Source of the DNA: Carcharhinus longimanus
Lineage: Eukaryota
Direction of reading: 5' to 3'
NCBI GenBank assembly: GCA_030264375.1
Contig: JASCQW010000081.1
Location: forward strand, 53,108,875-53,172,874
Length of the DNA: 64,000 bases
A program made the position numbers and the translations under genes. Shown piece after piece: positions 1 to 64,000 of this stretch (positions are counted from its first letter, which is position 1; every line of letters begins with the position of its first letter). The notes under the pieces were generated by a model. The model had not been told where the DNA came from. It did not search any database and saw nothing but the letters and a program-made list of their open reading frames with translations.

Positions 1-700
1 AGTCATGACTTTATATGGCAATCTGGGAAAGAATTGAGACATAAAAACAGCATCTTAAATCACTTGTAAGACATGATTTTCTGCTCAACTGCTTTTATCC
101 GCAGTCATAACATTTTCACCCAAAAATATGAGGGCTGGGGAATGAGTTACTCAGCAAGTCCTTTGAAGTAGAGTTTATACATAGGTGAGAAATGGCTACA
201 CAAGACTCTGCAGTCCTCATCTGATCATTGAACCTTGTAAGGAATATTAATCAAAGGGCACGAGATGTACCTTTAACATCTTAACTCTTTGTCGAGGAAC
301 TGCCTTAAAACTTGCTATGGCATCCAGGGAAACTAATAAGTGCCTTTGCTTTGCTCACTTGTATAACCTTCTTTCAGCTGGTCCAAATTATATTTACAAG
401 CTGCTGAGCAAATAAGTTAACTTCTTCCCCTTGGACCAAAGGAGGTTGAGAGGAGATTTATGACAGGTTTAGATAAGGCAGGAAAAGAAAAGCTTTTTCC
501 ATTAGGAGGACGAGCAGGGGTCACAGATGGGCAAGAGGGCAAGAGATGTGATAGTGGAGGGGGTGGGGGAGATAAACTTACTTACGTAGCCAGTGTCAAT
601 GACCTGGAACTTACTGCCTGACAGGGTAGTGGAAGTAAAGACATAGAAACATACCAACTAAGACCATTCGGCCCCTCAAGCCTGGTCTGTCATTCAATAC

Positions 701-1018
701 AGGGCTGCATGGTGGCTCAGTGGTTAGCACAGTTGCTTCACAGCATTAGGGACCATGGTTCACTTCCTGGGCTTGGGTCACTGTCTGCACGGAGTCTGCA
801 CATTCTCCTCGTGTCTGTGTGGGTTTCTTCCAGGTCTCCGGTTTCCTTCCACTGTCCAAAGATGTGCAGGTTAGGAGAATTGCCCATGATAAATTGTCCC
901 TTAGTGTCAGGGGGATTAGCAGGGTAAATACGTGGGGTTATGGGAATAGGGCCTGGATGGGATTGCTGTCAGTGCAGGGCCGAATGGCCAGCTCTGCACT
1001 GTTGTGATTCTATGATTC
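701..1018 (+). mobile_element. HE1-type tRNA-derived SINE
   Basis: Head tggtggctcagtggttagcac...ggttcacttcc; core gtgggtttcttccagg; tail ctgcactgt...ttctatgattc. Confidence 0.9.
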
Positions 1019-2069
1019 GATAATTCTAATATGCTCGTGGCTGATCTGTGTACCTTGATTTCCACAAATCCATCTTACTCCTGATAGCGAGAATCTATCT
1101 ACATCTGCCTTAACAATATTCAATGATCCCAGTTCACCCAATTTCTGAGGCAGAGTCCCAAAGTCACACAACCCTCTGAGTGAAAAAACAATTCTCCATA
1201 TTCCAGTCCTATAGGGGCAACCCTAATTTTCAGACTGATGATCCATGAACAAAATTGAAGGAAATTTAATATGGGGTCAGAGCAGGGAATGGGACAACCA
1301 GATTGCTCTACAGAAAGAAAGAATGAACATGATGGGCTGATTAGACTCCTTCTGCACTGTAATGGCAGAATACTCCACTCAGGACTGGGGAGAGAGGAAG
1401 GAGGGGAAGGGCGGAGAAGAATATAATAGGGTGGGTCGTCTCCACCTGGAAGGCATGTCACCTTCCTAACTCCTCCTCCCCAAATCCCCCAACTAAGTTC
1501 ATGACAGGAAAGGCCACAAACAGCCGTCCCACTTCGAGGCCAACTGAGGCCCTCAAGTGGTCACTTGAACATCTCATCCCACCATTGCTGGCATTCAACC
1601 AATGGGGACTAGGGCCATGCCATGTGGGCAGGCCATCAGGTAAACCCAGGCAGGAATGCCAGTGGCCTGGTGGTGGGATCCTTCTTTCTTGGACAACTTG
1701 TGCCCAGCAGAGGGAGCTGCCATCAGTCGTCTGTCCTTTACAGTGACCTCTCCCTTCCCCCACTTTGCCATGGCCTCCCTGACCAGCAAATGTGGTGGTC
1801 AGGGAGGCAATGGTGGTATTGCTGGCACTGGAAAGCAACTGTGCTAACCCCTGTGCCATCGTGCAGCCCTGTATTGAATGGTTCCCGAAGGCAGGATTGC
1901 AGAAAGTGCAGTGGGAAAATTGTAATAAATGGAGTTGGAGATCCCTGAGGGCAGCCTCGGGATTGCCAGATTGGGAACTAATCCCACTGTGAGATTAATC
2001 TCAGATTGACCCCCAGCTCTCCTGTTGGTGAACTGGGTCATTGCAGAATCTATCAAATTCCCAACCTAT

Positions 2070-2586
2070 CATTAGAATCCTGACAGCCCAGAAGGAGGCC
2101 ATTTGGCCCATCAATTCTACACTGACCACAATCGCACACAGATTACATCCCCCTAACCCCACCTATTTACCCTAGCTAGTCCCCCTGACATGAAGTGACA
2201 ATTTAGCATAACCAATCCACCTAACTTGCACATCTTTGGACTGTGTGAGGAAACCGGAACACTGGTTTGGGGTGGCACAGTGGCACCGTGGTTAGCACTG
2301 CTGCCTCACAGCGCCAAGGACGTTCGATTCCTGGCTTGGGTCACTACCTGTGTGGAGTTTGCACATTCTCCCCGTGCCTGTGTGGGTTTCCTCCAGGTGC
2401 TCTGATTTCCTCCCACACTCCAAAAATACGCAAATTAGGTTGAATTGCCATGCGGAATTGACCCTAGTGTCAGGGGGATTGGCATGGTAAATGTATGGAG
2501 GTGCAGGAATAGGGCCTGGTGGGATTGTGGTCAGTGTAGATTCAATGGGCTGAATGGCCTCCTTCTGCACTGTGGGGATTCTATGT
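2070..2586. mobile_element. Two adjacent inverted HE1 SINEs (minus 3' half 2070-2260; plus full copy 2270-2586)
   Basis: Same consensus as the 701-1018 copy, present in both orientations. Confidence 0.88.
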
Positions 2587-3097
2587 GGGGGGTCCTTTGG
2601 GCAGAGAGAGGAGGTGGGGGGGGTGACAGGATAAGGGGGGCTAGCCTGGCATAGGGAACTTTTGGCAATGGGTTCCATTGTCCGTGGAGAAGGAGGGAAT
2701 GGGTGGAGTGTCAAGCGTACACAGTGTGCAGGCGCCCTATTCTCCCAGCACATTATGGCCCCTAGAGCTCAGCAGCCGGCTTCCCAATAGGCTCCCTCCC
2801 TCTGCTGGCGAGAATCAGTTTTTTTTTGACTGTCATAGAGTCAAGGAGGTTTACAGCATGGAAGCAGGCCCTTTGGTCCAACATGTCCATGCCACTTTTT
2901 TTAAAACCCTAAGCTAATCCCAATTGCCCGCATTTAGCCCATATCCCTCTATACCCATCTTACCCATGTAACTGCCTAAATGCTTTTAAAAGACATAAGA
3001 TTTCACTTTTCAACTCTCCAAAAAAAACAAGACTGAAACTCCCCCAGTTTCATGCTGGTTCAGCTTCTTTTGTAAGTTTGCCCTCTANNNNNNNNNN

Positions 3098-3274
3098 ACT
3101 GTGGCCGATCCACCTACTCTGCATATCTTTGGACTGTGGAAGGAAACCAGATCACCGAGAGGAAACCCGGGAGAACATGCAAACTGCGCACAGACGAACA
3201 CCCAAGGCCAGAATCGAACCTGGGTCCCTGGTGCTGTGAGGCAGCAGTGCTAATCACTGCCACCGTGCCATCCC
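3098..3274 (-). mobile_element. HE1 SINE 5' half
   Basis: gcagcagtgctaatcactgccaccgtgcc is the reverse complement of the SINE head. Confidence 0.85.
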
Positions 3275-3792
3275 AAACCATAGGTCATTTATACATTGAG
3301 AAGCATGCAGACAGTATATTGTTTGAATTCCAACCTTTTCTAGTTTAGGTTTACATTTAACAAATACCTTTTGACTGCAGAATTTCATGAGGCAGAGTGT
3401 CTACTATCCCAGGCATTATCCGTCCTTCCTGTCTCCCAGAGGCTGTTTTTAACCTTTGTCCCAGTGTCTGGTGCTACCAGGCTCGGCCTTTCTCTTTGGA
3501 CTTTATTTACTAAACCAGGTATTTGAGGAGTACAAAAGGCATTCAGGTTACTGATATGGGCTCTAGAGACATCTGAGTTTACTGATACTAGTCTGTTTAA
3601 TTACTTAGGCATTCAACACTGAAAATATTTCCAAATTCAACCATATAGTCATCAAATCCTTCTAAAAAATCCCTTTACTAAATTACATAGTTTCCCTAAT
3701 TCGTTTTGATGTGATCGTTCAAATCCTTTAAAGATCCTTTAACCATATTCATTATTTCCCTCTTACAGTGCAGTAAAATTTTCCCATATGAG

Positions 3793-4000
3793 AGCTAATG
3801 TGAGGTGGGGAGGGTGGGGGATTTATGTGAGGGGAGCCATGGGAGAGGCTGATGTGAGGGAGACCAAGCAGAGGATTCATGTGAGGGGAGCTGCGGGAGA
3901 GGCTGATGTGAGCGGGAGGCAATGGGATGGGATTCATGTGATGGAGGCCATAGCAGAGGCTGATGTGTGGGGGGCCATGGGAAAGACGACTTTGTGGGGA
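3793..4000. repeat. G-rich minisatellite, ~27-nt units alternating ggattcatgtga / ggctgatgtga
   Basis: About 8 degenerate units are directly visible. Confidence 0.8.
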
Positions 4001-4420
4001 GATGACATGCGCATATCGTGGAACTAGTGAATGTAGCTTTATACATATAGCTAGAAAAGACTTGTATGTGTCTTGTTTCTGTGTTCGCACCTATTTCATG
4101 ACAAAGAAGTATCTTTGACATGATAAGAATGTTTAGGGTTTCCCAGTGCTCTTGGGAGGTAACCAGGGGTTCCACAGCTGGGTAAGCTTGGGAAACCCTG
4201 GTATAGAGCATGAGCAATCAGCCATAAAGCCAATGATTTTTCAGTAGATACGTCTTAGAATGACTCTAGTGCATGATTTAATGCAACATGAAGCTGGGTG
4301 CACAAGCTGGAAGGGACTTCTATCCAAGTTTCTTCAATTTATTGATCACACAAGATCATATTATCTTTCAAATTGAATACACTTACTTATTTGGGCTACA
4401 GTTATGCTTGCTTTCTGCAG

Positions 4421-4574
4421 GTTAAGGATTTCTCTGCTAATACACTAATTCAACAACACGACAACTTAGATGCATCCTTGGACAATTGTTTCAGTGGTGA
4501 CACAGTGGTAATTTTTCCTGGAGAATATCATGCCTCGGGATTTGGAATGCTAACAGATGATATCATCATTAGAG
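4421..4574 (+). CDS. SHCBP1L: SHCBP1-like (testicular spindle-associated protein) internal exon
   Basis: ttctgcag|GTT...AGAG|gtatgt; 154 nt, phase 0-1; VKDFSANTLIQQHDNLDASLDNCFSGDTVVIFPGEY...LTDDIIIR resembles recalled human SHCBP1L (LDNCYSGDTVIIFPGEY...LTDDIIIK). Confidence 0.93.
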
Positions 4575-5169
4575 GTATGTCTTGAAATAACATGTATTCT
4601 TACGTCTCCATTTACTAATTAGATAATCTTAATTATATAATTATGTAAATATGGAAGAATATTAGGTACAGTTTATTTGGGAATATTCAACCACCGCATA
4701 GAAGGCTTCCAATTAGTATTGGTTTTGTCACTTGGAAGTTAGCCAATCTTGACTGAATTATGAATGTTTTAATGATTAGACAGACTGTATAGAAATTTAA
4801 CATCTAAATTAACAAACATTAACTCATTTGTTTTATATATGCTAGCATCTCTGCTAAAATAACAAAGGAAGAGTATACGAAGGACATTTAAGAGAACAGA
4901 AAAATTAAAACTGCATTTTCTCACTATGTTGCTCTATATTTAGTGTACATTACTTCCCTACCCCTTGATCACTGAATTCTACTCACTTTGGTCTAAGTGG
5001 ATTGACCTGAAGTGTCAACTCTGTTTCATCCTTCACAGATGCTACCAAACCTGTTAAGTATTTCCAGCATTTTCTGTTTTTGTTCACTAGATCGTGAAAG
5101 ACCTGTCACATCTGTGTGGGCTTTTAACACCACTGAAGTTCCTGACTAAGGGGATGCACCAGGGCTTGG

Positions 5170-6600
5170 TTGAAGGAGCAGCTGTTTCACTTAAATAATT
5201 TATTTCCATCAGGACCAACAGCAGATGAAGAAGAGACCATGTCTGCTTCTACATTGGAAAGTTCACAGGATGCACTGCACTTTTTTTTATTCCAGGGCAC
5301 CTTCCATCAATGCAGATACGCTCATGAGAGTGGATTGTGTTCCACATGTAGAATAGGTGGCATAATCTGGACACTGCACAAACTTGCAGGGGAAATAATG
5401 GAGGCAGTGACAACTGTGGCCATTTCCCCTAGGAGGAATGAGGAGAGGCTGAAATGGCAAGCTTTGGGTGTCATCAGCAAAGCAGCTGAAGTTTCAGCTG
5501 TTCCATATGTGTGAAGATTGGTTTCCAAAGGCCAAGAAGCCTCCTGCACAAACCATGAGGACTCTATCCATGACATGTGAATGCACACAATCCACCATTT
5601 AAGGGAGTGGCAAACCTCAGAGAGAGAGAGAGAGACACACATAGAGCGTTGCACTGTTGAACATAGCGTATGTTATAGACCTCTGTAACACGGCCTCACT
5701 CATGAAGATTATGGAACGATGAGCTGGTAAAATGGGCATTTGCTCATTTCCTGTTGCCATTCCAGGCAACCGCAGAAGAGTGAAAAGACAGAGAAGGAGC
5801 AAGCTTCAGGCAGTGGAGCTCCCCTCAAGATGCTTTGATGGCTGGCAGTGGTTGTATATGTCCTGTGCCAGTTGGATTTGTGTAAAGGGCCAGAAGCCAT
5901 GACTTGAGTAATTACTACTTAGCCCAGGATTCAGCCACAAAGATATTCAGATGGCCTGAATAGCTGAGACAAATGGGCTATCTAAAGATGAAGGAGCCAG
6001 AGCAGCTTCCTGGAAGGTGCACAAACCCTATATGATCTGAATCATAGAATTCCTACAGTGCAGAAGGAGGCCATTTGGCCCATTGAGTCTGCACCAACCA
6101 CAACATCACACATGCCCTTTCCTCATAACCCCATATATTTACCCTGCTAATCCCCCTGACACTAAAGGACAATTTAGTAAGGCCAATCAATCTAACCCGC
6201 ACATCTTTGGAGTGTAGGAGGAAACCCACACAGACACAGAACGTACAGACTCCTCACAGGCAGTGACCCAAGGATGGAATTGAACCCAGGTCCCTGGCGC
6301 TGAGAGGTAACAGTGCTAACCACACTGCCACCATGCCGTCCTCACAGTGGTTGCAAACAACTGGAACATTATGTGAGTGAATCCTCCCCCTGTTTACAAA
6401 GATGTCAGGTTGTTATGAGGCATCCTTGATTTGCACCTGAATAGGGTCAATGATCCCGTCCACCTAGGGAAACACAGTTATGGCCTTGATGCCAACTTCC
6501 ACCTCAGCCTGACTGACCGGATTGATTGAACTTGATATGCTGGCCATTCCAATGTGACTTGTATCTGACCTCATTTGATCAGGTCAACAGGGATAATTCC
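5170..6600 (-). mobile_element. Degenerate PIF/Harbinger DNA transposon transposase remnant, interrupted by HE1
   Basis: Minus strand near 6460-6345 reads GIIDPIQVQIKDAS*QPDIFVNRGRIHSHNVPVVCNH (cf. GAIDCTHI..FVNRKGFHSINVQLVCD); it resumes below 6039 with FPGSC.SFI and KSWLLA-like motifs. Boundaries approximate. Confidence 0.7.
6039..6341 (-). mobile_element. HE1 SINE
   Basis: Near full-length reverse-complement copy. Confidence 0.9.
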
Positions 6601-6726
6601 CTACTCTTCTGTCAAGGTGTTTCAGCATCTTTTATGTCCCTCTGAAAGAGTAGATGGAGCCATGCTTTCATATCTCTTCCAAAAACAACACTTTCAACAG
6701 CACAGCACTCGCTCAGAGTGCAAGCT

Positions 6727-6801
6727 GCCCAGCTAGCTTATCTTAAGAGAGAGCATAAGACTTTTAATCTCAGGGTCATGGTTTGGGCCCCATGCTGGAC
6801 A
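6727..6801 (+). pseudogene. tRNA-Lys pseudogene (CTT-type body, anticodon now TTT)
   Basis: GCCCAGCTAGCTTA...AGAGCATAAGACTTTTAATCTCAGGGTCATGGTTTGGGCCCCATGCTGGACA aligns to vertebrate tRNA-Lys(CTT); D-loop and T-loop/B box are damaged. Confidence 0.85.
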
Positions 6802-6809
6802 GCAGTATT

Positions 6810-6996
6810 TGGAGTTGGATAGCTCAATTGGCTGGACCACTGGTTAGTGATGAAGAGTGAGGCCAACAACGTGAGTTCAATTTCCACACTGGCTGAGTTT
6901 ATTCACCCTTAGTCCTGTCCTGAGGTGTGGTGATCCTTAGGTTAAATCACCACCAGTCAGCTCTCTCTGTAGTCATTTGGGACTATGGTGACTACT
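6810..6996 (+). mobile_element. tRNA-derived SINE (second family)
   Basis: A box tagctcaattgg, B box gagttcaatttcc, tail ggttaaatcaccaccagtcagctctc...gggactatggtgact. Confidence 0.75.
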
Positions 6997-7855
6997 TGAG
7001 ATGCAGCCCAGATTTTGTTTTCATCTCCTGAATGGGACTTGAACTCACAATATCCTGAGACAAGAGTGCTATGTACCCACAGAGTGACAGAGTTTCTGAA
7101 TACTTCTTAGAAGATCCTGAAGACATCATCAGTGCCCTTGCTACAGATTAAGGGGTGATTAAAATTACCTGTACAGAGACAGATGAGGTCAGGTTAAATC
7201 AGATGGAGAACTCCATCTGCAATATTTCCTGGAAATAGAACATAGAACATTACAGCGCAGAACAGGCCCTTCGGCCCACGATGTTGCGCCGACCAGTTAC
7301 AAAAACANNNNNNNNNNNNNNNNNNNNNNNNNNNNNNNNNNNNNNNNNNNNNNNNNNNNNNNNNNNNNNNNNNNNNNNNNNNNNNNNNNNNNNNNNNNNN
7401 NNNNNNNACTATTCAAAGTCCTCCCGTTAGCCCTATACTCCACACATCTGTTGCTCCTACCAAAGTGAATTACCTCACACTTCTTGAAGGACAAGAACTG
7501 ACCCAAATGTTTGCTGCTTTCAAACATTCCTGTTGTACATCTTTACTAATGTATTTTTTTTTCAATAGTGCTGATATAATTGTGGTATTAAAATTCCAAT
7601 TATAACAAAATAATTAGATCAATGTCAGGAAAGCACTGAATCTTACAAAGCCTATCTGAGAGTTCCTAATTTTTAATGATTTAACTGTTTCCTGTCTTTG
7701 AACTGCTCATAGTGGTTATATGATGTGCAGAACTTCAAATACGTTTTTTCAACTTGCGCAAAAATTCTTTGTTTTAATAGCGACATTGAAATTTAAAGAT
7801 CCTTATAAAAAAAATCATTTCAATCAAAGGTGATGCTAGTAATTGCAATTGTTAA

Positions 7856-8167
<312 letters not shown>

Positions 8168-8224
8168 TAGAAACTAGTCTGCATTCAGAAACTTTGAACT
8201 TGACTTATGCTTTTACTTGTGCGC

Positions 8225-8845
8225 CATGGTTTGGAACACAAAGATAGGTAGGACAGTAGACTGTGAAGAGGACATAAGGAGCCACAAAGGGATATAGATA
8301 AGTTTAAGGGAGTGGGCAAAAATCTGGCAAATGGCGTATATATAAAACCCTACAGTGCAGAAAGAGGCCCTTTTGGCCCATGGAGTGTGCACTGACCACA
8401 ATCCCATCTAGGCCCTACCCCCATATCCCTACATATTTTACGCACTAATCCCTCTAACCTACACATCTCAGGACACTAGGACAATTTTACCATGGCCAAT
8501 CAACCTAACCAGCATATCTTTGGACTGTAGGNNNNNNNNNNNNNNNNNNNGAGGAAACCCACACAGACACGAGGAGAATGTGCAAACTTCACACAGACAG
8601 TGACCCAAGCCAGGAATCGAACCCAGGGCTCTGGTGCTGTGAAGCAGCAGGCTAACCACTGCTACTGTGCCACCCCTATATAATGTAGGAAAAGATGAAA
8701 TTTCCGTTTTGGCAAGAGGAATAAAAAGAAGCATGTTATCTAAGTGGTGAGAGAAGAAAAAGCTCTGAGGTGCAGAAAGATCTGTGTATCCTAGTGCATA
8801 AATGTCAAATGTTTAGTATGCACGTACAGCAAGCAATTAGGAATC
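8225..8845. mobile_element. CR1 LINE fragment (+) with nested HE1 SINE (-, 8347-8675)
   Basis: RT C-terminal-like sequence (gacataaggagccacaaagggatatagataagttt) resumes after the SINE; tatataa flanks both sides of the SINE as a possible TSD. Confidence 0.8.
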
Positions 8846-10096
8846 CATATTTACCCTGAATTTGAACATAGCGAAAAAGAGAGAATAATCACAAATTTGT
8901 TGGCAAGTTGGTGACTGCAGTTTCTACCCCTATTATTAGGAATCATTATTCTTTTCAGAAGAGAGCCCAAGAGGAAGGATCGAGTTTAGGAATGTGGCAT
9001 TTCCAGAGTTACTGCTGGCATAATAACCTTAGTAAGGTTGTTTTGTTGACCATCAACTACTTTGAGAACTATCTGAGTCACATCATGGTAGAGCTATGAT
9101 TCGCAGATTTAGCTTTTTCTTAGAATATTTGTGGAGGCATGGTGCAGACATAAAGCAATGAATTTATCAGCTCAGCATCTGTCTGGACGATGATATGTCC
9201 TCAGTAGGGATAATCTAAGCCACTAAAATGGAAGTCAGGCTATTTTGTAGTACTAGATCTAACGAGCAGCAGATTTTATTTTACAGAACAAAAAATGATA
9301 ATTTTCTATACCAAATTCAGGAACCCTGGAACAACCATGTTTTTCTTCTGTGTTGAATGCACATGCATGTTCTTTTGTCATGGTGACCAAAACTAAAGAC
9401 AGTGTAGACTAACCCTAATTTTGTTAATTCAAAATCATTGAATTATTCAATAATTTGAATTATTAAACAGATAAAAGACACAGGCAAGTGGGAATTTTGA
9501 ATAATAAATTAGTTTTAATTAAGTATCTTTGAAATAATAAGACAAGTAGATTGCATCCTAATTGTGTTCTGCCAAAGCAAAACTTCACTGAGCATATATT
9601 CTATTTTTCTGGTTATCCATCCCAGCACACTAATGGTGTTTAAATTTTTGACCACATTCTTTGAATTTATTGGGTAAATTTTCAACTTGCTGTCTGGTTG
9701 TGAAATCAGTGTTGCAAATAGGGCATTTTCTAAAGCAAGCTAATATGAAAGCTAAATAGTAAATGCAAAATCTATCCAAAAATGTGTCTACTGATCCTAA
9801 ATCTCCTTTTATTTATTCACTTTAATGTGATCCACTTTTTCAGAAGTGGTGGTGCATGGTTCATCATGGGTTGCGCTGAATGGTCTTTTTTTTATTTTAT
9901 ACATGTACACTGCAAATGATTGTTGAACCTAGGTTGCTTTGATAGGTTAGCCTGTCAAATTTCATTTCAAAGCCAATTAAAATTTCATTTCAGCTAGTAT
10001 TTTCATCATTTCTAATTTTTGGTATTTACAAAAATATGTAGTACTTTAATTGAATGTTATGTTACAATGTCAAACTTGCAATCTTAATATTAACAG

Positions 10097-10219
10097 GGAC
10101 CAGGTGTTGAGCTATACCCAGGAAGTGTGGCTTGTTTGGAAGGAAATGATATTCACAAATGCAGTAGTATTAAAAGTTCTGATGTCCTCAAGAGTATGTT
10201 GGGAGGAATTAAATTGAAG
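10097..10219 (+). CDS. SHCBP1L: SHCBP1L penultimate coding exon
   Basis: taacag|GGA...AAG|gtaagt; 123 nt, phase 0-0; GPGVELYPGSVACLEGNDIHKCSSIKSSDVLKSMLGGIKLK fits SHCBP1L (GAGVELYPGS...KSTLGGVNMK) better than SHCBP1. Confidence 0.93.
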
Positions 10220-11297
10220 GTAAGTCTAGAGTAATGATTATTTTCACTTTGGATAAAAGTATTTTTGAAGAGTCATTTGATTGTAGAGAACTGATGAAGT
10301 TGGAACCATGAACCATTCAGTATGGGTACTTTGAAACTTGCCATTGAAATGCATTTAAGTGATCTTGAGAAAGGCATTTTAAATTATTACTTTTCTGCTG
10401 CTGATCTATAAATTAGTATATAAATTTTATAACTGGAAATAAGATTTTGTGTTGCAAAGTTTTTGTTAAATAATTCCCAAAAAGCTAACCTGTAAAATAA
10501 GGTTGTGAATAAATCATTAAACTTGATTGTAGACTTTACTTAAGTGATACAATAACAAGGTATAATTAAATAATTTTCTTTCAAGTATTGTCCCCATTCC
10601 TGCTGTCCTGAAGGTGCTGGCTGATGCTGAGCAGTCTTTGCACAGGCACAAGTGGCCTTTGGAGGATATCTTGTACACAGACAGCCCAGTTCCCAGCTCG
10701 TATCCTTACATGTGGTTCCATTGGTGATCATAAATTGGTAATCAAGAGTTGGAGCCCTGCCTGATCTTATTTCTCCCTGTTCAGGGGCACTGAGGTCAAT
10801 CACAGTGTCCCAGATACTGCCCTGACTAAATTTAACTAGTCTGTCACAAAGTGAGACTCTAACCTGGGACCTTAGGGTTGTGGATAGTGTCACACCTTGG
10901 TCATCAGTAGACCTGCAATTTGTATATAAAATATTAATTTTCTGAGTTTAAGTCTCACCAGCCAGAGGAACATATCAGAAATTGAGCTGCATATCTTAAA
11001 GGATAACTCTGGACATCCCACGCCTAATTTCCAAATATCTTCTACCAAAATTGTTAATTCCTCATTCCCATTAGCTAACTGAGTGAAAAATCATAGAAAC
11101 AGGTCACGTGTGTCAAGCTGATCTGTGCTGGTGTCTGTGATCAACATGAGCTGCCCCTCCCCTTTTCATGTAACCTTGTCAACATATCTTTCTATTCCTT
11201 TCGCCCTCAGATTGAAAAATTCCCAATCAGATTTGTTAATGATCTTTTATTTATGGTCCTGAACTATGGTCCCAGAAACATCTCTATGTCTACGTTA

Positions 11298-11617
11298 TAG
11301 AATCATAGAATCCTACAGTGCAGAATCCCACCCAGACCCTACCCCCATATCCCTACATATTATTACCCATTAATCCCTCTTATCTAAGCATCTTCGGACA
11401 CTAAGGGGCAATTTTAGCATGGCCAGTCAACCTAACCCACACATCTTTGGACTCAACCCCAATAATTTTTTANNNNNNNNNNNNNNNNNNNNNNNNNNNN
11501 NNNNNNNNNNNNNNNNNNNNNNNNNNNNNNNNAGACAGTGACCCGAGCCGGGAATCAAACCCAGGTCCCTGGAGCTGTGAAGCAGCAGTGCTAACCACTG
11601 TGCTACCATGCCGCCCA
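11298..11617 (-). mobile_element. HE1 SINE containing a 60-N gap
   Basis: Head and tail match the other copies. Confidence 0.88.
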
Positions 11618-12269
11618 AACCCTTTCACGATCTTAAAAACTGTTTACATCTCTTAGCCTTTTCCCTTCTGATGAAAAGAGCCCCAACCGGTTCAATCTTC
11701 CTATGGCATAACTTCTCAGTTCTGTATCATCCTGCTAGATCATTTTTGCACTCTTTATCAGTGCTTCTATGTCCTCTTTAAGTTATAGATATCAACACTG
11801 TATTTTTCTGCAAGTTTGATCTAACCACAGTGCCATACAAGTTGAACTCATCTCTGTTTTTCAAGTCCAACCTTTTAGAAAGGAACACCAGTGCTTTCCT
11901 CTAAAGTTATTGAATCTTTTGAAGTCTCCAAAATTCTTTGCTACCTCATGTTTGAATGTCTTCAGTCAGGTTTGTGTGCCTTACTGAGTACTGAAATAGC
12001 CTTTGTGACATCCTTTGTGACTTTTTGTACAGCCAAAGCATTTTTTATCCCAAAACTCTTCCCTCACTGGGCCATCCAACACTGGTCCTTTAAGTTTTCC
12101 TTTCGCTGAGCACTGATCTTTATTCTTCCGTTGACACACTCTTACATCTTACCTTTATGCATCCACCAGCACCTACCCCTGCCATTAACGCTTCCTCTGC
12201 CTCATGATCTACACATCTTTGTTGCAATTTGATGCTGCCAGACCTGCTGAGTTTTTCCAGCATGTTTAT

Positions 12270-13260
12270 TTTTGTTTCAAATCCATCTGCATTATTTTAT
12301 TTTATCCTTTCTGAATGGGGTAAGATAATCCACCTCATCATTCTCAATCTATTGGCAACCCTTAACACTACCCTCCATCTCCTGTTCTCCATTGTCCATT
12401 TGGGTGGGACAGTCACTGCTTGGTTCCATTCCTACTTAGCCTGTCATAGCTAGAAAATCAGCTGTAATGGCTTCTCTTCACACAATGCATGATTATCTCT
12501 GGATTCTCCAAATTTCCATCCGAGGCCCCCTTCCATTTCTCACCTCTGAACAATTCCACATGTACACTGACCCCACCTAGCTCTACTCCACCATCACTTC
12601 CTTTGCCTCTCGTCTTTAATTTGTTACATTGCTCATCCAGTCCTGGATGTCAAACAAACAGAATTTTCCTGTAATTAAATATGGGAAAGACCAAAGCCAT
12701 TGTCTCTGTCCCCATCTAGCCACTGACTCCATCACTCTCCCTGGCAACCGTCTGCAGCTAATCCAGACCATTCACAACCTTGGTATTGTATCTGACCACG
12801 AGATGAGTTTCTGGCAAGCTATCTGCACCAAGATTGCAAGATTACTTCCACTTCCTTTACATTGCTGACCTCATTCATGCTTTTGTTACCTTATTCCATA
12901 TATCTCATCTTCCATCTTGTTTGAAAATGAAGTGATGTGATTGAAATATGTAAAATTCTAAAGGGGTTTATGCTGGGAGGTTGTCCTCCCTGGCTGGTGA
13001 GTCTTGAACTAGACATTATCGTCCCAGAATAAGGCTAATGGTCAAATATCACTGAAATGAGGAGACATTTCTTCAACTCATTCATGGATGATCACTCATT
13101 ATGTGTATTCACACCAGAGATCCGTGATTCTTTGGATGGAAAGGGATTTGGGGATAGATTGGTAAAGTGGAGTTGAGATAGAAAATCGGCCCTGCTCTTG
13201 AAAGGGTGGAATAGGCTCAGAGTGCTCAATGGCCTACTCTTACTTCTGCTTTTATGTACA
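12270..13260 (+). mobile_element. Degenerate L2 and CR1 LINE 3' fragments
   Basis: tggttccattcctacttagc...aaatatgggaaagaccaaagccattgt (L2-like), then a CR1-like tail ending aatggcctactcttacttctg. Confidence 0.65.
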
Positions 13261-13363
13261 TAANNNNNNNNNNNNNNNNNNNNNNNNNNNNNNNNNNNNN
13301 NNNNNNNNNNNNNNNNNNNNNNNNNNNNNNNNNNNNNNNNNNNNNNNNNNNNNNNNNNNNNNN

Positions 13364-13539
13364 GTTAGGTTGATTGGCCATGCTAAGAAATTGCCCCTTA
13401 GTGTCCAGGGATGCGTAGGTTAGAGGGATTAGTGGGCATATATTTGGATATGGGGGGTAGGGCCTGGGTGGGATTATGTTTGGTGCAGACTCGATGGGCC
13501 GAAGGGCCTCTTTTGCACTGTAGGGTTCTATGATTCTAT
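13364..13539 (+). mobile_element. HE1 SINE 3' half following a 100-N gap
   Basis: gttaggttgattggccatgc...ctgtagggttctatgattcta. Confidence 0.9.
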
Positions 13540-14060
13540 AAGCCTGCCCTTACCCAGTATCCACACACACAGATGAATCACTGACAAATAAGACACTGGC
13601 TAGTTCATGGAGAAGTTTAAGGAGCTTTACAACCTTCCAGGCAGTTATTTCTACAACTTCAAATATGTAAACATTGCATCCATCATGTTTTTGTTCTGGT
13701 ATTGCCATTTAAAAGTCCCCTTGAGGACTGGCTTTGCATACGCACCATCTTTTGTGTGTTTGGGGGGAGGGGGGGGTCGTTGGTAAGAGTGCAACAACTC
13801 ATTTTTCTCATTTTTCTAAGGAACACAATTTTAAACAATAACATACATGTTACATAATTGACAACCTGACAACATGAACCATGCTGCAAAGATAACAGGG
13901 TACGGTTAGATCACAAGAGCCTTGCACAATGCATAATGGTTTCTGCAATCAGTTCTAGGATTCACATTGATCAGAGAATAAAATCTGCAAAATTATGAAA
14001 TCATTCGACCTTCACAATTGCCCTACAAGTGTAATCTAAGATCATAAAAATGCAATTCAC

Positions 14061-14258
14061 CTTGAATTTGCCATGAGATTAATGCCCGCTGCCCCAGGTT
14101 TTGAAATCTGCCGGATCACATTCAACAACCGCTCATGTGTAGGATCCAGCTGACGTATGAATTCTGGATCTTTGGCAACTTCGACAACCAATGCCTCCAT
14201 TCCTGCACGCAAAGCAACAATTGCAGCTGCTGTATAGTGAGGCATCTTCAACTTTATC
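14061..14258 (-). CDS. DHX9: DHX9 exon 27 (penultimate)
   Basis: 198 nt, phase 2-2; IKLKMPHYTAAAIVALRAGMEALVVEV...RQISKPGAAGINLMANSR; donor gtgaat. Confidence 0.96.
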
Positions 14259-14543
14259 CTACAAGGTATAAATTATATTTAGTATTTAACATTACCAATG
14301 TCAAACAAATCAACAAGTTATTTGTTGGTCTGCAAAAGCCACCTTAGAATTAATGAGAACTGAAAAGTAAAACCATACAACAATAAATAATGATATACTT
14401 AAACCAATGGAAAGCATTTCTTGTTGCAGAATGCTTCATTTTGTCCAGTAAAAGGCAAAATTACAAATAATTTTTGGGAGAACAAAGTTAATATGAATAC
14501 ATTCCAGTGTTAGAATTGGCAATATTAATAATTTCCCACCTTA

Positions 14544-14855
14544 TAGAACCATAGAAACCCTACAGTGCAGAAAGAGGCAATCTGGCCCAAAGAGTCTGAA
14601 CCAACCACATTCCCACCCAGGCCCTACCCTCATATCCCTACACATTTACCCGCTAATCCCACTAACCTACACATCTCAGGACACTAATTTTAGCTTGGCC
14701 AATTAACCTAACCCACACATTGTTGGACTGTAGGAGGAAACCCACACAGACACAAGGAGAATGTGCAAACTCCACACAGACCCAAGCCGGGTATCGAACT
14801 CAGGTCCCTGGAGCTGCAAAGCAGCAGTGCTAACCACTGTGCTACCGTGCCGCCC
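14544..14855 (-). mobile_element. HE1 SINE
   Basis: Near full-length reverse-complement copy. Confidence 0.9.
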
Positions 14856-16319
14856 TATATCCCTAGATATTTCTCTACTAAAATGGATGTTCCATTGCAA
14901 ACCTAGGAAGTAGGTATCAACTTCAATGCCCCAGGAAACAGTCATTACCCTAAATGCAGACGCATTTTGTAATACACATTATTTTTAAAAATAGCTTAAG
15001 TAGAGGATTGCAGGTGCATATAGTGGTGACAAACCAAACACAGAATGCTTCAAGTATCTTGAGAATGTTGTAAACTACTATATCATATTCTTAACAGGAA
15101 GAAATACATTCATCAGAGACTGCTTGACTCAGATTTGGAGGGGCTGGTTATCCCAGCGGTTGCACTGCTTTTGTAACGCAGCGGGCCAGGGGACTTGAGT
15201 GGAGGCCATTACATAGGCTCCTTGCTGGTCAGCACATCCCCTGAGCGTCTCCGGCAGCTGTATTTTGGGCGCCAAGCTGCATAATTTATTTACTCACTCT
15301 GACCCTGCTGGAGTGCAAGAGGGGCCATCAAGGCCTCCCAGAGGTTTCCCCTTGGCATTGCCCAAGAAAATAAAGTGCCAATGCATTTTGGCACTGCCCA
15401 CCACACAAGACAGGGCCTAATAGGGGGCGGGACCTCTTGCTGCCACTCTACATTTGGGCTGTATGACAGAGGAAGGGAGGCCAGCTAGCGGGGCTGGTAG
15501 CGGTGAAGTGGACTGGGGAGATTCGAGGCAGGGTTGTGGGGGGTCAAACTGGCCTGGGCATGTTGGAAGTGATTGCAATTTGGTCATGGGTCAGTGATCT
15601 GGAGGCCAGCACTGTGAGACCACTGCGCTTGCACCAATCTCAGTGCTGACAGATCAGTACATGCACAGTGGCCCACTCAGCGCTATGCTGGTGGCCTCTT
15701 CAGTGGGTATAAGCCCCACCTCCTGACTTTTGGAGTGATTCACACTAATGCACTCAGTACTCACAGTGAGAGAGAGATTAGTTTTGAAATGCCCGCTGAA
15801 GAAACCACCGTGATTTATTGGGAGAAACTACCCATTGCCGCCACCACCCCGGGGACATTTTCCCAAAGGGAGCAATTCAGCTATCACAGCTAAAATATAT
15901 GAATACTTCCATGAAAGTCTCTTCAGCACTATTTAGTCACTGGAAAGATCATTTGCATGAACAGGTTATGAAACTTTGCCAGCTCCAGTAACAGTTGTAA
16001 TTCAAACACAGTGAAATTTAAGTGAACAGAAGTAATAAATTCAATATCATTTCTCAGAAATTGTAAAGTTCCAAATGGGAGAGGAAAATGAATAATAATT
16101 CACTGGTTGGATCACAAAATAGGCGGCTTTTAAAAGCCAATGATCATGTAGTACTACACTTTTACATGACATTACTTAACACTATCAAATGTAATCTTTT
16201 TGAATCATCTAACCATGATTAGACACAGGACAACTGATAGACTGAAATGATCCTTCATCAATTATTAAGCTCCAACAGAAACTGAAACTAATAGTTTGTG
16301 GAATTTCAAATTTTCTTAC

Positions 16320-16435
16320 CATTCATCCATCAGAATAATTTCTCCATTTGCAGTTACCTTCTTCGAACCATAGAAGAGTAATTGGAGTGGGCTAACCAAA
16401 GTCATTGCCTTTGCAGATACAGCCCGAGTTCGTAT
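16320..16435 (-). CDS. DHX9: DHX9 exon 26
   Basis: 116 nt; IRTRAVSAKAMTLVSPLQLLFYGSKKVTANGEIILMDEW. Confidence 0.96.
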
Positions 16436-17231
16436 CTGAGGAGAAATACCTGCCCATCAATATCTCAGGAATTGGCCAAGCCAGTTATTTTTCAACACTT
16501 AAACATTTTTCAAAGCAAATTTGTTAAACTTAAGGAAAAAACAATAGGATACAATGTTGCCTGGCCATACCTCAGATTCTAACACAACAATAAATTAATC
16601 ACAGCATGAAATGCAAATCTCTCCAGTTTGAAAGATTCTGTTTTAAGAGATTTGAAGTGAAGAATTAGACTAAGTACTCGGTAAAAATTCAATTTTATTC
16701 ATATTCTGCACATCTTCATATGTGCAGCCAGCCGGTCAGAGGAGCAGGGGGGAAGGCAGCCAAGGCAGCCGGTTTGGTGGGGGGGGGGGGTGACAATTCA
16801 GCTGGTTGGAGGAGTCAGGGAACCAGCAGTTGGCTAGGAAAATTCAAAGTAAGATAAATTGTGCAATTAAAATTGTCCTATAGGAGAGGTTGATTTTAGT
16901 GGGCCAGGTCATTGAGTATATTTGAGACGGAGATAAATACGTTCCTGATTGGTAAGGGGATCAAAAGGTTATGGGGAAATGCAGGAGAATGGGGTTGAGA
17001 AACCTATCAGCCACGATCGAATGGCTGAGTACTCTCAATGGGTCAAATGGCCTAATTATGCTCCTGTATCTTATGGTCTAAAGGTTTAACAGGAGGAACT
17101 ATGGGAAACAAGGCAGAAAACAAATTAAGTGGAAATTAGTAAATATTCATCTGCGAGTCAAAATGTCTGAAATGAAATAAATGTTCAGAACAGCCTGAAA
17201 AGCAAGTAGTTTGCACTAGTACATTACTCAC

Positions 17232-17461
17232 CTTTTCCCCAAACACAAAGAATGGAGAAGGGTACTTTGTATCTTGATTGCTGAAGGGACAATTAACAGA
17301 AGACTTATGGATAAGTGCATTGCGTCCCTCTGTAGTTAAGATCTTTCTTTTTTCCTTGTGGTAGCAGACATTGGGATAAAGTCCAAAGCAAAGAAGTGAG
17401 ATAACCACATCAAGGTTATTATCAGGTCCAGTATTGTTAAATACTTGTGTTATCAAGCACT
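17232..17461 (-). CDS. DHX9: DHX9 exon 25 (OB-fold)
   Basis: 230 nt; [40 protein letters not shown]...[10 protein letters not shown]. Confidence 0.97.
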
Positions 17462-18559
17462 CTGTTTAGAAGAAAAAGTGTTTCAATTAACATCTGCTTC
17501 AGAAGTCTGCTTAAGGTAAGCAAAAGGACAAAAATTCTAGTTGTAAACTACCACAACTATGTTAATGTGGAATACAAGTCTCAATGCTGCAGATACGCAA
17601 TGAATGAAATTAGGCTCATGTATTAAACTTACTATCCAGGTGGATTCCTGTGTAAACCTATGCAGCTTTCATAAGGCATTTGTTAAACTTTAGCTATAAA
17701 CAATGTGCAATTCTGGGTACCCAATGCCAAGATTTTGGAGACGGTTTAGTGGAGATTCAAAGAAATGATACCACAGTCGAGGGACTTCATTTAGTGGAGA
17801 GATTGGAGAAGTTGAATTGTTCTCCATAATGTTCTAACATATTATGGGTTTTGGAGTAAATAAGGGTAAACCGTTTTCTGCTAGCAGGAGGATAGGGAAT
17901 AAAGGGTCACAGTTTTAAGGTAACTGACAAAGAAACCAGAGGGAAGAAGGGAACTTTTTTTTTTTAAAGGCAGTTAAGTTACAACGATCCGAAATGTACT
18001 GTCAGAGAAGAGTGACGGAAGAAGACACAAAGGTAACATCCATTGGAAGTTAGGTAAATACTTGAAGGGGGAAAAATTGCACCGTGATAGGAAAAGAGCA
18101 GAGGCGTGGGACAGCTCTTTCAAAGAGCAGACACAAGCACAGATAGACCAAACAACCTCTTTGTGTGACATGCTTTGAGAACTCCTGCAACAAAGAGCAT
18201 TATCTGAGAGAGGGCAAGGAAGCTTTTCAACCAGGTGTTGCCAACAGTGCTTTGAAACTGTTCAGACCACCAAACTCTAAAGCAAGATATTGATTCCTTC
18301 CAGACATTGAATGATTACAGCATGTCATCAAGTTGATACATATACCCAGGTTTTTTTTAAAAATTGTCTTTTATAAGATTAAACAGGAATAGTGCACATT
18401 ATTTTCAATGAAAACACACAAATACAGTACATCACTTGAAATACTTCTACTTTATCTCAGTTTTATAATCTTAAAATATTTCTGAATCCTACATAAAAAT
18501 AAATTACATATTAGACTTCATAACATCTAATGAACAATTAAAAAAATGCGTAGCATTAC

Positions 18560-18687
18560 CTTCAGGGAAGCCAGAATTGATAAGGATATCCTTTAGCTGA
18601 ACCTTAGCTTCCCATGTCATCCGCAAAGTTGCCATATTTAACCTTTTATGATCACAAAACCGCATTTCCGCATCTTCTCCTCCCATT
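18560..18687 (-). CDS. DHX9: DHX9 exon 24
   Basis: 128 nt; MGGEDAEMRFCDHKRLNMATLRMTWEAKVQLKDILINSGFPE. Confidence 0.97.
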
Positions 18688-18810
18688 CTAGGAAAAAGTG
18701 GAAATACAAATACAGATATGATGAAGCTTACAAAATTGATAAAGTACTATACGAAAACGTAAACAATATTTGACAGGGATTTGTTCTCATGTTTATTGCT
18801 GGAATAATAC

Positions 18811-18972
18811 CTTGCATCATCCCAGGCCTGAAAAACAGAAAGCAGAGCCACATGGTCCGAAAATCTGGTTCCTGCAAAGTTCCTGTGCACATAACCAAGA
18901 CGTTTGCCTTCATTAACAAAAGGCTCTGGAAAACAGGTAGCTGCAGATATGGTGCACACTGCATCCCCAACA
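18811..18972 (-). CDS. DHX9: DHX9 exon 23
   Basis: 162 nt; VGDAVCTISAATCFPEPFVNEGKRLGYVHRNFAGTRFSDHVALLSVFQAWDDAR. Confidence 0.97.
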
Positions 18973-19879
18973 CTGTAACAGATAAAAAAAATCTATAACA
19001 TTGCCATCAAAAGCAATAGCTTTCCAATCCTATTTAGGACAAAGACATATGTAGAAATAAAATCATACAAATGACAAGCTAGGAACAGTTGCGACTATTC
19101 AAACAAAACAAGCATTGTAATAATGTGTATTTGCATAGTGCCTTCAAAGTAAGGACCTCAGTGCTTTACATGAGCATTATCAAACAAAGTTTGACAGTTA
19201 GTCACATAAGGAGATATTAGGTAGAAGAGGAAGGCTTTGAAGGAGAAGGATGGGGAGGGAAATTCCAGGATCTATGGTGTAGGCAGCTGTTGACATCAGA
19301 GCAAGTGTGGAACAATTAAAATCAGGGATGCACACAAGAACTGGAGGTACACAGCTATCACAGATGCTTGCAGGACTGGAGAAGAATAAACAGCTATGGA
19401 GGAATAAAGTCGTGCGGGAATTTGAAAACATAAGAATCTTTAAAATCAACCAATGTAGGTCAATGAACACAGTTATGGAGGATAGAAGATGGGATATTCA
19501 CAAGTAGAAATCCTATAATACAATAATAGGGATGACAGTGGTCTGAAATTTTGCAACAAGAAGTCATTTAATTTTAGCCCTTTATGATCTATAGTGAATG
19601 CAAATGTTTTTAGGCCACTTCAAATCAATCAAATTGTTATATGTAAAACAGATGGAAAAATGTGTTTTCCCTCTGTTACCTTCTATTACCATCTAGACTG
19701 TGGATTAATGCACTTGTATAAGATCACCAAAGTGTCCTCAGCATTTCTGCATTCAATGCAACTGTGCCTATGATACAAGATGAAGTCTATGCTCTCCTCA
19801 TCCTAATTTTGTACAAACTGACCAGGCAAGATGCTCATCCCATGTCTGATGTCCAACTTGCCCGCAGTCTGAAGTGTTT

Positions 19880-20525
19880 CAAATGCCACAAACCCACCTA
19901 CCCTTGATAACCTTTGACTTTCTTGCTAACAAGAATCCACGTACTATCACCTTAAAAATATTCAATGACCTTGCTTCCACCACCTTCTGAGACAGAAAGC
20001 TACAAAGTCACACAGCCCTTAGGAAGAATTTTTTCTCATCTCTATCCTAAAAACAACTCCCTAATTTTAAAAACAGTGCTCCTAAGCTCTGAGGCCCCAG
20101 CACAAACCCATGGGATTCTACTTGTCATTTCCTGCCAATCAGTAAAATACCCATTTATGTATACACTGTTTTGTGTCAGCCAGTCAATCTTCTATCCATG
20201 CTAATATGTAATCACCTACACCATGATCTCATGTGGCACCTTATCAAATGCCTTAAAATCCAAGCACAGTATGTCTTTAGGCTCCCCTTTATCCACAAGG
20301 CATGTTGCACGTTCAAATAACTCCAATAAATTGGTTAAACATGATTTCCCTTTCACCAAACAATACTGACTCCTCCCCATTACCTCAAGTTTTCCCAAGT
20401 GCCCCCCTAAAACATTGATGATCGATTCTAATACTCCCCATGACAGATATCAAGCTAACTGATCTATAATTTCATGTTTTCTGCCTTCCTCCCTTCTTCA
20501 ATAGAGGGGTTATATTTGCTACTTT
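19880..20525 (-). mobile_element. CR1 LINE RT fragment
   Basis: ORF 20216-20398 KGKSCLTNLLELFE...LDFKAFDKVPH is a CR1 RT motif. Confidence 0.85.
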
Positions 20526-21592
20526 GGACCCACCAGCCATACCACATAATAAATCCCAACGTCCCGCTGTAACCCCCTCTGGTCAGTTGACGGAAGACAG
20601 GAAGAAGTATGACCACCTGCTTATCCTACTCTGTTACACTGTTAAGTAGAGTGAGTGAGACTGAGGGAACTAAACATACAGCTTGTTCCTTTACTTTGCT
20701 ATACATTAATGTTTTGCTATTTCAAGCTATTTTGTTGACATTTTTGAATTCACACAAGATTTCTAATTACAATTTTAGAATGTCAACATCTTAAAAATAT
20801 CAGAAATTAATTTAATTCAAAATTATAGGATCTGTATAATATTTGAAGCAGATTGTGTAACAGTATATCAAATGTGCATCTGTATGAAACTTCCTTTGAA
20901 CGTGCCTTAAATAATATATAAAAAATTCTGTGGGGATCATCAGACAACATGCAGATACAGGCAGACTTCAGGTTTGAAATGCATGAGTCTCAGATTAACC
21001 TAACAGTGGAATCCCATCACCTCAAAGTGCACCTTTAATTGTTTCTACTTTGCAACAGCAGGAAGGACTTGCATGGAAACATGACATGTCAAAAATATTA
21101 CAGGAGGTTTTGCAAAGAGTTGCTGATCTCCAGACTCTAAAATTAACTTATACTTTCAGAAATAATTAATTTGTTATACCAATAGGTAGGGATGCTGGAA
21201 GCCATTAGATCAGGAAGTAGGCTTACTGTCTCCAATTATTCTTATGTTAACTAATCAATTTTCCTTGATGAGCAATAATGAAAGCAGCATAAGACCATTA
21301 ATACAAAATCAACAGCAAAAATTCCCAGTTATTAATACTTTTCTATTGTTGACCGCACAATATTGGTTCATCCAATAACAGGTCAACAATTTTACATTTT
21401 TTCCATGCATCTTAAAGGATCTATGTAACAGATTGAGAATATTTAATGAAGCCTAAGTCACTGTCTATATGTGATTTGCATTTTCTGTTCTAAATTCCAA
21501 GTCCTGAGGCCAGCAAAGAATGACAATACTACTCTATTGAATATGATCCTTTCCCAGTAAGTCACACCAGCATTTTCTGTGCATTGACTCAC

Positions 21593-21704
21593 TGGAATAT
21601 ACAACCCATAATCATCATCTTGCCAAGACGTGGTTCAATAGGAAGTCTGGCCAAGATACGGCCCAGGGGAGTCAGTTCATCATTTGCATCTAAAGCATCA
21701 AGTT
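21593..21704 (-). CDS. DHX9: DHX9 exon 22 (HA2)
   Basis: 112 nt; [37 protein letters not shown]. Confidence 0.97.
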
Positions 21705-22061
21705 CTGCGAAAGAGGAGAAACGACAGAATTAGGATGATATTATGATCAATCAAATGGCACCATTCAATTTAGGAACTTGGTGCTGCAATATTACGCTGA
21801 GGGCTGATGAACTACATTGGAAAAACCCTCTAGAATCTTCTCAATTTAAACTATAATGAGTACATATTACTAAATGAGTTTTCATAGCTATCATTTTTCA
21901 TACATTAGGTAAAGTTAAAAAGTGGCACAATCTTATCTAAAATTAAATGTTAAGCTACAGCAAGGTAAGGTGCCTTAGTCTCTTAGGGTCATTACAGTTT
22001 TAATAATTTGTCTTTATTAAAAAAAATGAAGCAGCTTTATAACTACGTAACTAGGAGTCAC

Positions 22062-22222
22062 CTCGCAAAGTGTGTTCTGCCTCAATAACTGCATCCAGTG
22101 GTGGGGGTTCGATAGCTTTAGCCAAAAATGGTCCAATTCCTCCTAGGCGAAGAAGCTTGATGCTCAGAGCAACTTCGTGAAGAGGCGTGCGAAATATCTC
22201 CGGAGTCATGTGTGTTTCAAGT
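22062..22222 (-). CDS. DHX9: DHX9 exon 21
   Basis: 161 nt; [53 protein letters not shown]. Confidence 0.97.
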
Positions 22223-22435
22223 CTGAGAGTGGGCAAAGATTGGTTGATGATGAAAGAAGAACGTCTTGTTTCCTGGAACAATTTTAAAATCAATTCTGCA
22301 AATTTGAAATCTATTTCAATAAACTTGAACCTGACTACAAAGCTACAAAAAAAAAGGAAGCTCACTGACTTGCATTGGAAGGCAAACCACACAGGCACAT
22401 GTTTGCTTACATTGAAGTTGAAATTTAATTCATAC

Positions 22436-22588
22436 CTCTCAAACCGTGCCCTGCTACAGAGATGGAAGCAGAATCCAGGACGGACACGCCCTGCTCTACC
22501 CCGTCGTTGTTCCAAATTGGTTTTTGAAGCCCACACTGTCGCATAGTTGGTCATGTTGTTGTGAGATGTAAATAGTTTCATTTTTTGC
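22436..22588 (-). CDS. DHX9: DHX9 exon 20 (motif VI)
   Basis: 153 nt; [51 protein letters not shown]. Confidence 0.97.
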
Positions 22589-24539
22589 CTGAAAAGCAAG
22601 TTTAAATAAGACAAAAATTGAACAGTTATCAAGTAACTTTTAGAAGTGCAGTAAAGACATGATATAATCTTGATTACTTGAGGGATATGTATCAATGACA
22701 AAAACAGTGTGGTATGAGCATGGTCAACACTAACAAATTGACAGATACTGATTAGCTGCTTATATTCACATTCTGCAAGCAAATTAGTTATCTTGTGCTT
22801 TCTTCCAAATGCCAGCATTTTAAGTAACAACATATTTTAGCAACAACATATTTTAAAAACAACAGGTGGATCACAGCAATCAGTACTGAATTATCATGTA
22901 ATAAATAAACCACTTGTACTACACTTTGGTCCAGTAAATTAGTATGCAGTTTCAGCACAAATCCACTGGATGGCAGTGCAGAAAGCTTTTCATTTCTGAA
23001 ACACAACAGCCCAGATTTTGTTGCAAGAAGAATGACAAAGCTCAGTTCTCATCATCTTTAGGGAGTACATCAGATAGCACCTTAGCAGCATCCACAAATC
23101 TGTTAAGTGTAGAAATCAGGACAATGCTATACGGCCTACAAAACACCCTCACAAACTTAGCTTTGCTGGTACCTCAACAAGAGACTTGGCATCGAAACGC
23201 ACAGTATGTGAAGTTGCAGTGCTTACCCACCTAACAAATGTTAAACACTCCAGACAATGGTAGTGTTTGTCCATTCCAGCATAAATAATTTTTTAAACAG
23301 CTGTGTAAATTGTAATTACAGGCAACTATCTCTTGCACTGACATTTTAAGAGGTGTGAAGTCTCAGTCCTTCATTTTTAATTATTGAAGATGTTCTGGAC
23401 ATGTGCTAAATGTTTGACATTAAACAAGCTGAACAGCAGAGGGGTTAAAAAATTTATAGTTATATAGCACTTCTAATGTCCTCAGAATGCCCAACGCATT
23501 TCACAGCCAATGTACGACTTTTGAAATGTGCTCATTGTTGTGTGTGCAAATGTAGCAACCAAAGTTAACACAGCATGATCCCACAAAGAACAACATTCAC
23601 AATAACTCATTTGTTAGTTTAGTTTGCTGCACCAGGCAGGCTGAATATGCTTTATTGAATAGCCACTTGGTAATACAAAACTTGAATTTGCTGAAAAAGA
23701 TACAAAATGCTGAAGCTCTTCATTTAACACTCCACAGGACAAATGAAAAATGCCAAATTTCAAATGATCACAACAATTTATATTACAGAAGGTAAGGGTG
23801 CCAACTGGTCAACAAATCAACTCTGATTGGCCAAGACATTGCCATGGTAAAAAAAAAGGGGAAGCTATAGACAGTCCATGTACCCAAGTTATTCAATAAA
23901 AAAAGCACAAGTCTTGAATTAATTCCTTCTGTTTTCAGAGAATAGGTGACTGTTAACTGCACTTCTAGCTAAAGTAAATGAGCCTATGTTATACGCTTGG
24001 CTGATAGGATAACCCTCACGAGGCCCATGGGGAATCACCGATTGGTCTCCCTGTGGGGTTTTTTGAGTACAAGTTCTCCTGGTAACAGGCAGTAGCTTAC
24101 CTAGCTGGAACTCATTACCAAAGTCTTTTATAAGTTAGGCCCAGGACTGAACCTGCTGAACTGCAGTACCAGGCAGGGATTAGTGTGTGCCCATCATGGT
24201 TGTGGATTTATTAATAATAATAAATGATGTTCCTTTCAAGTTGCGTTTCCTGCGTTATTATAGAACATAGAACACTACANNNNNNNNNNNNNNNNNNNNN
24301 NNNNNNNNNNNNNNNNNNNNNNNNNNNNNNNNNNNNNNNNNNNNNNNNNNNNNNNNNNNNNNNNNNNNNNNNNNNNNNNAAATCTGTGTCCTCTCGTAGC
24401 GGCCATTTCAACCCGGGGAAATAGCCTCTGAGAATCCACCCTATCTATTCCTCTCAGCATTTTATAAACCTCTATCTAATTGATTATCTTAAACTGATTG
24501 TTAATGCAGCTTTTAGCTCAGTCAGGATTGCACCAGCAC

Positions 24540-25390
24540 TGATATTCATACTTGATGATGCTCAAATGTATGGCAGGCAGAATGTCTTTTTGGGTTGACT
24601 GCAGCATCATTACATAGGAAGATCATGTTGCCGTTACTCCACACTCTCCTCTTTAGCTTGGACATTACATAACTGTAGCTTCTGAAATGCACAAGTTTAT
24701 TTCACCATTAAGTGACTGAATGCTGGTGATTGTGAAGCTATTAGCAACGTCCAACATTGTTAATGCTGGTAGTATGGCAACATCCTGGACCATGACATTC
24801 ACCTTCCTGATGCTGACAGTCAAACCAAACTCGTTACAAGAATGAGAGTCTGTCCATTTGCTGCTGAAGTAGTTCCTCAATATAGAATGCTCATGTGGCA
24901 CTAAGCAACTAACTCTCTGTAAATGACCTGGGGCATATGCCAGGAAGAAAGAATATGCCAAAGTATGTCAGCACCACAACACAAACCTGTTTGACCCCAT
25001 TACAGATAACAAAGGGGTACAATGTTGCTCTCTCATCACTGACCCTACCCATCTAGTTGCCATGGGAAGAGGAGATCACATTAAGCCAATTTTTTCCAGT
25101 AGCAAATAGACCACCTCTGCTCATATGGTTGAATGCCTTGGTGAGATTGATGAAGGTAATATACAATGGTCTCCTTTGTTCGCAGCATTTCTCTTGCAAC
25201 TGTTGGAATGCGAAGACCACGTCAACTGTAGATATCCCAGCTTCAATGTCATATTGGAATTTGGGGTAGATGCATTCAGCCAGGATCTGCAGTCTGACTA
25301 GGTCAATGTAGGCAAATACTTTCCTCATGATACTCAGCAGACAGATGCCTCCGCAGTTGTTTCGATCATTGTGGTCATCTTTGTTCTTGT
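24540..25390 (-). mobile_element. RTE-clade LINE RT fragment
   Basis: STVDVVFAFQQLQEKCCEQRRPLYITFINLTKAF and CNEFGLTVSIRKVNVM motifs. Confidence 0.85.
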
Positions 25391-25982
25391 CTTACATATG
25401 TTGCTGTGAGCCAGAGTCCAGACTGTCAAAGGTTTCCATTTAGCCTGCCAATTAAAGTTCAAAATACACCAAGTGGAAGTGAGATTTTGTAGGTAGTTGC
25501 TCCTCTAATCACAGAAAGTTTCTCCCCTGTGCTTTCTGCGGATAGAGCTCCAAGCTCAAACACCCATTGCAGCAGATGGACTGTGGCAGGATAGCAACGT
25601 ACTAGTCAGGGGCTGCCCAACGAGGTTGATCAATAGAAACCCAAGTCCCTCCCACTGTTCCCCATGCCCATTCATTTGGGACTATTTTTAGCACAAACTC
25701 AAAAGCAGAACACGCACTAGACTCACCACATTGCCCTATTGGGACACACTTTCAACCAAAACCATAGAAACAGATTAACTGGTCATTGTCTCATTTTTGA
25801 TCGTGGGAAATGACAGTAATACACTGGGTGGTGTACTCACCTCTTAATTAACAATTACTACACTTCAAAGATTGGCTGTGAAGTACTTTGGATCATCCTG
25901 AACACAATACACATATTGATGCCAGTTAACATGTACAAACCATAATCTCCTCAAAATTCAAAATGCAAAGCTGCTCACTCAC

Positions 25983-26056
25983 TTGCACGAATCAATGACA
26001 TAAACCACGTCATTAATGGTAATACTTGTTTCTGCAATGTTTGTGGCCAAAATAAC
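25983..26056 (-). CDS. DHX9: DHX9 exon 19
   Basis: 74 nt; [25 protein letters not shown]. Confidence 0.97.
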
Positions 26057-26740
26057 CTGGAGGTAGTAAAGCATACAGCATATATAATTAAAACAAAGTG
26101 CACTGCTTACAACTTCATAAACTCAATGCATTGTCCTAATCATAGAACAGTTCAACACTTCTCAGGATGTCAAAAATGTCATCTATTTTATAGATCTCAA
26201 AAGCTGATCATTTACTACAGGTTGGACGTAAAATTGCATTGTCTCAAGTAGAAGACAAGTCTTTCAATCATCTCTCCTACCGTTCCCAAAAAGAACTTAA
26301 TCAAGGATTGTGTTGGGGCAGTAGGAGGCAGAGGTGCAGAAGTACTTCCCATGTCTCAAACATCTGTATTTTTCCTGAATTTTAAGTGGCTAAGATCAAC
26401 ATCCAGGATGCAAACCATCCTTCTTGATATTTTAAAGTTAATTTGCTAAAACGTAATTCTTTGCCAATAGTAATTTAAGAAAAGATATTTGTGTGCCACA
26501 TATCATTGCACCCATGAGATGCCACTACCTCAATTTTAATCAATATTAAAAAAAATTTCCACAATCAAATTGCCAGGAGACTTTATGTTTCTCACCCCTA
26601 CCATTGAAAAACTACAGCATCAAGCTTCATATTTTACCACTGGAGTCAAAATACTATTTATACTACCAACTAGTTAAGGGCCGAGTAACATTACTTGCAT
26701 GTTAAATGCACATTTGGCTCAAAATAATAATTTATCTTAC

Positions 26741-26835
26741 CTTTCTGACTCCTGATGGCACAGGATCAAACACTCTGCGTTGTTCTTCCCTTGGAATCTG
26801 CGAATGTAACGGCAAAATTCTGTATCTGTGGCTTC
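26741..26835 (-). CDS. DHX9: DHX9 exon 18
   Basis: 95 nt; [32 protein letters not shown]. Confidence 0.97.
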
Positions 26836-27663
26836 CTGTTAAGTAGAGGGTTTTAACATTTATTGTACCATAAACTGTACTGGCATTATAAAAGGAAATG
26901 GCTTATAAATCAGTAATACTGAAAACAAATCTGGTGATTCTAAGTCTTTTAAAGTATGTTAAAGCTGTGTTAGCTTAAAAAAATTAGTTTAACAACATTA
27001 AAGGTGCATGCAATATCTGAGAACTAAAAGTCAAGCAATGGAAACTTACTTGGTTCACAGTTTCAATTTATTAAGCAGTCATTTCTTTTAAATTATTCTA
27101 TACTCAAGTTTTCTGCATAGACTTTAAACTTGCATAGTTCAAACATTATGATTTAACATAGAAAAATTCTCAACCATATTAGTGAGTTAATCAGAGTAGT
27201 CAGTACTGAAAGCTATTGAGGAAAAGAATGTGAGAGAGCTTCCACCTGTGTTTCACACCCCTCAAGATTTTGAGCTCTCCAGAATATAGGAAAAAAAATT
27301 ACAGCACAAACAGGCCCTTCAGCTCACAAGTTGCATCAATCATATCTCTACCTAACTACAATATAATTAAAATAAAAAATGATTAATGTCTTGTAATTTT
27401 CACATGAATTACTTGTGAAAAATAGATCAATGATGTAGTAGTTATGCTATTAGAAAAGAACAGGCACAGGCACAATGGCCTGACTGTTCTCCTTCTATGC
27501 TGTGTTTAAAACTCAAGTTGTGAAAATCATTAAGAGATCATTTGTGGATTGCCACTGATAAAAATGATCAGTCTCATTCACTGCTTCACTCAAAGGATCT
27601 GATTAAAAATCAGGGATTAGGTGCCACACTGAATCAGAGCATCGCCATTTCACTTCCCCTGAT

Positions 27664-28507
27664 TGTGATGATACAGTGCCTTTAAGAAATGCGTGCATGT
27701 CATGCTTCTTCTAAAGGTTGCGTTTGTAAGCCAACTCTGTTTAACAATGCCAAATTGTCTACATCTCGCACACCAGCTGCTGATACTGCAGTAGGTTAAT
27801 TGTTCCTAATTATTGAAGTTTTTTTTTAAAATCTGGGGTAATGCAGTTTTGTTATGTTAAGGTTGTCCCTGGGGTTTTTAGGGTAGTGTTTGATTGACAA
27901 GAAAATAAGGCCAAAAAAAAATAGCAGGCAGTTGCTATTTGGTTTTGAACAGGGCAGCACCTCTTCTTTCTTTCTGGAAATTGAACTCTGGGGACCTACT
28001 AGAAAATAGATATAACACTCCAGAAGGCAAGAGACATTTTCTCCCTCACTCATTCTGGAGTTCTGCTGTATGAAAACAGGTTTTCCTGTGGAGGTTGCTA
28101 TTTGAGAGTCAGAAGACATGTGTCCCTCTGTATCTCTGTCCAGAGGTGTTAACAAGCTGGAAGACTAACAACTCACGTAAGCCTATGTGTGTTTGCTAAC
28201 TGATTCTGAAGACGAGTTTACATCTGTGATGAATATTGCTTAAATTGGAATGAATAGAGATAGCTAACAATTAAGATTTATACCTTGTTTTCAAGTATTT
28301 CAATTGGCAGAAGTTATGCTAATTCTTTCTGTTATTTAAACTGCATTGTTAAATAACGGTTGGTTTAATAAAGACTTCCTAATGGGTCAATAGAATCACA
28401 CCCGGAGTGAAATACATTATGCTCACACTAATGCCAAAATCAAAAACAGTTGGGAATGTAGGCTAACTTCATAACATACCTTGGAGTTTCTGCTCTGGTC
28501 CCTAATA
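27664..28507. mobile_element. Solo LTR (Gypsy-like) with 4-bp TSD
   Basis: Starts TGTGA and ends TAATA (decayed TAACA); flanked by TGAT at 27660-27663 and 28508-28511; shares motifs with 50364-51080. Confidence 0.7.
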
Positions 28508-29200
28508 TGATCCAGATTTGGCAAATACAAGTGACCTTTGTTCAAACATTGAAAAATATTTACCACTGCCAAACGGCTAAGTGAATTCACACGGTGACTA
28601 ACTGAGCCATGGAGACCAGGAATATCCTAGCCTTTGACCACAGTTCCTCGAGTTATCTGATCCTGCACAGAATCCCTATGAAGATGCTAAAATTGGTTGC
28701 AATGCCCTTGGATTTAGGGAGGTGAAAATCATCCAGAGTTCCTGCTCCTAACCATTATCTATCTTGAAGAATGTGTGTGCCTGCGCACCAGCACCCATAT
28801 AGTTATGCAAAAGCATGAAATTGGGAATTGAGAAATAAGATGGTGGAATGTAAGAAGAAATTTCAAGAAAAACAGAAGTAAAATATAAATAACTTTGAAA
28901 AATGAGGCTTGCTAGGTTAATTGGGAAAATAGCAGAAGCAATCTTGTCCTTAAGCCTTTCTCATATTCTTCTTTGTGATTCAGTGGTAGAAGCTTGGAAG
29001 CAAATCTTAAGTATTTTGCATGATCCATTGAAGGGAAACAAAAGTTTAAGTCAACAACTCCTTCCTCCCACTTAGTAAATTGACAAACCAAGAACTAATA
29101 GCACGAAAAGACTATTAAGTTCATGGGTCATAATGAGCAATTTCAAGATGTCAACACACACTTGAAAAGAAAAGTACAATAAAATAAGGCAAATACATAC

Positions 29201-29414
29201 CAAAATATGGGTTTGTTTCCAGATGTCTTTGCATTGCAAAAATCAAGTTCCAGCCTGGTAAGAAAACAAGAACTGCCCCATCTACATCCAGTGTTTCAAT
29301 GTACTTAAGCAAAGCTTCTATCAGTTCAAAAGGGGTCTCTTTTTCACTCATTTGAGCCATAGCACGTTTGGTTTCTGGCCCATAATCATCACCACAGATA
29401 TTGTTACAGTTCAC
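29201..29414 (-). CDS. DHX9: DHX9 exon 17
   Basis: 214 nt; VNCNNICGDDYGPET...GAVLVFLPGWNLIFAMQRHLETNPYF. Confidence 0.97.
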
Positions 29415-29509
29415 CTAGTAAGGTAGAGATCCTTCATTAAATTCAAAAAACTCGACTGCAACATCAATAAACTGACATTATTTCAAACACAACCAATATC
29501 CATTTTATT

Positions 29510-29798
29510 TATTTACTGGTGTCACAAATAAGCTTACATTAACACTGCAATGAAGTTACTGTAAAAATGCCCTAATCGTCACACTTGGCGCCTGTTTGGG
29601 TATATTGAGGGAGAATTTAACATGGCCAATGCACCTAACCAGCACACCTTTCAGTGGGAGGAAACTGGATCACCCGGAGGAAACTCACAGGTATGGGGAG
29701 AATATGCAGATTCCGCACAGTGACCCAAGTTGGGAATCGAGCCTGGGTCCTTGGTGCCATGAGGCAGCAGTGCTAATTAATGTGCCACCTTGTTGCCC
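29510..29798 (-). mobile_element. HE1-related SINE with a different tail
   Basis: HE1 head and core with tail cttacattaacactgcaatgaagttactg. Confidence 0.8.
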
Positions 29799-30522
29799 AG
29801 AGATCCAAGCTGCTACCTGCAACTCCAAGAAAAGCATAAATTGCTCTATTTCTTTGCATAATTATATTAAATATATTTTTTTCTCATTTGATTACATTTT
29901 TCAACTTCAAATTTAGATCTTTAGGCAATAACAAATTCAAACCTCCAGTGCAATGTTTCAAATAAGATCCTGGATTGAAAGATGTAGAGTTTGCTTGAAT
30001 TTCAGGTTTGTCAGATTGAATAAAGAGTACAGGATTCAAAGCATCAAGAATAATTGCACACTGCCAACAGAAAGTTTAATAACAATATCTATTGCATTTT
30101 GTTACTCCTCATTAAAAAAAAAAGTGCCACTTTTGTGCAACTGCCAGTTGGAGGTGAGACAAGCAAATATGACTCTGGATATAATGTACACTAAAACTTC
30201 TTCCACTAAAACTGCAAGGTGGATTCCATGAAGGCTTTGTTTGTCCAGTGATTAACTGAGACATGCAGATATAAGTTCCTATGTTTGTTCATTGATCTAT
30301 GCTGACCTGATCATAGCTGGGACAGCAGTAAATGTACTACATCTGCTCAGTACAATAGGTCCTCTGTGGAGGATTAGTGTGACAGCCAAGCTGGTGTATG
30401 GAGAGGAATTACAGAGCTCTCCCACTAGAATAGTAATAGTAATTTACATATGCTATAAAAGCACAAGTTAAGAAAATTTGAACAGTTAAAAGATCCCAAT
30501 CAGAATTCAGTTCTTTTTATAC

Positions 30523-30626
30523 CTCCTCATCATCTCCACCACCATCCTCATCTTTATCTTTCTTTTTCTTGTCTCTTGGAGGAGGAACAAAGCGAGTCAT
30601 CTGTATGCAATCTTCTAAGAAATATT
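30523..30626 (-). CDS. DHX9: DHX9 exon 16
   Basis: 104 nt; EYFLEDCIQMTRFVPPPRDKKKKDKDEDGGGDDEE. Confidence 0.96.
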
Positions 30627-30829
30627 CTGAAATAATCAGCAAAGGTATTTAAAGCATGAAAATCATCAAGGCAGTTAGTAACATGAATATGAAATCTAAA
30701 AAGGCAGGACACTTTTTAACAATGGTGAAAATCTACAGCAATTGCCATTGGTTTACGCTACCTGACATAAAATTCAGAAATTTCTTGAAAATTTTTCAAA
30801 GTTCTGGGGATCATATTCCACTGGGGGAG

Positions 30830-31215
30830 CGCATTGGAAGGTAGGTCTGCTGAGGAACAGTGGAGGATCTTTAAGGAGATCTTTCTTGGTGCTCAGCANN
30901 NNNNNNNNNNNNNNNNNNNNNNNNNNNNNNNNNNNNNNNNNNNNNNNNNNNNNNNNNNNNNNNNNNNNNNNNNNNNNNNNNNNNNNNNNNNNNNNNNNGA
31001 ATTCTCTGCCCGTTGAAGTGGTGGAGGCTGCCTCGCTAAATACATTTAAGACGCGGGTTGATAGGTTTTTGATAGAGAAGGGGATTAAGGGTTATGGGGA
31101 GAGGGCGGGAATGTGGAACTGAGATACGACAGATCAGCCACGATCTTATTGAATGGCGGGGCAGGCTCGAAGGGAGAGATGGCCTACTCCTGCTCCTATT
31201 TCTTATGTTCTTATT
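30830..31215 (+). mobile_element. Young CR1 LINE (ends visible, body in a 100-N gap)
   Basis: EEQWRIFKEIFLGAQ...NSLPVEVVEAASLNTFKTRVDRFL; tail atggcctactcctgctcctatttcttatgttctta. Confidence 0.85.
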
Positions 31216-31784
31216 TTCTTACGATTTCATCAAATATTTATATTATTTTCTATAGCTCTTGCATACAGCATTAAAACAAATACGACAATAAAATTTGAAA
31301 ACAATTTGGTAGTCATTTTTTTAAAAAAAGCAACTATTTCATAAAACACTTTCAGCACTGAAGCACCCCTGTTGCTACACTAAACCTCTTTCTCTAGAAT
31401 GTCTAGTTTTTACAGTATATCAAAGTGTAATTTTTAATAACTTATTTTGATTAGACTTGTATGTTGAAGCATCAGAATGACTATGACAGTAATAGATCAA
31501 TTATTCTTGCTAACCACCCATCTTAAAAGACAGTCCAACCGTACGAGGATTGATATGTCTTTAGTGTATAACCTCAAATTAGCTTGGTGAATGATGCTGC
31601 CTAAAACCTATTCCAATAAAATTCTTCAGTGATTAAATTTACACAAACAACTAATCAAAAAGTGATACAAGTGTGTATAACTTAAATTATACATAACCTC
31701 AAGTTACAAAATAAGTAACTATACATTAAGTATAATCCTTAATTTGCAGCTCATGCGCAATGCATTCCACCAGTTTTTACGTAC

Positions 31785-31941
31785 CTTGAACAGGAAATGT
31801 TCTTCCAAATACTTCAATTATTGGGCAGTTAAAGTAATACTCTCTGAACATGGTGGTGTCAATAGTGGCAGACATGAGAATGACACGGATATCAGGATAA
31901 GTTTGAACAACATCCCGCAAAACCACAAGGAGAAAATCCGT
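31785..31941 (-). CDS. DHX9: DHX9 exon 15 (SAT motif)
   Basis: 157 nt; TDFLLVVLRDVVQTYPDIRVILMSATIDTTMFREYYFNCPIIEVFGRTFPVQ. Confidence 0.97.
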
Positions 31942-32669
31942 CTGAAAGAGATTTAAGAAGTTTAGGATCCATGAAAGCAGTTCACTACATAGGAGTTCAC
32001 ATTTGGGAAAAAAAGCGATGGCTACCTTATGGCATATAAGTCCACCTTGGCAGCCTCTAAATATCTTTCCGAATAATACGCAAGTATAAAAATGTCAGCT
32101 ACTGGTGTGGGTGGTCATCATTTTGAAATGTGAAGAGAAATACCAGCAGTAATTCATAGCAAATTAATGTGGCATAGTTTATTGAATTAATTACTTTTAC
32201 AAAGATATCTCAGTCAAAGAAAAGGATTGTTCCAGAGAGACAACAGGGACTCAGTGGGCCAAATTGCCTCCTTTTGTGCTAAAAGGATAATGACTTTTTG
32301 TCCCCCTTTTTTCAATCTAACACATCTAATTTGCAGCCTTTTCACTTTGTCAAAGGTGCCTTGTGTTAAATAACCAAACATCTACACTAACAATGGTCAA
32401 TGAAAAGTGGTGAATAGCTGAATGTCTGCAAATTCTGATCATTCACATAACATGCATCTTAAAGCTAACAGACTTGATTGCATTCCATCTTACTCTCATC
32501 CCACCTAATACTACACAATTTCTGACATAGTGCTATCAGTCTCTGCAAATCTTTTGTGCAGCTTGCTTTTTCTTGCTGATGTTTCACTTTGGTTTCAATC
32601 GCTCTAGTTTAAACCCTCCCCAGTAGCACCAGCAAACATATTCTACAGCAATATTCTCAGTCAAATGAA

Positions 32670-33772
32670 GAAAATAAGACCAGGACGGCTGATGAGGGCA
32701 GGGTGTGGATGCAGTCTATGTAGACTTCAGTTCCACAAAAGCTGCTTTGGAAGGTTAGATCATATAGAATCCAGGGAGAACTGGCAAACTTGATATACAA
32801 TTGGCTTGATGGTAGGAAGCAGAGCGTAATGGTGGAAGGATGTTTGTCAGACTGGAGGCCTGTGACTAGTGGTATGCCTCAGGGATCAGTGCTGGGCCCG
32901 TTGCTGTTTATTATCTATATCAACAATTTATGAGAATGTACAAGGCATGATCAGTAAGTTTGCAGATGACACTAAAATAGGTGGTATTGTAGACAGCGAT
33001 GGTGGTCATCAAAAATTGCAGCAGGATTTTGATCAGCTGGGGAAATGGGTCGAGAAATGGCGAGTGGAGTTCAATACAGATAGGTGTGAGCATTTTGAAT
33101 GGTAGGACCCTAAGAAGTACCATGGAACAAAGGGTCCTTGGAGTTCAGGTGCATGGTTCTCTAAAGGTGGAGTCACAGTGAAGGCAGCTTTTGACATGCT
33201 GGCCTTCATCAGTCAGGGCACTGAGTATAGAAGTTGGGTAGTTATGTTGCAGTCCTACAGGATGTTGGTGAGATTGCACTTGGATGGCCTTAGTTTTGGT
33301 CATCTTGCTATAGGAAAAATATTATTAAACTGGAGAGTGCAGAAGAGGTTTACAAGGATATTGTTGGGACTGAACTACAGGAAGATTAGACAGGCTAGGA
33401 CTTTCTTCTTTGGAGCATAGGAGACTGAGGAGTGATCTTAAAAAGGTGTATAAGATCATGAGTGGCATGGATAGGGTGAATGCACTCAAACTTTTCCTAG
33501 GGTTGAGGAATTGAGAACTAAAGGGCATAGGTTTAAATTAAGAGGGGAAAGAATTAATGGGAACCTGAGAACGTTTGTGGAGTGAGCTGCCACAGGAGTG
33601 GTTGAGGCAGGGACATGGACAGCATTTAAAATGCATTTGCATACATGGATAGGAAAGGTTTACAGGGATATTGGCCAAATGCAGGCAAGTGGGGTTAGCT
33701 TAGATGGGCATTTTGGTTGGCATGGACCACTTCGGGCCAAAGGGCCTGTCTCCATGCCATTGATTCTATGAG
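32670..33772 (+). mobile_element. CR1 LINE 3' fragment
   Basis: MISKFADDTKIGGIVDS motif; tail gggccaaagggcctgtctccatgc. Confidence 0.9.
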
Positions 33773-34305
33773 TCTAAGAATAATGCTGACATGAATTGAA
33801 GTTTTGTTCCGGACATGGGGATAATTTATCCCAAACAATATAGGACAGGTATTAGCATACAACACAATAAAGCAGTGTCTCATGTGTGGCTTTGCTCAGC
33901 TAAGATTCTGGCTGATAATCTGGAAAAAATGGTTGAAACACTGCTGCACCGTTAACTTCTGGGACTTGCTGTAGATTTTACACAGAATGAGACCTTGACA
34001 AAGGGATTGCCATTAAATATGTGCAGGAACTTGCAAAAATCTGGGCCTTCTGAATTGGAATCTGTAGCCAACACAGAATGCTGTTTTTGCCAATTCTGTA
34101 GAACGATGCAAAAACAAATGGACTTGATGTCTGCAGAGGCATACTTCCCTGACTGGGGATGGTGTCTACAGCATATAGAATGTAAGACAACTGACAGGAA
34201 AAGAAATCCCCATCAAAAAAATTGAAATGACAGAAAAGAACATTAAAGTGGAGGACAGATACATTGGATGTCCAACTGGAAGTAAAAAAATGTGCAAATA
34301 CTCAC

Positions 34306-34388
34306 ATTAATGTCCCTCTCATGGATTTCATCCACTATTACATGGCTTATACCACGAAGGCCAGCTTCTAATTTCCTTAGCAGTACAC
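34306..34388 (-). CDS. DHX9: DHX9 exon 14 (DEIH box)
   Basis: 83 nt; [28 protein letters not shown]. Confidence 0.97.
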
Positions 34389-34899
34389 CTAAGTTAACAA
34401 CAATCATCAATTTCATTAAGTACAAAGAAATCTATTTGACATCTATGTCAAGCTTTCAGGTAGATTGCATCAGGTCACTCCTGGTCTACTAAAAGATGAG
34501 ATATCATTTTTGCAACCTACACAGGCTCTGCTGAGAATTTCTGTAACATATATACAGGCAGCTTTCTCTGTACTCACACTAGCCTTCTATTAATTTTCAA
34601 AATCCTACCACAGAATCAGAGAATGGTGAGACCATACAACCTGTTGTGTCTGGAAGAGCAACTCACCCAATCCCACTCTTCCTATAATCCTGATCTTTTT
34701 TTTTCCCTCTTCAAATATTGATCCACTTATGTTTTGAAAGCCATCATTGAATTTGCCTCCACTACACACTCAGGAAAATGCATTTGAGATCTAACCACTT
34801 GCTGTATTGATCAAATTTCCTCATTTTTGTTCCAGGCGATAAAACACTCCACTTTCAAAAGCAAAATATCCTGAATTGGATTCTCAGCAAGTCAAATGG

Positions 34900-37800
34900 G
34901 AAATAAAAACAGAAAATACTGGACTAACTCCAGGGAGAACTGGCAAACTTGATATACAATTGGCTTGATGGTAGGAAGCAGAGCGTAATGGTGGAGGGAT
35001 GCTTGTCAGGCTGGAGGCCTGTGACTAGTGGTATAGAACATAGAACATAGAACATTACAGCGCAGAACAGGCCCTTCGGCCCACGATGTTGCGCCGACCA
35101 GTTTTNNNNNNNNNNNNNNNNNNNNNNNNNNNNNNNNNNNNNNNNNNNNNNNNNNNNNNNNNNNNNNNNNNNNNNNNNNNNNNNNNNNNNNNNNNNNNNN
35201 NNNNNAGCGATGGTGGTCATCAAAAATTGCAGCAGGATTTTGATCAGCTGGGGAAATGGGTCGAGAAATGGCGAGTGGAGTTTAATACAGATAGGTGTGA
35301 GCATTTTGAATGGTAGGACCCTAAGAAGTACCATAGGTCTGGCAGCATCCATGGAGAGAGAAACAGTTAACATTTTGAGTCCATCTGACCCTTCTATAGA
35401 ACTGAAAAGTGATTAAAAAGATATGATTAATTATGTACGGGGGGGAGGGGGTGGGTCAGAATGGGAAGTCAATGATAGACTGGAACTAAAGATAGATTGT
35501 TAATGGTGTCATAGACATGAAACAAAGGGGCTGTTAATGGTGCCACTGGGGACTGAAAAGTGACAATAGTGACAAAGGTAGGATAGCAGGATGTTTAATA
35601 GGAAAACAAAGGTCAGTTCAGTGCTCAGTGGGGGCAAAGCGGAAAAACAAGGAATAGTGACCATGTGGGGGAGGGGTGAGTAGCATTGGAACAAGCCAGA
35701 GAAACTGAGGCAGGGGAGGGGGTGTGTGTAGAATTCAAACATTTAGTTCAGTGGGCTGTAACATGCCCAATTGGAAGATAAGGTGTTGCTCTCCCACTTT
35801 GCTTCACTGGAGCAGTGCATCAGGCTGAGGACTAACAGTGGGCACATGGGCAGTCACCTCATGTGGATTTCAACTGAAGTTCCATCCTTCATGATTTGAA
35901 TCCACCTAGGATTACAGATATCTCCATGACATACAATGCTCCTCAGACTGCTATTCTCGCTGCATTTGGAGATCTACACAGTACCATATGCCACCAGCAG
36001 CACCCAAAGTCATGCTTATCACTAATTTCATTTCATTCTTCACATCACCCAACACGAACAAAAAGCTCTCTTTCTTTCAGGTATTAAAGAATGCAAGCTC
36101 CAGCGACTTACTGATCCCAATGTCGATCCAACACCTCCACACTTTTCTCGTCCTTCTGATCCTATCCTTCTTCCAATCTCAGTCCTTGCTATGTATTCAT
36201 AATGACCTCTGACCTTCTCCTCTCTGATGCCAAACATTCAGTACTCAGCAAAGGACTCCACTTTATCTCGTTACACCCTTACCTGATGAACTGCAGGTTG
36301 GCATTACGCTGAACTCTTCTTGTTGCCTTCACTTCCATGCTCACTTCTTTGGGCGGGAGAACGTACCTGATTCAATGGACTTTTTCATCAGCCTCCAGTC
36401 TTCTCCCTCTAACCTCCGACCAGTCTTCAATCTTTTCATTGAGAACTGGTGGAGCAGCCTTGACTGGCTCAATTTTTCGTACCCGCGACAATGTGACTCC
36501 TTCTGAACTTGCTACACTCCATTTTCTCAAGTCCAATCCTGACTGGGTTATCAAACTTGCTGACAAGGGTACTGGTGTTGCTTGTATTGTCTGGCAGACT
36601 GACCTTTACCATGCAGAGGCTGAGCCAACTTTGACATTTCCTCCTACCTCCCATTGGACCATGGCCCCACCACTGAACATGAAGCCATTGTTTCCAGGAC
36701 TGTCACTGACCTCAACACCTCTGGAAATCTTCCCTCCACAGCTGCCAACCTCTTGGTCCTCCAACCCTACACAGTTCACTCCTTCTTGGTTCTCAAAGGC
36801 CACAACAAGGGCTGCCCAGGAAGGCTCATCATATCAGCCTGTTTCTGGTCACTCTTTCTTTCCCTATCTTGACTCAATTTTCATTGTCCCTTGTCCAGTC
36901 TCTTCTGCATTTGTGATTCCTCTGATGCCGTACGTCACATCAATCATTTCCACTTCTTGCCCCAGTCACTGCCACTTCACAATGGACTTCCAATTCTTCT
37001 ACATTTCCACCCCACTTCAGGAGGTTCCAAGGGCTTTCCACTTCTTCCTCAAGCAGTGATCTGAACAATCCCCATCCATCATTACTCTCCTCTGCCTAGG
37101 CGAGCTCATTCTCTCACTTAAAAATTAATCCTTTAACTTATTTCACTTCCTGCAAATACAAAGTGTGGCAATGGGTACTCGCATGGGCATTGTCTTTTGC
37201 CTGGATTTCATGGAGGATATGAAACATCCCTTGTTCCAGTCTTACTCTGGTCCTTCCCCACAACTCTTTCTCCACTACATCGATGACTATAAATCAGTGT
37301 CACTTCATGCTTTCATCTAGACCTGGAAAAAACAATTGAATTTGCTTCCAATTTTCCACCCCTCTCAAGCCTTCACATGATCTATCTTCGTCACTCTCCT
37401 TTCTTGACCCCACTCTGTCTCTACTTCTAGTGATAGACTGACCATCAATATTCATTACAAAACTATTGACTCCCACAACTACCTCAACAACAGCTCCTCA
37501 CACCCCACTCCTTGTAAGGACTACATCCCAATCTTTCAGTTTCTTTTTCTCCACTGCATCTGTTCTGATGATGCCACCTTCGAAAACAGTGCTTCGGTCT
37601 TGTTTTCCTTTTTCCTCAATAGAGGTTTCCTCCCACACCTCTGCCCTCACCGCTTCCCCTACCCACCTCCAGAACCGTGACAGAGTCCCTTCTGCTCTCA
37701 CTTTCAACTCCACAGTTATACTCAAAGGATCATCCTCTGCCATTTCCTGCATGATGTCATCAATAAACACATCTTCCCCCATTATCAGCATTCCACCAGC

Positions 37801-38300
37801 ACCACTCCCTCTTTGACATATGTCCACTCCTCCATTGCACCCAACCCTTCATCCCTTTCCCATGCCATTGCAGAAACTGCAACATTTGCTCCTTTACCTC
37901 CTCCCTTCTCACTGTTCTAGTGCTTAAACACTCCTTTCAGGTTAAAACTGAATTTCACTTGCATCTCCTTCAACTGGGTCTGCTGTATTCGCTGCTCCCT
38001 ATGCAGTCTTCTCTACGTTGCGGAGACTGGTGACTACTTTGCAAAACATCTTCACTTTGTCCACAAGCATGACCTCAACCTTCCGGTCACTTACAATTTC
38101 AACTTAGCACTTTGTCCTCATGCCTAAGTCTGTCCTTCCTGTAATGCTCCAGTGAAGCCCAATGTAAACCAGAAAACCACCTCACCCTCCAGTTAGGCAT
38201 GTTACAGTCCTCTGGATTCAACAAGTAGTTCAATAATTTTGACCCTCCATCATGACTCCCCCAAACCTGTTTTCTGTCTGAGTTTCCCTGGCTTGTCTCG
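34900..38300 (+). mobile_element. Degenerate Penelope-like retroelement (RT + GIY-YIG) with an inverted 5' pseudo-LTR
   Basis: VIKLADKG, TMDFQFFYISTP, VAMGTRMG and YIDD motifs; CIRCSLCSLLYVAET near 37985; 35757-35830 is inverted relative to 38120-38205. Confidence 0.8.
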
Positions 38301-38409
38301 GCACTACCCACCCCTTAAAATCTATGAAAATTAATTTTATATGTAGCCTGCAGACTCTCTGATACAAAGCAAAGTAACCCACAAAGGGAAAAGGGCCGGA
38401 CATTATTGG

Positions 38410-39278
38410 ATGGGTAGTTAAGTGAGACGGAGTATCTTGGGCTACAAGAAGAAATAGACAAAATGGTCAAAGGAGCAAATAAGTGGCAGATGGAATTTAA
38501 CCCTGAAAAGTGTGAGGCAACACACTTTCGAAGAATTTGACATGAATGGTAGGATATGAGGAAGCTCTGTGGAACAAAGGGACCTTGGCATATTTGTCCA
38601 CAGGTCTTTGAAGGAAGGGTATGTTAGTAGATTGCTGAAGAAAAGCATATGGGACACCTATCTTTATCAATCAAGGCACAGATTACAAAAGCAGAGAAAT
38701 CATGTTGGAATTGGTGAGGCCACAGCTAGAGTATGTGTGCAGTTCTACTTGCCACATTATTGAAAGGATGTGATGGCTGTGGAGGGGATGCAGAGGAGAT
38801 TCACCAGGATGCTGTTTGGGATGGAACATTTAGGTTAAGAGAGTTTCGATAGGCTTGGGTTGTTTTCATTAGAACACAGACGACTGAGGGGCGACCTGAT
38901 TGAGGTTTTTCACGATTATGAGAGACGTGGACAGAGTGGATAAAGAGCAGCTATTCCCCTTAGTTGAAGAGTCAGTCACAAGGAGACATAGATTGAAGGT
39001 CTNNNNNNNNNNNGAGAGCGAGAGAGAATGGGAGGAAAAATTTTTCTACCCAGGTGGTGGTGACGGTCTGGCATGTGCTGCCTGGGAGGATGGTAGACAC
39101 GAATTGCCTCACATCCTTTAAAAAGTATCTGGATGAGCACTTGGCACATCGTAACACTCAGGGCTCTGGGCAAAGTGCTGGCAGATGGGATGAGGTGTGA
39201 ATTCAGGTGTTTCTAATGCATCAGGTGTGAACTCAACGGGCCAAAGGGTCTCTTCTGTGCTGAATGATTCTGTGATTG
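38410..39278 (+). mobile_element. CR1 LINE 3' fragment
   Basis: WQMEFNPEKCE and EQRDLGIFVHRSLK motifs; tail ctgtgctgaatgattctgtgatt. Confidence 0.88.
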
Positions 39279-39509
39279 TTGCTCAGGAACCCCTTCAGTC
39301 AGCTTAACATTTAATTTCAATGGGATCTTTTAAAAGTACAACTGCGTTCTAATTTTCCCCAGATACCAACCATCCCTTACTTAGATGAGAATGTCTCAAC
39401 AGCTCTTTACTCAAAACCGAAACAAAATTTTGAAATTTGCTTGTTAGCTTTATATTTTCTGACAAAACAATTTTATTACAAGACAGCTATCTTGCAATGC
39501 AATACTAAC

Positions 39510-39651
39510 CTACAGTACAGAACATTATGCTGCCATGTGGTCTTGGCAATATGGATTCAAAACGAACACTGTAACCACAACTCTTGCCTAATTCTTCTCC
39601 ACGTTCACAACCAACACGTTCTGCAACTGACACAGCACTAATGCGTCGAGG
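39510..39651 (-). CDS. DHX9: DHX9 exon 13
   Basis: 142 nt; [47 protein letters not shown]. Confidence 0.97.
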
Positions 39652-40352
39652 CTGGAAAATAATACAAAAGGCAATTAAATATAGGTTTGCAAACATAAAT
39701 TTCCAGTAGCAGAAAGTTTCAATGCCCAAAACATCAACTTGCATTCTTTCAACATATGCTACGAACCAGCTTGCAGAATTTTAAAAATGCACTGTATTAA
39801 TTATTTTGAAAACCCAAAACAATCTGACTGAATACATTAAAAATCCATTAACATGTCTGCATGTGCAAAAATACTCATTAAATCTAAATTTGAAATGTAG
39901 ACTGCAATAGTAATTTAGTCTTATTCTACAAGCAGTCAACTACGAACCACCTGCACACACTATGTTGATTTGAGTAACCTAAGATATCAAAATGGCATTC
40001 CTTTACAAGGGAGTTTTTTTGGGAGGTGGTGGGTTTGGAAGAGTAATTTTTCTGGCATCAGAATGTTTTAATTATAAGAGTCTCCAAAACCACATCAATT
40101 TTTACGTGCCTAACGTAGAATGAACTCTATAGTTATCTGAACCCAGAGGACTTGGGTGAGGTTCTAATCAGGTCTGAAACTGCAGCTACTAACAGACAGC
40201 ACCACAATCTTCCTGTTATCTACCCAAGTTGAATCACCTACCTACTACACAATTATCTGGAATCAAATGGACAGGTTCATCCCTTTGGAGATGGTCTGTA
40301 AAACGAATAAGTATATTTCTCACAGATACAACTCTTAATATTTCTCACGCAC

Positions 40353-40544
40353 CTGTGTGACTACAATGTTACACTCAGAACCTCTGCCACTTCTAATGTA
40401 GTCATCCAGGATATACTGGGGGACTTGAGTAGTTTTACCACACCCAGTTTGGCCTCGAATAATGATTACTGGACTACAGCTGACTGATTTAAGGATTTCA
40501 TTTTCAAAATTTTTGACTGGTAACTGGCTTCTTTCATTCAGTAT
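40353..40544 (-). CDS. DHX9: DHX9 exon 12 (Walker A)
   Basis: 192 nt; ILNERSQLPVKNFE...IIRGQTGCGKTTQVPQYILDD...NIVVTQ. Confidence 0.97.
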
Positions 40545-41653
40545 CTGTAGTGAGACAAAACACAATTGTCAATACTCAACTTTTGATTTAAAAACACAAG
40601 CTTAAAAAAGGACATGCTATTGAACTTGTTTCACCCTCACAAGGGCACACTGGCCCAAAAGTCCGATACAATTTAGAACAAGAACCTACTGATGAAGCAA
40701 CAACCAGCATTTATAGAGCACCTTTAATGTGGCAAAACATCACAAAGCATTTCACAGCAGCATTATTAAACAAAATGTGACACCAAGTTGCATCAGGAGA
40801 TATTAGGACGCGGAATCAATATCTTGGTCAAAAGGGTTGGCTTTAAGGAGCACTTCAGAAAGTGAACGTCAGATTTTGGAAGGGAATTCAAGATCTTAGG
40901 ACGCAGCCAACTGATGGCACAGCAAAGATTAAAATTGTGGATTTATATGAATTGGAGGAACACGTCAATTTCAGAGAATTGTAAAGCTGGAAGCAACAGA
41001 GGTGGGGAGGGAGTGAACAAGGCCATGGGGAGATCTGAATTTTAAAATTTAATTCCCATGTTAAGTTCAGGTAAGCTGTAAAGAGTGAAATTAGTACTGG
41101 TTTAGAAACAAAATTGCTTCCCGTGCTCCACCTTTCTGATAACGATCATTTTTTGTTAGCAATTTTGGAATCAGGATCCAGTGCTCAGCTAGTAGTGAAG
41201 ACTTTCCATAGTCATAATAATGACAGAAATTTCTAACTGGAAAAGGGTGACATTAAAAAATACAAAAAAAGGCAACTTGAAGTGAAATTATGAACATAAG
41301 TAGTGGGCACAGATGTGTGATTTTTAATATAAGTACTTATAAAGTACTTAGGAAGGGTTTCAAAGTCTTGGATTAAGAGACAGAGATTCATTGAGATGAT
41401 TATGTCTCATTCAATAGGGTGCACTTCTGAAAATACTGTATTCCTCCTCAGTATTGCACGGAATTGTCAGTCTCGATTGTGTGCTTAAACCCCAAATGAG
41501 CCTGAACTCAATTTTTAATTAAGAGATGAATGTGCTGGGTACTATGCAAAACTGTCAAATGATTCAATACCAGGTCAGTGCTCAAAAATAACAGCTGATG
41601 TTATTATGCAAAAAAACTAAAAGTATATAGAAGAAAGGAAAAATAGTACGTAC

Positions 41654-41731
41654 GTGTTGCAGGTTGCTATCATTCTGCATCTGGTAATGTAGCTCATTCT
41701 TTAAGTCTGCACTGATTTGTTCTGGTGTTGC
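41654..41731 (-). CDS. DHX9: DHX9 exon 11
   Basis: 78 nt; ATPEQISADLKNELHYQMQNDSNLQH. Confidence 0.95.
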
Positions 41732-42819
41732 CTACAGAAAATACAATTGAGTTACAATGGCACTTCTAATTAATGTGGCTGCCTAGGACAAAAATGTTGT
41801 TAAAGGTAAGTAAAAAAAAATTTTAAAAAGCACCTCTCTTTTCACCTTCAAAGTCGCTAGGGCTGTTGAAATTAATAAACTAATTGACAGCGTTACTGTG
41901 GTAATTGAGTACTATCCACTCTTTGAGTAGTGTGTGTGCGCACGCGTGTGTGTGCATGCATGTGGGCAGAGCTTGTGGGGAGAGGAACGTGGTCATGTTC
42001 AAAGCAGTGTTTTTAATGAGCTCCTTCTGTGTTAAATTGGAAAGCTGAAGTTACACACGTGCTAGGAGTATTGTTGATTACACAACAGGGTTCCACAATA
42101 ACAGATAATGCAAATTTTAGTGAAATCAGAATATGGTATGCCATTACATCAATAAATTCAAGTTTCCAAATGCAAAGAGTAATTTATGACTAGGATCTTC
42201 TAATGAAATGTTGAGACTGAATTTTAAAAGATTTGCTTGAAAACTTAATCTGCATATTTAGTATAACAGAATAAGTTTTATCAACACCCTTATATGGAGA
42301 ACAAAATGGTGCTCCCCTCTTAGGGTGGCATGAAATTCATAACAAGGGAGATTCCACCACTCCCATTTCATCTTTATTGGAAATATAATTTTTGAATGGA
42401 AAGTCTAAATCAAACAGTGATGCTGCTGCATGGTTTTCCTGCAAGGCACTGTCGTACTGGTCAGCCTGTCATCAAAGTTCCAAACCAGCCAGGCAAACTT
42501 TACTGAGCTAGAGAATCTAATGGCCTTCCTCATTAGTTTATTCCTTGTGTAAGAGAACTTTACTGCTTTTTGTGTAATGTGAAACAAAACCTACTGTTTC
42601 TCTAGATTTACAAAAGAACTCCTCCACCCATCTCTCCAACCCACAGTACTTTCAATTCCAAAAATACAAGGAAATTTTCTCTCTGATGAGTTATTAGTTT
42701 CTAAGCACTTCACTGCAAAGTGCCCATTTTAAAGCCACAGGAATCTTACTATCCTTACCCCTACCAATGCTTTCTGATGGACAGGTTTATGAAAGATATT
42801 AGATTGTTTATATATGGCC

Positions 42820-43898
42820 AACAAAAACCACTATTGCTGTGATAGCTCAAAGCCTGCCATTTGACAGGTATGATTTGTTACAGAGAACTTGTTAGTGACT
42901 TCCAATGTTTCCCATTCCTTGATCCAAAGGAGCTCTGCTGGTGGATCTTGCTTGGGGTGGGTGCTCCATAAGGGGCACTAAAGATGGACGGTAGGTGGGT
43001 TGAACAGGTCATTATCAAATGGCAAGCAAAGTGCAGTATAGATTGTTTCAACATGGGTTTTCGTCAGCCTATGTGTGGGGGAGTGATCTTTGAGAAGACA
43101 GACCTTTAGCACTGACTGAGTCTTATATTTCAGCCTGGAATTCGGTCTGCTAAAACTGAGCCATCTACTCTCGACCAGACCCTTAACGAAGATGTTACAA
43201 AACTGACTACTGCAGCTCGTCTCACATTGAATCCCTCCAAAACCATATGTAATGTATTCCACCTCCACAATGCCAGCACCCAAAAAATAAATTGCATATC
43301 TACATGAATGGCCAGAGACGAAGCATGATCCCATCCTAACATGCTTGGGAGCAACTCTAGATAGTACCTTGTCTTTCAGAAACATTTGAAAAAAAACTGT
43401 AGCAATGTTCAAACCAGAAACAATCTGCTAACCAAATTTGCCAGGATCTAAGTGGGTTGTTACTGCCACAACATTCTGGATGTCAGCATTTGCGCCATCA
43501 TACTCTCCAGCAGAGTATTGGGCACCTGTCTGCTAAAGGTCATCTCTCACACATCTTGTGGAACTCAACTGAACTCAATGTGCATCAAAACTGAAAACCT
43601 CCATGCAATGCTCCTCCCCGGCTTCCAGTCTTCTCAAAAGATCAGCCCCCACACGTACACTGACGAAACCTCACATCAAAACAATGCGTCCTGCACCTTA
43701 CTTGCCATTTGATGACCTGTTGAACTCATCTACTGCCCATCTTCCATCTCAATGCCCCATATGCCAAGCAAGATCCACCAGCAGAGTTCCTTTGGATCAA
43801 GGAATGGGAAACATTGGAAGTCACTAACATGTTCTCTGTGACAAATTAATCTGTCAAATGGCAGGCTTTGAACTATTACAGCAATAATGGTCTTTGCT
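42820..43898. repeat. Long inverted repeat, arms 42820-43099 and 43628-43898
   Basis: For example gttagtgacttccaatgtttcccattccttgatccaaagg versus cctttggatcaaggaatgggaaacattggaagtcactaac. Confidence 0.92.
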
Positions 43899-44100
43899 AA
43901 ATAGGTTCAGGGCAGACCAGACCCCTGCGCAGTCAACCTTCACTACTGTGACATCAGTACAAACCCCTTATGCATGCGTGGAGAGACAAAACAATGCTGC
44001 AAATTACCACCGACAAAATGGTGGACCAATTATTTTAAACTCAGCAAATGAAGAGGCTATCGCTTCGACTCAGGGATTTGCTTTCACTAAATAATAAAAA
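43120..44100 (+). mobile_element. RTE-X-like LINE 3' fragment
   Basis: NLLTKFA.SKW and LNRFRA...LNSANEEAIA motifs; ends taaataataaaaa. Confidence 0.65.
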
Positions 44101-44626
44101 GCCAGTCTGGAATCTGGCAAGTTAATTGACATGCATTGCTTAATAGTTAATGGATAAGACACCATGTCACAGGTTCCATTTCGGCTGGTGAGATGAATGG
44201 ATTTTTAAGCTTGTGCATGATCTAGTCCCAATCTTGTAAACTTTGTATATCCTCCTCACTTTTAAGCGAAAAGGGGACCTAGAAGTCCAGCTGTGGGATG
44301 CGTAAATAGGGATAGGAAGGGACCAGAGAAGGAGAAAAGATAGGATAGGTAAGCTGCAATCGTGTATGCAGTCTGCTCACACAGCTGTGCAAGTTCAGCA
44401 ACTTTTAAAATGCCAAGTTACTCAGGGACAAAAACAGCACTGCTCAGAAGTTATAACTTGTACAGCAAAAAAAGAAAACATGGCTCCTCACATCCATATA
44501 ATCGGATCACAAACCATTTTTGGAAATTATATCAATTGTGCTTGTCTATTCAGTAGCTACATAATTGTGCATTTTACAACTCTCAAGTTTCCAGTAACAG
44601 TCACTCCATTTTCCGGAATTACTTAC

Positions 44627-44788
44627 ATATGCAAGAGGCCCTTCATCAATATTGCTACTGGTCCAAGGATTCCAGTTGACTTGTGGAGGTGACCACGGTA
44701 CAACCCCTGCAAAGTTCTGTCGAATTGATGGCTCAAAATGGGCAAGCTTGCCAACTGTAAGTGAAACTGGATTATCTGGGTCTTCGGG
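44627..44788 (-). CDS. DHX9: DHX9 exon 10 (minimal transactivation domain region)
   Basis: 162 nt; [21 protein letters not shown]...[27 protein letters not shown]. Confidence 0.96.
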
Positions 44789-46285
44789 CTATAGAATCAA
44801 ATGATTGCAGATCAACGTTAATGGTATGTATACAAAACAGCTTTGAATGCATCAGTGTGCAAAAGTTGTACACTTACATAGGATTCTCAACACTATTTTG
44901 TTTACCATAATCACAGGAAGTACTTGCATTGAGCAATTCTAAATTTTAGTTTTTATTTTCCTCCTTCTCCTTAAAAAAAGGAAAACAGCGAACCAAATGA
45001 AGGTGGTGATCAATCTGTGGCGAACCACCATTCTGACTATGTATTCTAACATTCCCCTGTTCAAGTGCTTCCCCACAAGGCCAAAACTGAACACTGAAAT
45101 AACAACTTGCATTGCTTTGTGCCTTTGATGTTGGAAAACATTATGCTACTAAAAAGTGCTTTCGAATTAGCCAAAATTGACAGAGGGTCAAAGGAGGAGA
45201 TAATGTGGGGATATTACGCTGGAGGAAGGGGGTGGCTAATAACTTAATCTGAGGGAAGTTTTGAGTAATGCAAAAGAAAAATAGAGCAATGGAAGGTGGG
45301 CACTTTTAGAAAGGGAAATTCAGATTTTCAGGCCCACATAGTTAAAGGTCCACCTTAAGAGACTAGAGTTATTAGAGTGCAGAGTTCTTGAAAGAAGTTA
45401 CAGAGAAAGGGACAGGCAAAGCCTTTAAGGGTTTTGAACATGCAAATGAAAATTTTTAAACGTGATGCACTGATGCATCATGTGTCAACGTAGATTAGCA
45501 AGAGGTGATGGTTGAGTGCACTTGCTGTGGGTTAGGATATGGGCAGCATGGCTTTTACTTCAAGCTTATGGAAGATGGACAGTGGACAGCAGTAGAATAC
45601 ACATTTATAGAGGTGACAACAGATTTCAGCAACAAACAGGCTGAGACAGAAGGCAGAGACAGCAGAATTTGAGACTGGGACGAGCATAGTGGTTAAAAAC
45701 GGGCAGCATGGGCAAGTTGGGCTGAGTGGCCTGTTTCCATGCTGTAAACCTCTATGACTCTATTCCAGTTTAAATAGAGCTGATTCACTAAAAGGAAGTA
45801 GAGGCACCAAATTCATCGAGGCATAAGCATTATGAGTCTGAGATATTTTCTCTAAAATTTCAGTAATGATAAAACCTTAACTAACTAAAGCACATTCCAA
45901 ACTTTTTTTTAAATGTAACCAATAATTTATAAACAAAATTAACTTTACAGCCATCAAACTAATAAAATGATGCATCTGCTGGGATACAAAGCCAGCGGAG
46001 AGGTTAATAGCTGGATAACAATTTAAAACAAATGATTTATCTTAAAAATGTACAGCAATAAGTTTATGAAAGGAAAACAGCCTATGCATTTTTATTGCAA
46101 TGGTGCTCCAATATGTGATTGCTTTGAGCAGTATCAAAAACAGTAAATGAATTTCATTTTACCATATCAAAGATAAACTAGGGACAACATTGTTACAATA
46201 CTTCAAATTAATAATAGTACAGTCAAGACCACTTTCTTCCTCTCAATATTTCCAATAAATTGATTTAGTTATTAAAAATACTTAC

Positions 46286-46375
46286 TGGTGGTACAAGCTG
46301 CAATCCCAACTCATTTACAACAGATTCAAGCTGACGTTCCAAGTCACTGGCAATATTCAGTTCATATGGTTCCAC
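46286..46375 (-). CDS. DHX9: DHX9 exon 9
   Basis: 90 nt; VEPYELNIASDLERQLESVVNELGLQLVPP. Confidence 0.94.
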
Positions 46376-47366
46376 CTAAAAGAATAAATGACACCAATGT
46401 AAAAGCCTTCTTACAAGTTAAGATTATGTTTTAACTTACAAAGAATGCAATTCAGAGAAACAAGTTACAGAAAACTATTCAAAACAGAAATAGTTTCCTA
46501 TAGTGTATTTCACAATTGCTAAGATTTTGGACGGATCTAAAACCCAAATTATCACTTATCCTCATTGAATATTGCAGAGTGATTTGCAGAGACTCTAACA
46601 CATTTATTTGAGATTAATACAGGTCAGAACACCTCTCATTGTGCTTGGAAGTTATAAAATTTCAAAACGCTTAAACCTGGGACTTGGCTTTAACCATAAT
46701 TTCTTGGAAGGGGAAAATGAAGTGCTTCATACTGAACATTACTTCACACTGAACATCACTTCACCTCATCCACTGCCACTTACCTTCTTGAAGCCACCAC
46801 AGCAAATATTTCCCTTATACTGTCTAATGTTTTCTCTTCTTTTCTTAAAGACATGAACTCATGGCAGGCACAATATTCCATGGATGCTGATCACCCTCCA
46901 GTACCTCATCCACAGTCAGTCTTCGTGTGTCACAATGATCACCAAGATAATGAAAAGCAGAAATTTTCAATTGTTTCCCCTGTACTCATCTAACATTCAC
47001 ACTTACAGCAGGGACTAGTGGATAATAGGAACAGGAACCTTGATCCATTTTATTCCCTAATCAGGAGACAAGACAGTTCATTGCTGTGTCTCTTCCACTT
47101 AGCTGAAATGGGAGTGGAGGATTGACAAAAGAAGCAAAGATGTGGCATTCCTACATCTGCTCAATATTTATCATTAAACCAATTAGGTTAATGTGGGAGC
47201 CTTAACAATAGGTATTTTGTCAGTCAGTTTATGCATCATGAAACAATTCAAACTGCCATCACGAAAGGAAAATTTGATTAAAGTAAATGTAATCATAAAT
47301 GTACCTTTACCTTGCAATACAATAACATGTAAAGTCATGAAACATTCAAAATGTTAAATGATTCAC

Positions 47367-47503
47367 CTTTTCTGTTTCCTTTTTCTTTGTATGTCCAGTG
47401 AAAGCTTCAAACACCCCCAGATGGTAAAGCTGTCTGACCAAAGACAGTGCACACGACTGTGCAGCTAGTTTCTTATTTGAACCATGTTCACGAGCTGTGA
47501 TTC
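47367..47503 (-). CDS. DHX9: DHX9 exon 8
   Basis: 137 nt, phase 1-0; [45 protein letters not shown]; uses a less common AAG acceptor. Confidence 0.95.
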
Positions 47504-48267
47504 CTTGACAGAGAAAAATATACAACGTTCCAATTCATCTTTTAGCACGAGTTTTACAACGTTATTTATGCAGCACATGCAGTTTCACAAGGTGCTCAAA
47601 CTAGAAACTTAAAGATGAATATAAATTGCTTCATCCAACAAGATGCCCCATCCCTACAACTATTATAATTACTCAGCTACAAAATTGCAATTACGATTTT
47701 TGTTTTGTGTGCACAAATTTCACGATTATCAGCATATGTGAATGTTCATGCACGTCACCACCATATTCTTCTGCAGTCAGAAACTGTTCTCTGAAATTAT
47801 ACAATAAGTTAATTTCCAATGTCAATGACATTTTTTTAAAAATCTTTTTTAAAAGTGTGGCACTCACCATCCTAAATATTGGAAACTAAACTTGTAACTT
47901 TTCAGTCTGTTTTAACTTATTGCCGTTTACTTCACTCAATTCTACCTACCTGCAAACGTTTAGCTGGCTAAAAGGAACAAACATTTAAGCAAAAAAAAAA
48001 GAGCTGAGCCAAGCAATAATGACAACTGATAAACTATCCACGATATAACAACATAAGAAATAGGAACAGGAGTAGGCCATCTAGCCCTTTGAGCCTGCCC
48101 CACCATTCAAGATCATGGCTGATCTGAAGTGGATCAGTTCCACTTTCCCGCTTTCTCCCCATAACCCTTAATTCCCTTATTGATCAGAAATCTACCCGTG
48201 ACTTAAACTAACCCTTCATTGTAAAACAAACCCTTCATTGTATAGCTCTTCTTAACAATAAATCCTT

Positions 48268-48599
48268 CATGTGGAGATGCCGGCATTGGACTGGGGTAAG
48301 CACAGTAAGAAGTCGCACAAGTTTTGCAGTTAAGTATCGCGCGTTTGGGGACATCGCAGGTGTCAGCACACCTGAAGTGCAATGGGCTGGCCTCGTCCTG
48401 GGCGAACTGCCTGCATGATCACAGTTACACCAGGTAAACATCAGGTTAAAGTCCAGCAGATTTATTTGGTAGCACGAGCTTTAGGAGTGCTGCTCCTTCA
48501 TCATAGGTACTCACCCGATGAAGGGGCAGTGCTACAAAAGCTCATGCTACCAAATAAACCTGCTGGACTTTCACCTGGCGTTGTGAGATTTCTTACTGT
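48268..48599. mobile_element. Palindromic non-autonomous element (probably Penelope-end derived) hosting the U1 fragment
   Basis: Arms caggttaaagtccagcagatttatttggtagcacgagcttt and aaagctcatgctaccaaataaacctgctggactttcacctg; flanked by ataaatcctt / ataaaccctt. Confidence 0.75.
48316..48441 (-). pseudogene. U1 snRNA-derived fragment (5' end to Sm site; stem-loop IV missing)
   Basis: Minus strand reads atgtttacctgg...tgatcatgcaggcagttcgcccaggacgaggccagcccATTGCACttcaggtgtgctgacacctgcgatgtccccaaa...actgcaaaacttgtg, colinear with U1. Confidence 0.88.
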
Positions 48600-49111
48600 A
48601 TAAACCCTTTAAGTTAGCTGTTTTCCACGTGATGTCAGCTCGAGTTATTACAACCTGTTTACCTCCTATTGAAAGTGAAGATCTACCCCCTACCTGGTCT
48701 CACAGCCCCCATTCACAATTTTACACTCTCTATTTCCAAGTCCCCACGAATAATAGGAGTTTTAGATAATTCTCGAGCTATTGTCCTTGGAACAGAGAAA
48801 GCTAATGGAGGCTTTCAAGGTGGTTCTAATGGAAAAAAGCTATTCACACTGGCAGGTGAGTTAATTTCCAGAGGTGATGCACTTAAAATCATTGGTAACA
48901 GATCTAAAGGGAAGATGAGGAGAGAGCTTTTATTCAGAGCGTGTCAGGTTCCAGCAACACTATCAGGAGATGTGTTGGAAACTAATTCCAAGAAAAATAA
49001 TTTTCTACAGCAGCTGGACAAGCGTTTAAGGATGAGAAACTTGTCAGGTTACAGGTCCAAAACAGGGGTGTGGTCTCAGCATTACTGCTCCATCAAACAG
49101 CCAGCTACATT

Positions 49112-49385
49112 GGGCGGCACGGTAGCACAGTGGGTTAGCACTGCTGCTTCACAGCTCCAGGGTCCTGGGTTCGATTCTCAGCTCGGGTNNNNNNNNNNNN
49201 NNNNNNNNNNNNNNNNNNNNNNNNNNNNNNNNNNNNNNNNNNNNNNNNNNNNNNNNNNNNNNNNNNNNNNNNNNNNNNNNNNNNNNNNCACAGTACTCCA
49301 GCTGCGGCCTCACCAGCGCCCTGTACAGTCGCAGCAAGACCTCCCTGCTTTTATATTCTATCCCCCTCACTATAAAGGCCAATGG
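49112..49385. mobile_element. HE1 head (+), gap, CR1 fragment (-)
   Basis: ggcggcacggtagcacagtgg head; RGIEYKSREVLLRLYRALVRPQLEYC. Confidence 0.8.
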
Positions 49386-50104
49386 ATATAGCGATATCCA
49401 AAGGCGATATGGATAAGCCACAATCTTTGGCATAATTGTCATGTTACCTTATCAATGTAAACAATTTATTAAGAAATTAGTGTGTCTTTAAAAAGCTAGT
49501 AATCTAGACGGACAACTGTAAATAAATTGGAGATACTTGAGTTTTAAGAAGAATTATCATTCGCCAATGTCTTTGACACAACCAAGACTCAAACGTGCCT
49601 CATTCTCAAGTTCCCTACTTCCAAGTGAGGATTCAAATAGACCTCTTTGCATCGCAGCTCAGCTAGGAAACAGGATGATGGCCCCAATCCTGAACAGAGT
49701 TTATATTTGCACAGAGAATGAAAAATGCTTTCTAATCCTTGGACCAATGCATTGATTCTAATTTGAACACATTTTTTACTGCATTTCAGTAGTAGGGGAG
49801 GCAGTGGTGCAGTATTGCATTGGTCTAGTAATCCAAAGGCCCAGGGTAATGCTCTGTGGACCTGGGTTAAATCCCACCACAGCAGAAGTGGAATTTGAAT
49901 TCAATTAAAAAAAAGCAATGTAGAGCAATGACAACATTTGTGTTCAGCCATATACCAGTAGAGTACTCCATCTACAGCCTTTAACTTTGAAAAGAATAGT
50001 TTTAAAAGAAACTGAGCAGCATAAAAACCTGCAAGAGGACTTGGTACAAGTACAGAGAACTGTTTAGCTTTTAATTCTAAATGAGGTGCATAAGTTCTTT
50101 ACAA

Positions 50105-50280
50105 CAAAAACAGGAAATGCTGGAAAATCTCAGCAGGTCTGACAGAATCTGTTGAGAGAATAGAGCCAACGTTTCAGATCTGATCATTCTCTCTCCACAG
50201 ATGCTGTCAGTCCTGCTGAGATTTTCCAGCATTTTCTGTTTTTGTTTCAGATTTCAGCATTCACAGTATTTTGCCTTTAC
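50105..50280. mobile_element. Short foldback element (Penelope-end type)
   Basis: aaaacaggaaatgctggaaaatctcagcagg / cctgctgagattttccagcattttctgtttt; related half copies near 5030, 12230, 34905, 57670 and 59175. Confidence 0.75.
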
Positions 50281-50363
50281 ATAAAATTTCTAGTCTTATA
50301 TACAGTAGTCACTGTATTTCCTGGAATTTTCAGCTTGCCAACTTATCTAAATAAAAATAGAAA

Positions 50364-51080
50364 ATGTTATGCTTCATTCTATCGTGTTACTATGCCTTTA
50401 GAAAAAATATTTTTTTAATCATGCTCTCTATAGTTACAGGCAGCTTTGTTTTTGTTCATTGTGGCACCAGCTGCCTGATTAGATGTCCTTTCTATTTTTG
50501 TTTAAGAGATTTAAATGATTTTGTTCATTTTTACTCTGGGCCTAACGCACTTTTTGGGAGTTTATGACCTTTTGAATTGTTGTGGTAAGAATGATTGACA
50601 AGTCAGGAGGGACAGTTTTTTTTTCCTCTGTCAAGAATTCTTATTGACAGAGAATTCAGGCTGGATGTAGTGTTCTGCCTCTTTCAACGTGGTGTTTTGG
50701 GAAGCTGTTCTGGCCTCAAGTTTGTGCGCGTCACGAGAACTGTCAAGAAAAGTGTGTGTTAAGAAAACTGCAGAATCCCACAACAAAACATGAGCATAAG
50801 AGCTTCCTGTGTTAATCCCAAAAAGGGTGCTTGTTTCGAACAGTGCACTTAGCAGTTAAGTTTTATACAATATCATAGTTGTTTATTTCTTGTTTGTAAT
50901 TGGTAAAAGTTATTGCTAATTGTTAACTGTATTCTTAAATACAGGCGCGCACCCTACCGGCTCTTCATGTCAGTCAGTGTGGTGAGCCAGTAAGATCGCA
51001 AGACAGATGAAAACCTGGCTTTGTGCCCGGTTTCTGATCTCTTGGGATACTACTGGCATTGGCGTGATCGGGCTTGTGCC
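50364..51080. mobile_element. LTR-like remnant related to 27664-28507
   Basis: Starts TGTTA; shares tgcctttagaaa and aattggtaaaagttattgctaatt...ttaactgtattcttaaata motifs; 3' end unclear. Confidence 0.5.
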
Positions 51081-51940
51081 CCCGAAAGGAGTGAGGCTGA
51101 TTATAATATTTAAATCTCAAATTAAGTATTATTAGTGAGCCCGGGGCGGAATCGTCTGGGCTCACTTGCCTTAATGGACTCGTGGTGGAGATCCTCACCA
51201 GCGAGGATCATGTATGATCCCAGCAACAGGGGCCAAGACGTGATGGCCTTCGAGTGGGAGGGGCACTGCCAGCCTGGCACCCTGGAACTTCCCACTGACA
51301 GAGCCTAAGGGGAGGGGGTGGGGCTGTGCACTCAAACTGGGGTTTGGGTGGTGAGCAGGGATTGAGATGGCAATTGACTGGGGAAGCCAGCTGAGGGGAG
51401 GGGAGGGGAGGGGGAGCGTACACAGAAATCCAAGATGCATGTGTAACAGTGCCCCTTGCAGTCAGCAGCTCGCTTCCTAACAAGAATAGACTCCATCCAC
51501 TCTGCCTACTGATGTGATTCACACTTTGCCTCTTTTTTGCACGAAGTGGCATAAGTTACCATTTGAGAGCTCACCTAAAAAATTGGTGATATTCTATCCC
51601 GTTTTCACACTCATTCAGCATTTCGAATTCTTTTGGTAAGAGTACCCCCTGATTTTTTTTCCAATTAATCGCCACACTTATTAAGTTCAGTCTTCACCAA
51701 AATATGATTTCCCCCCACCTATGTAAGCAATTTCAAAGATTTGTTATATCAAGTATTTTTCTCAGTTTTGTTTCTGATATATTCCAATCGTTTAATAATG
51801 CATGCTGATTTGCTGGGCTGAATGTCCAATACAATTTCATGGCAGCTGAGCTGTTATTGCAGCTGGTTAAAATAGTATTGTTTACAAGTCTTACAGTCAA
51901 GGGCAAAACTAGGCACCTCCAAATGTAAGTGACTACTTAC

Positions 51941-51987
51941 TTCTTCCCAGCTGTCTCACGTGAATAGTCATCTCTGCAATAAAACTC
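51941..51987 (-). CDS. DHX9: DHX9 exon 7
   Basis: 47 nt, phase 2-1; SFIAEMTIHVRQLGR; tttcag acceptor, gtaagt donor. Confidence 0.95.
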
Positions 51988-53646
51988 CTGAAATGACATG
52001 CACAACATGAAATTAAATCTGCCATTTTAGCACTTCCACCAACCCAGTGATACTGAACCATATAATAAAATTTAACAAAATAATGCCCAACACATCTTGA
52101 ACAAATGGGAAAAGGCATGATTTGTAAAGTGAGAATACAGTACAATGCAAATACTTCAGATGTAGGTGATAAAATCGCTGCAAATAGTAATCTAGAAGTT
52201 TAAAATGAGTTGAAATATTCCATCTATTCTAGCTTCTAAAGACGACAATAAGACATATCAAAACAATAAGATAAAAAAAATCAAAGGGCTTCAAAGTCAA
52301 ATATAACCAATCTTAGTGAAGCAATGCAAATTTTTAGCATAGTGCACAATTAGTGGCACAACTCTATTGGTTGCTGCAGGAAATGCAGGACAGCGTTTAC
52401 ACCAATGTCTCCCCACAGGGAGATAATCGCATTTAGGCAATTAAGTAGAAACCCAAGAAGCAAGTGGGGCTCTTCTACTTGCAGACCTCCCAGGGGAGGA
52501 TTACAGAGGGGCACTGGGGAGCATTACAGAGAGGCATTAGAGTAACTTAATAGATGATTATGTACGTACCATTTATCACAAAAATATTGAATGGAAGCAG
52601 AGAAAACTGAATATCAATTGAAAAACAAAAATCCTTAATTTAAATGGTTACTTGGGTTTGCAACAGAGTCTTGGCATAAACAGAAAAAAAAAATTAGCCA
52701 TAACCGATAGGGCATCCATTGTTTGGAACTTATTTACAAGTTCCACGAACCAAATGTGGTTAAATGTCATCATCTTACTGTGCATCACAGCTGAGTACAG
52801 CAGCTTATGTAACCCATCCTTTGCCATATACAGGCTCAGAAGTATTTGAAAATATTTGCCATACACTTGCGTGGAAGAATTTAATAAATTCCATACTCAT
52901 TTATGAATCCATTTTTACCTGTGATACAAAAATAAACGATTGATGTACATAACAAAACAATGGCTACCCGAAAGTATTGAATTTCCTAGCTTTGAAGAAC
53001 AATGTGCTCTAGAACCATGTACTCTAATCTCAAGTTTGCAAGTTTTTGCATGGGCAAGCAATTTTTTTAAATTTTTCAATCCAATCATAATTAATTGCCA
53101 CAAACTACCTATTCATATATACATTAAATCCAAGGCAGCCATTTTATATTAGCGGCAAACTTTTAGAAACGCATTGATATAAATAAATGAACTGGAATGC
53201 AACATACAAAGATTTTAAGCTGTAATAAAACTTTCTCTATTTATACCTGTAATTTAAAAAATGTCAGTGAGGCACTTAAGAAAAACACATTCCTGCACTG
53301 AATATGAAAAAACAGGGAAAGTTGCATCCAATACACTTTAGTACTGCAGCATTGTATATGTGGTTAATTTCAACTGTGCATTAGCATTTGAATGGAAAAC
53401 TGTTGAGCTGGAACTAGCGTCCTGACTGACCAATTTCATTAAAGAACAAAGTAAAACAGAATTGTCATATCATCCGAATTTTCTATTGCTTTGACATGCA
53501 CCCAAACACAAGTTTTGGCCAGTTCTAAAGATAACATCCAAATGATGTGCCATCAATATATGGTTCAGTTCTGGAATCTAGTCCTTGGCATCAACAGCTT
53601 TTCTTCAGTACTATGCATGCATCTTGTTTTAATCTGTATAACTCAC

Positions 53647-53808
53647 TTCTGATCCTATATTTGGTCAACTGAGATCAAGCACAGCAACTTCACGATTCAG
53701 AGAAGCCTGTTAATAGGCCCATTATCCACCATTCTTGGATGCCAGTATGTTTCTCTGCCAAGCTTAGTAAAGTTCCAATCTCCATCAGCCCTAGGTCCCC
53801 TAGAACAC
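53647..53808 (-). promoter_or_regulatory. Candidate DHX9 poison (PTC/NMD) cassette exon in intron 6, exon 6A-like
   Basis: cttttcctatag|GTGTTC...CAGAA|gtgagt; 162 nt; in-frame TGA at 53699-53697 when spliced to exon 6; no recognisable repeat nearby. Confidence 0.6.
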
Positions 53809-55189
53809 CTATAGGAAAAGTGACACCAGAAATCAACAGCTGTCTATGATTGCTTGTACCATCATTCCTACAATGGAAGGATACCATGTGACAGCTTAGT
53901 GCAGCCTAAGCAACGTCACATGTTTGCAAGAGCGGTTTCTGGTGTCACCTCACTCCCATGACATTAAAGGAGTGACAGGTTTGTCACTTTTATTTAGTTT
54001 AAGTTTTCTATCTTACAATTTATCATCTATGGTTAAAAATATTTGCAATCGAACACACAAGTTTTGAAATAATATCATTGCACATTATAGACATTCTGCC
54101 CATTGAGTTTTCAAAGTACATAACTTATGTGCATCTATGTTTTTAAAACAATTTTGCATACTCAACATAAGTGCACAATGTTTTGGGAGGTCGAATGTAA
54201 TTTGGTAATTTAGTACCTTCTCAAACGTATGGGCAACATAGGAAACTGCTTCTACAGTAGATCCCTGCTATTTGGGCCTGTAAAGTCATAAAATCTCCAA
54301 ATAAATGAAAATCATCATCTCTGAACAATATGTTGCATCTTGAAATCCAATAGAAATTCAACAATCTGTTATTTCCCAATTAGCAGGAATCTACTATATC
54401 ATATTTAAGTTTCTTAGCATTCATAGGGGTACTGGGCAACTACCCCATTGAAAGCTCTATATAACAAGGCAAGCTGGCTGAGAAACATACTGGTACCATA
54501 CCATGAAGTATGGAATAACTCAGTTTTCAAACAGAAACCATCAGCTACAACAGGAACATTATTATGACAACTTAAAAAATACTTTTCACTAACACTAGCT
54601 TTCCCATTGCCTAGTACAATATCCTAATTATCTGCTCCTTCAGTGTTTTAAATGTATTAGGATTACATTCTGTCAGCTAAGTTAAAGAAGTTTCATNNNN
54701 NNNNNNNNNNNNNNNNNNNNNNNNNNNNNNNNNNNNNNNNNNNNNNNNNNNNNNNNNNNNNNNNNNNNNNNNNNNNNNNNNNNNNNNNNNNNNNNNCAAT
54801 CCTTGAGATTCAATGCTGAAGTACTCAAAATCAATTTAAAAGCTTGATGTGACCTGACTAGTACCTCTTAGCTGAAATCTTTTTTCCATTACTGAAAACA
54901 ACCTTATTTGAGTAACTTCAGATTGAAGACCCTAAACATTCAATAGTTGCCGTACATTTCAAACTGATCAAATGAGACAAACTATCTTTTACAGTCTGTC
55001 AGCATGCATTCAGCATTATAAGTTCACGTTGCAGCACTGCCACTAAGTTCAATAACAGCATTATGGGGAAAAAAAAGAAAGTTGCTGGAGATTCAAAAAA
55101 AGTGTGTTTTCGCTGGTCAAACTTCATCTTGTAATTATACCCACTAATTCGTGTGTATAGTCATTCATTTGGCGTAGGTCTGCTACTGC

Positions 55190-57190
55190 AGTCGCTTCAG
55201 GAGCCGAATATTCTCTTAATCCTGAAACTGGACAAAAATTCTGAGCAGTGCACTTCTCAGACCAATTTCTTCCTTGAATGTCGATTTGAAAGTGTTGGCT
55301 AAGATGCCTGGAGAAAATCGTTCCTGTGGTTACCTGTGATAAGACTGAATTTATTAAGGGTCAGATCTCATCCTTCTTGGATGTCGAAAAAGCCTTCAAA
55401 TAGGGTAGATTAGAATTATTTCTTTGATACCTTGAAAAAGTTTGGATTGGGAGAGTTTGGATTGTGAAGTGAATTCAAGTACTCTTAAGAACCCAGTGGC
55501 GATGGTCCTTACAAATGGTTTTAGATCTTAGATTTTTGGCCTCAAGAGGGACAAGACAGGGATGTCCCTCATCTTTTTTGTTTGCTCTAGCTATTGAATT
55601 TTTGGTGCAGGTCGTTAGACATGACCCAGGTTTTTGGGTTCTAGAGTACAGGAAGACTGCATAAAATATGTGGATGATATGTTGCTGCTTGTTTCCATGT
55701 CGGCTGTCCTGCTATTACTGATGAGGGAGCTAGATTTAGTTTTTTTGCGTTGTAAGATTAACTTCACGAAATCAGAGGCAATGCCCCTGGGCATGTTAAA
55801 GGGTAAACCCCTCATTCTTCTCATTTTCCCTTCAGGTGCCCTGCCCCCCACCCCCATTGGGGTTTACTTATCTGGGCATTCATATTGCCCCTGGTTTTCA
55901 GCAGTTCTAAAAGGTGAACTTTCCTCAAATACTAGCCTCCATTAGATGGGTCATACATTGTTGTCCATGAGTTGGAGGGGAGATCAAATTTAACATTCAC
56001 TCTTCAATTCAGGGTAATCCAGATTTCCCGCCTGGTTGCATGAATCATGGTTTGATATCTGGAGGACAGAAGACTCTGTAGATAAAGGCTCATAATTGAT
56101 AGCATTACCCTGTTATCTTTTGAGCAGCAATGTTGATTTTCCAAAACACTCCTTTTTTTTAGATATTTGCAACTTAGGGACTTTGACCTTAAAGCAACTC
56201 TTCTTTTAGATACTATCTGTGGAGCCCAAACATTTCATTAGTAAATTTTCTGACCCACTATGCTCTAGATTTTACATTACATTGGACACTGTGTTCTTAG
56301 GAAAGAGACCTCACAGTAAATCTTGGCAAGGAGACATAGGGTGGTATTTGAGAGTGCAGTAATAAAATTTCAGTTTGGAATAAAACAAAAAAACTCAGCT
56401 TAAACATGGCATCACCTGTATATTACTCTAAGTTTGAGGCACAGGGTTGACCCAGCCACATCCTCATTTTGCCAGAAGTGTGAGGTGGACGCAGAGGATT
56501 GCCTGCACTGTTGTTGGTCCCATGTCAAAATGAAAGCCTATTGGTTCAATGTTCTTAAATAGCTTTACAGGATCTTTGATATGGCCTTAAAGTTCATTCC
56601 CACGCATTCAATACTGGGTCTCCCAGACAAAAGAATCAGTAACGTGAATGAGAAAAGGCTATATAAGATGCTATCTGCAACACGGAAGAATATTCTTTGT
56701 CCACAGATTAGTGATAAGCCCCTTCAATTTGGATACGGCATAAAATCATTCTGGAACGTATACCAGTGGAATTCATAACTAGTTTACTTTGAGCTAAATC
56801 AGATACATTCCGTAAAGCATGGGTCCCTTATCTTAAAGTCTGGACACCACATGGTCTAGTTTACTCCAACAAGGTTTACAGCAAGTTCCATGGCTCTGTC
56901 ACCATTATCCTGTAAGCTTGGTTGTGCACCGCTGAGTCAACTGTGGCCATATCCTGTTGTCCTAATACTCCCCCCATCCTTCAATATATCATTTTGTTCC
57001 TTTGTGAGATGGGAGGTGCTGACTACAATGAATAATCTGAACTAACTGGATTGGTAATTTTCCTTTCTTTTTCGACACATGCTTGTTTGAAAATGATCTT
57101 GCCTTACTGCACCAATCTTTGAGAGCTTGTTGCATTAATTGTATAAAATGAATAAAAACTTCAATGAAATTACATTTTGAAAAAAAGTCA
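55190..57190 (+). mobile_element. Degenerate L1/Tx1-type LINE 3' part
   Basis: RPISFLNVDLKVLAK, FLDVEKAF, RGTRQGCP..LFALAIE and YVDDMLL motifs, Cys-rich C-terminal remnant, A-rich end. Confidence 0.8.
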
Positions 57191-57714
57191 AGCTTTTATA
57201 CAAACTAGTATTATTCAGAAAGGCATTGCAATGTCCTGAGAGATTACCAGGTCATCTTTCTCAGTTACTACTCACATATCATCTAGGACCAGGACAACTA
57301 GGTAAAAACCAAAAGAAAGGAGAACGAATTTGAGTAATTAGTAAAGAAGTTCATTTTTATGCATAATGAATCTTTGTCATCTGGGTAAGTCTGAATCATG
57401 CCAAAAAACATTGCAACCGATTCCTGAAGCATTTTCGAATTATTTTCAATTTTGAATGTAAAAGTGAATTGGTGCCCAATTTAGAAAATTAAAAATACAA
57501 GAAATCCTAGCAGCTTAAGAAAAAAGTAAATAAGCATTTGAAGAGCACCACGAATATCCGCCGAGTTTACCAAGCACCTCTCAATAAAATACATTTGAGA
57601 TGTTCTCATTGTCATAATGAGAAAAACATTAGAACTTGTTGGCCCTTATGAAACGTTAGCTCTGTTCTCCCTCACCGCAGATGCTGAGATCTTCAAGCAT
57701 TTTCTTTGAGATTG

Positions 57715-57960
57715 GTTGACGGATAAATGTTAGCCAGGATGATGTTACTCATGACAATCTTTACATTGGATCTTTTACATTCATTGGAGGGGGTAGACAG
57801 ACTCAGTTCATCATTTAATCTAAAATACAGCATTCTTGACTGTGCAGACTTCTGCAGTCCTGCTCTGAAGTGTCAGTCTAGAATATGTGCTTAAATGTCT
57901 GAAGTCTGTATTCAATTCAGCTTCTGATTCAAATGCATATGTACTACCACTGAACCAACT
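57715..57960 (-). mobile_element. DeuSINE/SacSINE1-like SINE
   Basis: ggatcttttacattcatt...gaagtgtcagtctagaatatgtgcttaa...ttctgattca...ccactgaacc; a plus-strand relative is at ~61790-62130. Confidence 0.65.
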
Positions 57961-58369
57961 CTACGCTTTTAAGTAGTTTGCAACTTTTGTAATTCTTACA
58001 AATGAGTGAATTAATTATCTTCTGGATCTACAAGAATAACATACATTTGATTTACTGAATATTTTCGATAAAATGTTACTCTGGAACATTTATTCATTTA
58101 ACTAGATGAACTTTAAAAGGTGCTCTATTCTTTATTATGTGGTTTCTAGAAGGGTTACTATTTTTGTTTCAAGCAGAATTGCAAATCTACTACCAGTACG
58201 GGCACATCCATGGGAAGCAATAGTTGCATTGTTCCCATTTAACCTCACTTGACAAGTGGGGATAAATGGGATACTAGTTTACATTTCAGAATTGCACAAC
58301 ATGAAAACCATAAAAATTATTATTGCTGCATTGCTCAATTGATTAGTCCACAATTAAAATGTATCAAAC

Positions 58370-58518
58370 CTGTTGTGGTCAGGTCCCACTTGTAAATACT
58401 TATAATCTGCTTGAATCTTCTCTTTTTGGAAGAATTGGTTAAGTTGTGCTTTGGCATTTTCAAGTGTCCAATTGCCATGAAGGCCAGCATTCAAATCTAA
58501 GCCTTCAGATTCCAAAGT
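58370..58518 (-). CDS. DHX9: DHX9 exon 6 (start of dsRBD2)
   Basis: 149 nt, phase 0-2; TLESEGLDLNAGLHGNWTLENAKAQLNQFFQKEKIQADYKYLQVGPDHNR. Confidence 0.96.
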
Positions 58519-59364
58519 CTAGGAAAAAGAGTTATTTGTTACAAAAAGTTGTGCAAAAATAACCTTCTGCATCTTTTTGTTATACAAATTGCAGTGGCTA
58601 TATTTTCAACACATAAAAAATACTGCGAAGAAATACAATTATTTCTGTAATGGCTAAGTGGAGCCAAACATGCCGAGGTACTCAGGCTCAACCCTTGGTC
58701 TGTGGTTAGCTATCAACCAGTGCTATACCCTGAAAGGGAAAGACAGGTCTAAACTAGTTTGGTCAGGGTCCCTGCACCTAGGATCCATTAGAGCAAAATC
58801 TTGTTTTCATCCAGTTTATATCCCCACCTTTCAAGAAGTGAAAATCTGCTCATTTCCAAGCCCAACAATATCAATACCAATTGCAGCACCACTATCATCA
58901 CTCAGTTACTTCATTACCAATCAGAGATCAAACTTTTTGTGTAACCCAATGCCACAGCATCCCACGCACTGATCCACCAGGGAGTATCATTTCGTTTTGT
59001 TTATTCTAACATTTATGCAGTTCATGAGGAAGACTAAATTACAAATAGGCACAAATATATTTCTAAATTCACAATTCCAACTAAAGACATCTGTAAAACT
59101 TTTACTTCAGACTTCATCTTTTTTACAATATAATTTGGCTCAATCTGAATTCAAAATTGCAACAAGTGAAAATGTTCTGACCTGCTGTGTATTTGTTTTT
59201 AATTTCCAATTTCCAGCATTCGCAGTATTTTTCTTGCGGGAAATGGTATTGTTTTTATTAGGATGCATTGTGCAGAAAATATTTCTCAAACCATCTTCAT
59301 GAACATACTGAATTACTGAGACAGTCACACTACAACTGTACTTATCATTATGCATGTCCCTTAC

Positions 59365-59471
59365 TGCTTGGGCTTCTTGTTCATCTCTCTTCTCATAATA
59401 TTCCTTCAGATTGGCTCCACGCTCCCAATAACCGCCGAATCCTCCTGCCCCACTTCCTCCAAAGCCAGAAT
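59365..59471 (-). CDS. DHX9: DHX9 exon 5
   Basis: 107 nt, phase 1-0; DSGFGGSGAGGFGGYWERGANLKEYYEKRDEQEAQA. Confidence 0.92.
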
Positions 59472-60389
59472 CTACAACGGCAAAATCATTTTAAGCAATA
59501 TTTATTAAGGAACATTATTAACCTTTTCTACAATACACTCAGACCAAGTTTTAAAGCACTCTGATATGACTTTCGAGTTGTTGGTGCCTGTGCATACATC
59601 CCGCGTACAATAATATCAATTCAAACCCGTATTATTTAAGACTCATGGCAAACTTGTTTTCACTAGGCTTACAAGCAATGGACATGGCACCATAACACAT
59701 GTTCTCTTCAATCAAGTTGTGATGCTTGGAGATTTAAACTTACCACATCTAAATCAACCTTAATAGAACCATAAAATGAAAGAGCATAAGGAGATATTAG
59801 GCCCACTGTGCCTATTCTGGCTCTTTGATAGAGCTATTTAATTAATCCTGCTCCTCCCCCAATTATATTTTTTCCATTTTTTAGGTATTTATCCAATTCT
59901 CTATTAAATCTACTTCTCCACAACACTTTCAGGCAGTGTGTTACCCATCACAACAACTGGGTTTAAAAATGTTTCCTCATGTTTCCTCTGGTTCTTTTGC
60001 CAATCACCTTAAATTGTGATTGCCAGAATCAACTCTTCTGCCACCAGAAACAGTATTTCCTTATTTACTCTGCCCTCGTGTCATCTCACATTCCAGACCT
60101 GACAGGAATGTGTTCAGCCTTGCCTGCCTCAGATCCAACGCAAAGACATGACAAGTCCTTGACACAATGATACCACACTATCATTCCATATAGAGGAATA
60201 CCCACACATGGCAGACACACCTGCATCTGTAAAGAGTTGGGTTTACCAATCAGCAGCAGGTGGGCAAATATCATGGCCCAAGGTACATCCATACTGCCAA
60301 CAAACATCTCAAGGGCAATTAGAGATGGGCAACAAAGTGCTGGTGTTGCCCTTTCCTGTGAAAGAGTATTCAAAAAGAATCAGCACTGA

Positions 60390-61390
60390 CAATATGACGC
60401 TGGAGGATTTAATAGTTTCACGTAGCTTGGCTCCACAATCAGCAATCTGTTGCTTGATGCAGAATCAAAAGCTATGGCTGTTATGTCCAAGCTAAGCAAG
60501 AGCATGGAACAGCAGCAGCCTAACGAAGAAAACCAAACTGTAGGTCTATCGTGCCTGTGTCCTCATCTATAGTGGTGAGACCTGGACAACATACAGTAGA
60601 CAAGAGGAACTGCTGAACAGTTTCCAACTTTGCTGTCTCTGACATATCCTCAGCATCTCTTAACATGGCAAGGTTATCAAGTCAGAAGTTCTGGAGGGTG
60701 CTACTTCTCCCAGCATACACTCACATTTAAGCCCATTATATCTGTGCTTGCTCAGCCATGTTCATCAGATGGATGACAACTACATACCCAAAAACATTCT
60801 ATACAGAGAAGTAGCCACTGGGTGACAACCGACTGGATATCAACATCTCCGCTACAAAAATATTTGTAAATGAGATATGAAAATATGGAGACTGCATACA
60901 CTAAAACAGACAAATTGGAGAGAATTGCCGACAGCTACTACCTCTAGAGGCTGACTGTCTGGAAGAACATTGGAAGATTTGATTCGATTTGTCATATGTA
61001 TTGGCATACAATGAGAAGTATTGTTTCTTGCGCACTATAAACAAAGAATACCATTCATAGAGCAGATAGAGGAGAAAAGAGGGTGCAGAATGAAGTGTTA
61101 AGAATCATAGTTAGGGTGTAGAGAAAGCTCAACTTAATGTAATATGCAGCAGGGAGGATGTTGTTCCTGAGTCAGTTGGTTCATGACCTCAGGCTTTTGT
61201 ATCTTTTTCCCGACAGCAATATGAAATAGAAATCTCGACCGGCTAAGAAGGGAGCCTAGAGAAAAGAGCTCAGCAAAGCTTGCACTTTCTCAGCCCATTG
61301 TGTTCATCTGCAGAAAATGCAGCAGATGCCAGAATGGGGCAGATAATTGATCAAGGTGTAAATCATTGCCACACGATACAGAAGACTGCC
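60390..61390 (+). mobile_element. RTE-clade LINE 3' fragment with an internal insertion (~60980-61215)
   Basis: VYRACVL..SGETWTTY, LSHVHQMDDNYIPKNILYREV motifs. Confidence 0.75.
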
Positions 61391-63297
61391 AAGAGTCTAT
61401 CAAAACAATCCATGATTTTGAACACAGTGCACCAGAGATGGAAGGAGCAAATGCTTTAAGACAATGGATAGGGTGCTGATTGTGTGAGCTTGTTTGCCCT
61501 GAATGTTATTGAGCCTTTTGAATTTTATCAGAGCTGCACTCATCTAGGCAAGTGAAAGTATTCCTTCACACTTATGCTTTTTGCCTTGAAAATGATGAAT
61601 TTTTTTGGGGAGTCCAGGTAGGAGCAACTCCGGTAAAATACCCAACCTCTAATCTGCTCTTTTAGTATTTATGTGGTTGGTCCAGTTAAGGTTCTGGTCA
61701 ATAGCGACCTCCAGGATTATATGCTGGAACATTTCAGTTATGGCAATGGAATTCAATGTCGAGTGGAGATAATCACTATCTGGCACTTGCTGGGGTCTCA
61801 CTTTGGAGCCTCTACAAAACTTGGCTGCATAATCTAGGCTGACTAGTTACTGTACTGAAAACCTGTTGCCTTAGGCTTGGGATATAAAACAGGTGTCTTC
61901 TCGGCCTACTTATGTGAATGTAAATGATCTTAAGGCACTAGTTTAATAAAAGCAGAGTTGTCCCAGTATGCTTTAGCCAAAACCACAAAAATGAGTTGAT
62001 GATTTAGCTCATTGTTGTGAGACCTTGCTGCATGCTAATTAACTGCCCATGATTGTACTTCAGAAGTTCATTTTCGAAGAACACTTCAGAGTCCAAAACG
62101 ATGTGAATGTTGCTCTGCAAAAGCAAGTCTCTGACTGTGCATGATTTGTGAACTTCATCTCATTGGGTTTGGAGGAACAAAATCATGCCTGATCACAGAT
62201 TTTTGTTTTAAAGGAATATTTTTCAAATAGACAATTTAAATTTAAATATCCAAAAGCTATTGTTAGAACCCTTTGGGGGACTGAAACTCACAGTAAAACT
62301 TGGGTGTTCATTAAAAAAATTGGGGATAGTGATGTTAAAGTGGAGGAAAGGAAAAGTATGGAGTAAAACACTTCAGAATTTATTGAAGGGCCATCTTATC
62401 ACTTCCAATATTCATTAAATGAGATGCATTTAACATCCTAATGTGCACCGGTCAACCAAGTTTATATAAGAGTTGAGAAGGAAGTTAAGTTGGAAACAGC
62501 AAAAGAATAAAATTTACAAATTGAAAAAAATCAGTGGCAGGCAAAAAAAATACAAGCTAGTTCACATTGTGCTACTTACACAAGGAAAAGAATTTGTCTG
62601 TCACAATAAGTATGGTGCAGATGTGCTTAAAAGTGATACGGAAAAGGATCCTATGAAGACAGTAGATACAGTAATTAACATGTCAAATCAATTTGTTTTG
62701 ACTCCTCCGTCATTTGCTGCATCATTTCTTAATTAAACATAGGAGTGTTTTCTTTTGGAGAGGGTAAGATATCTGAATAATTCTCAAGAAAGATACTTTG
62801 TGTATCTATGAACTTATTCAAACATTTTTTTAATTCTTTGTTGCAACTTTCACAATGTTTTCCATACGATCCAACAATAACTACTGTACAAGTTCTTTCC
62901 AGAGTCTCAAGTATACAAAAAGAATGAAAGAAGCTTGGCCAGTTATTCTACACAGTTCAAGTGTAATGAGTTTGTTCTTGCAAGAAAAAAAATGGCACTA
63001 TATTAGTGCTTCATAGTATATGACAAATTCTGAACTGTGAGGGAAGTAATTGCAACAAAGTTAGCATGAAGTATGAAAAGAAAAGCCCAAGCGGATGAAT
63101 CAAAACAGACATTGCTGCATGAACATTATTCGGTGAAAATGTTAATTGATACTTCACTAAATAAAATACTTGACTGCAACTCCACTTTGAATTAACTTTC
63201 ACTTCCTACTAACAGCTCCCAAGCATGAAGAAATTTATTCAGTGTATTATAATTGCCGGAAATAGCCCTACTTCAAAAAAATTTCAGAAAGGCTCAC

Positions 63298-63400
63298 CGG
63301 TTTCCCTCTTCACAGCCAAGTGAGGAGCATTGGGAACACTGGATGGCAATTCTCCTGGTATGATACTTTGACCACTATCAACAGCATCAGGTTCAATTCC
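63298..63400 (-). CDS. DHX9: DHX9 exon 4 (linker after dsRBD1)
   Basis: ttgatag|GGA...ACCG|gtgagc; 103 nt, phase 0-1; GIEPDAVDSGQSIIPGELPSSVPNAPHLAVKRET (PHLA.K motif). Confidence 0.85.
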
Positions 63401-63719
63401 CTATCAAAATTAAAGGCAGCAACATTGATTTAAATTTAAAATAACATCTATCAAGAACCCATTCATATATACATGGATGGACAAGTGATCAAATANNNNN
63501 NNNNNNNNNNNNNNNNNNNNNNNNNNNNNNNNNNNNNNNNNNNNNNNNNNNNNNNNNNNNNNNNNNNNNNNNNNNNNNNNNNNNNNNNNNNNNNNNNNNN
63601 NNNNNNNATACGTTAGCAAGGCCTTTTGTCTTGTGCTCATCAGAACAAATGTAAGATTAACAAATTATCATAACAACTTACACATCACAGGTGAAAAGAT
63701 TGCCAATCTCAAGTCAATG

Positions 63720-63930
63720 CCTGTGCGCGTTTCATCCAAGTGTCCCAGTTTCCTCTCACAATCCAAAGATGTGTGGGTTAGATTGATTGGCCATGCTAAA
63801 TTGCCCCTTAGTGTCAGGGAACTAGTAAAGTAAATAGGTGGGGATTAAGGGGATAGGGCCTGGGTGGGATTGCTGTTGGTGCAGGCTCAAAAGCCAAATG
63901 GCCTCCTTCTGCACTGTGGAGATTCTGTGA
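63720..63930 (+). mobile_element. HE1 SINE 3' part
   Basis: tccaaagatgtgtgggttagattgattggccatgctaaattgccccttagtg...ctgcactgt. Confidence 0.88.
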
Positions 63931-64000
63931 AATCTGGTTCACTCAATCTACGTGTAGATTGATGATTGCGATACCTTTCTCACATATCCCATTTACCTCT

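What the first reader, a model, noticed from the sequence alone, without database searches (positions are those of the whole stretch)
53647..53808. Candidate poison exon in DHX9 intron 6, a possible shark counterpart of human exon 6A
Seen: on the DHX9 sense strand a 162-nt segment has a good acceptor (cttttcctatag) and a strong donor (GAA|gtgagt). Spliced after exon 6 (phase 2) it reads RCSRGPRADGDWNFTKLGRETYWHPRMVDNGPINRLL* with TGA at 53699-53697, far upstream of 20+ exon junctions, so an NMD target is predicted. The surrounding ~2 kb has no repeat I can recognise, unlike the rest of the locus. Known: human DHX9 has a PTC-containing poison exon 6A between exons 6 and 7. Inference: the same regulatory slot is used in sharks, implying very deep conservation or convergence.
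Basis: partly seen in the sequence, partly recalled or inferred. Interest (0 to 1): 0.85.

Follow-up and report, generated by a model that had tools for sequence, protein, structure and literature searches.

The report
Structure-wrapped poison exon in shark DHX9
A strongly conserved stop-codon exon in intron 6 of this fish's DHX9 gene is spliced at both ends in a relative's RNA and likely sends the message for destruction, as human exon 6A does from the same intron, with predicted RNA helices likely hiding its splice sites; shared ancestry with the human exon is untested.

Summary
The exon is real. The 162-nt segment (53808-53647, minus strand), its splice sites and the TGA are as described. 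It is single-copy, and its intron is orthologous to the one holding human 6A. Five of five related organisms laid conserve it: 0-2.8% differences against 1-14% or unalignable intron elsewhere. RNA-like contigs of one relative (organism D) show exon 6 joined to 53808 (run X9) and the donor 53647 joined to a second, unpredicted acceptor at 52918 (run X10). The predicted 53647-to-exon-7 joint was not listed in any of 7 runs. Intron 6 also appears selectively retained. Three predicted 16-24 bp helices cover the exon's pyrimidine tract, body and donor, and a fourth hairpin lies upstream; all four beat 300 of 300 shuffles rank for rank, but covariation is untested. Published human 6A primers match no better than shuffles, and the human exon is 137 nt, so homology is unproven. 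One hint favours it: a second acceptor 59 nt upstream matches an unexplained 59-nt excess in one human RT-PCR. NMD is inferred, not tested. Verdict: a conserved unproductive-splicing switch in the human 6A slot, probably gated by RNA structure, possibly opened by DHX9 itself.

The parts
58370..58518 (-). DHX9 exon 6 (149 nt, dsRBD2 start); weak donor (3.5 bits)
   Evidence: joints to exon 7
55130..57200 (.). Dispersed repeat in intron 6 (approximate borders), skipped in organism D's contig
   Evidence: 73 matches; joint 55070-57182
54474..54497 (-). 5' arm of predicted 24-bp long-range helix H2, pairing with the exon body 53761-53738
   Evidence: pair probability 0.77; predicted only
54253..54398 (-). 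Predicted stem-loop H1 (arms 54398-54375 and 54276-54253), best-folding of 150 windows in intron 6
   Evidence: (z -5.1)
53811..53959 (-). Predicted multibranch fold; outer stem H3 pairs 53959-53936 with the exon's pyrimidine tract 53832-53811
   Evidence: z -4.5, 0 of 200 shuffles; 0.82-0.87
53627..53963 (-). Conserved block holding the exon, both splice sites and the upstream fold
53809..53867 (-). 59-nt extension from a second strong acceptor at 53867 (8.6 bits); use not seen; would stop at 53692
53647..53808 (-). Poison exon, 162 nt, TGA at 53699-53697
   Evidence: acceptor use; donor use
53644..53664 (-). Exon 3' end and donor, 5' arm of predicted helix H4
   Evidence: 0.87
52919..53646 (-). 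728-nt GT-AG intron removed in run X10
52912..52962 (-). Second acceptor (AG at 52920-52919, 8.8 bits) followed directly by GT; one of few pieces that align in organism E
52824..52844 (-). 3' arm of predicted helix H4
51988..52918 (-). 931-nt segment after the second acceptor: retained extension to exon 7, or a recursive-splicing intermediate
   Evidence: contigs 1 and 2 of X10
51941..51987 (-). DHX9 exon 7 (47 nt)

Best explanation
This is a conserved, spliced, stop-containing exon in DHX9 intron 6 that likely works as a poison exon, with predicted RNA helices likely masking its splice sites so that it is mostly skipped or the intron stays unspliced. Shown: sequence, frame, single copy, conservation, use of both splice sites in organism D, and a downstream joint to 52918. 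Inferred: inclusion puts a stop at 53699, 37 codons after exon 6 and far upstream of later junctions, so the message goes to NMD. Predicted: H3 covers the pyrimidine tract, H2 the exon body, H4 the donor. Least certain (about 0.3): DHX9, a dsRNA-binding helicase, opens or binds these helices and so limits its own level. About 0.9 for a functional unproductive exon, about 0.5 for gating by structure.
For: Junctions: joint 53808/58370 with GT-AG ends in X9, depth 25.6 against 220.6 for exon 6-7 (loose end repeated, mapped). In X10 one contig ends at 53645, one starts at 52918, one carries the unspliced intron between, and a loose end behind 52925 maps to 53654-53674. Conservation, block versus rest of intron: A 3/629 vs 86/4410; B 0/416 vs 69/5930; C 0/266 vs 55/1228; D 9/319 vs 208/1500; E 8/305 vs 15/185, with most of E's intron unalignable at 80%. 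Exon 6 in D differs at 4/117, the same rate as the block. Helices: four best in 54696-51988 at -39.5, -33.2, -28.9, -26.6; 0 of 300 shuffles reach them rank for rank. Local folds z -5.1 and -4.5, the two best of 150 windows. D's conserved block begins at 53963, at the 5' arm of H3. Human precedent: UPF1-sensitive exon 6A in the same intron (PMC4741636).
Against: Each inclusion junction comes from one run of one organism (D), not shown to be the window's species: exon 6-to-exon joint in 1 of 7 runs, donor joint in 1 of the 4 runs (tables were cut, 1 joint hidden). No 53647-51987 joint was listed. The runs are only guessed to be RNA and are contigs, so depths are rough. No NMD test. The stop is expected by chance. 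Single helices are less special: the best shuffle helix reaches H2 in 7, H3 in 37 and H4 in 96 of 300 shuffles, and natural 2.7-kb tiles elsewhere in the gene hold helices as strong (3 of 16 tiles have three or more at -26 or better). The whole 374-nt block folds at only z -1.5. No covariation could be read. Block borders were chosen after seeing the data.
Confidence: 0.72

Rival explanations
1. The exon is the true orthologue of human 6A, kept since the jawed-vertebrate ancestor and diverged in sequence.
For: Same intron and phase. Both exons start GTG (primer). Similar place in the intron: human 1398 nt after exon 6 and 818 before exon 7; here 4561 (about 2500 without the repeat) and 1659. 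Human RT-PCR in PMC7347940 gives 433 versus 237 bp, 59 nt more than the 137-nt exon, and here a strong acceptor lies exactly 59 nt upstream.
Against: Four human primers in and before 6A match the exon no better than shuffles (p 0.65-0.98; colinear pair p 0.52), while exon 6 and 7 primers match at 16/20, 20/22, 18/23. Length 137 versus 162 nt; stop UAA versus UGA. The source of the human 59 nt is unknown; another paper gives only 137 nt. The match was noticed after the fact.
Confidence: 0.4
2. The exon arose independently of human 6A, or replaced an older one, in the same intron: a convergent use of one regulatory slot.
For: No primer similarity. Turnover of poison exons is documented for SR genes (PMC4379411) and independent structure-controlled poison exons for BRD2 and BRD3 (PMC10789245 abstract).
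Against: One intron of about 27 (recalled count) being picked twice is unlikely without shared history. About 85 nt of primers is a weak test at this distance.
Confidence: 0.4
3. The sites at 53808 and 52918 are recursive (ratchet) splice points, or part of an intron-detention switch, and the joints seen are intermediates on the way to normal mRNA or nuclear decay, not NMD substrates.
For: Both acceptors are followed by GT. Rebuilt donors score 4.6 bits (exon 6 plus exon start, above exon 6's own 3.5) and 7.8 bits (exon 6 plus 52918). Intron 6 is covered end to end in X2 (30 of 30 bins) and nearly in X1 (29), while no contig runs over the ends into introns 5 or 7 in 4 of 4 runs. No final joint to exon 7 was listed.
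Against: Pure ratcheting would not need the conserved exon body and a strong donor that is used. The 6.4-kb intron is short for classic recursive splicing (recalled). Retention beside poison exons is common (PMC4379411), so this reading can coexist with the best one.
Confidence: 0.15
4. The block is conserved for another reason (enhancer or structured non-coding RNA) and the splicing is noise.
For: Conservation runs about 150 nt upstream of the exon, and to about 54500 in A and B. Junctions come from one organism.
Against: In E the aligned block ends 20 nt past the donor, and the second acceptor is separately conserved. No Rfam family matches (only SNORA1 at 28 bits against a cut-off of 70, at exon 7). 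The joint depth is about a tenth of the main one.
Confidence: 0.07

Closest known systems
Human DHX9 exon 6A (NR_033302; PMC4741636, PMC7072589, PMC7347940)
   Same: Same gene, same phase-2 intron between exons 6 and 7, in-frame stop, starts GTG, minor inclusion.
   Different: 137 nt versus 162; UAA versus UGA; no primer-level similarity; in the passages read, human control is by polymerase speed, hnRNPM and SRSF3, with no RNA structure or non-mammalian conservation mentioned; here the donor joins a second acceptor at 52918.
Conserved poison cassette exons of SR and hnRNP genes (PMC4379411)
   Same: RNA-binding-protein gene, exon conserved as strongly as coding sequence, flanking intron retention.
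   Different: Helicase gene; autoregulation untested; not ultraconserved by the 200-nt, 100% definition beyond close relatives (B, C).
BRD2 exon 3b and BRD3 exon 5b, poison exons controlled by conserved complementary regions (PMC10789245, abstract only)
   Same: Poison exon with long-range complementary regions in the same intron.
   Different: BRD2's pair lies in the flanking introns and both were tested by minigenes; here the predicted arms pair with the exon and its splice signals, and nothing is tested.
Recursive-splicing exons (recalled)
   Same: Acceptor followed at once by GT, rebuilding a donor; stop-containing cryptic exon.
   Different: Short intron; no re-splicing shown.

Membership tests
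Poison (AS-NMD) cassette exon | Canonical splice sites inside an intron of a coding gene | tested here: met
Poison (AS-NMD) cassette exon | Spliced to the upstream exon in RNA | tested here: met
   X9, organism D, 1 of 7 runs
Poison (AS-NMD) cassette exon | Donor used | tested here: met
   X10, joined to 52918
Poison (AS-NMD) cassette exon | Joined to the next coding exon in one mature transcript | tested here: inconclusive
   no 53647-51987 joint listed in 7 runs; contigs drop rare forms and one joint was hidden
Poison (AS-NMD) cassette exon | In-frame stop more than 50 nt before the last junction | tested here: met
   TGA 53699, 19 downstream exons recognised
Poison (AS-NMD) cassette exon | Stabilised when NMD is blocked | not testable with these tools
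   no such data reachable
Poison (AS-NMD) cassette exon | Sequence under constraint | tested here: met
   5 of 5 organisms laid
Orthologue of human DHX9 exon 6A | Orthologous intron and phase | tested here: met
   junction primers
Orthologue of human DHX9 exon 6A | Sequence homology | tested here: inconclusive
   four primers, no match above shuffles; full human sequence not available
Orthologue of human DHX9 exon 6A | Present in intermediate lineages | not testable with these tools
   no vertebrate genomes searchable beyond G000
Structure-controlled poison exon | Stable complementary regions at the exon | tested here: met
   (prediction only)
Structure-controlled poison exon | Pairing conserved or compensated across species | not testable with these tools
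   difference tables were cut to 40 rows
Transposon fragment | Other copies in the genome | tested here: not met

The most novel reading that the evidence does not exclude
DHX9 measures its own helicase activity: a cage of RNA helices in intron 6 hides a poison exon, DHX9 opens it, and the message is destroyed. The switch dates from the jawed-vertebrate ancestor and survives as human exon 6A, whose control by RNA structure has been overlooked.
Probability: 0.18. Interest if true: 0.88.

Novelty: new variant of a known kind. Interest (0 to 1): 0.68.

Why it matters
Human DHX9 6A is a validated NMD switch and a proposed drug handle in Ewing sarcoma, yet the papers read give no evolutionary or structural account of it. 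A constrained, spliced counterpart in the same intron of a distant vertebrate makes two questions testable: whether the switch is ancestral or reinvented, and whether a helicase gene is gated by RNA structure that its own product can open. The predicted arms give exact minigene and antisense targets. Searches for prior reports found none on this point: 'DHX9 + poison exon + conserved', 'poison exon + shark + conserved + nonsense-mediated', 'poison exon + RNA structure + complementary regions + DHX9' (0 papers), 'DHX9 + own pre-mRNA + autoregulation + feedback'. Most hits were seen as listings only, and subscription journals are not covered.

Tried and rejected
No run was on record as RNA ('no RNA holder listed'); the runs laid are guessed RNA, and all 7 carry exon-exon joints. 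No DNA-only run and no silent stretch was laid. The missing 53647-51987 joint and the missing exon-body contig in X9 are holes, not evidence. Transposon origin: rejected. Rfam: nothing credible. Pfam on the exon's frame: nothing. The stop codon as evidence: rejected. Human primer match: negative. Human coordinates for a 196-nt form: not found; Frac-seq supplements were not readable; three papers were not held, among them the ultraconserved-poison-exon screen, whose tables may list DHX9. PMC6547761 does not mention DHX9 in its main text. A second cassette 52918-52779 (donor 5.2 bits): X10's contig runs through unbroken. Use of 53867: listed contigs of X1, X3, X9, X10 and X13 run through unbroken. 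Earlier scan findings: none. A full exon map was not made.

Full report
Observation. The segment is as described: 162 nt on the minus strand (53808-53647), AG acceptor, GAA|gtgagt donor, and a TGA at 53699-53697 when read on from exon 6. Exon 6 is DHX9, 42 of 49 residues identical to RNA helicase A. Published human junction primers for exon 6/6A and exon 6/7 align to the window's exon ends at 16/20 and 20/22, so this is the intron that holds human 6A. The region 51990-54600 is single-copy in G000; a repeat fills about 57200-55130. The stop is no evidence on its own (96% of random pieces have one), and the splice scores are good but not unique (recalled tables).

Conservation. The 341-nt stretch is held by 20 of 24 listed runs from 8 coded organisms. 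I laid 7 runs of 5 organisms. Substitutions in the block versus the rest of intron 6: A 3/629 vs 86/4410, B 0/416 vs 69/5930, C 0/266 vs 55/1228, D 9/319 vs 208/1500, E 8/305 vs 15/185. Gaps were not counted. Left out: short pieces on repeats (X2 records 9, 11-13; X3 19, 21), overlapping pieces (X3 16, X8 15), A's 54078-54696 (3/619), and D's 54034-54068, 53590-53668 and 51961-52114; 39 and 8 rows were hidden by the tool. Borders were set after seeing the data, so the Fisher values (3e-10 to 9e-3) are descriptive. In E only four pieces of the 2.4 kb align at 80%: the exon 7 acceptor, 52912-52962, 53195-53219 and 53627-53931, although its contigs continue. In D the block differs as little as coding exon 6 (4/117).

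Splicing. All 7 runs show exon 6 joined to exon 7. X9 (organism D, study P4) also shows exon 6 joined to 53808 with GT-AG ends, depth 25.6 against 220.6; the loose letters map to exon 6. X9 also holds the unspliced form across that site, so the joint is not a genomic deletion. X10 (organism D, study P5) shows a bubble: one contig stops at 53645, where spliced and unspliced forms part after a shared GT; one carries the unspliced intron; one starts at 52918; and a loose end behind 52925 maps uniquely to 53654-53674. So the donor is used, but to a second acceptor at 52918, removing a 728-nt GT-AG intron. Intron 6 is covered in 30 and 29 of 30 bins in X2 and X1, while no contig runs over the stretch ends into introns 5 or 7, which points to selective retention; no silent control was laid.

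Structure. Folding 53965-53800 gives z -4.5 (0 of 200 shuffles), with an outer stem that pairs 53959-53936 to the pyrimidine tract up to the AG. 54420-54230 gives z -5.1. These are the two best of 150 windows. Two long-range helices pair the exon body with 54497-54474 and the donor with 52844-52824. In the single-copy 2.7 kb the four best helices are exactly these; 0 of 300 shuffles match them rank for rank, though the best shuffle helix reaches them in 0, 7, 37 and 96 cases, and other tiles of the gene contain helices as strong. Ensemble pair probabilities are 0.77-0.93. The whole 374-nt block folds at only z -1.5. Covariation could not be read.

Mechanism. Most likely: exon 6 has a weak donor (3.5 bits), the intron is slow to splice, and helices mask the exon's signals, so skipping dominates. 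When they are opened the exon is included, alone or with the segment after 52918, and the stop at 53699 likely triggers NMD. The acceptor at 53867 or a direct joint to 52918 would also give early stops (53692, 52917). DHX9 binds and unwinds double-stranded RNA (PMC7787180 passages), so self-regulation is a natural but untested step. A rival is recursive splicing or detention: both acceptors are followed by GT and rebuild donors of 4.6 and 7.8 bits with exon 6.

Comparison with human 6A. From passages and supplements: 6A has a UAA stop, is stabilised by UPF1 knockdown and favoured by slow polymerase (PMC4741636), is repressed by hnRNPM and SRSF3 (PMC7072589), and is 137 nt (PMC7347940 supplements; PMC8501971 supplement). 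Four primers in and before 6A match the window exon no better than shuffles. One human RT-PCR shows 196 extra nt, 59 more than 137, and the window has a strong acceptor exactly 59 nt upstream; the human source of those 59 nt is unknown, so this is a lead. Precedent exists for both deep conservation and turnover of poison exons (PMC4379411 passages) and for independent structure-controlled ones (PMC10789245 abstract). Other papers were seen as passages only. Figure 4A of PMC7072589, a scheme of 6A, is not held.

Verdict. It works like a poison exon; NMD, the helices and homology to 6A remain to be shown. New variant of a known kind, interest 0.68.

Noticed in passing
window 52918 (minus strand): Second conserved acceptor followed directly by GT; a possible recursive splice point (rebuilt donor 7.8 bits with exon 6).
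   Followed up: partly
window 51988-58369: Whole intron 6 appears retained in RNA-like runs of organisms A and B while introns 5 and 7 are not crossed.
   Followed up: partly
window 53195-53219: 25-nt block conserved in organism E (1 difference); by eye it could pair over about 11 bp with sequence near 54340. Not tested.
   Followed up: no
window 55008, 53621, 53500, 52002: Four UGCAUG (RBFOX-type, recalled) motifs in intron 6, two just downstream of the exon; the first of those looks changed in organism E.
   Followed up: no
window 55130-57200: About 2-kb decayed repeat, about 70-75% like many genomic copies, skipped in organism D's contig: a lineage-specific insertion.
   Followed up: partly
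window 54697-54796: The 100-N assembly gap is bridged by only 4 letters in runs X1 and X2.
   Followed up: no
window 45856-51273: Two tiles hold very strong helices (-85.8 and -64.7), probably inverted repeat copies in introns of a gene whose product binds such duplexes.
   Followed up: no
window 51949-52117: Weak Rfam SNORA1 hit (28 bits, cut-off 70, E 0.11) over the exon 7 acceptor; likely chance.
   Followed up: no

Follow-up and report, generated by a model that had tools for sequence, protein, structure and literature searches.

Among RNA helicases, control of a gene's own splicing by an intronic hairpin has been described in plants. In DRH1/RH14 and RH46, the so-called DEAD motif forms an intronic helix of ~20 bp at an alternative 3' splice site, and opening of this stem shifts splicing to non-coding forms, a shift that needs the host helicase, according to the parts of the sources available to us (PMC12218528; bioRxiv 10.64898/2026.01.23.701338); the available text of the preprint further presents a hairpin of ~20 bp over an NMD acceptor that is opened in plants by the gene's own helicase (bioRxiv 10.64898/2026.01.23.701338). 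Human DHX9 carries a poison exon, 6A, in the same intron as the element studied here, which leads to NMD and has been explained by Pol II speed, hnRNPM and SRSF3, as far as the available text goes (PMC4741636, PMC7072589); in that text, words beginning with autoregul- are absent and no RNA structure is described for exon 6A. The fly orthologue of DHX9, MLE, uses dsRBD2 to bind a 19-bp stem and has a preference for U-rich RNA, as given in the accessible portion of that report (bioRxiv 10.1101/2022.11.11.516098), and DHX9 itself is a cancer drug target, with ATX968 as an inhibitor (PMC11831107, in part). In the literature searched, which largely lay outside subscription journals, we found neither a described structure in DHX9 intron 6 nor any account of DHX9 controlling the splicing of its own transcript, and neither is mentioned in the available parts of PMC12067447, PMC11831107, PMC12809107, PMC8501971, PMC13651330, PMC11838218 and PMC13251931.

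In this work, we analyzed a candidate hairpin cluster within a 64-kb window, i.e., the whole stretch of shark DNA under study. Protein similarity identifies the host gene as shark DHX9, a DExH helicase encoded on the minus strand: the segment 58372-58518 (-) matched RNA helicase A chains with an E-value of 7e-25 (phmmer), and a downstream exon was 98-100% identical to shark DHX9 proteins, which were the top rows among 410 matches. Exon 6 (58370..58518, minus strand), which holds the start of dsRBD2 in human numbering, is joined to exon 7 (51940..51986, minus strand, recognized by translation) at 51986-58369, with CT..AC ends, in 4/4 of the runs taken as RNA-like (X1, X8, X18 and X20, the last from organism I), a status assigned by guess, as none of the listed runs is catalogued as RNA, and backed by exon-exon joints. 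This joint delimits intron 6 (51987..58369, minus strand), which carries the element, in agreement with its original assignment to DHX9 intron 6. The human exon 6-6A junction primer, in the available text, ends in GPDHNR codons, the same as the end of shark exon 6 (PMC4741636, PMC7072589); therefore, the intron that carries the element is the one holding human poison exon 6A.

Intron 6 (51987-58369) was covered nearly end to end by X1 and X8 contigs, and X20 showed a contig depth of 45 upstream of the poison exon and of 9 for one contig downstream, contig depth being a poor measure. Contigs did not extend into introns 5 or 7, of which the query (51850-58600) held just 82-90 nt each. Detention of intron 6 is possible from this contig cover in RNA-like runs.

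The 3' splice site of the candidate poison exon, at 53809/53810, is borne out as an alternative acceptor by a splice joint, and the exon contains in-frame stops. In an RNA-like contig of X20, exon 6 is spliced to 53808 (listed joint 53806-58368, CT..AC ends), and a loose X20 contig end coincides with the end of exon 6; hence, a related shark does use this acceptor, joining exon 6 to it. The contig depth was 25.6 at this joint vs 220.6 at the exon 6-7 joint; the short side of the X20 joint comprises 26 letters, and the joint was absent in the other 3 of the 4 RNA-like runs. The exon, which we refer to as '6A' after its human counterpart, spans 162 nt (53647..53808, minus strand), its 5' end being given by the X20 joint and its 3' end being predicted from the nearest donor consensus, GAA|GTGAGT (GTGAGT at 53641..53646, minus strand); no joint from this donor (53646) to exon 7 was found among those listed in the 4 RNA-like runs. 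Read in the frame of exon 6, the exon contains 3 stops, the first being a TGA at 53699-53697 (minus strand). X20 had no cover over 53540-53780, and its word share of 0.34 (~12/35, vs ~2.9 expected from the covered piece) hints that the exon body is conserved in the X20 organism as well. A second donor-like site, TTG|GTCAGT, lies at 53430. Contigs of X8 and X18, from two studies, both end at 53468-53473, just past a sense-strand AATAGA hexamer (within 53468-53487) which we take to be a minor poly(A) variant, a weak hint of an intronic 3' end near these positions.

Upstream of this acceptor, all six arm pairs that had been proposed proved to be exact reverse complements, and the six GTGAC/GTCAC copies counted within 53816..53991 were found at 53820, 53888, 53915, 53944, 53972 and 53983, the maximum for any 176-nt segment of the 64 kb, which holds 97 copies in total. 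GUGAC/GUCAC pairs are common to three separate stems in 53820-53988, which might go back to a local duplication of some age or to a motif that one protein recognizes in each stem. The sense (-) strand of 53800-54010 folds at -72.7 kcal/mol (z -5.29; 0/200 shuffles as stable), and the antisense (+) strand of the hairpin reaches z -4.67, so that the strand asymmetry is small. Only 5 perfect inverted repeats of at least 12 bp with a gap of at most 200 exist in the 64 kb, and the 13-bp stem is among them, with a probability of 0.94 in the predicted ensemble. The sense-only G-U extension of this stem into the pyrimidine tract, as originally described, is reproduced by the folding model through a GAG/UUU and an AUGGGA/UCCUAU segment, whose mean P values are 0.83 and 0.94, respectively. 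Together with the 13-bp core, these segments form a predicted helix of 22 bp with one 2-nt bulge, spanning -24 to -3 and hereafter called the gate helix. Its predicted 3' arm (53811..53832, minus strand) comprises the core and the pyrimidine tract to -3, and its predicted 5' arm (53936..53959, minus strand) the core, the GAG extension, the 2-nt bulge and AUGGGA. Enclosed by it lies an inner hairpin of 8-9 bp plus 6 bp (53885..53922, minus strand; P 0.997-0.998), one pair of which is broken in organism I.

In the folding model, 18.1 kcal/mol would be needed at the poison exon to free the final 20 bases of the intron, compared with 7.4 at exon 6, 12.8 at exon 7, and a median of 7.0 and a maximum of 14.2 kcal/mol at 26 background AG sites; the poison-exon acceptor thus has the highest opening cost among the 29 sites. 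The acceptor AG itself (53809..53810, minus strand), fixed by the X20 joint, would sit mostly unpaired at the helix base (unpaired P 0.60-0.68). The likely branch-point A (53833, minus strand, at -25) falls at the helix edge with an unpaired P of 0.52, within a UUGAU that matches the yUnAy branch-point consensus. Accordingly, the original proposal that branch point and tract are both structure-gated holds in the model for the tract, which is buried in the helix, and much less for the branch point, which is about half unpaired.

The hairpin had also been called switchable, and here the model gives a different picture. The 10-bp competitor (53816-53825/53982-53991) has a P of 1e-4 at +7.1 kcal/mol and likewise hides the tract, which is covered in both folds. 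The 7-bp rival (53969-53975/53950-53956) lies at +3.3 kcal/mol with P 0.015, would free the distal tract only, and competes with the distal 6-bp helix only; its P ranges from 0.002 to 0.86 across six transcript lengths, and it may represent a partial, kinetic alternative. The upstream 7-bp hairpin and the competitor arms (53969..53991, minus strand, placed by sequence and fold) are not alignable in organism I, the most distant relative compared, in which 65 letters without likeness stand in place of 53964-54033, the segment with the competitor arms, although short islands could survive there. With one dominant fold in the model and these arms replaced, a conserved two-state switch is not upheld, and the element would rather be a lock opened by an enzyme.

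The gate hairpin is predicted to be one of three long helices in a conserved domain of ~900 nt, of which the original prediction had caught part only. A z-scan in 80-nt steps gave the gate element only -2.4, because its windows cut an arm; a finer scan of 298 windows gave -5.09 for the gate hairpin and -6.87 for 54250-54409, the next best value being -2.75. The latter segment holds a second hairpin (54253..54398, minus strand) with an outer helix of 18+5 bp (P 0.96), a single match in the 2.68-Gb genome (a lower bound), and a sense bias that arises through G-U pairs (z -5.71 sense vs -2.94 antisense). The third helix would connect the intron with the poison exon itself: an intronic arm (54470..54493, minus strand), with a 14-bp perfect core plus 6 bp (P 1.0 and 0.86), would pair with an exonic arm (53742..53766, minus strand) identified by predicted fold and pairing search, the core joining 54480-54493 to 53742-53755 (14 bp, P 1.0). 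This intronic arm was the best partner of the poison exon among 232 intron windows, and 0/500 shuffled arms paired as well. Three helices of at least 14 bp within 960 nt occurred in 0/2000 shuffles, the region having been chosen after the fact.

Further complementarity was observed around these helices. Long-range complementarity extends over 54470-54555 (-) and 53637-53766 (-), with weaker pairing predicted along the exon and over the donor site. In a later DHX9 intron, 42818-43036 and 43691-43900 form a long near-perfect inverted repeat ~900 nt apart, which on one strand gives an uninterrupted helix of 66 bp and may serve as a dsRNA substrate. Two further intronic hairpins of DHX9, at 48448-48571 and 50103-50246, contain 35-bp helices and are probably repeat-derived.

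The stretch is present in 20 listed runs from 11 studies under nine organism labels, five rows of which may be the source, and its conservation is strong in four organisms, whose differences fall far below those of the flanking intron; the comparisons are not entirely independent of one another, the window serving as the reference in each. In organism I, the hairpin differs at 6/183 positions vs 138/1042 (13%) in other alignable intron pieces (Fisher p 1e-5); in organism H, at 0/266 vs 22/397 (p 1e-5); in organism D, at most at 4/1036 vs 1.9% outside (p 6e-5); and organism A shows 1 difference in the 909 nt of 53595-54503 vs 11.4 expected (scan-corrected p 0.019). The few differences in organisms A and D delimit the whole block of ~900 nt, with exon and three helices, at 53595..54503 (minus strand).

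Conservation at the level of structure has weak support. None of the 4 listed substitutions in organism I is compensatory, in a comparison of few sequences where 2 further changes, deduced within 53934-53963 (which holds the 5' arm), are unlisted. One substitution turns a U-A into a U-G pair in the gate helix, another breaks a pair of the inner 8-bp stem, a third breaks a 2-bp helix, and the fourth affects a position that is only loosely paired. The joint cost of the four is 7.0 kcal/mol, a value that 315/400 random four-base sets equal or undercut. The second hairpin (54253-54398) is alignable in organism I, the five listed indels of its block lying outside the predicted stems. In metagenome contigs, the exact stem pattern gave 0 matches, and the exon 6 peptide identified 1 locus (L002, 84% identical) among 347 candidates, with only ~470 nt of intron; this piece scored 27 against the domain vs a shuffle mean of 25, a value that says nothing about bony-fish conservation. 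Three additional runs, X21, X22 and X24, gave 0 aligned records, which does not prove absence, and none of these searches returned the element from a bony vertebrate.

Compared with the systems described above, the locus most resembles the plant DEAD motif, in that a helix of ~20 bp, predicted in the shark, lies in an RNA helicase gene over an alternative 3' splice site whose use leads to a PTC, and strong sequence conservation is accompanied by little covariation; negative feedback by unwinding, shown or proposed in plants, would operate here by analogy. However, the plant motif belongs to DEAD-box helicases of land plants and is a single hairpin with the alternative acceptor at the stem base, whereas shark DHX9 is a vertebrate DExH helicase with dsRBDs, and its putative cassette-type exon is associated with a predicted multibranch hairpin and two further predicted long helices; moreover, the shark gate helix would hide the tract but leave the AG 60-68% unpaired, unlike the plant motif. 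The shark element is thus outside the plant family (other helicase family, other kingdom), and an independent origin is inferred from the unrelated genes; DHX9 has 0 occurrences in the plant preprint (bioRxiv 10.64898/2026.01.23.701338). Human exon 6A shares with the shark exon the gene, the intron, the PTC and the initial GTG; the human donor is AAG|GTCAGT, vs the GAA|GTGAGT predicted in the shark, and four human primers reach only the level of shuffles when compared with the shark exon (4/4, a comparison of low power). Conserved long-range RNA pairing likewise controls the poison exons BRD2 exon 3b and BRD3 exon 5b, but these pairings lie in the flanking introns of non-helicase genes and do not sense the activity of their own enzyme, judging from the text available (PMC10789245). 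The roX2 stem-loop 7 bound by MLE resembles the gate in its ~19-bp stem, the use of dsRBD2 and the U-rich strand, which shows that enzymes of this family are able to act on helices of this kind, according to the available part of the report (bioRxiv 10.1101/2022.11.11.516098); in contrast to the shark element, roX2 is an lncRNA that MLE acts on in trans in the service of dosage compensation, rather than a splice signal in the enzyme's own pre-mRNA.

Taken together, the stretch is a real, conserved splice-regulatory domain whose structure is predicted. Our leading but tentative proposal, by analogy with the plant motif and with a probability that we place a little short of even, is that this conserved single-copy stretch acts as a sensor of helicase activity, by means of which DHX9 would keep its own level in check via the poison exon. 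Since transcription yields the 5' arm first, the gate helix is predicted to close as the tract emerges; closed, it would keep U2AF off the tract, given the established role of the latter, and the exon would be skipped. The second hairpin and the long-range helix onto the exon would add dsRNA. DExH helicases load on the 3' side of duplexes; at this element the exon lies 3' of the gate helix, with the U-rich tract as the strand to be tracked. DHX9 would therefore grip the helix with its dsRBDs, load on the exon, and travel 3'-5' along the tract strand, freeing the tract and thereby bringing about inclusion of the exon. Translation would then end at the stop at 53699, within dsRBD2 and ahead of the motor, and the message would presumably be lost by NMD.

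Most of these observations can be read otherwise. The structural and conservation evidence would fit equally well with a static silencer of the poison exon whose inclusion is tuned by Pol II speed, by factors of the hnRNPM/SRSF3 type or by another helicase, and not by DHX9; human exon 6A responds to elongation rate, hnRNPM and SRSF3 (PMC4741636, PMC7072589), and the BRD2/BRD3 poison exons are under structure and elongation control (PMC10789245), in the available parts of these papers. Folding of nascent prefixes also gives a transient 7-bp pairing, which occupies the extension arm as long as the tract has yet to be transcribed. Such a silencer leaves unexplained why an RNA helicase gene carries three long helices, and the plant precedent is helicase-specific; we regard it as a serious reading, although unlikely on the whole. 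A dsRNA platform, on which ADAR would perform A-to-I editing or the dsRBDs of DHX9 would bind without unwinding, would change the splice signals or hold intron 6 back from splicing, with intron 6 detention or editing-dependent inclusion as the output; it would accord with the resemblance of the long-range intron-exon helix to an editing-complementary sequence and with the nearly full cover of intron 6 in X1 and X8. X20 also shows an A>G change on the sense strand at 53812, inside the helix; however, this change is uniform across the X20 contig, and X1, X8 and X18 lack it, a pattern for which a genomic difference is the simpler explanation. The runs are RNA by guess only and contig depth is a poor measure; we consider the platform improbable.

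Flanks of poison exons are often conserved for sequence reasons, and the block could have been kept for primary-sequence protein-binding sites around the exon, its folding being incidental. The lack of compensatory changes, the broken inner stem of organism I and an antisense gate hairpin that folds nearly as well are in line with this, but three long helices, absent from all 2000 shuffles, a second hairpin that is sense-biased through G-U pairs, and an acceptor with the highest opening cost of 29 sites make incidental folding quite improbable. As for a mobile element, the 10-bp terminal inverted match and the recurring GTGAC/GTCAC would suit the remnant of a MITE or other inverted repeat, and most other long helices of the window resemble inverted repeat pairs. 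Nevertheless, a DNA search and a stem-pattern search of the 2.68-Gb genome each found the element once (lower bounds), and no direct repeat is common to the sequences on either side of the 10-bp ends, as the original prediction had noted in reporting no target-site duplication. A MITE was thus largely rejected, with single matches in all three genome searches, that of the second hairpin included, no target-site duplication and conservation above the flanks. A nested snoRNA or miRNA was considered with it: Rfam 15 gave 0 matches at gathering score, and 3 weak ones at E up to 5 over 51900-58600, all elsewhere in the intron region and away from the element. Among the Rfam matches, a SNORA1 match at 51949-52117 (-), overlapping exon 7, is weak (28 bits vs a gathering score of 70, E 0.11) and probably due to chance. 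We consider a repeat remnant or nested RNA to be hardly credible.

DHX9 is a dosage-sensitive dsRNA helicase whose human poison exon has been explained so far by polymerase speed and general splicing factors only; if the proposed sensor is true, the structure making the exon responsive to the helicase would be the missing DHX9 feedback. In its broadest form, which we hold with clear reservation, a three-helix dsRNA sensor of ~900 nt in DHX9 intron 6, kept across sharks and perhaps mirrored in mammals, would let DHX9 gauge its own unwinding activity and trigger the poison exon. This would be the first such feedback of a DExH helicase and a case of convergence with the plant DEAD motif, and DHX9 inhibitors or splice-switching oligonucleotides would act on it. 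Compensatory up-regulation of DHX9 would then be predicted upon treatment with inhibitors, and the domain would offer a target for oligonucleotides raising or lowering DHX9. Helicase-sensing splice gates, tested so far only in plants, would thus have arisen independently in vertebrates.
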